Positions 1-64,000 of a DNA stretch of 64,000 nt are shown piece after piece; within the stretch, counting starts at the first letter, position 1, and each line of letters begins with the position of its first letter. A model generated the notes under the pieces. It made no database searches and was not told where the DNA came from. It saw nothing but the letters and a program-made list of their open reading frames with translations. This DNA is from Chrysomallon squamiferum (Eukaryota > Animalia > Mollusca), in contig CM022674.1 of NCBI GenBank assembly GCA_012295275.1, forward strand, positions 13,826,001 through 13,890,000, in the 5' to 3' direction. Position numbers and translations under genes: made by a program.

Positions 1-590
1 CAAAGAGATTTTAATTCTTTGGTTCATGTAAATTGATTGAAGATAAGTGATAAAAAATATATTTTGATAGATTTAAAGCCTGATAAATCTTATTTGTAAT
101 TTCTTATATAATAATATATAATATATAATATATAATTATAAAGAACAGTAGTTCAAAAACATTTAACAGGCAATATATACTTATTCTAACACAATTTTTT
201 AAAAGAGATAATAAATAAATAAATAAATAAAATAAATACACACACACAGAGATACATATATAAAAATTAATATAAAAATACCCCCCCCATTTTTCTTTTA
301 TTTCCTTTATGACAAAAACTGACTGGAAATATGAAAACAAGTTTAAAAGATTACAAATCTGATTTTAACTTACTTTTAACAGATTTGAGATAATAATTTA
401 AAAAATCTCTTATTTGACAAAAATTGTAAATATTCTTTTATGTTTTTTTTTATTTTTTCCATATAAAAATCCAGTTATTTCTATTGACAATGATTTACAT
501 ACCTTGAACAAACCCATTTGTATTCTATTCTATGAAATTCTAAAGATGCCTGTAATCTACCCTTATTTAAAAGTTATTTAATATTCTCAC

Positions 591-1988
591 ATTTGTTGGT
601 ATCTGATTTCTCAGCTCCTTTCTTAATGGCAGAAACAGTTCATCTTCTAAGTAGGTCCAGCTGTTAGGAGAACTGTCATTGATATGCTCTAAAAATTTCC
701 ACAGTGGCAAAGCTAAACTTGTAGCATCATGCAAGTGACCCTGAAAAAAAAAAAAAATAAAAATATTCCCTATGACTGTCCAAAAGTTAAAAAACAATTT
801 TAAAGAGTATGTTTTAAAAAAAATTACAAAATGTATTTAAATACATGGGAATTTTTTTGTAAAGTGGTTACATGAAATTTGATTTTATCTTGAGTCATTA
901 TAAAAAAAAAAAAAAAATTATGTATCTGTGGTAATAACAACATTATCATACTCTATGAAATAAATGTGGAATTTTTTATTAATTTTTTTTTTTCAGTGGA
1001 AAAATTTAATAGGATTATATGATTTATTATACATTCTTACATGCACTGCTTTCATTACCACTCGGTCGTTACCATAGTGATCATGGAAAAATTTGCTTGT
1101 CCAGCTGAAAGCCTTCCATTTTGGAACAATGTCTGTGATAAGGACAGGCCTGAATAAATAAAAAAAAATAAAATAAAAAAAGTAATAGTAATTTTAAAGA
1201 AATATATGCATAACAATTTAATTTAATTTAAATTTCATTGAGGCTTAATATTACTGGTAAAAGAATTGTTGTAAAATAAAACGTTTGTTTGTGTAGCATC
1301 CATTTTATATCTGCACTTCATTTTAAACCAAAAACAACCAGGGAATAAAATTTATTTTTTCTAAAATTCAGGTACCACAAACTATTTAAATTTCTTGAAA
1401 ATCATTAACTCTTATGGCACCATGTTTTTTTTAGAAAACACTGTACATCAAAAAAAAAATGTTTTATGCAGCTTATTCTTGTATATCCTTGTTTAAAAAC
1501 AAATCATCAAAAATACATTTTTTTTTTTAATTTTTTTTGAAAAAAAAAAACCTGAATGAATTAACAGTTATAAATGTGTATAACATTAGTGTGACGTCAG
1601 TGACTTAAGTCAATAAAGTCAGTGAGAGTTAATTACCACTTCAGTTCCAATTTTACAGTTTAGATAATAAAACCAACTGAATGGATGAGCCTATAGAACA
1701 GTTAGGAGATGCAACTTGGCTATATTCTTCATGTGGTGGGGCTGGGGAATTAGGTATGTCATTTAGCTGTAGGGGATATTAGTAGATCAAAAGAAGAACC
1801 TGACAATTTTGTAAAAGTAACTGTCCTCGAATGTTCTGATAAAACCTCTATGCAACAATGAGTTATGCAAGTGACACAGACTAATCATATGGAATAATCC
1901 ATTACAGTTTCCCATAGAAATATTCATTTAAATAGTAAAAAGGTAAAAAAATAATAATAATTTAAAAATTAAAAAAATTATTTGTGAA

Positions 1989-2039
<51 letters not shown>

Positions 2040-2543
2040 GTAAATAAATAAATAAAATGAAGAATAAATTAAATAAACTGTTAACATAAATAAATGAATA
2101 TAAACAGCCTGGTAAGAAAAAAATACGTAATAAAATAAACTTACAAAGAGTAAGATAAAATGTTAAAATCAAATAAACAAAAATAAACACCATTTTGCAT
2201 CATAAACGTCTCGGAACTCTTCTATGGACAGCCTAGCTCTCCTATCAATTCCACCTTCACTGTAGGGGAAATCATATTTCTGCATATTCTGATCTCGCAA
2301 AAGGAATCCAGCAGTATAGTTGTACACGTATGGCTTGGCCAGAATACTGACGCTGCCAACACTGTGCACACTCTGAGGTGGTTTGGTCAGATCATAGAAT
2401 TTGAAGTGAATAATGATACCAACAAAGGCACAGACAACACCAATAACAGGACCAAACATTCTGAGACCTTCCTGCAGTGTGAGGGTGTCACCTTTAGAAG
2501 GACTTGATAAAGCTTTCTGATTCCTCAGTTTCTGTTTTCTCAT
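591..2543 (-). CDS. JmjC/cupin-like (JMJD6/JMJD8-type) dioxygenase with N-terminal transmembrane segment; partial, 3' exons lie left of the window
   Basis: Coding exons 2543-2191 (phase 2), 1149-1041, 740-591 join in frame through GT-AG introns: MRKQK...FGPVIGVVCAFVGIIIHF (hydrophobic)...IDRRARLSIEEFRDVYDAKW/PVLITDIVPKWKAFSWTSKFFHDHYGNDRVVMKAVH/GHLHDATSLALPLWKFLEHIND...YLEDELF. The IxR...LSxEEF...PVLIT...W...WT...YG pattern is the typical entry into JmjC-only proteins. The catalytic HxD...H is not in the window. An acceptor just upstream of the ATG (~2558) implies a non-coding first exon (donor candidate ~3001). Confidence 0.75.
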
Positions 2544-2989
2544 TTTGAATCAAGAAACTAGAAAATAAAAATATGAAATGTAAATAAAATGATAAAACGT
2601 AAATAAGTTTTTAAAACGACATATTTAGGGTACTGATACTCATTGTGTACGTGACTAATGACTTACTTGTGTACGTAAACATTTGCACGTATGAATATTA
2701 TTTTTTTACATTGTTAATATTTAAATTAATTTTATCTTGAATATTGAGGTAACACTCTATTTTCGTGAAATCTATGACCGATCTCCGTACTCATGCAGCA
2801 TTTGCAAATTTTAAAACGTACAACAAAAACAAAATAATAACAAATACTTTTTCCGATTTTGGGTAATTCACGGTGACATATACAACTGCGTAAAACATTA
2901 ACTGCGCCTCAAAAAGATTATGTTGAAAAATGTCTTCATGTACGTAAATTTATTATTATTTATATTCATTTGACAGCCATATAACTGAC

Positions 2990-3579
2990 CCTTACACTTA
3001 CGTTAGCGAACGCTGTTAGATAAGAAATGAAGGTACTCGTTTCCTAGAACGCTTCAGACCGGAACCACCGAAGCATGATATTTTGTTACACGTGTGAGCT
3101 AAGGAACGCAAGACTGCAAAAAGGTCATGCGGAAAGCCCCAAACGCGGATTCAACATTTAGTAATAGAAATATTATATAATTATATTCTTTTGAAACTGT
3201 AAATTAATTAATATTAAAGATAATAATACATTTATATTAATAAAAGGAGATAGGCAGATTTTGATACACAGACAGAGATGTGGATATGTTTTTAAGGTTG
3301 TTGTTGTCGTCGTCGTATTTGATATTGTTGCTGTTATTGTTATTGAAAGTACCCCATTTTTTTAATGTTCTGCTGACAAAATAATGAAAAAGAAATATAT
3401 ATTAATGCCATCTCAGACCCATGGAAATAGTTAGTTTTTTTGTTATTGCCAGTGTTCCGGATTTGGGCTCGAGTCACAAAAAGTATCAAACGATATTAGT
3501 GCCATCTATTGGCCAGTAACCGGCAGAAATGTTGAAGTCAGAGAAATGATTAATTTTTAATGTCATTTTAGTATCTTAA
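2990..3579. promoter_or_regulatory. Bidirectional promoter region (JmjC gene / ILKAP)
   Basis: Locally CpG-rich island between two divergently oriented genes whose ATGs are ~1 kb apart; ETS-like CCGGAA at ~3059. Confidence 0.6.
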
Positions 3580-4256
3580 ATGATGGATATTTTCAGCGAT
3601 TTACCAAAACCGTCATGTAAGGAATAATAATTATTAAGTAAACGGTTTGATATTGCAATACCTGGTTTTTAAACTGACTTTTAAACTCTAAATATTGCAA
3701 ATGAAGAACAGTAACTCTTTTAAAGAGTCTTTAGCGATCTTTTTGTTTGTATATGTGTACCTCAGCATGGATTTTTATTAGTTAACGTTTTAGGATTATT
3801 GAGCAGTTATAGATAGTACAAGGAGAAAATGAAGAAAACAAAGTTTAATAATAGTAATCTCAATATTGGGACTTTTGTATTTTTAAATGATTGATCATTT
3901 AATGTGAAGCATGGATATAATAATCGTAAATTGCCAATCAATGACACTGTTATTTAAAAAGATCTAAGATTAAGCATGAATATCTTAGTTTGCACCTATT
4001 AAAGACATCATTTTAGTGCAACCATCCCAGAAAATTTTGTTTGCAATTATACCTTTTGTCAGTTATCCCTCTAGCACTACAAAGGTCTGCAGTCTTCAAA
4101 ACATCTAAATATATTGTTAAATGCACATTGTTGTAAATATCTTGTCTAGTTGTTATGTAATTTACTGCAGCAACTATACAATTTTATTATTAAAATAATA
4201 AAACGTACATCTTTTTAATTTTTAATTTTGATGTTAGAAGTTTAAAATAATATTAA

Positions 4257-4304
<48 letters not shown>

Positions 4305-4751
4305 GACCAATTAAAATATTTAAAAAAAAAAAAGGATAGAATTTTTTTTTATAGTAACATAGATAATATGTAAAATTGTACAAACAACAGATGGACATAT
4401 TTTATGACTGTCAGCAATATTTTACATTTTTTCTCTTGATAACAGTGTGTTTGTGTTTAATTTATATGAAAACATACATTCGAACTTCAATAATTTATAT
4501 ATTTACTCAAATATAGTGGCTTAGAATTTACTGCAGTGTAATTTGGTTTTATTAACACAGTCATATTTCAACTGTATAAAATGTACATCCAGCTTTATAT
4601 TCAATATAATTTATATTATATATATTTTTAAAATACATGAACTTAAAAAAAAATAATAAAATGAATATGAATGCTGAGAAACTAATAGAGCTGAAATGAC
4701 TATTTTGTAAAATAATGTTATAGTAAAGTAACTTTTTGTCTACACTGTATG

Positions 4752-4793
<42 letters not shown>

Positions 4794-7700
4794 TATATAC
4801 ACAAATCTATCTATCTATAGCTTTATCTACATCTTATTCTGTTTGAATTAAAATCTTTACAGCATCATTACAAAAGAGTGCATCAAATGTACCTGCACGT
4901 TCAGGAGGCACTGAAAGGGGAGACAATTCTGGTTTGTTTGGAGATTTACCGCCAGTGGACTGTCACGATGACAGACAGAAGATTGCAGAAAAGAGAAGAT
5001 CAGAGGAATTGATTCACGAATCGGACAACAAGAGAATTAAGATGGAATCGTCAGGTGAGAATCATTCAGAAAATATCTAAATAATAAATTACTGTGAAAT
5101 GGATGGTTGGTTGGTTGTCACTTAGATAACATTATCCAGACACAAAACTGGATAAAGGCTTCATAGTGCTCCCCTGAAAATAATGGTCTCCAGTTAGGTC
5201 CCAATAACTGATTTGTAACAAATTGTGCTTTTATACACACATACACACACACACACACACATATACACACCTATACAAATGACAGGTGCCTACAATAACT
5301 TATTTCTAATAAAATAAATGAAAATGTTGAAAACTTTCAGCTCGCTATGTGTTGAAAGGCTTTGTGGCAGACAGGAAGGGAGAGAGAGAGGAGATGCAGG
5401 ATGCCCATGTTTTGGTGGACAACTTCCATGAAGAGTTTGAAGATCTTCACCCCTCCATGTAAGTTTAAGTGCCATAATGTGACGTAAAGGTTATTTATAA
5501 TGATAGAAGCAGTAAGACTTAGAACTGACAGTGTGCAAGAGACAGCTGACATTCAAGAAATACAAATAGATTTTAGATATTAAATGTTATACAAGTATAT
5601 TTTAGATAATGGGTTACACAAGCATATTTTAGTTAACTGGTTACATGTTTAGATTTTAGATGATCAGTTACACAAACAGACTTTAGATAATTGGTTACAC
5701 AAATAGGTTTTGGTTTTCAGTTTGTAGCATAACACAGATACTGAAATTAAGAAATTCGTGTCATCTTTGTTGATTTTTTTTATAAATATTAAAGAAAAAT
5801 AAATTGTTATTAAACGTTATATAAATTTACACTTTGGTGATATGTTTGTCACTTTAAAAAACAGTTATTACTGTTGTTCTCATTATTATTCAGAAAATTC
5901 ATATCACTTTTTTTACTTTGTTATTTATTAATTTCATATTTGAATTGTATTTTTTTTCTTCAGGCTAATTATTCCTGTTAATTTAAAAACTAATTGATTT
6001 TTTTTTTTATTTTAATAATACAGATCATGCTTTTTTTTTCTACTGTACTCTTCTTCTCTGATATGATGAATAGATTTAAACTTTTTTTTTAATATTACAG
6101 GTGTTCTTGCACTATTATTGTAAAGAAAACTCATTCCTTTTGGTTATACTTTATTAATTTCAAATACCATGTCTTTCTTCAAGCTAATAATTCATATTAA
6201 TTTAACTAAACATTTTTTTTTTTTTTTTTGTAAATTTAGATCTCGCCTCTCTCTCTACTGCGTGTTTGATGGCCACGGGGGCACAAGAGCTTCAAGGTTT
6301 GCATCTGAAAATTTGCGAGTGAGCCTCCGGACTAACTTTCCGAAGGGTAATCCACGATGCCCCATAGCGCCACACACTTTAAAATAATAAAGAAAATTAT
6401 AGTAGAGAAATACAGCTAGTTTCCTAAATGGTATGTCTCCTTTGTTTGCAAAAATGCGTCACAGTGCTCCGAATTTGTGGTTCGTTACATGGTATATGTT
6501 TCAGTTTATTTAGTGAAACGGTATATTCTGTTATCTTTTTTTTTGTTTACTGCCATTTTGTAAATACAAAATGTTGGCTGTTAATAAACTAGTGATAGAA
6601 AATGGGCTGCTAGGAAAATGGATCAAAGTTCATTTCTCCTCAGTAAAATGAACCAGGAACCCCTCAAACAAACCCACTTAAATTGACTTTCCGTTGTACA
6701 AAGACTGCATGTTAATTCTGTTATATATCCATAATAAACCTTGAGAATCAGTTTGTTAAAACTAAAGTATCTGACTACATCGGTTTACTCCCATTGTATT
6801 TTTTCTCTGTGTTCTCTTAAGATTTTAATGATAGCTTTGAAAATCTAAATAGGATAAAACAATAAAAAAAAAAAAATAAAATAAAATAAATTGTTTATAC
6901 CCTTCTTTACCATTTCTTTAAATAACTGTGTTTTTATGTGCTATGTGTCTAATTTTATTTTATTTTATTTTATTCTCAGGAGATGTCGAATCAGTAGAAA
7001 AAGAAATGAAGAAATGTTTTATTGATGCGTTTAAAAAGACGGATGAAGAGTTTCTGAAGAATGCAGCCAAAAGGTGATAAACAAAAACACCTGTGTATGT
7101 GTGTGTGTGTGTGTGTGTGTGCATGCATATGTATGCATGTATTTTACATATTGTTAGATTTTGTAAATACCTTCAGTAAAATAGCATTTGAAATTATAAG
7201 TAATTATTTTTTGCTGTTAAAAAATTGTAAAAAATCTAAAGAAAACAATGTTTCTTTTAAAAAATTGGAAATGTTGAATGAAAGAATTTGAGAAGAAAGA
7301 CATGATAAAAAGAGTGATTAAGGGATATAAATAAACATATACATAGAGCAAAAAAAAAGAGAAAATGTTAAAAAAGTAAGAGACAAAACCCCCCAAAAAA
7401 TCAGTGAAAGTTTATTTACAAGTAAAATATAGACAACTTTTAATTATAATTCAGTTCCAGTTTTCCACCCTTTTTAATATGTGTATTAAAACTTACTGTT
7501 TAGTTTCAAATTGTATTTGATTTATTTCAGTAAACCAACTTGGAAAGATGGGACGACAGCTGTTGTGGTTTTGGTTGTAAATGACACACTGTTCATCGCT
7601 AATCTTGGAGACAGCAAGGTCAGTAGAGGTCAAAGGTGAAATCTTTGACATTATTTCTAAACTGCTAGGCTGTTGACGTTACATATCTATGCTGGAGATC

Positions 7701-9726
7701 AGAGGAAACTTTTAAATTTTAGATTTTATTTTTCATTTTTATTTTAGGGGATTTTATAATCTTTAAAAATAATGTGTTATTGAATGTATTAAATCAACAT
7801 CTTAAAATTTTACAAATATATTTGAAATTGTCTATCAGTTCCTCTAATAAAGGTCACTGAATAATAAAAATTAATCTTCAATCCTCATCCTATTGTACCA
7901 ATTTTCCAAGCAATTTTAATTTATTTTTAATATTGAAGTGGTACTGTAAAGTGAATATATAATGTTGTTTTTGAAGGCTGTTTTGTGTCGGTACAAGTCG
8001 GAACAGGATAAATACGTCCCCATACCTCTGTCAACAGACCACAGTCCTTCCTTGTATGAAGAGAGAATGAGAATTCAGAAATATGGCGGCCATGTCAGGT
8101 ATTTTTAGCTGTTTTGTATGAATGATTTAATCATTATTTCATTAATTTGTGAGTTGAAACGTAATGAATTACAGTTAAAATGTAATTTGTTTTAAATTAA
8201 ATGGTTCAATCAAATCACCTGTAGAACTAATTAAATGAAATGTTTCTTGAAATTAACCAGTGAAAACACCATCATAAGAATTAAACATTTATATGTAAAA
8301 ACAGCTTTTTTTCATTCATATTCCAATATTTAATTTTTTTTATAACTTTTAATACTGTCAGATTTATTAAATATCTGTGTTTCAGATGCATTGATATTAA
8401 GAAAGTGGCAACATTTGTATTTCTAAATAAAAATTCTCAATTATTTTCCATACAGTATATCACCCAAAGTCTTTTAAGTCTTTTTCAGTCTAAATTGCAA
8501 AATTAATTAATATTATTTTTTTCATTGTTTTATTATTTTAGCCTGTTAGCTGGTCACTGGACAAAATGTATTGGCTTGAAAGGCAAATAAATAATTTGTT
8601 TATTTTTTAAATTTATTTTTAAAGAGCTAAACTGGTTACATGGTAGTTTAAATAAAGTTATTTTTATTCCTGTGTTTCAGGGAGGGGAGAGTGATGGGTG
8701 TTTTAGAAGTTTCGCGGTCACTTGGCGATGGACCCTACAAAAATCACGGAGTGATCTGTCTTCCAAATGTCAAGCGATGTCCAATAACTGATAATGACAG
8801 GTGCGTGTTATATAGCACACGTTTTTCCCAATTGTTCAACAGTATCTTTCTAAATACGAGTTTTTGATGTTAATTTATTTATATCTAAAATAACCAATAC
8901 TGACAGGTTTGTGTGATAGCTTGATTTTTTAATTTGAAATTTTATATCATACTCCATGTTATTTTATGATAAAAGTCTTCTTTTATATTTAAAATAACTG
9001 ACAGTGATAGATATATATGTGATAACTTGAATAATAACTAAGTTATTGTTTTTAATATGAGTTCATATGTCTTATTCCATGTTATTTTATGATATCAATT
9101 TATTGATATTTAAAATAACTGGCAGTGACAGTTACATTAGAAATCTTGAGGTATCTCTTATTTTATTTTCTTAAATATAAGTTTATAGTCACACTTCATT
9201 TTATTTTATGGTTTGAACTTATTGACCCTAAAATAACTGTCAGTTATCTGAGTAATTTTATTTTGTGATACAAGTTAATTTATGATAAAAATGCATTTAT
9301 GATAATGATATCAACAGATATATTTATGATTTTCAGAGTTTATTTTTAAAGCTGGAGATGCCAAAGATATTTAATTGTAATTCACAAAATTTCTTTGTGA
9401 AATCCCTGTTTTTAATGTAATGTATTTCTTTACAAAGACTGAAACTCTGTTATGGGTCACTTTTAATACTTTTAATTATTAGCAGCAAATAACCTTTCAC
9501 AAAGACCCTCCCATAGACAGCAATACATATTTCAATGGTTTAACATACTAGATTGGAAAGGTGTGAAAAGCTACACCTATTTTCTCTTTATCTCTATAAC
9601 CATCAAGCCCATTGAAAGTAGACATTCCAGGCTTCTGTGTTTGTAAGCATATACATATTAAATTCTTTTTAAAAAATCTGATTAAATAATAAATTATGAT
9701 TTATTTAAATTAACTAATTTCTGTAT

Positions 9727-9761
<35 letters not shown>

Positions 9762-10800
9762 TTTTACTTTAGTTTATTTACAAACTTTGTATTTATTATT
9801 TTCTTATTTAGTTACTTACTTGCGTACTTCATTTATTTATCTATTTATTTATTTATTTATTTGTTTTCTGTTTAGATTTATTTTAATAGCTTGTGATGGG
9901 TTATGGAAAAGCTACACACTGCAGGAAAGTATTGACTTTGTAAACAAAACCAGCTCACAGGTAATTATTTTCACAAGTAATAAAAACCAACAGAAATCAT
10001 TCAGTCAAAAACTACGACTTTCATTCTTACAGTGTGAAAAGCTAACTTTGATTAACCATTTCTGTAAATGACTAAAGTAATTAATTAGTTTTTATATGTA
10101 TTTATTTTAATGTTAATTTATTAAGATGTTTATTTATTTATTTATTTATTTAATATGTTTGTGTGTGTGTATGTGTACATATATATTATATATAAGTAAT
10201 GTTTTATGTTTTATTTATATATGTATATTATATTTGATTTTATTAAATTACCTTTATATCTTTATTAAATTACTTGTTGATTTTATTAAATTATATTTAA
10301 ATATTTATTAAGGTATTTATTGAATTTATTAATATTTATTTATTGATTTTTATTAAATTATATCTGTTTTATTGGTTTTATTAAATTATTTTTATATATT
10401 TATTTATTACGTTGTTTATTGAATTTATTACATTATATTTATTCACTGATTTTCATTAACTTATATTTATCTCTTTATTGTTTATATTAAACTGTTTTTA
10501 TGTATGTATTTGTTGAATTTATTACATTTTTTTTTAATTGATTTTTATTAAATTATATTTGTTTTTATTATTTTTATGTATTTATTTATTTATTTATTAA
10601 GTTGTTTTTGAGTTTATTACATTATAGTTCATTCTTTGTGTTAGTTTAACCAGCAGGATGGAAACAACAAAGTCTGTAGTGACACGTGTTTTGAAACTGC
10701 ATGCAGTCGCCTTGCCAACGATGCTGTTCTTCGACTGAGTGGAGACAACGTCACTGTCTTAGTTGTAACAATCAGACTGAAAGACAAGACACAGTCTTGA
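3580..10800 (+). CDS. ILKAP: Integrin-linked kinase-associated serine/threonine phosphatase 2C (PP2C family), 10 exons, ~372 aa
   Basis: Exons 3580-3616, 4863-5054, 5341-5458, 6240-6346, 6980-7073, 7531-7618, 7977-8098, 8681-8800, 9876-9960, 10645-10800 (1119 nt, all GT-AG, in frame). N-terminus MMDIFSDLPKP and LFGDLPP resemble ILKAP MDLFGDLPEP. PP2C motifs: RKGEREEMQDAH, VFDGHGG, KPTWKDGTTA, ANLGDSKAVLCR, DHSP...EERMRIQKYGG, GRVMGVLEVSRSLGDG, IACDGLW, SGDNVTV. Confidence 0.95.
5568..5712. repeat. Degenerate ~29-nt minisatellite in ILKAP intron 3
   Basis: About five copies of TTTAGATAATNGGTTACACAANCANA-like units. Confidence 0.6.
8784..9245 (+). repeat. Degenerate ~105-120-nt tandem repeat anchored on the ILKAP exon 8 donor junction
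   Basis: AATAACTGATAATGACAG|GT (exon end) recurs as AATAACCAATACTGACAGGT (~8889), AATAACTGACAGTGATAGAT (~8993), AATAACTGGCAGTGACAGTT (~9114) and AATAACTGTCAGTT (~9232); the intervening units share CCATGTTATTTTATGAT. Confidence 0.6.
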
Positions 10801-12431
10801 CAAAAACACTGTTTTGTTGTTGTTAGTTGCCGATCTGATTGGAGTATGTCTTTTACAGAAAATATCTGACGATAACTGTCTTGACAGAAGTATTATTTTG
10901 TTGTTTGTTAACAACTGCTAATCTGTTTGGTTGAAACATCATTATTCATTTGGAAGGATTCAAAGGGTATGCCTTTTTTTTTTCTTTTTTTCTTCAGGAA
11001 TTAGCTGAAAATAATTTTAACTTGTGAATTTTGTTAAGAAATATTTTTAAGAATTGTTCACACAGGCAAAATGATAATAAAATTAATATTTGCTACACCT
11101 TGACAGAATGCTAATGCATGTTCGTTTTTTTGTTTTGTTCTTCTACTTCTTAGTTTTTAAACAATTTTTTATTTAAAAGAAATATGAAATCTAAAATGGG
11201 AACAAAATATTTTATCTGAAGATTACACCAAATATAATATTTTCTTTAACATTACTTAAATGAATTATGTACAGAACAATAGAATGAACCTTTTTTATTT
11301 TATTTTTATCTTTACTCTTCATATGAAAAACATTCAAGTTATATTTTGTTAACATTATATTTATAATATTAATTTAAATAATAATACTTGTAAGACTGCC
11401 ATATTATGAAATAAATGTTAATGATGTTTTGATATTGTCCTCGTTTTTTTTCTTTTTTTTAATTCTTAAAATTGTTTGTGAGAGAAATACCCGTTGCTGC
11501 TTATTCGAGCAAGATTTATTTTGTTTGGCATCAAGACATCTTTTCAAAGTAAGAATTAGCACTAATCATGGTTTTTATTGTCATCAATACAGACTGGAAT
11601 GGAAAAAAAACCAATAAGAATTTACCAAGACCATAAGTAAAATGATAAAACACACCAGTAATTATTATATTATGATTTTAATTATATAATAATAATAATG
11701 ACAGTAATACAGAGTTCAAACGTAATCACTAATTCACATAATCAAAACCCTTTGCTACATGCATGTTCATATAAAATATGTTGTATTACAAAACGGAAGA
11801 CAAAATATACTTCAGCGTAAAATACTTTACTTTTCAAACACGTAAACCATAATAATATGAAGTTAACTTAAAAGAATAACTGCTTATACTTACCTTGATT
11901 TTGCAAAAAAAATTAAAAGCATAATAGATTGTGTAAATAGCTGTCAAATATGGATCTTGTCAAATATATTATATTTATGTTAAAAAAAAGTCTTAAAAGT
12001 CTCTCATTAATTACTATTTCAGAACAAAAGTCTTTATTAAATTAAATAGTCAATTACTAGTTCCTAAGTAAGCAGTCAAAACATATCTCTAGGTCTAATT
12101 ATTCAAAATGTTTCTTGAAATTAATTTATAACTATTTAATGAAAATGTTCCTTGAAATTAACCTGCGGAAAACAGCACTGTAAGGAATGAAGGAATTACT
12201 TTAATAATAAAATGTGATTAATAATCCAATATTTACATAGAGTATTATTTTATTTTCAGCCTGTTATAACGGCTAAAGAAATAATAATTTCTTAAATGTT
12301 GTTCTATTACTTTAAAAAAAAACACACATTCATAAAAAAAAGAACAAGATGTCATGGATTCTTCCTAGTCCAACTCTGAATTGTTCATAAAATAAAAACA
12401 CAGTATAAATAGGCTTAGACAAACCTTTAGA

Positions 12432-12470
<39 letters not shown>

Positions 12471-13272
12471 GAAAACAAACTTGATACATTTTACAGCTTG
12501 TGATAAACAAAAAAGCATAGATCTATTTTTATTTTAGTGAATATAAAATTATACATAATCCTATGGACTGAAACAAACATTAATAAAAATCTTAAATTTA
12601 GAATAATAAATTACGTATTAAAAACACATCAGATCTCTATTACGTAAATACTGCATAAAGTACTATCTTTTATAAATGATTTTCTACTGGTACTCCAAAT
12701 CCAAACATTAAGAAACATTTCTCAATTTTACACATTTTCTTAGTATCTTTCTCTTCACAATTTTACTGATAATAAAAAATATAATATTGCAAATATACCT
12801 TAACAGATTATTAAACATAATAAAATTAAAAATTTGCAAAATAAGCTTCAAATAATTTTATTCAGTGTTATTATTATTATTATTGCACAAGTAATAAAAT
12901 TAATATACAGAGAATCCCCTACTTATGTTCTGACGAAATGGACAAAATCTGGAATGGTCAGTACTCATAATTTACTGATATTTTTTTGTTTATGAAACAT
13001 TATCAACCATTTTGTATTCTGTTTGTTCTATAGGACATTGCTGTCATACATAATATACAGTAATCAGAATAAGACATGATTTTATTTATTTTTCCTTTAT
13101 TTGAAATTTTTTTTAATTTTATTTTTGCTATCATTAGTAGGGGACTCCCTGCATTCAGAATTTTATTTATAGATGTAATTTGTCCACATCTGATGTATAT
13201 AAAAATAATAAAGATTAATCTAGTACCTAATACATTTATCTCATATCTGGTATTTCTCAGTTCAGAAAAAAG

Positions 13273-13306
<34 letters not shown>

Positions 13307-15361
13307 ATGGATATTCAAGATGTCTGTTTAGAAAACAGTATTTTACATCTGAACATGGGGAGAGATTTCAAAATTGGGAATGGTTTAATATTTACCCTTC
13401 GTTGTTAATATACATTTATATTAATAATTGCATATTCAAGTTTCTGCATAGTTTAAGTTTACTGTTTTAATCTTGGTGGGATGTTGTTTGTTTTGATAAT
13501 TTTACCCTATTCCAATTCATTAAGATTAACAATTAAACTCGAAAAACTAGTCTTTTTCACTCTTCATATAAACACAATGTAAATTGTTAGACCATTTTCT
13601 GAATCGGATTTATTTAATTTTAATAAGGGTCATGTTATATATTTAATTCTTAATTTATTTTAATATCTACAGATATGAAGAATAGCCAATGAATAAATAA
13701 TTTATGTTCACCTATTGCAAAAATACCAAGTTAGCTACAGCACATTCTTAAAAATCTTTTTTGAGACAGTCTAAACATTACAGAATTTAAAAATACAATA
13801 ATTATATAATAATAAAACTTGCTTTCAAAATGTCTAGTTGCTGTTACCTGTAAATGTCTGTTTAATAAAAATAAGTGCTTTTTTTTTCTTTTTTTCAAAC
13901 AACACTAATTATTAAGGAAAAACAAAATGGCTGACTAGCATCTACTGAATAAAATCTTTAACAATATTTAACATGTCAAGTACAAGATTAATTTAGTTAG
14001 CACCATCATATATATGAAAATAAATGTAAATATTTTTATTATGAATGTTATTGCTGGTAATGTAAAGTTTATTAAAGAACTCGGAGATCTTTTGAGTTTT
14101 TCCTGATCATAAAATTTAATAATTCTGTTTTAGCAGAAAATATTAAAAAGTAATAACACTTTTTAAGAATTTTTCGAAATAACTTTTAAGTGTATATTTT
14201 ATTTTATTCCTCCAAGAAAAATTAAAATTTTTAATGATAATAATTTTAAATTTAATTTTTAGGTTTAAATTTATTTATTTTTTCAGTGTTTACATACAAA
14301 TGACCAGCTAGTGTAAGCATGGCTACAAATATTTCCTAAAAATTAATAAATTAGTAAACAAACTAAAAAAAAAAAAAAAAAAAAAAAATTACATAGTGAG
14401 CATTTTTCATCAATTGGTACTCCATAATATTATTATTTGTTGTTACAAAATGGATTCAAACAGTTTAGCAGATACAGATAAATATACATTGTAGTGTATG
14501 TTCTCAAGCAAGTAAGTGTATGCGCATGTGTATGTGTGTGTGTGATGGTGTGCATGTTTGCATATGTTTGCCAAAAAAATTTGATATTCAGTTTAAAAAA
14601 CAATGATGTATACAGTAAATTGAAAAATGTATATTAGTATATATTTACATATTTAAATTTGTCTCTCAATTTAAACTCATAGTCCCTTCAAGAAGTAATT
14701 ACATTTGAAAAATATTAAATAGAATTGTGAAGAAAGAAACAAAATTTGGTTTGAATGAAATGGGCAAAAATCTGAAAGGAAATGAATAAAATATTTTTAG
14801 AAAAAAAACATGTTAATTTTAACATTAGTATTTTTATTATTATAAAATAAAATGTTAACTTAGTAATTTTATTTTTTAAACAAAATATTTTAAAAATTAA
14901 AAGAGATTCTATTTATTAGACATTAGTTTTTGCAATAAATGATTTACATGATTTCTTTTTTTATGTCAACAAAATCTGTTGCATATAAATTTACAAATAT
15001 AGCTTATAAAAAAGAAAAATGTTTACAAAATAAACAACATATCAAAATTAGAAGAAAAAAAAACTAACAAATTTTGCCATCTGTTAATAAGATTCAAAGA
15101 AACAGAATAAAATTTCTTTTAAATCATAATTTAATAACTTATTTGGGTGTGTATGAGACTGAGGGTAGGGTTTGCTGACAGAAAACATTTACCACTGTGT
15201 GCAACCAGAATCTGAAACTGGATTTAGTTTTTTAAAACTGAGTGGAATGTTAAACTTTATTTTAAAATATTTAAATAGGTCAAATCTGAGTTATTTGTAA
15301 GATGACTCAAAATGCACGCATTCTAAATTGACAGTTGTACCAAAATCTCAGTGAAAGTTTG

Positions 15362-15406
<45 letters not shown>

Positions 15407-18299
15407 TTTATTTTCACGTGAATGGGAGACAGTTGGAAAATACAAATAAAGAGTTTATATTAGATTTCCTATTTTCAAGAAAATGATTATGTTAATTATA
15501 CTGTATCAGGTTGTAGTTATTTTACAAAGACACTGATACTGTTAGTATTAAAATAGGAACATTGTAAAAATACAAAAATACAAAATATAATACTTTCATA
15601 ATTAAAAACATATCAAAATTACCAAATTGTTATTAACATCAAATTCAGACCTCCAATATCTGTATGATTCTTTTTATTTGTGCATTCATTAAACAAATAT
15701 TCTCTCACAAAAAAACTGGTTACATAAATCAAAAACATCAGTACAAACTCTTTTGCCAGAAATACATAATTATTATTTTTCCAAATTTTTGTTTATAATC
15801 GATCCATGACCAATCATTTCCATTACGATAAAGTAAAAACAATTATAAAATAAAAATTCATAATTATGCCTATAAGGATTCAGCTGCTGTTTGTCCCACC
15901 TAGAAAAATTATTTAAGCTTATTATATTTATAATATTATGTGAATTAAAAAGCGAAAAAAAAGATTTTTTTATAGATATATATATTTTTACAAAAGGTCA
16001 TTCTAAACAGCAAAACAAATTTACATATACAAATATTCACATATAAAGCTAAATTTCCATACATAACTTATTCCTCTATTATTTATTTATCAATAAAAAA
16101 TATAATTAGTAAAATTCTCCCATGCAGTATATAATCTGTCATTTTTTTTAAATCACTCTTCAAGAATATTTCTGCAAACAGGTTATGATGTACAGAAATA
16201 GTGTAATGTGTAAAAAGATTTTAAAAATTGACAAAAAATTAATTTCTGTCAAATGGCTTTCAAGTATGGGAAGTATGTATACAGATTTTTATATGTAATA
16301 CATAAAACTCATCTTCATTAATGTGATTTTGAAGATTCAGAAAAAGCATGTATGGAAATATAGCTTAGAAACCTGGCAGGTTGTCATGCAAATGTGATAT
16401 CTTAAATAACGAACTTTAGTGTTTTGAATACTATCAAAACATTTATATGTATTAAAAAAATTAATAAAAACATTTCTTTTTTTACAGGTGTCAGTGTAAC
16501 TAAGTATGTGTGTATCAAACTTAAAATTTACTAATGCTGAAGTCTGGAAATGCATAAATAAAAATGAAAGTCAAATTCCCTTTTCCTGAAATTTTCTACC
16601 CAAAATGCACCTCATTCTGTTCCACATTTTTCAAATGCACTACCCAAAATACAACAAAAACTATTTTAAGGTGTTAATATTAGCTATTCCAAAAAATGAA
16701 AATTTTCTTACACTCATTTCTATCACAGTCTGTTGTCAGTCACATATTCTGAGCATTTGTATTTAAAGCTTCATCAAGTACTGGATGAAAAACAAGTAAA
16801 AATCGTAACTCCCTGACTCTTAGATTTTGCTACATGAATCACAGTGTTAAATGGAAGCCATGTTAACTCAACAGTTATTTTAAAGATTTCATAAAAAATG
16901 TTGATATATATTTGTTTTTTGTGTGTATATAATTTTTCTTGTACTTAAAATATCACACATGTGTATACACACACACACGTGATATTTTATGTACAAGAAA
17001 ATTTGTAAGAAAACTAAATACCTCAAATTTCAAACTCTGCTACATTTTGTCATCTCAAGTGAGCAAACATTTTGCAGTTTTCATTTTTTTTATTTTTATT
17101 TAATACCAAAGTACTATTCTTTATAAAACTAATGAATTTTATACTTTGGCCTAGTTTCTTGTATAAACTAATCAGAGGCTATTTCTGTTTTTAGCAGAAA
17201 ACATGATTATGTCCCTTACAGGAAATCAAAATAAACCAATCATGTTTGACTTAACTCTGCACATATAATTATGACCATATTGCTGCTGCACACAGTTACA
17301 AATTTCAAAATTGTTTCCACCTACATAAATATTTTGCTTCTTCCACTGTGCACAGTATGCAAATTTTCATTATTTATAACAAGTTGTATGATTGGTCCAT
17401 CTTGTCTACAAGGAACCAATGAAATGTGGACACATCTGTGTCTGTTAAATACAGGAAGTTAGGCCATGGTATAAAAAGCAATACCTATATGGAATGAAAT
17501 CATGTAGATATTTACAGCAAAGAATAATAATAAAAATTAAAAAAACATACAATAAATTGGTATAAAAAAGAAGTTGAAGACAAAATTACCAAATCTTTCA
17601 GATTCATTTAAGTACTGAGAAAATACTGTTATAGATAAAAAAAAAAAAAAAAGTATTTATCTGTAGTAATACTAGATCATAAAACTTTTAAATAACAGAG
17701 GAAGTAAGTAAATAAATATCTTTTAAAAAATGATGTTAGACAGACAGATATAGATTGATAGAGAGGTTTACAAACAGATATAGATGCATACACATAGAGA
17801 ATTAGGTAGAACAATTACATAAAAAGAATGCAACTTTCATCAGTATCATGAGTTTTTAGCAATCATTTTAAAAGGTATAAATAAAATTAAATAAAAGCAA
17901 AATTACTATATCTATTAGTCTTTGTTGCTTTTTTTGTAAGAAAGAGCTGCCTTTGATTTTTTACAATACTGTCTTACTTTATTATTAAGAAAGATTAAGT
18001 ACAAGTTCAAATAATATAAAAAGGTTTGAAATGCACAGAAAAATAAAATGCAGAAAGTATTTTATATGTATTTTTATATCCTACCAAAGACTCACTGAAA
18101 GAAGGAGAAAAATAAATTTACTGCTTGGACAGGTACAAATATGAATATAAGTTTTTTTCTATGATAACGTATATTGATATAACCTGCTGGTTTCTATGAC
18201 AACAAATACAGTTAACAAGAAACAAACAAAGTCATCTCTTGGAAGTACACAAAATATGTATGGGTTGTATCTTCAAACCTTTGCAGACACATGGAATTA

Positions 18300-18745
18300 T
18301 AACAGCATTCAGGTAGTTACAGTAACAAGTAATGACAAATGTACGGGTTGTAACGTTGTACAGAAAGTAATGGTGTACAAGTAATATTATTGTACAGTGA
18401 ATGATACTGTAATATCATACAGTGTTAACACTGTATTGGTGATAAAATATTGTACTGTACAGAACAGAAGTACTATTGTACAATGAATCATACTGCACAA
18501 GTACAGGAAGTAATAAACAGGTAATTAAAAAAAAAGTATGGGTGATAACTCTGTTCAGAAAATAACAGTGTACAAATATCAGAATTGTACAATGAATGAT
18601 GCTGGACAAGTAGTAAAATACTGGTGATAACAGTGTATGGCTGATAACACTGTACAGAAAGCAATAGTTGTTCATATCATACAAATATATCAATGTACAT
18701 ATCAGTATAACATACTGGTAATAATATTACAAGAAGTAGTACAGT
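18300..18745. repeat. Highly degenerate ~30-nt tandem repeat downstream of the EFHD stop codon
   Basis: Recurrent TACTGTACAGAA / GTACAATGAATGATACTG / ATACTGGTGATAA motifs. Confidence 0.5.
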
Positions 18746-18949
18746 AATTTATATTTAGTTCAAATTAAACATCTGAGCTTTCTCTTTGAGTGTTCGTTAT
18801 TTTTACCTGTATTTATACAACATAATTACAGGTAAAAACAGTCAATGATTTTGTTCCACTTATATATTTGATATTTTTTTTTTGAAAAATCACTGTTATT
18901 ATGTGTATAATATAATTACAGGTAAAAAAAAAATGACCCCAGGTGATAT

Positions 18950-21900
18950 TTAATTCTGATTAAACATCTGAGCCTTTTCTTTGAAGGCTTTTTTCCTTAG
19001 TTTGGCTTCTTCAGCTTGTTTTTTTCTCTCTTCCTGCTCCTGGCGGATTTCATCCTCAAACTTGCTACTCTGTGCTACAGACTCAATCTAAATAAATGAG
19101 TAGAACAAAGTAATGTATGAATAAATAAACAAAATAAATTAATTAATTTAAGACAAATGCATGAATAGAATCAATTGATGCACAAATGAATGAATCAATT
19201 TATGAATATATAATAATAATTTAATTAATTAATGAGTAAAAATGAATAGAATTAAGAGAATAAATTAACAAATAAGCAGAATGGAATGACTAAATAAAAA
19301 AATAAAAAGTTTAGTATATTTTAATTGTAATCAAATATCAGGTGTATATATTCAATGATTAAAGGAGAAGTCAAAATATTTCATACGTTGCAAATCACAG
19401 CAAGTATAAAAATATATTTTTTATTTCCTGAAGGATGATGATTTAAAATATGGCTGTTTAATGATTATTATTTTCTGTTTTACATTTCACTTGCAATATA
19501 ATGAAATATTAATAATAATAATTAATTAATCTCAGTTTTACATCGGTTTATTTTAATATAAAAAGTCATTAAAAGCCAAACATGTTATAATAAAAAATAA
19601 TTTCAAATGAGATTAGGATGTATTATTGGTTTTTTGACATCTTTTGGGGAATTATTTAATAATAATGTCTATAAATTTTAAGTTATGCCTTTTTCCTTGC
19701 ATAATGGCCATATAAAAGTTGAATAAATTAAAGCTCAATAACTTTTCGTTGAATTTTAATATTAACATTTATTTCATGTCAAAATTTCATGATGATGTCT
19801 GAGAGTAAACCAGATGCTGCTGTAAATTATTCTTATAAATCAGCAGTAAGAGATTTTTCACATGCACCTACCCATAGACAGAAAAGCATATATCACAGTG
19901 TTTGATATCCAAGTTGTAGGAGAATGGCGAATTAGCCCAAATTATATACTAAAGAAGATGATTTTCTCATCTATTAAATTTCAGGCTAGTATTTTAAACA
20001 GTGGGCTTATATACATTTTAAAATGTTGTGTTAGTGCAGATTAAATCAATTAGAATAGACATTTTGGTTTTACCTTAGCCTGAAAGAAGTTAGCAGCTCC
20101 TTTAACCCCCTCCACATCGACGTCAATCTCTGTCATTCTCTGATACAGCTCATACAGTCCTCCATCTTTGTCCAGTTCCCCTGCAGCTGCCTTCCTGAAT
20201 ATCAGCAGAAACTGCGAATAAATTAAAATAAAATAAAATAAAATAAAATATAATAAAGTAAAATAAAATAAAATAAAATAAAGTAAAATAAAATAAAATA
20301 AAATAAAATAAGAAATAAAGAAATATAAAATAAATAAAAATAAAAAAAGAAACTGAATGCCATTTATGTGCTTTTCTCTATTGCAATCTCTTTTTTTGTG
20401 TATGAGTATATATCATGCATGTGTGTATTTGTGTGTACCTGTGTGGTTTGAATATGTTATTTAAGGTCACCAAAAATGTTTTATTACCTACAGATTCAGT
20501 TAGTTTAAGTAAGGTTTCTACATAATGAAATATTTTATTTTTTGTTTAATTTTCAACGTATTATATGCATACATACACACACATATATATATAATTTCAT
20601 TCTAATTTTTTTTTACTGATTCTTTAATGTTATTTTATTTTCAGTTATATATTGATATATAATAATTTTTTTACATTTTCTACAACTTCATCATCAAGAT
20701 TCATTTTACAACGCTTTCTTCTGTATTATATATAATTTTATTTTATTTCTACAAACCTCTCTGAAGATAATTTTATATTAATGGTTCATTTATGTCATTT
20801 TATTTCCTAACATTTATTTTATTTGACAAACTTCTCTAAAATTAATGATTTATTAATGTTTGATTCACATTATTTTATTTGTTAAAATATGATTTATTAT
20901 TTTATTTCAACAAACTTTTCCAAAGATAATTTTATGTTAATGGTTCATATTCATTATTTTATTTCCTAAAATTTACATATATAATTTTTATTTAATTTCC
21001 TAATATTTACGAGTTATGATTTTATTTACTTATATTTACAATTTATAATTTTATTTTATTTCTGCAAACCTCTCTGAAGTTAATTTTATCGTCATGGTCC
21101 TCGTCCACTTCTTTGATCATGGCTTTCAGTGCAAGATGTGTCTGCGCAGCCCCCAGCTTCTCCATCATCAGCTTCAGTTCATAGAAGTCTATAAACTTGT
21201 CTTTACCTATGTCATATCTAACAGACAGAAAAATAACATATATATAAACTTGTCTTTACCTATGTCATATCTAACAAACAGAAAAAAACAAATATATATA
21301 AACTTGTCTTTACCTATGTCATATCTAACAAACAGAAAAATAACATATATATAAACTTGTCTTTACCTGTCATATCTAACAAACAGAAAAATAACATATA
21401 TATAAACTTGTCTTTACCTATGTCATATCTAACAAACAGAAAAAAACCATATATACATACATATATATATATATATAAACTTGTCTTTACCTATGTCATA
21501 TCTAACTAACAGAAAAAAAACATGTTTATATATATATATATATAAACTTGTCTTTACCTATGTCATATCTAACAAACAGAAAAAAAAAAACATGTTTATA
21601 TATATATATATATATTCTTATTTTTTATTTTTTATACACACATGCATATACATATACACATACTTATGCACACACACACACACACACACAAATATATATC
21701 AAATTAAGTATAAATATAAATATATCATAAATTGTGATCAGATGACACATATTTTATTTCACAGTAGAATAAAACAGAAGCATATTTAAGAGAACATTTT
21801 TAAACAAAATATAATTAAAAATACATCCATATATGTTACTTTTCACATATGTTTTCATAATCATTAACTGTATTAGATGTATTGTTCTTATCAAAAGATG

Positions 21901-22340
21901 AGTTTACATCTGTGTGTGTGTATTTTATATATACAGTGTTATATTAGGTTAAAAAAATAATAATATAAAAAAATGTTGTTGTTGTTGCTGTTGCTGCTGC
22001 TGCATTTCATCACTTTCAAGTTTATTTTAAGATTGATTCCAAAAAGGCAGTTTAATTATAACAACTATTAATCTGTCTGGAGGCATATTTTTTTCTTTAT
22101 GGTAATGTCTGATTTTATTTGGAGAAGATTTTAAGTTATAAAAGCAAATGTTATGTCAACTTTTTAAAATAATAATAATAATAAAAATAATGATGATGAT
22201 AATAATAATGATAATAATAATAATAATAATCATCATCATCATCATCATCATCATCATTATTATTATTATTTAACAACATGTGGCATAGCTTAATCTCTGA
22301 TAAACAATACAAAAGCATCAATTTTCAGAATGGCATGTAC

Positions 22341-22376
<36 letters not shown>

Positions 22377-23371
22377 CCCTTTCCCACTTGTGCTATTTTG
22401 TCAACATTTATTTTTAGAACTATTTATAAAGCTATCATTAACACAATTTTCTGGTTCTATTTAAATCTCAAAATACATTTTGGCTGGCTGTTTATCTAAA
22501 GCTAATTTTCAAAGTCAGTGATATGATTAAAAACAACTGGCATCCAAGTTAAAAATACTATAATGGTATTTTTAAATGGCAAAGACTGCTATTTCCTTCT
22601 TCTTTTAAAAAATAAAAAATAAAAAGATACATTCCAAAAGTAATTCTTACTTGATTAATATAAATGTCTCCATTTGAAAACAAAATTTTATTGAGAACAG
22701 AAGTATGACAGCAGTTTGTAAGATAATTTATTAAATATATTTTAAATATACATAATAAAAAAAATATTATTAAATTTTATATTATAATAATTATGATAAT
22801 GATGATGACGATAACAGTAACAGTAACAGTAATAATAATAATTAGAAGAAGAATACTGACAATAATGAAAATGATAATTATATATATATATATAGTTCTT
22901 TCTTGATGTAAATAACCAGTAACAACAACAACTAAAATGTAACAACAATTGAATAACAATAAATGCATCAAGAACAACAACACTAAGAATAAAAACAGCA
23001 ACAGCAATAACAGCTATAACAATAAGATAGGTAATAAATTTGCATGACATTTTCCTGTTTCATGGTGTAGTACAATTTTATCTGGATGTCACATCTGACT
23101 GACATATCAGCAAATAATATAAAATTATGGTTAACTGACCTAGTTACAACTAAAAGTTAAATGTAAAAAAAAAAAAAAAAAAAAGTAAAAAAAAAAGATC
23201 ATTTTGCTTCAGGAAAACAATCTCCCATGCTTTTTTCCACTTCAGTAACTTTATGAATAATGAATTAATAAAACAAAAAGTTAAAAAAAATAAAAATAAA
23301 AAAGTAGAATTATAAATGAAAATTTCTACAACAGTTTCATATTTAGGATATAATATTGTTACATTAGGATT

Positions 23372-23402
<31 letters not shown>

Positions 23403-23433
23403 ATAATAATAATAATAATAAATAATAAAATAA

Positions 23434-23479
<46 letters not shown>

Positions 23480-23589
23480 TTAAGAGTGGGATGAAAATCA
23501 AAAAGTTTGCAATTAAATCATTTATCTGTTAATTAAGTTCTTAGAATGTGTATGATTATCTATCTCTGTGTATGAAGGACTTATATAGC

Positions 23590-23642
<53 letters not shown>

Positions 23643-25805
23643 CTCTGCATGTAAATGTACATGTAATTTAGTAAGGATGACAATGCTTGAGTAGGTGTTT
23701 CATCTACAAATTATGTGTGTGTGTGTCATCAAATTCTGAGGATTGTTAAAACGTTAGCAAAGACATGAAAAAGGAAAGGAGTGGACAAGAAATCCTACAA
23801 CTCATCCTGCTAGTGACTAAGATTAGAAAAAACAAAACAAAACATATATTAATAAATCAAACTAATAATAATAATAATAATAATAAAAATTTTAAAAAGT
23901 AAAAAGTAAACATACTATAACAACAACAACAAACAATAATAATAATAATATTCTATTACTACTACTACTACTACTATTATTACTACTACTACTACTACTA
24001 CCACTACCACTACCACTACAACTACTACTACTACTAATGATAATAATAATAATAATAATAATAATAATGTTAACTTATCTGCCTCTGGCCATTGCACTAC
24101 ACTTTATTATTTTTCTAATTTAAAATGCATATAAATGTGTGTTTTTTTATAATTGTAACATTTGTATCACTTTGATGCCTCTGGGGTTTAGCACCCTGAG
24201 GTAACAATTTCTTCTTATCATCCCAACACCATAGTACAAAACTGTTACATGTAGCAAACCCAGGTACGTGAGACTGAAGTAGTTTGAATGTCTTAATAAT
24301 CTTATCTATCATCATTTGTCTTTCTGAGAAGATTGATCACCAAACATTCTGACACATACTAACTGCATTGACATCTATGACATGTTAATTAATGCCAAAC
24401 ATTTTTAACAACAGATTTACTGATTTTGTTAAATATTATATGCAACAAACTGAGGTTAGATTGGGTGATAAAAGTCTCAGAGGACCATGGTGTTATCTTC
24501 AGACTTCCTGTTGTTCTTACTGTTGCAGTGTTGTTGATTTTTTTTTTTTAAATATATTTTGTTTTATGTTAAATAAATAAAGTTAAGAGCTGAAGCTAAA
24601 GCTTGATACTGATATGTTGCAAGATCAGTTCTGTTCATAGAGCTTTTTTCCCATTCCAACTCAAGTATAGTACAATTGTTAATGTTTATCAAAAGATTTT
24701 GTATGTGTGTGGTTTATTTTATTTCTTGTTTTGGGGGTTTTTTTTGGTAAATAATAATAAATGATTTTTTATATGTATAGCAAAGTTGCTTGTGATAAAG
24801 TATATGTTTGTAAAAAAAACAAAAAAGACCTTTCATGTCAAGGTTATATGACAGTACTGTTAGCAATAATATATAGACATACTATAGTCTTTTTCTTTCT
24901 TTCATCTGCTGCTTATTTTTCTTTCATTCATGTGTACAAACAAAAAAGAAATATAATTAGTGAAAGAAATGTAATTGTGGTCTAGTTGCATTGCAAAATA
25001 AATGATAAGCAATGAAACAAAATTAATTTGTAATGTTGGAGTTTAGGTCTACCATTTGTTAGCAGATATTTCAGTTATGCTGATAAGTCTGGTACAATAA
25101 AGTCATATAAAAACTGTTTAAGTGCATAAGTAGTGACAGTCATGAACACCATTTAGAAGGTTTTAAAAAAAAAAAAAAAAAAAACAGAAAATAAAATTAA
25201 AATAAATTCTTGTATCTGAAAAAAGTTTAATATACAATATTGATCAATTTCAGAAAAATTATTTTTATTACATTATACTTATATAATTTTATTTCGTTTT
25301 CTAAACAAAACTGACTGAAAGTAAAAAGCCACAATTAATTAATATTATCCTGTTGGGATATGAAACAACTGCAACATTTACAAGAAATTATCCAGAAAAC
25401 CTAAAACCTAAAAAAAAATAAAATAAAATAAAATAAAATAAAAAAAATATATATATAAAGAGGGGAAATATGTAAATAGACAATAGTTTCGTAAGAATTC
25501 CCTTTTATAAAATATTTTCTGTTTACAAATTAAAATCTGATTTTATAATTCCACATTACAAAAATTCTCTTAAATTAATTTCAACCCAAAATGAACCTCA
25601 AATCACAAAAAGGAAGAGAATTAGTCAATTACAAAGTGACTTACTTGTTGAACGTTTTCTGAAAATCTTGTATCTGTTTTCTACTAAATTCTTTAAATTC
25701 GGTATACGGATTCCATACCATCGATGAAGGAACAACTCCTTCTTCATTGCCTTCGTTGATCCTATCTCTTCTTTCCAATTTTTTAGCTAATTCTTCCGTA
25801 GCCAT
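18950..25805 (-). CDS. EFHD2: EF-hand domain-containing protein D (swiprosin, EFHD1/EFHD2 co-ortholog), 4 exons, ~194 aa
   Basis: Exons 25805-25645, 21217-21070, 20211-20074, 19087-18950 (585 nt, GT-AG): MATEELAKKLERR...WNPYTEFKEFSRKQIQDFQKTFNK/YDIGKDKFIDFYELKLMMEKLGAAQTHLALKAMIKEVDEDHDDKINFRE/FLLIFRKAAAGELDKDGGL...EIDVDVEGVKGAANFFQAK/IESVAQSSKFEDEIRQEQEERKKQAEEAKLRKKAFKEKAQMFNQN*. Hallmark swiprosin sequence. Confidence 0.96.
19836..19920 (-). mobile_element. Degenerate SINE-like fragment
   Basis: TCAGCAGTAAGAGATTTTTCACATGCACCTACCCATAGACAG matches the reverse complement of the SINE core at ~47200-47240; similar fragments at ~9478-9540, ~38461-38520 and ~58014-58100. Confidence 0.5.
21190..21600 (-). 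repeat. Seven tandem copies of the EFHD intron 1/exon 2 acceptor junction
   Basis: ATAAACTTGTCTTTACCTATGTCATATCTAACANACAGAAAAA occurs at ~21191 (true exon boundary), 21244, 21298, 21351, 21402, 21475 and 21542, separated by (TA)n-rich linkers. Confidence 0.93.
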
Positions 25806-26121
25806 ATCGGCTCGCTGGCTCTGTCAAACTTTAATTAAGGAGGAAGTTATTACGAGAAAACAGCTTCCGGGTCGAGGGCCAGCGTTATGACCAGAACAAA
25901 CAAGTGCGAATGTATAGTGTGACAGGATCTGATCATATGATAAATAAGGAAAATAATTTTATTATGACGATAAAAATCTCTGGAAATTATTATTTTCCAA
26001 TTTTGTTTCGGACTTTTTGTGGGGGCTTTTTGTTTTTGTTTTTTTAATGCTAATCCATCCCAAACACCATTCCAAAATAAAACAAATAAAATATATATAT
26101 ATTTTTTTTTTTTTTTTACCC

Positions 26122-26173
<52 letters not shown>

Positions 26174-26833
26174 GGTTTGTACGTTTTTTTAAGAGGAAGA
26201 GATAGCGATGATTACCATACTCATTTCGACAGTCTTCTTGTGTTAACAAAAAGCCCGCTTAATCAGTTAACTGTAATATTATACGATAACTATTTGTATC
26301 TGTAATAACACAAGAGTTTTATAACAAGCGCAATTATATGTTGTGATAGTTTCAAATTCCATTAGATTCGGAAATACCAATAAATCGTTCACTGATTATT
26401 ATAGTAAACTGTTCTGATATTTAATGGAGGTTACCCATAGTAATATACATTGTGTTATAAGAGTGAAATAAATTGCAATCATATCGATTTTCTGTCAACT
26501 GTTTTATTCTCTTTTCTTGTAAACAGTAATTAGAAATGTTGTTTTATGTACTAAATAAAGAAAAATGTCAAACTATTTTGCATGATATGGCAATTAAACA
26601 CTAAAATGAGATGCCGAGCAATTAAAAACTGATATATTTAGAGCTTTTAATAATTATTATAAAATAGCATTTTATTTCCTTACACTATAACCAACAGAAA
26701 TATGACAGAAAGGCCCCATAAAATTGATTTATAAATGTATCTGTAAATGGCATAGTGTTCTTTCGTATAAAATTAAATAATTTACAAGTATAAAAACACA
26801 ACTCTTCCATTAACGCCGACCCGTCCAGCTTTT

Positions 26834-26886
26834 TGACGTTGACCGGATGTGGAGTTTCTTTCACGTCCGCCCTCGGCTTATATAAG
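26834..26886 (+). promoter_or_regulatory. Compact Pol II-type core promoter: half-CRE, ETS site, GC box, TATA box
   Basis: TGACGT 26834-26839, CCGGATGT 26843-26850, CCGCCC 26867-26872, TATATAAG 26879-26886, pyrimidine-rich TTTTCC initiator-like tract ~20-25 nt downstream. Confidence 0.65.
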
Positions 26887-26902
26887 CAGGCACTGAAAAT
26901 TT

Positions 26903-27299
26903 TCCGTTACCCTCATGAGCATGAGATCTGGCGATGTCAGATTTTGTGCCCATGAGGGCCGTGTTTGATTCATCAAGGGAGTCGAACACGTAAGTATAGC
27001 CTTCTCTGGTTATACTACTGTAGGCATATTAGACAAGTAATATTTACAGGACGTCCGTAATAACGCAAGCTTGCAATCATATAAAACAAAAAAATAAAAT
27101 ATTCCTTGTCATTCTGCCTACAGATTATTCCTTCACCGATGGCTACTTTTTACACCATTTGGGGAAAAGCACTGTACCTTGAAAACAGCGACAATGAGTC
27201 ACCTGGTGAGTGATGATACCCCCACCTTAGAGTGGTTAATACAGATCCATTTCAAAAATGAGTTCTGGGGGACTGTTTACCAAAGGTACAGCAACATAT
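26903..27299 (+). ncRNA. Putative structured non-coding RNA (unidentified family; possible snoRNA host or H/ACA-type RNA)
   Basis: Four abutting hairpins (26910-26958, 26960-26990, 26993-27016, 27018-27049) with 8 G-U wobbles on the + strand, directly behind a TATA promoter; a downstream long stem 27172-27291 flanked by ANANNA and ACA; no long ORF. Confidence 0.55.
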
Positions 27300-27890
27300 A
27301 GGAAACTATTTATGTAAGGAAATGTAATTATTAAAAACAAAAACTATAATAATAGTAACAAAAACAGTAATAAATAAATTAAATAAATAAATAAATATTT
27401 TTTATATATATATATAAAGCCAAACAACAACAGTAATAAATAAATAAAGATTATATATATAAAGCCAAACAAGAAACCATTGAATAATTTTATTTATTTT
27501 CGAAAAGCTAAGGTTTTCGTAACGTCTGCTTTCAAACTGATAGGCCATTCTGATGACGTCAGTGAAACATCTAAATGACGTCACTAAATATGTAATCGAG
27601 AAATTAAACGTGGAGTAATATAGGCAAGATATTATAAAGAACAAAATAATTTGCGAAGGACATCCACTGTGTAGTTTTTTTTATGAAAGTAGATGTTCAT
27701 GTGATAAAGAAAAAAGAAAGACCTCTTGATCGCGACTTTATTATCAATCGTTTATATACAGTATAAATATATATCTATTGATACATTTTTTAAAATAATT
27801 TTTACCTTTACAAATAAAAATAACTTACGTTTTGATAAAAGCCAATATGCTTGTACTGTTATATTTAAATTATATATTTTTGCCTTTACA

Positions 27891-27938
<48 letters not shown>

Positions 27939-29028
27939 TTAAAATACTTCCAATAATACTTCAAAATTAAAGTAAATAAAGATTTTATTTATATTATATC
28001 TTCGTCTTTATTTTATAACACATTTTACAATAAAACAGCAGGATGATCACAAATTAAATATAGGTACAACTGGATTGTTTAGAATATCCGAGTTAGTCAT
28101 CAAAATAAGCATTTACAGAACATTAAATGTTTCTTAAATTAATGATTAAAAAACAAATCAGAAAGAAAAGTTAGCACCCACGAATCTGAAGCAAGTCATA
28201 CAAATATAGCCATTAATACGTATCCTAATGTTATCATGCTTTTAAAAAAATTACAGACATAAAGTTGCTTTTGTTATTACTGTATTTTTTTTAAAATAAA
28301 TCAAATACAACAGAAGCAGATAGATAATAATTACAAAAAATAATGATTAAATAAATAATAACAATAAAATAAAATAAATAATAAAAATAAAAATAAAAAT
28401 AAATAAATAAATACATCTCGATTTTCCCTTACTAAAACAAACACAAAACCACATTTCTCATAAAAATCCACTAAAACAAAAGTGTGCTCTCCTGATTTAA
28501 AAGGTAAATGATAATTTTATTGGACTAATTTAGAAGGTAGGTCACTAATGGGTCAGCATAGTTCTGTGGTTAGATTTCTGACTCATCAAGTGATGGGTAC
28601 ACTTAGCTCAACATCAAGCAATTTCCAATTCCAACCAATGCAGAGAATTTACCAAAGATTACATGAGTCTGTCTGTCTCTCATTTCAAATTTTTAAAATT
28701 ATGTTAAGTGTGAATTATTTATTAATTTATGTTCATTACACCTAAATATTTTCTATAATAAGTACTTTATTTTGGAACAATGACACTGTATAATCTATCA
28801 GTGAAAGTTGATAGTCATTTTAAGTGAATGTGTACTAATAAGCATTATACAATCTAAAATTAATAAAATGTCTGATGTTATATTTAAATAATAAAATAGA
28901 TACAAAAACTGTCACATATATTTATACATATGTATCCGTAGACTGCTGAATTAATAAATAATCACAAACAAACTTTTCAGTAACACTTTAAATCACATAA
29001 ACTTAAGCATGTATGGATATGTGCGTGC

Positions 29029-29060
<32 letters not shown>

Positions 29061-30971
29061 CTGAATTGTTAAGTCAACATGCTAACTACTGCTATTTGAT
29101 TTATCAAACAAACAATAACACATGACAGAAAATATCTGAATATGAACAAACAGAATTATTATGATCAATGAGTGCACTAGTCATTTAATTAAACCGTGGT
29201 GCAGATCTAAATGAATCCGTAAGAGATTAAGCAGAATGTAAGAAAACAATATACATAATCATCATACAAGAAATTCACAACAGAATAAATAAAAGGTATA
29301 ACAAAATTAGAATCATCATTACACTATTTGACACTATGTACAACATTCCAAATATAAAAAAATATTTTTTTACATTTTGCAAAGAAAAATAGAGAATGAG
29401 TTAATGATCCCTGATATTTTTTATTTTTCATATTTTATTACTTAGACAATAAACATCATGGATTTCTTAGAAATTTAAAAAACATAAAAATAAAAAGGAC
29501 AAACAAAAACAAAGCCCCCACAATACTACAGAAGACAAAACACTAATTATATTTCTTTTTTGTTTGTACACATGAATGAAAGAAAAATAAGCAGCAGATG
29601 AAAGAAAGAAAAAGAATATAGTATGTCTGTATATTATTGCTAATACAGTACTGTCATATAACCTTAAAATGAAAGGTCTTTTTTTTTTTTGTTACAAACA
29701 TATACTTTATCACAAGGAACTTTGCAATACATATAAAAAATATCAACAATTTGATCTTGAAAAATGTATCATCAGTATTATAAAAGTAGGATTATTGTTT
29801 CAAAATAAACATTTGATCAATTGTCATCTCAAAGAAATTAAAATAACTGTTCAAATAATAATGCAGACATCAATATAAACTTAACTAAAGTGATACCGCA
29901 AAAAAAACCCCCAGAAAACAAAACAATAAAAAAAACAAAATAAACCAACAACAAAATAAAACCCCACTTTGGTCTTCGGTCCGTTTTCATAACAAAAATA
30001 AATAATAATAATAAAAAATAATTTTAAATGTAAAAATATTCTAACCAGGATATAATAGTAAAATACTGGGGCATAAATTTAGCCCAGTAGAAAATATATT
30101 TATTGTTTTTTTATGGCTAACACATTTGCTCATGTAGACAAAATTGCTATAGGAGTTTTAATTCTCTGTTTCAATTATATTGTCAACGACATCGTTAATT
30201 TGGTTTTAAATGTTTTTTTTTTTTTTTTTTTTTTTTATTTTTTTTTTTTTTCCATGCCTGAATTGGTCGAATAATCTAAAATTGTAATGAAAAATACCAT
30301 GGAAATGATATTTCTACTCTATTATTTTTTCAGTTTTAAAAAGAATAACACTGTTAACCTTTTTGTATATACTATTCTAAGTACAGTTTTTCTTCATTTT
30401 TCTTTATAGTAATTAATATTTTAGTTTATCTTTCACTATGTGAGCGATTAAGTAGAAAGCCAAATGAAATTTCAGATATTTTAATCTCATATTATCTTGG
30501 CCATGTTTAAAAAAAATTAAATTGTAATTAGAAAATGATTAATTAGTTCATGTAATTAAGTTATAATGATGAAAGTTATCAAGAGCATGTTAAATGCATG
30601 TAATCCATGATCAAGTGAATAAATGACGTAATTATTAAACAAATCTCAGCAAAAAATGCAAAGTACAATGTCAAATGTAAATATTCCATATATTTAAAAG
30701 TGTAATAGTCATGAAAAATCCTTTCCCCAACCTGAAATTACACTTTTATAATGACCAAAATATGTATTTTATTAAAATTTCGGTAATAGTAAACCAATTT
30801 CCATAACCATTGTTTTATTTAAAAAAAGAAAAAAGAAGCAAACCCAAAAACAACAACAACATTTATAATGATCCCAAAAACATCGTAAAACTTCAGATCC
30901 CAGTAACGTCAATGGATAAAAAAAAAACAAAAAAACCAAAAAACGCAAAATTCTCTACTCGAAAAAACATC

Positions 30972-31759
30972 CTAAAATTCATCATGGAAATTTCGAATCA
31001 AGTTTACGACTTTGCTGTTTAAAAATATATTCTTATGTTTCATTATTTCATCTTTGGAGAGTTCCCCATCTTGATCATCGTCTATCAATGAAATGAGATT
31101 TCTGGCCTCCATCAGTGCTTGAACTGGGTTCCGAGGATCAATATAGTTCTGAAATCAGAAACAATTATGTTCCTAAAGACTCAAAATACCTTTTTTAAAA
31201 AATAGTAAATAATGAAGGGTCTATATTGTTGTTAACAAAATATAATAATGTTACTCTTAATTATCAATAAACATTAAGACTTGCAGAAATTTTAAAATTA
31301 TAAATTTTTTGTCAACATCTAGAATGTCAAAAAAAAACACCAATAAACTTCACCAAAACCCATCCTGTTTTATTTTGCTGTGTATTCTAATCAGTTGCAT
31401 TAATTTAATTAAGATAGATTTGTATTCCTTTCATATTTTATAATTAGCAAAAAAAATCGGTAACAGAAATGTACTAAAGAATCATGTGTAAGAATAAAAT
31501 ATATATATGAAATGGTTTGTTTTGAGGTAAGTATACTTTAAAAATTACAAATAAAAATAAACAATACTTTTAATTCTTGCACTGTGGCTATACCATCTCC
31601 ATTTCTGTCGATTGACTCTCGAAATTCACGTTCTCGATCAGCCTGCCATTGTTTATCCATTTCCTGAAAATCATGACCTTCGACCTCTCCAGGCGGTAAT
31701 GCCACAAACTCTTCCTCTGTCAAATTCTGGTCTCCATTTTTATCTGCAAATAACCAACA

Positions 31760-31798
<39 letters not shown>

Positions 31799-31993
31799 TT
31801 GTGACAATGAAATGCTTTTCAAAAGATCAGTCTTATTAGAGGTTTTGCAAAAGAACAAATTTGTTGTTATAAATCAAGTTTTCATAAAAATCACCTGTAT
31901 TAAAATATTTTTAAAAACCACAACTACCTCAAACCAGTCTCATACCAAAATATTGCTTAAATATATGCTAATAAAAACTTAAAAGTCTTTTAG

Positions 31994-32030
<37 letters not shown>

Positions 32031-33426
32031 CTCTTCTTTCAATTGAATTTCTTATTAAATATTTTAATTAATAGGACCAAATTTGTTTTCAGTTATCAAA
32101 TTATGAATTTTCTATGCCTGTTCAAAAACAAGAACTACGTTATAGTGCTGAGCAGAGGTTGTGAAAACAGACTGAATCGACATCTTTATATTCACATGCA
32201 CATCATTGAAAATATCCGAATATAAACAAACTCACAAACACACAAACACACACAGAGACAGACAAAAAAACCCCACTAATATCAGACCCAGTGCTTATAT
32301 TTCTGATTTAGAAGTATGTAACAGTCTTTATTTTATATTAATAAAACAAACACTAACCAAGAGTATTCAGAATATTGTACACCATTGAGTTCATCGCCTT
32401 CTCGCTTTGTTCAGGGTGTCTGAACACAAGAAACTCGGATTTGGACAAAGCATTGTCCACTGGATCCACGTCCACATCCGTCCATCGGAATTTGTAATGT
32501 ATAAGTTCATCTTTGTCTTAAAAATAATATAATATTTAAATTAATATTTAAAATTTGTTTTATATTCAATCCTGAAACCAAATTTTCAATTTTAAATTTA
32601 TAAAAAAATTTAATTTAAAAATTATTAATTTGAAATTAAGAAGCTTTATATACTTTTCTATCTTTGCTTTTATAATTAAAAATAACTGTAAAATCAATTT
32701 ATAAAAAATATACACATTTAAAGCATCTTCTTTTTGCAAATAACTGATTAATAACACAAAAAAAAATTCATCAAATTCTGAAATTTTATATAATAACATT
32801 TATAAATAATTTTGATATAAAAATGTATAAACAAAACAAGAAAAAAAAAAACAAAAAAATGTTCAAGGTATTTTAATTAAGACTAACACAAGATTACAAA
32901 ACACTAACCTTCTTGACTTAGCTCGATCTGGTCGTAATCAATAACCTGTTTCTTTGCTTTATCAAGAGGATATCCTTTGGCTAAGAGAAAGTGTGTGTAA
33001 TATACCTTCCATGGAATTGTCCCTGAGAAAAGAAAAGAATAATAAGAAGTAACCTACAAACGGCAGCTGTATATTTAGTATAGCTCTGGTACCATCAAGT
33101 TCTCCTGCAATAGATTCTCCACATTCTCACAAAAAACATCATACTTTTTAAAAATCATTAATTCTTTTTAACTGTTTTTAACTTTAGATTCATTTCAGTG
33201 TTTTAAAAAAAAAAAAAAATATATATATTAATTTTTTTACAATAATAAATAAATAAATAATAAACAAACAAAAAACAAAAAATTCATCACAATTTCATTA
33301 CTGATATAAAGCCCAGCTGAATTTTCAATAATTCTTTAGATTCATTTCAGTGTTCATTGTGAGGTGATAAAATATTAGAAAAATAAGAATAAATTTAAAA
33401 ACTTCTAACAATAACAATAAAAATAA

Positions 33427-33469
<43 letters not shown>

Positions 33470-34826
33470 ACCAACAAACAAAAAAACAAAATAAGATTAA
33501 AACAAAAACAGTCACACAAAAAAAAAACTAGCTTTATTTTTTTTTTTTTTTTTTTACTATATAAATAAATATTTTCATTACTTCAAAATTACATTTGTCA
33601 GTGTTACTGTCTCTAGTCATTTTCTTATTATCATCAGATTTATTTTCTAATTGGTATTATAAGTTTTAACTTTAACAAATTGAAGCAGAATCTCTGCATA
33701 ATATTTAACATCTAACAACTATACAGAAAATTTAAAAGAACATTTTTAAAAATTAATTGTACAAACCATTGGGATCAGGATTCAGATGTTCAAATATTTC
33801 ATCGTTTTCTTTAATCGATTCTGCAAAATGTTCTTCCATCTTTTTAACAATCCAGCTTTCCATTTCTGCCTCTGACAGAAGTCCATCAGAATCTGCATCA
33901 ACTCTAGAAAAAGGAAATTCTTTAAAATTAAAAACTAAATTGTTATTATTATTACTACAAAGATGAGATATCCCATTTATGTCAGACAGACAGTATTAAC
34001 TGAATTGTTAAGTATTATTATTGTCATGATTAATTTTATCATCATCATAATTATTAATACTATTAAGTTTTATTTGATGCTTGTAGACATAACATACAGT
34101 ATTCCACTGAGGCATAAATATGTGAAATATATATTGCAACATGACAGTTTTCTACTCATATTTTACACAAACAAATAATTTTCATAAAATAATTATAAAC
34201 TATTACAATAATTATTACTTTGCAAATATATCCTGAAGTTTCTTTATGGCATTTTCTTCAGTATTGTCTTCAATGGCTTCATGGTTGCCTAGGAACAGCT
34301 CCTTGTGGTATTCTTTATTAAGATGGCCGTCCTGTTCCATCTTGACAGCATCAACATGATCCACAGGCTTCAGTTGGTTGAGAGAAAGTTTTTCATCAGA
34401 GTTCACAGCTTTTTCAATAAACTTTAATTGTGTATCCTCAAGATTTGTTTTAAGTTTCAAAGAACTGTCTTTTCTCACACTTAGATTGTCGTGTTCTATC
34501 TTCTGCAGAAGTTTATCTTTTTGCTGCACATCTACAGTGTCTTTTGGATTACCTTTAGTTAAATCCTGTTTCAAATTACCTTTAGTTAAATCCAGTTTCA
34601 AATTATCTTTACTTAAATCCTGTTTCAAATTATCTTTACTTAAATCCTGTTTCAAATTATCTTTACTTAAATCCTGTTTCAAAGGACCACCCTGCATACT
34701 AAGTCGATCAGCTTTTTTGACCTCTGCTGTGTTTAGTTTTGAGTTTTTGAGAGTTTGAAGGGCAGGTCGTGTCACTGTTTGTTCAAATATTAACAGAAAG
34801 GTGAATGTCGTCAATAGCAACTTCAT
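30972..34826 (-). CDS. SDF4: 45 kDa calcium-binding protein Cab45 (CREC family), 6 exons, ~456 aa, signal peptide, C-terminal HDEF
   Basis: Exons 34826-34219, 33903-33767, 33022-32909, 32516-32358, 31743-31568, 31148-30972 (1371 nt). Signal peptide MKLLLTTFTFLLIF; Cab45 motif PVDHVDAVKMEQDGHLNKEYHKELFLG; EF loops DADSDGLLSEAE, DKNGDQNLTEEE, DRNGDGIATVQE, DDDQDGELSKDE; FRHPE; ends NFHDEF*. Confidence 0.94.
34548..34682 (-). repeat. Coding 27-nt tandem repeat x5 (LKQDLSKDN) in SDF4 exon 1
   Basis: LKQDLSKDN-LKQDLSKDN-LKQDLSKDN-LKLDLTKGN-LKQDLTKGN; + strand unit ATTA(T/C)CTTTA(C/G)TTAAATCC(T/A)GTTTCAA. Confidence 0.92.
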
Positions 34827-36487
34827 GATGTTCTGATGTTTATTAGTTTTGAGATGTGAAGAAGATCTCAGTAATTTGTTCTCCTTAATAACCTGGTTTT
34901 TCTTCTTATTTATAATGGCTAAAAGATCACATCCTTTTCTTTTTTTGGTTTCTTAAAAAAAAATTCAGTAATAATAAATAAAAAATAAATAAAAAAATAA
35001 ATCATTATAATTGGATAATGCCATGTGAAACTATGTTTCATGAGAAAAATTTTTTTTCAGTGATCATCTTATATAAATACTTTTTTAACAGATATTGTCA
35101 GTGACTGTCAAAGATATTATGGCACAAACAACAAAATATTAACCTGATTAAATTATCAGAATCTTTCCACAGATACTTCCTATTATAATAAAATAGATTA
35201 ATAAACTATATAAATAAAATGTAAAAGTGTATTTCATTTAAAATAAACATTAGACATTTCCACAGTATCACAACACAACATCACAACTGCAATGAAAGCA
35301 GTATGTGAATATGACCAACATTTGGGATATTTTAATAATAGTGGGTCTCCCTGTCAAAACAAATTCTGGATGTTTTAATTTAATTTTTGTATCAATACTG
35401 ACAGACATAATTTATATTAATAAAATATTCTTTGTCTTTGTGATATATCAGCCAAGATTTTAAAACTGTCATGGTCACAATTTCTATAACGGTAATGAAC
35501 GGCTAATATTCGCAATTATCAGTTCACAAAAATTTAATTTTTTCTCACAGGGTAACTAATTTAAATTTTATATGACTGTTGAAACGGTGCTTTTTGTATT
35601 GGAATAATAATTTAAAAAATAATAATAACAACAATTTAATTTTTCTCGAAAGTGCCTATAAAAGGCTGTTTACTGCTATAAGGTTCTCACTAAATGCAAA
35701 CACACTGTCAAAATTATGAAACTAATATCTCAGATTCGTGACGATGATATTAATAAACACTTCAATAAAGACTATTTACGATATTGCAGACAACATGATA
35801 TGTAACCATGTAATCATTAAATACAACCAAAAACCATGACTTTATCTAATATTTAATGTCATAGTACCAGTAACGCATAGGTTTATTATGCCATATATGA
35901 TATTGGGTTATATTTGTATAACTGATGATATATCATTGATTCATTATATGATGATCATGGCATATTAAATATTTAAAAAACATTAATTACATCTAAAAAT
36001 CTACAATAAAATATTTATTCCATTCCTTATAAAGAAATATAAATATTTATTTTGCTTAGTCTAAATATAAGTAAGAAAAGAAAGAAATACAAACAATTTG
36101 ATCCAATAATCAAGCAACCGAACAAATCCCCAAGTTTTGCTAAACACGTCAATATCTTTCTCGGTTATCGCCCTTTACTTTATTTTTCGTGTTTAATTCC
36201 TTTTTGTGTGGAGCACCATTATATTTCGCCTTAAAGCAAGTCTACAAATGTTCCAGTAGGTAGATGCTGGTGTGTTAGTTATTTTTGCGAGAGATAAATA
36301 ATAATAATAATAATTAAAAAAATCTATTTCGTGATTATGTTTTATATTAAATGTTAAATTTTACACTGGATTTTCGAAACTGAAAGTATAAGCAAAAGCA
36401 CATACGTATTATTACCCTACACACATACATCTATACATACACGTTTGTTGTGAATTCTTTAGATTTTATTATATAGTTATATATTCC

Positions 36488-36529
<42 letters not shown>

Positions 36530-36635
36530 TAACTACTGATTTTTCGTAATACTTTTTTCAATATGGAACTGGGTTATAAACGACGTTTGAGGTGAAGGTC
36601 ACGGTAAAAGAAAACGATCAGAAGTTGGCGGCAAG

Positions 36636-37028
36636 ATGAGAGACTTATTTCTGACGGTGTCACTTTTACTAATAATCGAACGAAGTGGAGGCATACCTTT
36701 CGATTTAGAAAAACAAAAATTAATGCCAGAAAACAACATGGTATCAGAAATAAATTGGAATGAATACGGAGAAGAAAGTCAAAACAATGAGCAAGATATA
36801 AATATTATTGATGTGGATGTCGATAATTCAGTAAAATTTGTTTTGGATTCACTGAAACCTATTAATCATGTGAAGGCAATCGACAGTGAACAACACAAAG
36901 AACTATTTTTAGGAGAAAGAGAAAAAAGTGACATAGACATTAATACAGAAAACGTCTTAGCGTTATTTCTGCTGTGAATTTGTTTTACTTTTCTTTATCT
37001 TAATATCAGTTGCTGTTGCCTTAACTAA

Positions 37029-37119
<91 letters not shown>

Positions 37120-37302
37120 TTTGTATGTATGCGTGTTTATTTGCGTGTGTTTGCTGCGAATATGTTTACATTTAGATCTAAACAAAACGAGCATGATACA
37201 TTTATCATCAGAAATAAACTATTGGAATTCAACAATAATAAACAGTTATGTACATCTGTTTTATATATTAACTTATTATTATTTATTTATTTATTTATTT
37301 TA

Positions 37303-37357
<55 letters not shown>

Positions 37358-37785
37358 TTTATTACTATTTATTTTGTTTCATTTTATTTTTATTATCATT
37401 AGGTTTTTTTTTTTTTAGAAAAATTTCCATTTAAAAATTAAACATTTTGGCTTGCATTTTAAAATACTTGATTTATTTTCAGATTAGATGTTGATAGCGA
37501 TCTTTTTTTGAGCAAACAGGAGATAGAAACTTGGATAAAAACACAACTCAAGGAGCATTATGATGAAGCTGTCAAAGAAAATGAAGAAATCTTTACACAT
37601 CTAGGGCAGGATGCTAATGGTTTGTATACATAATAATTAGTTTATGTCATTAATGTGACAGTTTTGAAAGATAAACAATTTTTTATTCTTCTTAAATGTA
37701 AATACAGTAAACTATATTAGGTTGCTTTTGTTAGTGATATAATGTAGTACACATACATAAACACAGAAATACAGACATACTGAGA

Positions 37786-37845
<60 letters not shown>

Positions 37846-40800
37846 TTGTTCTAAATTCTCTACAGAGTTTTAGTTAGCATATTGCCAAACATATGATTCA
37901 TATCATTTGAAAACAAATTTACAAATTTAATATATCTCTGAGATATTGTATTTTTGATTTTTAATGTTTTTTAATGACAGCTGCTGTTGCATGGGATACA
38001 TTCTACCTTCATTTGTTGCTGGCTCTAGGCTATCCGCATAGTACAGCATTGGGGCACATAAAGGGTTCTAAAGAAATAAAACTCAGAGACACAGGTGTGA
38101 ATCATTTAAATAAACAATGTCAGAAAACGTTTTATTTAAAATTACAAAGTGTGTGTGTGTGTGTGTGTGCGTGCATGCGTGCGTGTATACATGCATATAT
38201 ATATGTGTGTGTGAGATGTTTGTGTGTATGTGTGTGTGTGATAAACATTTATGGGTATGGGTAATTGTATAAGTAAATATATCAGCATTTATCTTACCTT
38301 TCCCTTATACTTTTTTAACTAGGTCTTTTGAAAGTGCAGTACAGTCCTAAATAATTTTTACAAGAATTTACAAGCTTGCAAAAAAAAATAAAAATAATAA
38401 TAACATAAAAAAAATGTACATATTGAAAGATGAAATCTGATATGGGCTATTCTTTTTCATTTAGCAACAAGACATTTTATTATGAAACCTTCCCATAGAA
38501 AGGAGAATACATACATTAGCTACTGATAAAAAAATCACTTGCATATACAACTGAAACAGAAGCAGATAGCTGAAATGTCTCTGAGATACAGCCCAGTTCT
38601 CAAAGAATACAGAAATAATGTTTCAATAATTTTTTTTACTATTTCAGAGAAAAGTCAGCTGAAATTCTACAGAGATCGTTGGAACCAGGTAGACAAGTTT
38701 CCTACTGATAATGCATTATCTAGGTCAGAGTTGCTTGCCTTTCGGCATCGAGAAATGAATAACATCAGCTTAGATGACACCATTGTGAAAATCATGAATA
38801 AGTTAGGTATGAAATTATTACCAGTTGAATAAAATTATAGTTAAAAATGTATCTTTAACGACATCTTGACACAGGAAAAAACAAACATGAGTTGTATATA
38901 TATGTCTGTGTGTGTATGTATAAATGTGTATGTATATAGCAATGGTGGAAAAACTTTGATGTGAGGCATGTCAATACATTTATATCTTAGTCATTTTTAC
39001 ATTGCCATGTGTCACTTCTAAATTTATATTGTTAAATGGTGTATTACATTATGATTTTAACACACAAGTATATGAATATATATGCTATGTTGTACTACTT
39101 TTAATTCTCTTTTATTAACTTTTAAATTACGTGAACAAAAATATTTGATAATATATTAAATCAATGTCCAAGGTACTCAGTGACGCGCGTGTCACTTAAA
39201 ATGCCCTCGCATGTCACTGATGACACACATGTAATAGATCTGTCACCACTGGTATGTAGATGTATATGTCTGTGTGCAATTATACAGTTCATGTTTATTT
39301 AATGGAGTATATTATTGTTTTATTGTTTGTGCAGATATAAAAAGGTTGTAGAGTTTAGAATTAAGAGGTTAAAAAAACATTATGTTTGTGTTCATTAGTG
39401 ACAGACTTTGTCAGAGAGTATGTTCTGATCAGCAGATTAATTTTTCACTCACTCTCTCTCTCTTGAAGTTAGGATTAAAGTAAGGATTAGGATTAGGTAA
39501 GGATTAGATTTAGAGTTAGGATTAAAATAAGGGTCAGGGTAAGGTAAGTGTTACATTTAGAGTAAAAATAGACTGATGGAAAATGAAGGATCAAGATTAG
39601 GGTTAGAGTCTGAGATTGTTGCAGGATTAATGATAAGTGTAGAAATGGTTAATAAAAAAAATGATTGTTAAAAATATAAATAATGGGTTGTTGTTTTTTT
39701 CAGTCCTTTTTATATATTGTGTAAATTAGAAGAAAAAACGATTTTTATTAGATGTATTTTTCAAATTACATTCTCAAAATAGATATGAATCTATCAGTTA
39801 TCAGATATATTAATTTAAATGTAGAATTCTTTAACAAAAATTCTGAAAAAAACCCTAAAAAAAAAAAAAAGAGTTTATATACTGATTTTCAGATACATTC
39901 TACTTATTACTCCAGTTTGGAAACTAACATTTTGACATCTAGTTGTTAATTATTTATTCAGTCAATTATTAAAATTAATTTTCTGTTTTAAATTTGACAG
40001 ACACAAATGAAGATGGTGTCTTGTCTGAAGAAGAGTTCAGAGAGAGTTATGTAATGGATAATTTCTATCAGTTTGGAATGTTAAATGAAAGTCAGGAATT
40101 TAGAGAATTTCTTGACAGAAACAAAGATGGATCAGCCACTAAGGACGAATTGAAAGTAACTGTATTCTACACTTTGTTTAATATTTGCAACTATTTTCAC
40201 CATGCTTGCTGATTCTGTGGTTAAGATAAGCCCTTGTGACTGGTAGACAAAAGGTTCAAACCTCACTACCAGCTTCTAATCTGAGCTAATTTTTTGCTGT
40301 AGTCTGTATTATTTTTATTTTTTATTTTCGTGTGTGTTATAAAGTGAAATGTAAGACAACTACATCTTCCATCTAATTTTCTAATACAAGTAACCAAAAC
40401 ATTGCCTTCAGTAGAGATAATTTTCTAATTTACTAACATTAACATTGTCTTGAGAGATATTCTATCAGTTAACAGATATCTTCAAATCCTTTTGGGAAAT
40501 TCCAACCTTCATTATCACCAAAATATTAAGGTGATTCAAAATGTACATTTGTTGATTGTGAAGAAATGATCTAAACATATTTTTCATGTAGTCATATATA
40601 TTTCTAGATGTCTTTTGTTTTTACCAACCATTCTTTGCTAATAACAAAGTTAAAAAATTAAAAAATTAGAATTAGAAAACAAAGGAAATTTTAGTTCTTT
40701 TAGTAATGTTTTTAAATTATCTTTTTTTTTTTTTTAAAAAATATATTTATATAGGTTGTTCTGTTTTTTCTATTCAGTGGTTTCTAGATCCACAAAACCT

Positions 40801-40972
40801 GCTTCAGGCTGAGATTGAGGCCATTAATCTGTTGAGTTTACTGGATGAAGACAAAGATGGACAACTATCACCTGTAGAAGTACTGAAACAACAAAACGAG
40901 TTTTTGTTCAGCAGAGTTGCGAATTTGGTAGGGATTTTACACAGTCCTGCCGACAGATTTGATATCAGTTGA
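36636..40972 (+). CDS. Divergent Cab45/SDF4 paralog (multi-EF-hand, signal peptide, no HDEF), 6 exons, ~365 aa
   Basis: Exons 36636-36973, 37483-37619, 37981-38094, 38648-38806, 40001-40155, 40778-40972 (1098 nt, open). Internal exons of 137, 114 and 159 nt and all phases are identical to the neighbouring SDF4. Motifs LKPINHVKAI..HKELFLG, DVDSDLFLSKQE, DNALSRSE, DTNEDGVLSEEE, DRNKDGSATKDE, DEDKDGQLSPVE; ends ILHSPADRFDIS*. Confidence 0.9.
38940..39251. mobile_element. Non-autonomous hAT-like DNA transposon (MITE) in intron 4 of the SDF4 paralog
   Basis: Imperfect TIRs CAATGGTGGAAAAACT / AGATCTGTCACCACTG; flanking 8-bp near-duplication GTATATAG (38932-38939) / GTATGTAG (39252-39259), the TSD length of hAT elements; subterminal GTGTCAC repeats. 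Confidence 0.6.
39468..39608 (+). repeat. Degenerate TTAGGG/TTAGGA-like hexamer tract
   Basis: GTTAGGATTAAAGTAAGGATTAGGATTAGG...GGGTCAGGGTAAGG...ATTAGGGTTAGAG. Confidence 0.5.
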
Positions 40973-41029
40973 ATTTCAGTAAACTGTTTTCAGTTTTAAA
41001 ATGTTAAACTTCAATGGAATGTATAAGTT

Positions 41030-41450
41030 ATGTTATTGTTGATAGTTTTTTTATTATGAATTTTAGTGATAAAAGGAACTTTTAGAGGAAAAGAACTTTA
41101 TTCTTATTAGATGTTATGAATTGTAATATTTGTTTCAGTTGTTTGAAAGAACATTATTGTTCAAAGATTTATTACTAATTTTAATAATAATTTCAGTGTT
41201 AAATTTTTGTTGGAAACAATATTGTTGAAAAATTTTATTATGAATTTTAGTAATTGTTTTAATATTAAAATGTAAATTTGTGCATGAAAACATAATATAT
41301 TTCACAGATATTATGAATGTTCATAATCAATGATAAAACATTTTGTTAGAACAAACACTATTGTTGAAAGATTTTATATTGAATTTTAGTAATTGTTGAA
41401 ATGTTAAAAGATAAAATACTGTTAGAAACAAAATTATTTTAAATTTTTTA
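41030..41450 (+). repeat. Degenerate ~60-70-nt tandem repeat in the 3' UTR of the SDF4 paralog
   Basis: Recurrent ATTGTTGAAAGATTTTATTATGAATTTTAGTAAT-like units at ~41036, 41156, 41221 and 41360. Confidence 0.5.
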
Positions 41451-42626
41451 TTATTTTTTATTTTTATTTTTACATATTAATGAATATTCCATTGTTTAAA
41501 GTTATAACTTTTATGTTGTAAAGATTATTTATTTATTTATTTTTTAAAATTAAATTAACAAAATAACAGAAAAATTCTTTGTGTCAAATAAACGTTCATG
41601 AAAACTTTCAAAATTGGGAAATAATGCATTTTAATATCAATGTATTCTTTTAATCCTGTTCAGAATTAAGTTGTTCACATTGCCAGAAGCCAGCCTGTAA
41701 TAAGTCCACAATTTATTTAGTATTTTTTTTAAATTTTTCTTTTATTTGAAACTTAAAACCCCCCAAAAATAATTTAATCCTAGTTGTGACTTAGTGCTTC
41801 ATGCCCACATACATTTCTTGTTAAACACAAATACTTGTCACTTTCAAGGCCAACTGGAGCCTACACAAACCCTACACAAGAACTGAATGTGTTTATTTAT
41901 TCCTCAGTGACATTCAATACAGCATTAAATGTATTTTAATAATTGTCAGTATTTGATTATTATTATTATTATTATTGGGTTTTTTAATTATATTAGTAGT
42001 TTATTGAAGTAGTATAACTATTAGTGCCAGTAAAATATTTCCTGGTTTTTTTCTTTCAAATTTTCAACATCTCAAGAGAGACACACCTATCTCTTGTAAC
42101 ATTAATTTTGTCGTTTTTGTTTGTACATGTGAATGAAAGTCATTTTATTTATTTTATTGTTTTTAATTTTTTTTATTTTTATTTATTTATTTTTTTTTAT
42201 ATTATATTAGATATTATATTATATTATATTATACTATCATTTTTTGAGGGGGATAGTGGTAATTTTTAATTGTTAAAGAAAAATAATGAGAAGAAGAAAG
42301 ATGTATTAATATTGCATTTTAATTATTTATTTGTTTACTGTTTTTATATGACGTGAATCTAAACTAATTCACTGTGTAAGAGTAAACAAAATTAATTTAC
42401 ATAAGTTTAATTTCCCAGTGTGCTTATGAAATAAACCATATCATTGTTAAAATCAGTTTTAAGTATTTGTTAAAGTATGTTAATGTTATGAATTAAGAAA
42501 TATTTATTTTTTGAAAATATAATAGGTATTAAATGGAAGTTATATCTCATTTGAGTCATTTATGTAAATGTGTTAAAGTAATAAATGAGGTGTTTTATGT
42601 TTCCTAATATTAAAAACAGTTGTGTA

Positions 42627-42664
<38 letters not shown>

Positions 42665-44245
42665 GAATCATCCAAGATATCATTAAATACGATTAGATAA
42701 AGCACTGCCAGTACAAACAGGCGATACATTTAGCCAGCGTTGTATATACTATGAACCTATAAAAAGAGGCTACAGAATCAGCAAATTAATTCAGCAGTTA
42801 CAATCACTTGCTGTAAAATTCCTGTGTAAACCTCGACAGAAAAACAAACAGCCAATTATAAATAATTAATATTGATTAATAATTCATACTGTGCATTTAT
42901 GTGTTTGCATGGATAATTTGCCTTTATGTTTACATCTTAAAGCATGGTGCGGTAATTAATATATAATTATGTTAAAAATTAACTTAAAATCCGTATCATC
43001 ACTTACCTGAAGGATAAAAATCGTTACTGTCACTTTATCAGATACGCTTTTCGATTAATACCAAAGTATTTTTTTATATATATATATATATACGAACCTT
43101 CTCATACTTTGGAAAATATATAAACATATCTTAGAACAGTGCTGGAACAGGATGTACCAAAGATCAAACTGAAAGGATTGATCCTGCGAACCACTATGCT
43201 TCAGACCAGAGCATTAAGCACTGAGCAGTTTGACCCTAATGAACTGTTACCCGGCCTTTTGTAGGCAAACAAGATTTCAGAAAATGGATTTCAGTAAAAC
43301 GAAGTTATTTTGTTACATGTTCCATTTTATTCATCTTAACAGAGTTACGTGTTATGTTTAAACGTATTTAATACACGCAAACACCGGGAGAGTTGTGTCC
43401 CTTCCTCTTTCGACTTTATAAACCAATAATTTTTATAATTATTTAATTTTTTAATAATAATAATTCATTTTATCTATTAGCAACAAGTCATATTTTACAA
43501 ATACTTTCTCATAAGCGGAAAAAGGTTCGGTGTCAATGATTTAAAGATAGTTTTACATTGATTTTTTCCACGAATTTTAATATTATTATACATCTAATGA
43601 TTTCCGCTGGCTGATATATATTTCACTTTTACAGCAGAACCCATAACAGAGAAATCTCAATGGATTTTCTTTATGATCTTCATTATTAAATTTAGTTAGT
43701 TGCGCCATTGCATAATATTTAATAGTTCGTTGATTGGTTAATATTATTGGCAAGTCTCATTTAGCGAGGCCTACATACTAAAATTTGTTTAACGAGACTG
43801 GAAGGATCACGACAATATAGCAATCAATTTAGTAATCATTATGGAACTTCTCCCCCCAGCTTTTCCCTCATCTTGAAAACAAAATGCTTTATTGTACAGC
43901 TTCATTACTACGTGACGTAAAACATGAAATGATGGGTTGTAATTTCGTCAAATTCTCTTACGGAGTATATTTAATTATTGGCGATAATGGTCGACCTGTG
44001 TCATGCGGGCCATTTTTTGTAACGTGATGGTTTTAATGAACATGTTTTGTATTTTCGGTAAAGACATTAAACTTCTGCACGATATGCCGGTATTTGCTAA
44101 TTTTGTGGATTTACGTTGTTATAATATTTTATAATACGTTATATCTGTTCTTTATAATTTTGAGTTTAGTCGTGTATATTCTCTTTCATTCTAGAACTAA
44201 ATGGTTTAGAAAACAAAAAATCGCCTGTATGCTTATTTATTTATT

Positions 44246-44304
<59 letters not shown>

Positions 44305-44626
44305 GATCATCATCATCATCATAATCATTAAAATACATCAAAATTAATCAGTCTGATGTCCTCCGAGCCATTAACTTTTCAGTCTCTTGTGGAATTAATA
44401 AATGAATATTTACTTTCTACCCAGACAAATTCAATCCCTTTCTCTTAATACTGGGTATGATTAATTATCCGTCGATACTCAACCCAAATCAAACAAAACC
44501 CACCTCCACTGACCATCCCACAGAGCACCAAACACTCTACACCCATTTTGTAATCGTCCACTGTTTGACGGCCGTGAAACCGAAATACTTGAGCTAAAAT
44601 CCTGTTCATTCTCTTTCTGCGAGTAA

Positions 44627-44661
<35 letters not shown>

Positions 44662-45535
44662 GATTATTATTATTATTATTATTATTAAATCAATTTATTT
44701 TGAATTTTTTTAACCTAATATTAGCGTCTTTACAATAATGAGCTAAGATCGTCACTTTGTAGAAAATAGCAATTAAAATGAAAAGTTTTATCTGAAAAAT
44801 AAATTTGTATTTAGTCTTGTTTTTTTTGTGTTTATTTTATTTTATTTATTTATTCACTTATTTATTTATTTGGTAAAAGTTTATTTACATTAGCTTACAG
44901 ACTAATATTTCGGACTTCGTTAACTAAAATCTTTGATCATGGTAATGAAAGGGTTGTTGTAACTGACAATTTAAGTAAATTCATAGAAGAGCAAATATAT
45001 AATATTTATCGATTAATTAATTGATTTACCTGTTAACGAATCATGACTGATACTCGAAGAAAGAAAAATACCCACTTAAAAACAGCGTGGGTTGTTGGCG
45101 GACTGGCTAATGAAAAACCAGTCTGCCAAAAGTCGCAGCTAACCGGTAAAGTAATCGCGTTCAATTAGGGAATTATAACAGCTAATTTGGTCTTTTATTT
45201 ACAAGTTTTCAGTCATAAATGAGAAATTTGCAAGCTGTTGTTATGTTGTAATTTCCACCAGTTCCGAAGACGTTATGAACACAAGAATACAACCTATTCA
45301 TGTTTATTTGCATGGTTACTACAAACGCTGTTTTCTACTACAGAATTAAGTTTTTGCGGTAGTTAATTTTTTGTGTGTTTTGTTACTAATTAACCCCACC
45401 TTAACTTGGCTTTATCCTTTTCAATCAATAACTTCAACAATGGTTGAACATGTTTGATCGTTTGCTGTCAAGTACTTTCTTGACTCAATTAGGATTGGCT
45501 TCTGTATTGCTTGCGAAAAATATCTCATTAATTCA

Positions 45536-45538
<3 letters not shown>

Positions 45539-45624
<86 letters not shown>
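45539..45624. repeat. (CT)n microsatellite, representative of many (CT)n, (GT)n, (TA)n, (AAT)n and (AAAT)n tracts
   Basis: Direct inspection; others at ~15364-15405, 23593-23640, 37034-37119, 48221-48306, 53547-53710 and 59916-59970. Confidence 0.95.
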
Positions 45625-45627
<3 letters not shown>

Positions 45628-46272
45628 ACACATTTAAAAAAATATATCCATATAATTATTAGAATAACAAAATCTTATAGACTACGTGTTTCTTTCTATT
45701 CTTCTTTGTATTGAATATATCAAAAAAAAAATAATAATAATAATAATAATAATAATCTGCATATAAAGAATATTCATAAAGTCCATCGATCTCTGTATAA
45801 TGTAATATATGCGATTATTGTTATTGTTATTGTTATTATTATTGTTGTTGTTGTTGTTGTTTTTTTTTTTTTTTTTGAAGAGCTCAGGTTACGAGCCAGT
45901 AGAAACCGTCATAGTCAGAGTGCATTGCGAGCTTTACTATAAAACAAATATTTTTTCTTCACAATTTTTTTCTTTTTTGTCATCGTAACAAGAAATAAAA
46001 CACGAATGACCTTAATACTGAACAAAAGATAACAGAGCAAAAGATGTTGCGCCAAAGTGACGTAATTGCAAAGGTAAAATGCATGTCATTAAGCTCAAGT
46101 AAAAATACTCAAAAGCCAAACAAAAAAATATCCTTGTCTTATAATGTTATAACGTAAGTGTGCTACATATGAGTGCATTCACTCTTGCGTCTGTGCGTGT
46201 TTACTGATGTATGCAGGCGCATCTTTTTAATCTTTATAATTACTAGCTCCTTTTTAATTCTTTGTTACTTTC

Positions 46273-46329
<57 letters not shown>

Positions 46330-46790
46330 AAAAAAAATAATTAAAATTGTAACTATTACTATTAGGAATTTTATTATATTTAATTGCTATTACTGAAATT
46401 AAAAACAGCGCCCACTATACCAAGTTTATTGACCTGTCACAACTACAGACTGTGTTTTATTTACAGGTGTTAAAAGGCTTATAGGTTCTGATATTTTGGG
46501 AAATACATTTTATCGCAAAGTCTTCAGGGAATCAGATATTAAATTAACTTTATTTTTTATTCAGTGATGGTTTTTTAAAACTAATTCTTTCTCGTGTTTA
46601 TTTTCAACAGACTAACATTGTATTTTGATCGATAAATCATGAATTTTTTTTGAGATACTTGTTTATCTAAGTATGACTGAATCTATCGAAATGAACTCAA
46701 AATCGCGGACTTCATCGCAGTTATACGATGTTGAATAAACAATTCCTATTTATATAATTTTACTATGTTTCGTTTTTTCTTTTTCTTTCC

Positions 46791-46826
<36 letters not shown>

Positions 46827-47107
46827 ATTTTATTATTATTATTATTATTTTTTTTTTTTTGATTTTCATATTCTGCATCCTTCAGACTTACTATATCTAT
46901 TTTAGTGGATGAAACTTTAAGTATATAATTGTACATGAATAGATCTGAACAATCGTCTATCGGCTTTAATTTGCAATATCATTAATTTGCGCCATTATCT
47001 GTCCATAACGAGAAATATCTCAACAGATTCATTAGGAGAAACTGATCCCAGGACCCACGACACATTGAGTAGACACTCTACTAAATGAGACACGCCCCAT
47101 TCCTCGG

Positions 47108-47335
47108 AATAGGTTGTCGGATCGATCCATGTTTATGTACTCATTTATCTTTTTCTCGTTCCAGCCAAATGGTATAAGAAAGACTGTCAAATATGCTTCC
47201 CTGTTTGCGGGATGGTTTATATAAAATTTCCCTTGCTGCTAACTGGAAAGAGTAGCCGATGTTGTTTATGTGAGTGATCCTTAAAGAGACGTTGTGTAAT
47301 GAAAAATAGCATAGTGTGTTTTGTTAAATAAACCA
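47108..47335 (+). mobile_element. Degenerate tRNA-derived SINE-like element
   Basis: GGATCGATCC (B-box-like) ... TTTCTCGTTCCAGCC ... CTGTTTGCGGGATGG ... ATAAAATTTCCCTTGCTGCTAA...AAGAGTAGCC ... GTTAAATAAA tail. The core recurs several times in the window in both orientations and resembles a gastropod SINE family as I recall it (not searched). Confidence 0.6.
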
Positions 47336-47425
47336 TTATCATCTTTCCTTACAACATGATTATTTTACTTATACACACTCACACACACACAACGTACATA
47401 CATACACATATACATACACATAAAC

Positions 47426-47464
<39 letters not shown>

Positions 47465-47537
47465 CTTCGTACACACACATATACACACACGTACGTACAT
47501 ACATACGTACATACATACACACATACATACATATAAT

Positions 47538-47584
<47 letters not shown>

Positions 47585-48218
47585 CACACACATACATATA
47601 TATGTCATCATTTGCACCTAATTAGCAATAAGTCACGTTCTATAATTAAGTAATAAAGAACACGAACGTAAGCAGACCGTTGTGACGTTTAGGCCCTCTT
47701 TCAGAAACCAAACTTTGCAGAGCGGAACTATTCCACAGAACGTAGCCATTCCGGTGATTAATCTCACAATACACACGTTTTTCTTTTACTTTTCATGGGA
47801 GTTCATTTGTAAAGTTCGCAAGCAAATTTCCGCGTTAATTAGTCAACAAGCAAATCGAGTGAAAAGAAAATCAAGTAGCGACAATTAGATTTGCAGAACT
47901 GCGAACCTTAATACTTTTTTGTTTTTGGAAAGATGTTTAAATAATTAAAGGTGAGTTGTTTATTCGCTGAACGTATACGAAAATGAATGTAGGTATGTTT
48001 CGTATTGTTTTGTCTTTTTTGTTCTGTTGTTAGGTACGTATTTAGTGTTCCGTGATCTTCTGACTGGGAAATCAGTGATGCGTAAAGTGAATGGATTGAT
48101 TTGTTAGATTTTTCAAGAGACCAGCAATGCATAATATATACAATTATATCATATTTATCTTAGTAAATTTGATAGATCCGCTTATCCTTTTATTACTATT
48201 TATTAATTTTTTTTTTCA

Positions 48219-48316
<98 letters not shown>

Positions 48317-49133
48317 AACACACATTTGTATGTGTGGGCCTCTCAACCTATTTTTCAGTTATATTTATAATTTATAATAATATTTTCCGCATAACAACAA
48401 CAACAGCGATCATGATGATGATAATAATAATCGGAACAATAAAACTGAAGTAACAACAATATAATAAGAACAAAAAAATAACCACAAAAATCCACCTAAA
48501 AAAGGAAATAAATAAATAAATAAATAAAAAAAACAACAAAAAAATAAATAAATAAATAAAAAAACCCAATAAAAAAAATAAAAAAAAGGCATAAAACAAC
48601 AACAACAAAAATTAATAAGTAAATAAATAAAATAAAATAAAATAAAAAAGTGAAGGTGTGTGTGTGTGTGTGTGTTTTAAAAAAAAAAAAAAAAAACAAC
48701 AATAGCGATTCAATTATAAAATGTTACCTCACGCACACACATCTTCTGACTGATGACGTCATGTTGTTATTGACGTTAGATAGTACAAAAACGGAAACTG
48801 TATTATTGGGTGGATGCGGACGAATTTTTATAATTTCAGAGAGATAAGGTGAAAAATAGATTAACAGGTTAATTATACATACATACATACATACATACAT
48901 ACATACTTACATACAAACACACACACACACACATATATTACTACTACTACTCTGCTACAGCTAACAATTCTAGTACAGCTACTACTGCTACGGCTGCAAC
49001 TGTGGTTGCTACATTCAACTACTGTTGCTGATGCTAGAATTATGAATATTTTCGCTGTGCAACAGAAACGAAAACGAACTACATTTTAAACACACACTCA
49101 CAAAAACACATGCGCACACACATCAACGCATGC

Positions 49134-49174
<41 letters not shown>

Positions 49175-49537
49175 AAAACGGAGAATAAAAAATATCCACC
49201 CAATTCCGGTGTCCTGTGATTCACGAATACTAAAATATAATTTTTTTCCCATTCCGACCTTTTGTCTTGGACCGATGCTGTTCGATTTGGAGAAGTTACA
49301 TAGCACACGCGCGCGCACTCATATATACACACACACAGACACAAAATCATATATATATACACACACATACATACATATATTCGCAAACACATACATGCAA
49401 ACACATATTTGATCGATCCGTTTGGCTTATATATATATGTATATCTTTTAATTAAAAAAATATATATAATCAATGGATATTACTATCAGATTACAGGGTT
49501 GTTTTGTTGTTTTTTTGTTTTTGTTTTTGTTTTTTTT

Positions 49538-49576
<39 letters not shown>

Positions 49577-49685
49577 TAAATAATATATTCATCATCATCA
49601 TCATCATAACAACAACGACAACAATACCCCCATAAATAGCAACAGTATTAATAACAATAGACAAGAAAACAAAAAAAAAACAACA

Positions 49686-49880
49686 TTGGTGAGAAATCCA
49701 CTGTCGCTAATATACAAACATTCTCTGATTTATTAGCAGTAAGGAATCTTAAATGCACCTTCCCTCAAACTCGAAAACATATAACACCAAATTTAGCGTA
49801 TTAGTTGGTATGACGTCACTGAAAAGATTTGATCTCGCGACATAGCATGTCTCAGCAGTAGAGCTAGCTGACCACTGAAT
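49686..49880 (-). mobile_element. Degenerate SINE-like copy just upstream of the signal-peptide gene promoter
   Basis: GAAATCCACTGTCGC...TTAGCAGTAAGGAATCTTAAATGCACCTTCCC...GATTTGATCTCGCGAC...GACCACTGA is an inverted, diverged copy of the 47.1-47.3 kb element; it contains TGACGTCA at 49811. Confidence 0.5.
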
Positions 49881-50038
49881 CACGAGTTACTCCCCCTCTG
49901 ACAATATTGCACGCACTCTCGGTACCAAACGATCAATATCATTCACTATGGTACTTAGTCTCCGCCCTATTGTTTTACGTCAATATTGTAGCTCCACCCT
50001 CGATTCTTGAATAACCAAAACACCGATAAAAATCAAAC

Positions 50039-50047
50039 CTATATAAA
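50039..50047 (+). promoter_or_regulatory. TATA box of the signal-peptide gene
   Basis: CTATATAAA ~115 nt upstream of ATG 50161 in a CpG-rich segment; full CRE at 49811. Confidence 0.6.
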
Positions 50048-50160
50048 CGACAGTTCTTCCGACACCGTGTTATTCAGAAGACAGATATACTAAAAATATT
50101 TTTAGTCGACAGCGCTACGCACCAGTAGGAGGAATTCAGCACAGAGAAGAAAGAAACAAA

Positions 50161-50253
50161 ATGACGTCGTACAGAGACTTGTTTAAGACACTGATGTTCA
50201 TTTCGCTGATTCTTTGCAGCACGTGTGCTCCGAGTAAAAAATTGTCTAAACGG
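50161..50253 (+). CDS. First coding exon of an unidentified secreted protein or precursor (signal peptide then KR); partial
   Basis: ACAAAATG context; MTSYRDLFKTLMFISLILCSTCAPSKKLSKR followed by a strong phase-0 donor CGG|GTAAGA. No convincing second exon up to 64000. Confidence 0.6.
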
Positions 50254-50343
50254 GTAAGATTTTTCTTCTTCGATTATCTTTTTTATTTTTATTTTTAATT
50301 TTTATTCTCCTTCTTCTACTTTATTTTCTCTTCTTCTTCCTCT

Positions 50344-50394
<51 letters not shown>

Positions 50395-50916
50395 GATTAA
50401 AATTGTAGCAAATAAAAGCCGACGTAATGAATTTTTAAATTTTTGTATAAGTTATTATTTAAAGTGTTGAAACTGGGTTACCCCCAATGAGAGTAAATTC
50501 TTTCTTTTTACACGATTGAGCTGAGTCTATGGGAACAAGATTCCTTCAAAATTAGCTAAATTCCACATTTACCAATATTTACATATACACAACACGAACA
50601 GTGTTTGGCAGTCTTATTAACAATAATTATAATAAAAGCATAAAAAGACTTTCTTTGCGGTTTCGCTCATTTGCAAAAATTGAATTTCATTTGGACCATA
50701 TCTCTGAACGATACCAGTATCCAATAAATATTGTGAGGACTGTTTTTCAACGGATGCGTGGATCTTGTCTGAGTGGATTCAGGTTATGTATGTTAATCTG
50801 GATGTATTGTTTAATAAGTTTTGATGGAACCAGTTAAAAAGGGATGTGTGCTTTACATAATTGTCAAAATGAGCGGTACTGTTAATTTTTGGAGTTGGTC
50901 AGTTTAAACAGAAGTT

Positions 50917-51060
50917 AGGTAAATAGGGTGTTGCTATAGTAGGCAAACAGGGCATTGTTATGGTAGATAACCAGGGTGTTGCTATGGTAGGTAAAAAGTA
51001 TGTTGCTATGGTACGTAAACAGGGTGTTGCTAAGGTAGGTAAACAGGGTGTTGCTATGGT
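50917..51060 (+). repeat. 24-nt minisatellite x6
   Basis: Consensus AGGTAAACAGGGTGTTGCTATGGT, six contiguous copies. Confidence 0.9.
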
Positions 51061-51128
51061 AAGCTAAGTGATAAACTGATCAGATACGAAACGACACTAA
51101 ATTAACACTGTTACAAAATAAATAAATA

Positions 51129-51169
<41 letters not shown>

Positions 51170-52616
51170 GCAAAAACAACAACAACAAAAAAGCACATAC
51201 ATTATGTACGTGTGTATATATATATATATATATATCTAATATTAACATCAGAAAAATTTGCTATTAAGATAACAGTCATTTCCACTTGAAAGTTTAACGC
51301 CCAATCAAATCATCGCAAAAAACCCGCTGAAACCCAAGACGCATAAAAAAGTTCGTCTGCGCTGTTCTCCACAGAGGACTCAGGCCGCGACAGTCATTAA
51401 TGTTAAACAACCAGGTGCAGTTTGCTTCAAAAAAAAACAACAACAAATAAAACAGAAACAAATTCCAGACCTGACATTTATTTGAAACCTGCCGCTTGTT
51501 TTCTTTTCAAACACAATTTGGAAATAAAAGATCATAAACTCCGAGTTTTATGTGTAAAGTATAATTTGAAGCTATAACATAAAGATTGAATGTTTTTAAT
51601 TTTCTCGCGCTTAAGAAATATTATTGTTCTGGGACATGCTATATTGAAACGAGACACTGAGAGAAACTGGAAATGAAAGATTTAATTCGTTTTTCATTAA
51701 TTTTCGTGATCTCCAAAAAAATACAGACGATACAAAAAAATATTCTAATCGATCGTTCAGTACCGCATGTTTAAACATACAGTATTAAGAGGCCGTCAGT
51801 TTTTTAAATAGAAGAAAAATGAAAAACTGATGGAGAAATCTTGACATCTTCTTTAACAGCTTTGAATTAGGTATTCACATCCAAATATCTTGTACTCATT
51901 AAAAAAAAAATAATAATAAAAAAAAAAAAATAATAATAATAATAAAAAGTAAATAAAAAAAACATTAACAAAAAATAAAAAATGTAAAAAATTAAATATA
52001 TAAAAATAAAATAATAAAGATCTCTAAAAAATAAGTAATAAATATAAAAAAAAATAAAAAAAATAAAAAAATAAAATAAATGTTTATTTTTTTTTTTTTT
52101 TTTTTTTTTTTATTATAATTTTTTTTTCAAAGTATATAAATAAATAAATATCTAATACGAATTTTTATATTAACTTTATTTTAATTTTTTTTTTTAAATT
52201 GAAAATTTATATGTTTGAAGTATTTTTTTCAACTTTATTCTGTATCAAGCTTATAAACACCATACGTCATCCCATTTCTAAGACGTCCCACTTGTCATAC
52301 GTCCCATTTGAGACGCTAGAGTTTCCCACTGTTCAAATATAATTCACCAGTCCTAATCCACAAAAAGCTTCACTGCAAGTCTTTGTCTGGAAAGAAGGTG
52401 CCAGTGTTTTGAGTTCGCAAGGCAGAAAAGACGAATTACCAATGGGAATAGTCTAGATGCACACGTCATCTTCTATTAAAGTAAAACTACGTTGCTTTAA
52501 AAACAAAAGAAAATATTTTAAGTGCAGGATTACTAGTGAAGATTAATTTTGCGAAATTTTGTGCAGTTTAAATCCTTGAGTTCTCTAAAACATTTTTCAT
52601 TTATGATATACTATTA

Positions 52617-53095
52617 CAGTCGAGCCTCCGTTTAACGGATTAGGTGAAAAATTGTCCGAAGACTATTAGAAGTAGAATAAATATTAATATGTATAAATGA
52701 ATATAATACTGAATAATAGAAAAGAGCTAAATTATTTTAAATTCACAATGTAAAATAATATGCAGAACTAAATTCACAGTTTTTACTCAAACAGATGGAT
52801 AAAAAATGTGTCTTATTTTGCTGTGATCGTATAGTGGCGCTATTCTCAAAAAAAAAAAAAAAAAAAAATAATAATAATAATATCTAGAGAATTTTAAGAT
52901 GAAATACAGAGACGCACTATATGAATAAACACGTGGCCACTGTAGACAAATAGACTGGCATACTCTTTCAAGCACTTTGGCAACTCTCGGACGGATTAGA
53001 AATTCGGTAGAGTCGGGAATACTCGTATAATTTCCAGATTTTCCGTATTTTCCGAAATCCGGGCAATAGGCGTCCGTTAAATGGAGTATCGAGTC
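52617..53095. mobile_element. Tc1/mariner-pogo (Tigger-like) non-autonomous element
   Basis: Left end TA|CAGTCGAGCCTCCGTTTAACGGA; right end TCCGTTAAATGGAGTATCGAGT is its imperfect reverse complement; CAGT terminus after TA is typical of pogo/Tigger; no transposase ORF. Confidence 0.6.
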
Positions 53096-53573
53096 GATAC
53101 TGATAAAACAATTTTATATTAACACATCTGTTAGTATTATGTCTAAAAAGTTTCAAGAAATTTGATGTTGTTAAATAATGCGCTTAAGAATACGTACTCA
53201 CGCCCACTCGCCCACACGCATACCTTAGAAATGTTGGCTGTTACCAAATATAATCTTATCCTCGTGTTCCCTGCTATCAGTTACAGCGGATTTTATCACA
53301 CGCCATGCTAGAGGTTGAATTCATTAAATTAAGCTTTAGATTAATAGACATGTTTATGACAAATGTCTTCACGTCTGCGTAGTTAGTTCGTTATTCATTT
53401 TAAATTTAAATACATCTCCGAAGCTGCGAATAAGAGCAGATTTGACTAATTACGAAGGAAATATGTTATTTAACGACGCGAAAAGAAACCCAACAAAAAA
53501 CAATGGACAACACGTTATTAATGGTTTCTTACCGTTAAAAAGTCTCCCTCTCTCCGTCTATCTGTCTCTCTCC

Positions 53574-53671
<98 letters not shown>

Positions 53672-55849
53672 CTCCTCCTCCTCCTCCTCCTCCTCTTCAT
53701 CCTCCCCCTCTCGTTTTCCAGATTAATCATTACTTTATTAGTATTATTATGTACAGACAGCATTCCGGTTGTGACGTCATTCCAGCTGGGCTTTGGTGTC
53801 AAAAACATACAAAGTGTCTGTCTGTTATGTTGTCAGTATGTTCGTCTGCACTACGGTGCCTTTTGTTTAACAAAGGCTCACAAACAAACTGAGTACTTAT
53901 TTACAGAGTACCAGTCGCGGTACGAATGAACTGTCTGAAAACATTCTTTGTTCGTACAAGTTATTATTTTATTTAGTTTAATAACAAATGACGACAATAA
54001 AATATTGCAGTTGCAAAACCGTTAACAGCTGGAATCATGACGTCATAGCATACAGGGCGGACTGGAAGAAACCAAAGAACATTGATCCGCACTGTACGTA
54101 ATGACGTCACTATTAAAGAAAAATGGCGCTACCCACATAGCTCTGAAACTGTACTTTTTTGGTGTCATGCCTCGATATTAATTAAAACTGGACGGCAAAA
54201 ACTCAACAAAACATAACGTAAAAGTGAGCTGAATATATTTCTTCGTATCACTATAGATACATTAAAAAAAAAAAAAAAAAAAAAAATAATAATAATAATA
54301 AATAAAATAAAGCTTAAAACTTTATTTTAGTAATAGTTTAGAAAACAGACAGTAACAATAACTGTTACATTTATTTATCAAACATTTTAAGTGTTATATT
54401 TTATATGCACGTATTTTCTTTTGAAAGTGAAAATATTTTTGAAAAGTGCTTGATGAAATAAAAGCTGTGGAAGAAAAATATGCTAAAATGAATCAATGAA
54501 CGATGTGCACAAAACTTTTTGTAAGCATCGTTTGAAAAAACAAAACAAATCGCTTCCTCTTCTCTGGAAAAGAAAATAGCGGATAAAAGGTAAAGATTGT
54601 TTTAATGTTTTCAGAATTGTGAATCTCTACTAAATATACCGTTAACAGTATTTTGAAAGGAGCGACCGTTGTTATAATAATAATAAGAAGAAGAAGAAGA
54701 AGAAGAAGAATTATAACAACAAAAGCAAATACGGAAATTGCCGAAAATATACGAAGTGGGACGATTCGTTACCAGAATTGTAACAAACACTGGTTATAAT
54801 TAAATGGATTTATTAAGCTTTCTTATCTTAAGTGCTGTTAAAGAAGTCGGCAAACAAAAGGCGTTTTATATTAATTTATAGACGACAAAACAAACGCGAA
54901 TAATGGAGGGCGATTATTTTATCTCACATCGCAAAAGATTTTATTTATGGTGTTTGCGTCAAAATTCGAAATGAGTGTTTGATTCGGACTAATTATAAAC
55001 AATTTGCGGTTGCGTGGAATACAGAAATACAAAATGAAACACTGGAGTTATTAATTAGCAGCAATAAATGACGAAAAAGGAGCGTTAAATAATACAAAAG
55101 AAATGAAGACTGTAAATTACGTTTTGACATGAGTGTTAATCCGACATCTGTTTCTTTATGCATCAGTAATTACGAAAAATGAATTTCATGCCGTTTTTGT
55201 GTCGCTATTGTATAGTGACCTGTGATATTTATTTAAATAGAATAATAATAATAAAAATAAAATAAAATAAAATTACTAAAATAAAATAAAATAAAATAAA
55301 ATAAAATTAAATTAAAATGAATAAAAATAAATAACAATTACAAATTTAAAAATAAAAATAAAAACAAAAAATAAAAATATAATGAAAAAGAACAGTCTGA
55401 TATAGATTATTTGCTTTCAAATCATTAAAAAAAAAAAAAAGAATAAAAAAAAAAAAAAATAAAAAAAAAAATAAAAACAGTGCTGAGATTAAGTACAAAT
55501 TTCAATTTCCGGTTTACTGAGATTTTACATTTCAGTATTTGATTTTATGTCAGCCATGTTCTGATCTATAATTTCTTCATCACTGTAGCAACAGTGATAA
55601 ACTAGCTTATTTATTTTTGAGAAATACAACAACTATAAACAAAAGTATTAACTCATTTAATCACCAGACGTTCATGAACAAGAAAACAAACATTACATTT
55701 ACTAAACTGTTTAAATTCGCGAGGTCAACCAGTCAAATCGAACATTTTCGCATTCTGTTCTGGGAAGATCCAAATGGGGAGAGAAAGATATTTGTTGTTG
55801 TTTTTTTCATTTTCGATCGATGTGTTCGTTTTCTTCTTCCTCTTCGTCG

Positions 55850-55884
<35 letters not shown>

Positions 55885-57862
55885 TTCTTCTTCTTCTTCT
55901 TCTTCTTTCATTTCTTTCCTCATAATCAGTCATTATTAGCAAAACTCATCATAAATTGTATTATCGACCACAAAATGGCGGCCATTTCTTTTTCTGAAGT
56001 CTTGGATTCGCTCTTACTGTTTATATCCGGGATTAACTCCAGCGCGTGAAACAAATAAGAAAATCTTCGCTTTTCACATTAACAGGATTTTCTGTTCGTA
56101 TCGAAAGTCGTCCTAAGCCAATAGTGTTAGCAGAAAAGTGTTTGAATTAACACAAAACACTTTGTCATCTGTGTCGAAATTTCTACATCACTGGTGAAAG
56201 TATTTCAATTACTTCTACTTGAGGCTAACGGAACGATCACACGAAGATAACTGGCTTATGTACAGTTTTGATTTATTTAAATTTTTGTGGCTAATAACGT
56301 GTTTCTAAAACCAGAAACATTTTATTCTCGGTTAAATGAAAACCGGTTCAATACACTCAAAATGTTCGAGTGTTAGCCTTTGTGCTTATTAATGTTTCCA
56401 CATACATAACACTTACTTGCTGCGTCAACACGATGAATACGCTTACTTTTACTGTGAAAAGATCTTGACATTCTTAAATTAAATATTGACATTTAAAAAC
56501 TGATGGTGTTTTGAGCTTGTTGACTTTTAAAATAATCACACACAGGACATAATAATAAAAAAATATAAAGCAACATTTACCGATTTACTCAAGCACTGAA
56601 TCTCAGTAACAATTCAGATAATCTGGATGACATGTGAAAGTAAACGTACATAAATTTGTTATCATTTTTGTTTGTTTGTTGTTTTCACAGTAGTCTGGTC
56701 TCTGGCGTTACTACTTACATTGTCAGTAATTCCAGTGTTCTCTGATTTCGATTTTGACAGATATAAAAATTATTATTATATTTTATTTTTCATAAGCTAC
56801 ACAGTGATATGTTTTTGCTGTTTCTGCTTCTATTAGTATCACTACAACATCACCGCTATTAACAATAATTGCTGTTGTTACCGCTACTACTACCGTTACC
56901 ATTACTACTACTATTATTATTATCACCACTATTATACTATCACTACTACTACTATAACTATTGTTACTTCCTATATATACTCTAGTCCTACTACTGTTAT
57001 AATTATTACCACTACTATTACTATTACAACAAACGCTTTACTACTGCTAGTTCTACTACCACTAATATATACTACTCATATTGTTACAACAAAAATAACA
57101 AAAGCACTACCATTAACACTGTTTTGTACTATTGCTATTACAGATGTATCACCATTATTACTATTTATCATCATCAACATCATCATCATTATCATCATCA
57201 TCTCATCAGTGACAAAAAATTAGAGCAACAAACTTTTCATTCCTTAATTCTCTCTTCATTCACAACCAAAAAAATATTTTCGTAAAGAGCACAAGACAGA
57301 AAAAAAAAGAAGAAGAAAAAAAAGAGAAAAAGAGTCTGCTAAATTCATTAACAACCATTCATGAAAAGGGGAAAAGGAAAAATTCAATTATTACAGCAAA
57401 TTACAGTGTTAATTGAAATATCTAAAACAAAGGAGAAACAGTCTGAAAATAAACAGTTTTGTTTGTCATGGACTGTCAAGGTTTATTAATGACACTCTTA
57501 AATGAACGACGAAATTAAAGGGAATGGAGTTGTTATGCGGGATCTAAATTAATATTTCATTTTGTTGTGAAATATTTTTTGTTATATTCCTGTTACTGCC
57601 TAATTAATTTGTTTCTTTCATCTTATTTTTTTCTTTTTCTAACCGCTATGGTGACTAAATTAATCAGTCTTGTATTTCGTTATTGTCTAATATATATATA
57701 TATTCCTTGTATTTTTGTTGCCGTCTAATTAATATATATGTACCATATTTTTATTCTTATTATAAAAATGAGTAATTCATGTATTTTTGTTACAGTCTAA
57801 TTAATATTTTTTTTTTACTGTTATGTCATGCACATACCTCAAGAATTTCTCTTTTAGCTATA

Positions 57863-57895
<33 letters not shown>

Positions 57896-58112
57896 CTCAT
57901 AAACATTATATAAATTATTATTTCATAGTATAAATCTTAATGATGATTTCTTAACATATGTTAAATGATTCATTTAATAACTTACATTTTAATTTTTGTT
58001 TCGACTGGACAAACTGTCTATGGGAAAGTATATCATTTTAAAGAACGTTCATGCTGAACAAATAAGTGTAGACCATAGAGTGGCTCTTAGTAGCTTCTCT
58101 TCTGTGATCATT

Positions 58113-58560
58113 AATAACATGTAACGTACGTGATGACGATCAGCCAGGTTAATGTTTAATCATTATACGTAATAACACGTAACGTACGTGATAATGTTTA
58201 ACTTGTTTCTGTTAATATTCAGTCATTGTACGTAATAACACGTAACGTACGTGATAATGTTTAACTTGTTTCTGTTAATATTCAGTCATTGTGCGTAATA
58301 ACACGTAACGTACACGATAATGTTTTACTTGTACGGGTTAATATTTAAGTTATACGTAATAACATGTAACGTACGTGATGTTTTAACTTGTATGTTTAGC
58401 AGTTACACGTATTAACGCGTAACGTACGTGATAAATTTAACGAAAACTTTCCTGCATTAATGTTTAATCATTATAGTGTAATAGCGTGCGTGGTGTTTAA
58501 TTTGTTTGTGTTAATCTTCAGACATTTCATGTAATAATGTTTAACGTACGTGACAATGTT
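58113..58560. repeat. ~55-63-nt CpG-rich minisatellite, ~8 units
   Basis: Core TAATAACACGTAACGTACGTGATAATGTTTAAC at ~58122, 58179, 58242, 58305, 58367, 58420, 58483 (degenerate) and 58543. Confidence 0.85.
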
Positions 58561-59911
58561 TACGTTACAGTGCAGCTTTATGAAGTACTTATGAACCAAT
58601 AAATGAATATGCTAGGTTCAAGATGAAGAGAAGAGAATTATAAACTGTTAAATATTTCTGGCTTTAGAGACCAAAGGGATCGATTTAAAAAAAGAAAAAC
58701 GCAGACCCACCCAACAAACACAACAAATAAAATGCTAAATATTTTCTGTGAATGTTTGTTAAAATATTGGTTTGGAACAAAAGAACGAATGAAATTAAAA
58801 AAAGGATATTACACAGAATTATTCAAACATATACGTACCATTTTGTTAGCCTTTAAGAATATGTATGTATATCATAAATTTCAGTCACAGGTGAAACAGA
58901 ATCGCGTGCTCAAACACTCTTAACTTTCGTTCCAACCCAATATATACATAATTACAATCGTTTAATATACATAATTTATATTAATTCATTAAGACCTAGC
59001 AGTAGTTTATAGAATTATGCTTCTTTACCTCTTTCATCACTAATTAAATAGTTGTAATAATTTTCATATCTAGCGAGCTACAATCACCCTCAGATACACG
59101 TACATCAGACTTATGTGGAGATTACTTAACAAGAGGTTTCCTGCCTTATTATTATTATTATTATTATTATTGTTAATTGCTTTTGTTTTGGTTGCTGTTG
59201 TTGTTATTATTATTATTTTTATCATCATCATCATCGTCGTCGTCATTAACTGTTATTATTTTAAATAAACAATGATTAATATTGCTATATCTGTCTGATA
59301 CTTTGTTACTTTACAGAGATGTTCAGACGTTCGTATATTTTGACTTTCGTTCTGTTTTGCAGAACATTTCATTTATTTCATTGAGGGAGCATCTGCATTT
59401 TGCTAAAAGGACTGTACTTAATTTTTATTTTATATCTGTTTCGCTAAGCGAAAGAAATAAAAGTAGCAGCCTCTATACATCCCTTACTATTTTATTATGA
59501 TCCTTTATTATTAGCAAAGACTGACCTTTTTGTACACATTTCTTGGAAATATTTAGGCCGTGTTTGTATCCTCTGAGGCACAAACAGTATTTGAAATTGT
59601 ATGCCTGTAAACTGCGAGGCATGATGCTGATAAATTATACCTTACAGATCAGGAAGAATTGTGGGCGAGTGCTTCCATCTCCCCGTTTTTATGAATTCTA
59701 TTTCAGATGACTCGGATTAAGTGAAAGAATTTGGGAATAATCTTGCCAAAATTGATAATGTTTTTCACGCATTGATTATATCAAATTGCTATCTGAGTTT
59801 TTGTTGTTCTTGTAGTTTTAAACAAATTTAAGAAAAATAAAAAAAAAAATAAAAGAAAAGAAAAGACAGAAAGAGGCAAATTGTTACTGTTTAATAATAT
59901 TTTTCTGATCG

Positions 59912-59974
<63 letters not shown>

Positions 59975-60469
59975 AGAAGAAGAAAAAGAAATACAAAAAA
60001 ATATATATTACAACAGAATCTTGCAAAGATGAAATTTCAGTTAAAACAGATTATCTGAATGAACTTTACAAAAATTACACATATTCTGATTACCTAATCA
60101 TTACTTTGGACTAATGATGACACCACTTCTGCTCTTCGACTTCAATAAGACCTTTTTATATTGGATGACATAAAATTAACTCTTCCACGTTCATTCATTT
60201 AAAAAGATTTTTTTCTTAATATGTTTTTTTTTTTAATCTTTTTGTTTTGTTTAGATGTTTGAAATAAATATGATGACGTTGAGTATGAACGTGCAAATAA
60301 CAACATCAACAAACAAAACAACAGTAACAACAACAAAAACAACAACATAAAAAAAGCCAATCAAATAGTGAACTGATTTCGTTATTATTTGCCGTCTTCT
60401 TAAAGGAAATGTCATTCGTACAGTATTCACTGATAATACAATTTGTACATTTTAATTTGTAAATCTGCA

Positions 60470-60519
<50 letters not shown>

Positions 60520-61866
60520 AAAATAGCATATAAAAGGAAGACTTGTATCTTTGGTGGACTTCATGTCGCCACGAGAAAATGGCGTAAACACATTTCAGTT
60601 ATCTCGAACGAACGAGAACATGCGTTAACTCGCAATAAATGGGCTCAGATTCACATCAGTTTCGATTTTAATATAGATCTGTTTTTTTCATTGTTAACAA
60701 TTAGCCACTTTCGCTGACGTGTCCATTAAAATCCGTGCTGATTATACGTTAATTAGTTTACTTTTCAGGTAAGGCAAAAACGCTGAGAAAACATTAATTT
60801 ACAGCGATTGTAGAGAAAACCTTTCGTACGGCAAACACATAACTTTCACCTCATAAACGGATGAAAAGAACGAGTGTCAATACAGCGTATTTTCCATTTA
60901 ACATTAAATACACATTATCGCGTCCGAGACAGAAAAGCGAAAAAAGAAAAAAGTGACAGATGTATTTAATATTTGTATTTGATAACGTTCAAATAAAAAC
61001 AAAAGGCTTGACAGATCGATAAACGTGAGTTTGAAGCATATTAGAGTATTATTTTTACGGAAGGATTTACATTAACAAAGTAAGGCAATTTTTTCTTCTT
61101 TTTTTTCTTCTCTTCTTTCGGTCAAATAGCTGCAGTAATAATAGGAAATCGGAAGAGCGTGTTCGATTTGTGAGGCAGTAAAGTTGAATGAAATTTTAAG
61201 CCGTTAAATTTTACACACAGTTAGTAATAATTAGAAATTTAAGATTAAAAAAAAAAAAAAAATAGCGTAACATTTCTTTCTGAAAGCTCTTTGCGATGTT
61301 CTGGACATTACTAATTTTATTGAAAAGAACGGAAAATCGATTATTTGAAAAAAAAAAAAAAAAAAAAAAAATTCTCGCTTTTGATCACCCCGTGTGATTA
61401 AAACATCAACAAGATTGTCAGGTATCAGGATCGCAACTGGATACCGGATTTTTCTAAATTTGTTTATTAATATATTATTACAAACTCAAAAAAAAAAAAT
61501 CGTTCATTTGACATTAATAATAGATAATATTAAAAAGTGTCCTTTGATATTCATTATTTATGGAATGATGGAATGCAGCAGTAGCATAGAGTTTTCGAAA
61601 CATTATCAGCTGCGAAATTCAAAAAATATTTTAGATACTGAAGTTATTCTGTATAATAAATTTCACCACTATACATTATTAAATTATTAATTTCAAAATA
61701 TAGTTTAAAAATTAAAGAAACAAGAACACACACACAAAAAAAAAAATACAAGAAGAGAAAAACATCAAATAAATAAATAAATAAATAAGCAAAAAACAAA
61801 CAAACACACACACACACACACACAAAAAAGAGGTAATATGTATGAACTTTCATTTTAAGAGAAAAC

Positions 61867-61933
61867 TTAAAAATAAACAAACAACAAAAAAAATCCACAG
61901 CTAATTAGATATTTAGATATTTGCTGTTTCATT

Positions 61934-62011
<78 letters not shown>

Positions 62012-62084
62012 TTATCACATATGAAACAGCAAATATCTAAATATCTAATTAGCTGTGGATCTTTTTGTTGTTTGTTTATTTTAA
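61867..62084. repeat. Inverted repeat with perfect 40-bp core arms enclosing (CT)n(TA)n
   Basis: 61893-61932 is the exact reverse complement of 62021-62060; imperfect extension to 61867 and 62084. Confidence 0.9.
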
Positions 62085-62090
62085 TAAATG

Positions 62091-62181
<91 letters not shown>

Positions 62182-64000
62182 AAAACAAAGAAAAAAGAGA
62201 AAAATAATCAGCGATAATTTAGCGTTGGCGCGCACTATTTTAAAAGCCCAGAACGCATCTGTATCCATTTACTCGAAATTCTCCTGTTTTTTTTTAAAAA
62301 AAATTATTACTATTTTTATTATTATCATTATTTTTTTTTAATTAATTTTAAAAATTAATAACTTTCCTTATTGTTATTTTTAATTTTCTAAACAACCAGT
62401 TTGTATTTGATGAACCTCGAATGAGTTTTATTAATAACAATACATGATTACTTTAAGTTTCGTTTCGAGTCTTGCGCGGAGTTTTGAAGTACGTCACGTG
62501 ACACGCTATTCCTTTTTATGTCATAGAAATTATTTGCTGTCCGCCATTAATGACCAAAATGTCTTTACCAGATCTGAAGATAAATTGAAAAGTAGTTGAC
62601 GATAATTTATTGTCGACAATCGATAAATCGTTTGGGTAAATTTCGTGTAAAACTGCCAGTTACTTAACTGCCAGTCATTTAATAACTGTCAGTTAGCGCA
62701 GCTCCATTAATAATAATAACTATATTTCTTCGCCAAACACATCTCGCACTAAAGAGAATACATAACTAAAAACTGTTTTTAAATCACCTGCAGTTTCGTA
62801 AGTAGATTACGATGATAAATATCTCCGCATTCCGCACAGTTTCTTAACAACCAATAATTTCTTTCTTCGTTTTCTTCTTCTTCTTCTTCTAAAAGCAATT
62901 ATGAGGCAAGAAATAGTTCATTTTTAATTAATATTCATGACAGTTATGAATTTATTCCTAACAACAACATCAACAACATAACAACATTAGTTTAATATTT
63001 AAGACACATTATATATTTCCAAAGAATTGTAAAAATTTATGTTTCAGACAATCACAGGCTTTCGTGAACAGTCGCCTGCTAAGGCTTTTCACGAAGTCAT
63101 GTGACACAAACAAAATATGTGATTGGCTGAACTGGATATATTAAAGCAATATAGAGGGAAAGAATATTATGCTTTATAAAAACAAGTTGTCAGAAAGGTA
63201 CACGTATGTTGTGTTCCAAAACATATCGACCTTTTAACAAATGAAAACAACAATAACAAAAATAGCAACACCACAGTAACAATAACAAAATTAACAACAG
63301 CGGCAATAACAACAATAATCTTTCCTTTTTCGTTTTTTACCCATTTTGCTAACGAGACTAATTATGAGATTATTTTCCTTAGAACAGTTCACTAATTTGT
63401 TGTTTCATTAATTAAATCTACGAATATATTTGATAACATTACATACTAATGACCGATTACAATGGATGAATCTGCCCTGGGAGGTGCATAGATTCTTATA
63501 ATTTTTGTTGTTTGTTTAATTATCAGCTTATTAAAAAGTATTTATATTTTTGGCGGTAGAAATTGAAGCGATCGTTTGAATGAATTAAAGGGAAACAACT
63601 CTTGATAATTGTGTCAGTAACTTTACGTGGTTCGATTTTCTTAAATTAAATTTCTTTTATCGGATCTTACATTTTGCAACATTTTCAAAATAAAGTATAA
63701 TAAATATAAACGACAAAATTCTCCCCAGTTACCAGACTGATATATATATATATATATATATTTTTTTTTCTCTCTTCTATTTGCTATATTAATATTTATC
63801 ACATATTGCGTACTAAATCGCCATCCTGTTTTTAACAAAAATAACGTGAAGTAAAATAAAATAAAATAAAATAAAATAAATAAATAAATAGCAACAACAA
63901 CAGCAACAAATAAATAAATATATGAATAAACCAACCAACCGATAAACAAATATATATATATATATATAAACAAAACAATAAACAAATAAATAAATTATAA

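What the first reader, a model, noticed from the sequence alone, without database searches (positions are those of the whole stretch)
26834..27065. Unexplained TATA-driven, highly structured RNA: four abutting hairpins starting at the predicted TSS
Seen: behind CRE-half/ETS/GC-box/TATATAAG lies H1 26910-26958 (23-nt arms, 22 paired, 4 G-U, one A-C, 3-nt loop), H2 26960-26990 (12 bp, 2 G-U), H3 26993-27016 (9 bp, 1 G-U) and H4 27018-27049, spaced only 1-2 nt apart; CGTTA (26905-26909) can pair with TAACG (27061-27065) to close a multiway junction. Deviations from perfect symmetry are almost all G-U on the + strand, which points to selection on RNA structure, not DNA palindromes. A perfect donor GTAAGT (26990) sits between H2 and H3 and an acceptor ends at 27123, so structure may gate splicing of a 134-nt intron. 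I recognise no snRNA, 7SK, SRP, RNase P/MRP or U3 motifs. Inference: an undescribed ncRNA gene, a snoRNA-host-like transcript, or a capped TSS-proximal small-RNA hairpin.
Basis: partly seen in the sequence, partly recalled or inferred. Interest (0 to 1): 0.8.

Follow-up and report, generated by a model that had tools for sequence, protein, structure and literature searches.

The report
Unclassified hairpin RNA gene in snail
Beside the EFHD gene of what is likely a deep-sea vent snail, an apparently single-copy stretch just behind a TATA box is predicted to fold into three tight hairpins and appears unspliced in RNA-sequencing libraries, so it is likely an undescribed non-coding RNA of at least 330 bases that would stay in the nucleus as a protein-binding scaffold, and it matches no catalogued RNA family.

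Summary
The hairpins are real: H1-H3 have the pairs described (z -8.7 on +, -5.7 on -) and form the only run of three or more abutting stable hairpins in 64 kb. Contigs from four RNA runs of one study cover 26921-27249 without a joint, so the proposed 134-nt intron is not seen spliced. 26760-27171 has no second full copy at 80% likeness in a whole-genome-like run. Corrections: in the longer RNA, H4 and the CGTTA/TAACG closure give way to a long stem (27018-27123) that is predicted to bury the acceptor, and 27172-27291 is a high-copy MITE-like insertion. No Rfam family fits. Telomerase RNA and 7SK fail on defining features; U17/snR30-like motifs are present but misplaced. No ortholog was found in 33 EFHD loci, none from a close relative, so covariation is untested. 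Best reading: an unspliced, likely nuclear, structured non-coding RNA acting as a protein scaffold (0.40). Main rival: incidental transcription of inverted-repeat relics (0.25). Strand, ends and function are inferred, not shown.

The parts
26834..26886 (+). Predicted Pol II-type promoter: CRE half-site 26834-26839, ETS-like 26843-26850, GC-box-like 26867-26872, TATA box 26879-26886
   Evidence: Sequence, motif scan; motif names recalled; activity not tested
26909..26909 (+). Predicted transcription start (A, 30 nt after the TATA start), directly before H1
   Evidence: Spacing; RNA contigs begin at 26921, 26922, 26923 and 26953; contigs cannot show a start
26910..26958 (+). Hairpin H1, 22 pairs (4 G-U), one A-C, 3-nt loop, -32.2 kcal/mol; holds two AUGs of a 17-codon ORF
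26960..26990 (+). Hairpin H2, 12 pairs (2 G-U)
26990..26995 (+). 5' splice-site motif GTAAGT at the H2/H3 junction, mostly paired, not seen used
26993..27016 (+). Hairpin H3, 9 pairs (1 G-U)
27018..27123 (+). Long stem (27018-27045 with 27097-27123; 22 Watson-Crick pairs in three helices, no G-U) around a 50-nt mostly open loop; predicted to bury the acceptor AG at 27122-27123; local H4 (27018-27049) is the alternative fold; may be an old inverted-repeat relic
27099..27171 (+). U17/snR30-like motif set: ATATTCCTT 27099-27107, ACACCAT 27152-27158, AAA 27166-27168; weak hairpin 27128-27166; T5 run 27147-27151
   Evidence: fit to U17 structure not met
27172..27291 (.). High-copy MITE-like insertion with 9-nt perfect terminal inverted repeats; the RNA contigs end inside it
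   Evidence: Many contigs with other flanks, loose ends at 27172-27173 and 27291 in run X5; arms; folds equally on both strands
26921..27249 (.). Interval covered by RNA-library contigs, no joints, no differences from the window listed
   Evidence: X1 26922-27245, X2 26923-27224, X3 26953-27249; X4 26921 to beyond 27171
25647..25805 (-). First coding exon of the divergent neighbour EFHD (context; ATG 1.1 kb from H1)
   Evidence: 89% to Gigantopelta aegis EFHD2-like, best of 153 hits

Best explanation
This is an apparently single-copy element, present unspliced in RNA libraries, that is likely a TATA-driven Pol II non-coding RNA gene of at least 330 nt in a vent-snail-like gastropod, and its RNA would work as a nuclear, protein-binding scaffold rather than as a message or a precursor. 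Transcription likely starts at A26909, so H1 folds at the cap; a -32 kcal/mol cap-proximal stem holding the first AUGs would block ribosome loading (general rule, recalled). H2/H3 and the long stem are predicted to hide the donor and acceptor, which would keep the RNA unspliced; an unused 5' splice-site motif would favour nuclear retention as it does in human cells. The three short G-U-containing helices, packed 1-2 nt apart, would give a rigid docking surface for double-stranded-RNA-binding or arginine-rich proteins, as the 5' stems of 7SK or TAR do. The 3' end likely lies in or just after an inserted MITE. Shown: sequence, folding energies, contiguous cover in RNA libraries, repeat boundaries. 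Inferred: strand, start, polymerase, location, partners, function.
For: Folding far beyond composition and better on + for H1-H3 (-60.6 vs -41.5; z -8.69 vs -5.69); H2-H3 alone still z -6.16. Only run of 3 or more abutting hairpins of -10 kcal/mol or better among 239 (+) and 252 (-) hairpins in the window. All 8 non-Watson-Crick positions in H1-H3 are transition-type, 7 G-U and 1 A-C. H1 begins 31 nt after the TATA start. One contig per RNA run bridges 26953-27171 in 4 of 4 runs with no joint; three contigs begin within 26921-26923. Run X5 holds 26760-27171 in one piece, and the only other record laid at 80% likeness matches two A-rich 21-25-nt bits. Donor positions +4 to +6 and the acceptor AG are predicted paired (unpaired probability 0.08 or less). 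ORFs are 35 codons or shorter, and the two scanned (24 and 35 aa) have no Pfam match. Nuclear retention by an unused 5' splice-site motif: PMC4380460 and PMC9074902, abstract starts only.
Against: No ortholog: 0 of 33 EFHD loci showed similarity above shuffled controls (28 of the 33 entered the shuffle test), so there is no covariation. All RNA runs come from one study, are unstranded contigs, and an RNA library can hold DNA. The G-U bias is weak statistically (p 0.035 to 0.11); a hairpin in the promoter, upstream of the TATA box, shows the same bias (3 G-U, 0 A-C). The 3' half (27018-27171) folds better on the - strand (-41.7 vs -34.3). A strongly folding window near an EFHD gene is not rare: 6 of 31 other loci had one at z -6 or lower (mononucleotide shuffles), several looking like fold-back repeats. 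The transcript runs into a young repeat, which a tightly constrained small RNA would tolerate poorly. No protein partner was tested.
Confidence: 0.4

Rival explanations
1. Incidental transcript: a cluster of decayed inverted repeats and MITE relics sits behind a divergent promoter near EFHD; the folds make the RNA stable enough to be sequenced but have no selected role.
For: A young MITE-like repeat is part of the covered interval. The long stem is pure Watson-Crick, similar in length to that repeat (106 vs 120 nt) and shares its outer five letters at both ends. The 3' half folds better on -. 6 of 31 other EFHD loci carry equally strong folds nearby. No ortholog found.
Against: H1-H3 have no second copy at 80% likeness in X5, are unrelated to each other (no direct repeats among them), abut at 1-2 nt, start exactly where the TATA box predicts, and deviate only by transition-type pairs, 7 of 8 G-U.
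Confidence: 0.25
2. Capped pre-miRNA (TSS-miRNA): Pol II sometimes stops just after H1, and the capped 52-nt hairpin is cut by Dicer to give a 3p guide; the longer RNA is read-through.
For: H1 meets or nearly meets the screen of PMC6009592 (passages): energy below -20 (-32.2), length over 50 nt if it runs 26909-26960, stem of 22 pairs plus one mismatch against 'longer than 22 bp'.
Against: The loop is 3 nt; RNA contigs join the 3' part of H1 to everything downstream; H2, H3 and the long stem are left unexplained; no arm matches of 11 nt or more elsewhere in the window; no Rfam miRNA family.
Confidence: 0.12
3. Structured leader of a longer polyadenylated RNA whose 134-nt intron is removed only under some conditions; unfolding of H2/H3 and the long stem would expose donor and acceptor and change the 24- or 35-codon ORF output.
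For: Perfect donor, an acceptor 134 nt later, both predicted masked, with a weaker alternative fold (local H4) that frees the acceptor; AATAAA/ATTAAA signals at 27330-27390.
Against: No joint in 4 of 4 RNA runs (contigs drop rare forms, one study); both ORFs run into the MITE and have no Pfam match.
Confidence: 0.12
4. A diverged, independently transcribed U17/snR30-like H/ACA RNA that pairs with 18S rRNA expansion segment 6 and ends at 27171, the cover beyond being precursor.
For: ATATTCCTT at 27099 equals the C. elegans m1 in Table 1 of PMC7601244; an m2-like ACACCAT follows 44 nt later, then 7 nt, AAA and 3 nt ending exactly at the MITE edge; this set occurs once in the window and in 0 of 20000 shuffles (m1 alone in 155).
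Against: The pattern was tuned after seeing the sequence (one mismatch and AAA allowed). m2 is AAACCAU in 14 of 14 rows of that table. m1 is predicted buried in the long stem; forcing m1 and m2 open gives no basal-pocket hairpin (-5.2 kcal/mol). No SNORA73 or snR30 match at E up to 10.
Confidence: 0.07
5. A diverged 7SK (Pol III, TATA-driven, ending at the T5 run 27147-27151) that sequesters HEXIM and P-TEFb.
For: Size range and TATA box fit loosely; one GAUC at 26925 in the 5' stem; protostome 7SK sequences are poorly conserved (PMC8406779 passages).
Against: The GAUC pairs with GAUU, not a second GAUC; no terminal stem plus U tail; T4 inside H1 and contigs running through the T5 run in 4 of 4 RNA runs; no 7SK model match at E up to 10.
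Confidence: 0.04

Closest known systems
7SK snRNA (PMC10083321 and PMC8406779, passages)
   Same: Independent gene with a TATA box, about 300-340 nt, several stem-loops in series, long 5' stem with a GAUC; the model for 'works like' (structured scaffold).
   Different: No paired GAUC/GAUC core, no terminal stem with U tail, internal T4 and T5 runs read through, Pol II-type upstream motifs, no covariance-model match.
U17/snR30 (SNORA73, CeN96) (PMC7601244, passages and Table 1)
   Same: Variable multi-hairpin 5' part followed by an m1-identical 9-mer and an m2-like 7-mer with U17-like spacing to an ACA-like triplet.
   Different: m2 has a mismatch at an invariant position, AAA for ACA, m1 buried in another stem, no basal-pocket hairpin, RNA cover continues about 80 nt further.
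m7G-capped pre-miRNAs / TSS-miRNAs such as miR-320 and miR-484 (PMC6009592, passages)
   Same: Stable hairpin of about 50 nt starting at the predicted Pol II start.
   Different: 3-nt loop; embedded in a longer contiguous RNA with further stems; no small-RNA evidence.
Mollusc telomerase RNA (PMC8480181, passages and section 8)
   Same: TATA-proximal start, few hundred nt (408 in apple snail), multi-stem.
   Different: No telomeric template of 7 nt or more on either strand, no H/ACA domain fit.
MITEs / Ginger-type elements (PMC2836005, passages), for 27172-27291 only
   Same: Short, non-coding, high copy, terminal inverted repeats, TGT...ACA inner ends with near-matching 4-nt flanks (3 of 4).
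   Different: Fifth base is C, not the purine of the TGTNR pattern; superfamily left unassigned.

Membership tests
Any Rfam 15 family | Covariance-model match at gathering score | tested here: not met
   0 hits in 64 kb; best weak hits E 0.5 to 7.9, far below gathering scores
Telomerase RNA | Template of about 8-11 nt complementary to the TTAGGG repeat | tested here: not met
   No 7-, 8- or 9-nt match on either strand of 26800-27700; this species' own telomere repeat was not determined
Telomerase RNA | Pseudoknot and 3' H/ACA domain | tested here: inconclusive
   Nested folding only; H-box-like hexamers are common in this A-rich DNA
7SK | Paired GAUC/GAUC motif in the 5' stem | tested here: not met
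   One GAUC in 26909-27171, paired with GAUU
7SK | Pol III end: terminal stem-loop followed by a U run | tested here: not met
   No stem directly before T5 27147-27151; contigs cross it in 4 of 4 RNA runs
7SK | Binding of HEXIM, LARP7, MePCE | not testable with these tools
   Needs pull-down
U17/snR30 | m1 motif | tested here: met
   27099-27107 equals the C. elegans m1
U17/snR30 | m2 motif AAACCAU and ACA box | tested here: not met
   ACACCAT (1 mismatch) and AAA; m2 invariant in 14 of 14 rows
U17/snR30 | m1 and m2 unpaired on the basal sides of a pocket in the 3' hairpin | tested here: not met
   m1 mostly paired; constrained fold gives no such hairpin
U17/snR30 | Complementarity to this species' 18S rm1/rm2 | not tested
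Capped pre-miRNA (TSS-miRNA) | Hairpin at the start, below -20 kcal/mol, over 50 nt, stem longer than 22 bp | tested here: inconclusive
   Energy met, length met only if ends are 26909-26960, stem borderline
Capped pre-miRNA (TSS-miRNA) | Argonaute-bound 3p product and capped precursor ending after the hairpin | not testable with these tools
   No small-RNA or raw-read run was offered
Sm-class snRNA / SL RNA | Single-stranded Sm site; for SL RNA a short leader before the donor | tested here: not met
   Only Sm-like word (26940) lies inside the H1 stem; donor is about 80 nt from the predicted start; features recalled
tRNA or tRNA-derived SINE head | Cloverleaf, A and B boxes | tested here: not met
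   ARAGORN finds nothing at 90% or 80% thresholds, two artefact-level calls at 70%; no A box by the pattern used, one B-box word on - at 26987
Multi-copy transposon fragment (26905-27171) | Further genomic copies | tested here: not met
   2 records laid at 80% likeness in X5: the locus itself and one with two short A-rich matches; older, more diverged copies would be missed
MITE-like repeat (27172-27291) | High copy, terminal inverted repeats, sharp ends with varied flanks | tested here: met
   45 X5 records laid on 26500-27760, most on this stretch among the 8 listed

The most novel reading that the evidence does not exclude
It is the first member of an undescribed class of independently transcribed, snRNA-sized mollusc RNP RNAs in which a cap-proximal array of G-U-tuned hairpins docks proteins while an alternative long stem hides or exposes a complete intron, making a single RNA both scaffold and conformational splicing switch.
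Probability: 0.15. Interest if true: 0.8.

Novelty: new variant of a known kind. Interest (0 to 1): 0.5.

Why it matters
Outside vertebrates, flies and nematodes, the stock of structured non-coding RNAs is known almost only by homology, so a compact, expressed, single-copy RNA that fails every Rfam model is a concrete candidate for a lineage-specific RNP. If orthologs show covariation it would be a new RNA family in molluscs and a clean case of structure suppressing an otherwise perfect intron. If not, it is a useful example of how inverted-repeat relics behind a promoter can mimic an RNA gene.

Tried and rejected
Whole-genome search: no genome is held for this window, so copy number rests on one run, X5, whose kind is not on record and which may be the source of the assembly. 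Silent-stretch control: 26500-26886 had no cover in X1-X3 and 26760-26913 none in X1, X2, X4 while X5 covered it; 27250-27510 had no RNA cover either, but X5 also has holes at 27317-27402 and 27489-27760, a filter drops records, and all RNA runs are one study, so these gaps do not fix the ends or prove transcription. Depth values were not used to rank expression. Orthologs: 33 EFHD exon-1 loci from metagenome contigs (scan stopped at 44 of 64 parts); only 4 were 71% or more identical in protein and only 2 of those reach over 1.4 kb upstream; blastn, nhmmer and local alignment found nothing above background; L025 has look-alike abutting hairpins at a similar distance but no sequence similarity and no TATA box 30 nt before, so it was not counted. 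Genome contigs gave one unrelated bacterial hit; a search by handle was not possible. The H1-end pattern in viral contigs gave 73 loci, none similar beyond the pattern. Phage and plasmid blastn: no match. An Integrator 3' box-like word at 27249 was dropped because such words occur 4.8 times per kb. A hammerhead-core word at 27550 overlaps a CRE and was not pursued. A 31-letter loose 5' end in one X1 contig has no match in the window by short-motif look-up and was seen in 1 of 4 runs; left unexplained. Two of my three pair-probability probes for the long stem were placed off-register and read 0; the stem rests on the outer-helix probe, the printed structures. The bacterial promoter scan is irrelevant to this genome. 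Literature searches found no description of this RNA (most subscription papers, including the invertebrate 7SK and U17 surveys, are not held). Earlier scan findings: nothing on this locus.

Full report
Setting. The window is AT-rich animal DNA (GC 0.21-0.39 per kb). EFHD exon 1 is 89% identical to Gigantopelta aegis EFHD2-like, the best of 153 hits, the next being 83% or lower, so the organism is likely a peltospirid-type vent snail; the species was not determined. No whole genome is held.

Observation. 26895-27070 folds at -71 kcal/mol on + (z -7.47) and -52 on - (z -4.29), 0 of 200 shuffles as good in either case. It is the lowest-energy of 1596 windows; only two microsatellite windows among the 15 lowest had stronger z. 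It is the only run of three or more abutting hairpins of -10 kcal/mol or better on either strand. Pair counts: H1 18 WC + 4 G-U + 1 A-C, H2 10 + 2, H3 8 + 1. The 7:1 G-U to A-C ratio has p 0.035 at even odds and 0.11 at 60:40: suggestive, not decisive, and a hairpin in the promoter (26844-26868) shows 3:0.

Corrections to the anatomy. With more 3' sequence, local H4 and the CGTTA/TAACG closure vanish (probability 0.0) in favour of a long stem joining 27018-27045 to 27097-27123 (outer helix 1.0; arms). This stem has no G-U pairs, and 27018-27171 folds better on the - strand, so the + strand signal is confined to H1-H3. In the fold of 26909-27250 the donor's +4 to +6 bases and the acceptor AG are paired. 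Next comes 27172-27291, with 9-nt perfect inverted ends. In run X5, 45 records were laid on 26500-27760, with loose ends at 27172-27173 and 27291 and different flanks: a high-copy MITE-like insertion. Its inner ends are TGT...ACA with flanks matching at 3 of 4 letters, but it misses the TGTNR pattern of Ginger elements (PMC2836005, passages), so it stays unclassified.

RNA evidence. Five runs hold the stretch: four RNA runs of one study and one run of unrecorded kind. Each RNA run has one contig over the element: X1 26922-27245, X2 26923-27224, X3 26953-27249, X4 from 26921 to past 27171 (21 further letters, so about 27192 if they match). No joints and no differing letters were listed. So the 134-nt intron is present in the sequenced form in 4 of 4 runs; rare spliced forms would be dropped by contigs. 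Contigs show neither strand nor ends, and RNA libraries can hold DNA; the flanking-cover control is given under Tried and rejected. That three contigs begin 12-14 nt after the TATA+30 position, at the edge of H1's outer helix, fits a + strand start near 26909 with loss of fragments that fold back, but this is inference.

Copy number and relatives. At 80% likeness, X5 gave the locus in one piece and one other record with two A-rich matches of 21-25 nt: no young family for 26760-27171. Orthologs were sought by synteny: 33 EFHD exon-1 loci, of which only two mollusc-like ones reach over 1.4 kb upstream; none resembled the element. Six of 31 loci with enough upstream DNA had a window at z -6 or lower, several fold-back-like, which warns against reading z alone. 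Viral, phage, plasmid and prokaryote collections gave nothing related. Covariation is therefore untested.

Known families. Rfam: 0 hits at gathering score in 64 kb; only weak unrelated matches at E 0.5-7.9 in three narrower searches. Telomerase RNA needs a template (8 nt in apple snail; PMC8480181 passages and section 8); none of 7 nt or more exists. 7SK needs paired GAUC motifs and a 3' stem with U tail (PMC10083321, PMC8406779, passages); neither is met, and contigs cross the T5 run. U17/snR30 was the closest call: 27099-27107 equals the C. elegans m1, and an m2-like word and AAA follow at U17-like spacing, ending at the MITE edge; the set occurs in 0 of 20000 shuffles, but I tuned it after seeing the sequence, m2 is invariant in 14 of 14 species listed (PMC7601244 passages and Table 1), and m1 is buried. 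H1 nearly meets the screen for capped pre-miRNAs (PMC6009592, passages), which cannot be tested without small-RNA data. tRNA or SINE-head origin was not supported.

How it most likely works. Shown: a strongly folding, apparently single-copy element directly behind a TATA box, covered in one unspliced piece in RNA libraries, with short ORFs only (35 codons or fewer; two scanned, no Pfam). Inferred: Pol II starts at A26909; H1 forms at the cap and hides the first AUGs, which would block translation (recalled rule); H2/H3 and the long stem mask both splice sites; the unused donor would hold the RNA in the nucleus, as reported for human RNAs (PMC4380460, PMC9074902, abstract starts only); the short packed helices serve as a protein-docking surface. 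It would work like a 7SK- or TAR-type scaffold without being a member of those families. I give this 0.40, an incidental transcript over repeat relics 0.25, a capped pre-miRNA 0.12, a conditionally spliced leader 0.12, a U17-like RNA 0.07 and 7SK 0.04.

Novelty and verdict. Four literature searches (listings only) and five look-ups of earlier findings found no description; most subscription papers are not held and no supplements were read, so the invertebrate 7SK and U17 surveys could bear on two rivals. A genome-wide look-up listed other hairpin loci, none related by its notes. The feature is real and probably expressed, unclassified, and one ortholog alignment away from a decision. Interest 0.5; new variant of a known kind (independently transcribed structured non-coding RNA), with a 0.15 chance of a new RNP class.

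Noticed in passing
window 26844-26868: Hairpin in the promoter, upstream of the TATA box (-11.2 kcal/mol, 7 WC + 3 G-U), overlapping the ETS-like word; its first letters recall the 7SK 5' end (recalled).
   Followed up: partly
window 27513-27666: Two full CRE palindromes at 27554 and 27576 under a separate short RNA contig in run X1 only; possible enhancer or second promoter.
   Followed up: no
window 24764-24962 and 29541-29741: A 201-nt segment duplicated in inverted orientation at 95% identity, flanking the EFHD first exon and the RNA locus.
   Followed up: no
window 30972-34952 (-) and 36591-40212 (+): Two related EF-hand (SDF4-like) genes head to head; one exon pair is 54% identical over 50 aa. 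The first has a long repeat-rich N-terminal exon.
   Followed up: partly
window 21190-21580: EFHD intron holds about six tandem copies of the start of an exon with its acceptor; possible alternative acceptors.
   Followed up: no
window 54039-54108 and 45084-45140: Strong non-microsatellite hairpins; the first has CRE words at both ends and folds better on -.
   Followed up: no
L025, 1034-1150 nt upstream of the EFHD match, divergent strand: Three abutting G-U-containing hairpins at a similar distance and orientation, without sequence similarity or TATA box; repeat-like sequence follows.
   Followed up: partly
window 26922, run X1: One contig carries 31 unrelated letters before 26922; likely a chimera, seen in 1 of 4 RNA runs.
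   Followed up: partly
window 27100-27107 and 27126-27133: The 8-mer TATTCCTT occurs twice, 26 nt apart, the only direct repeat in 26800-27330.
   Followed up: partly
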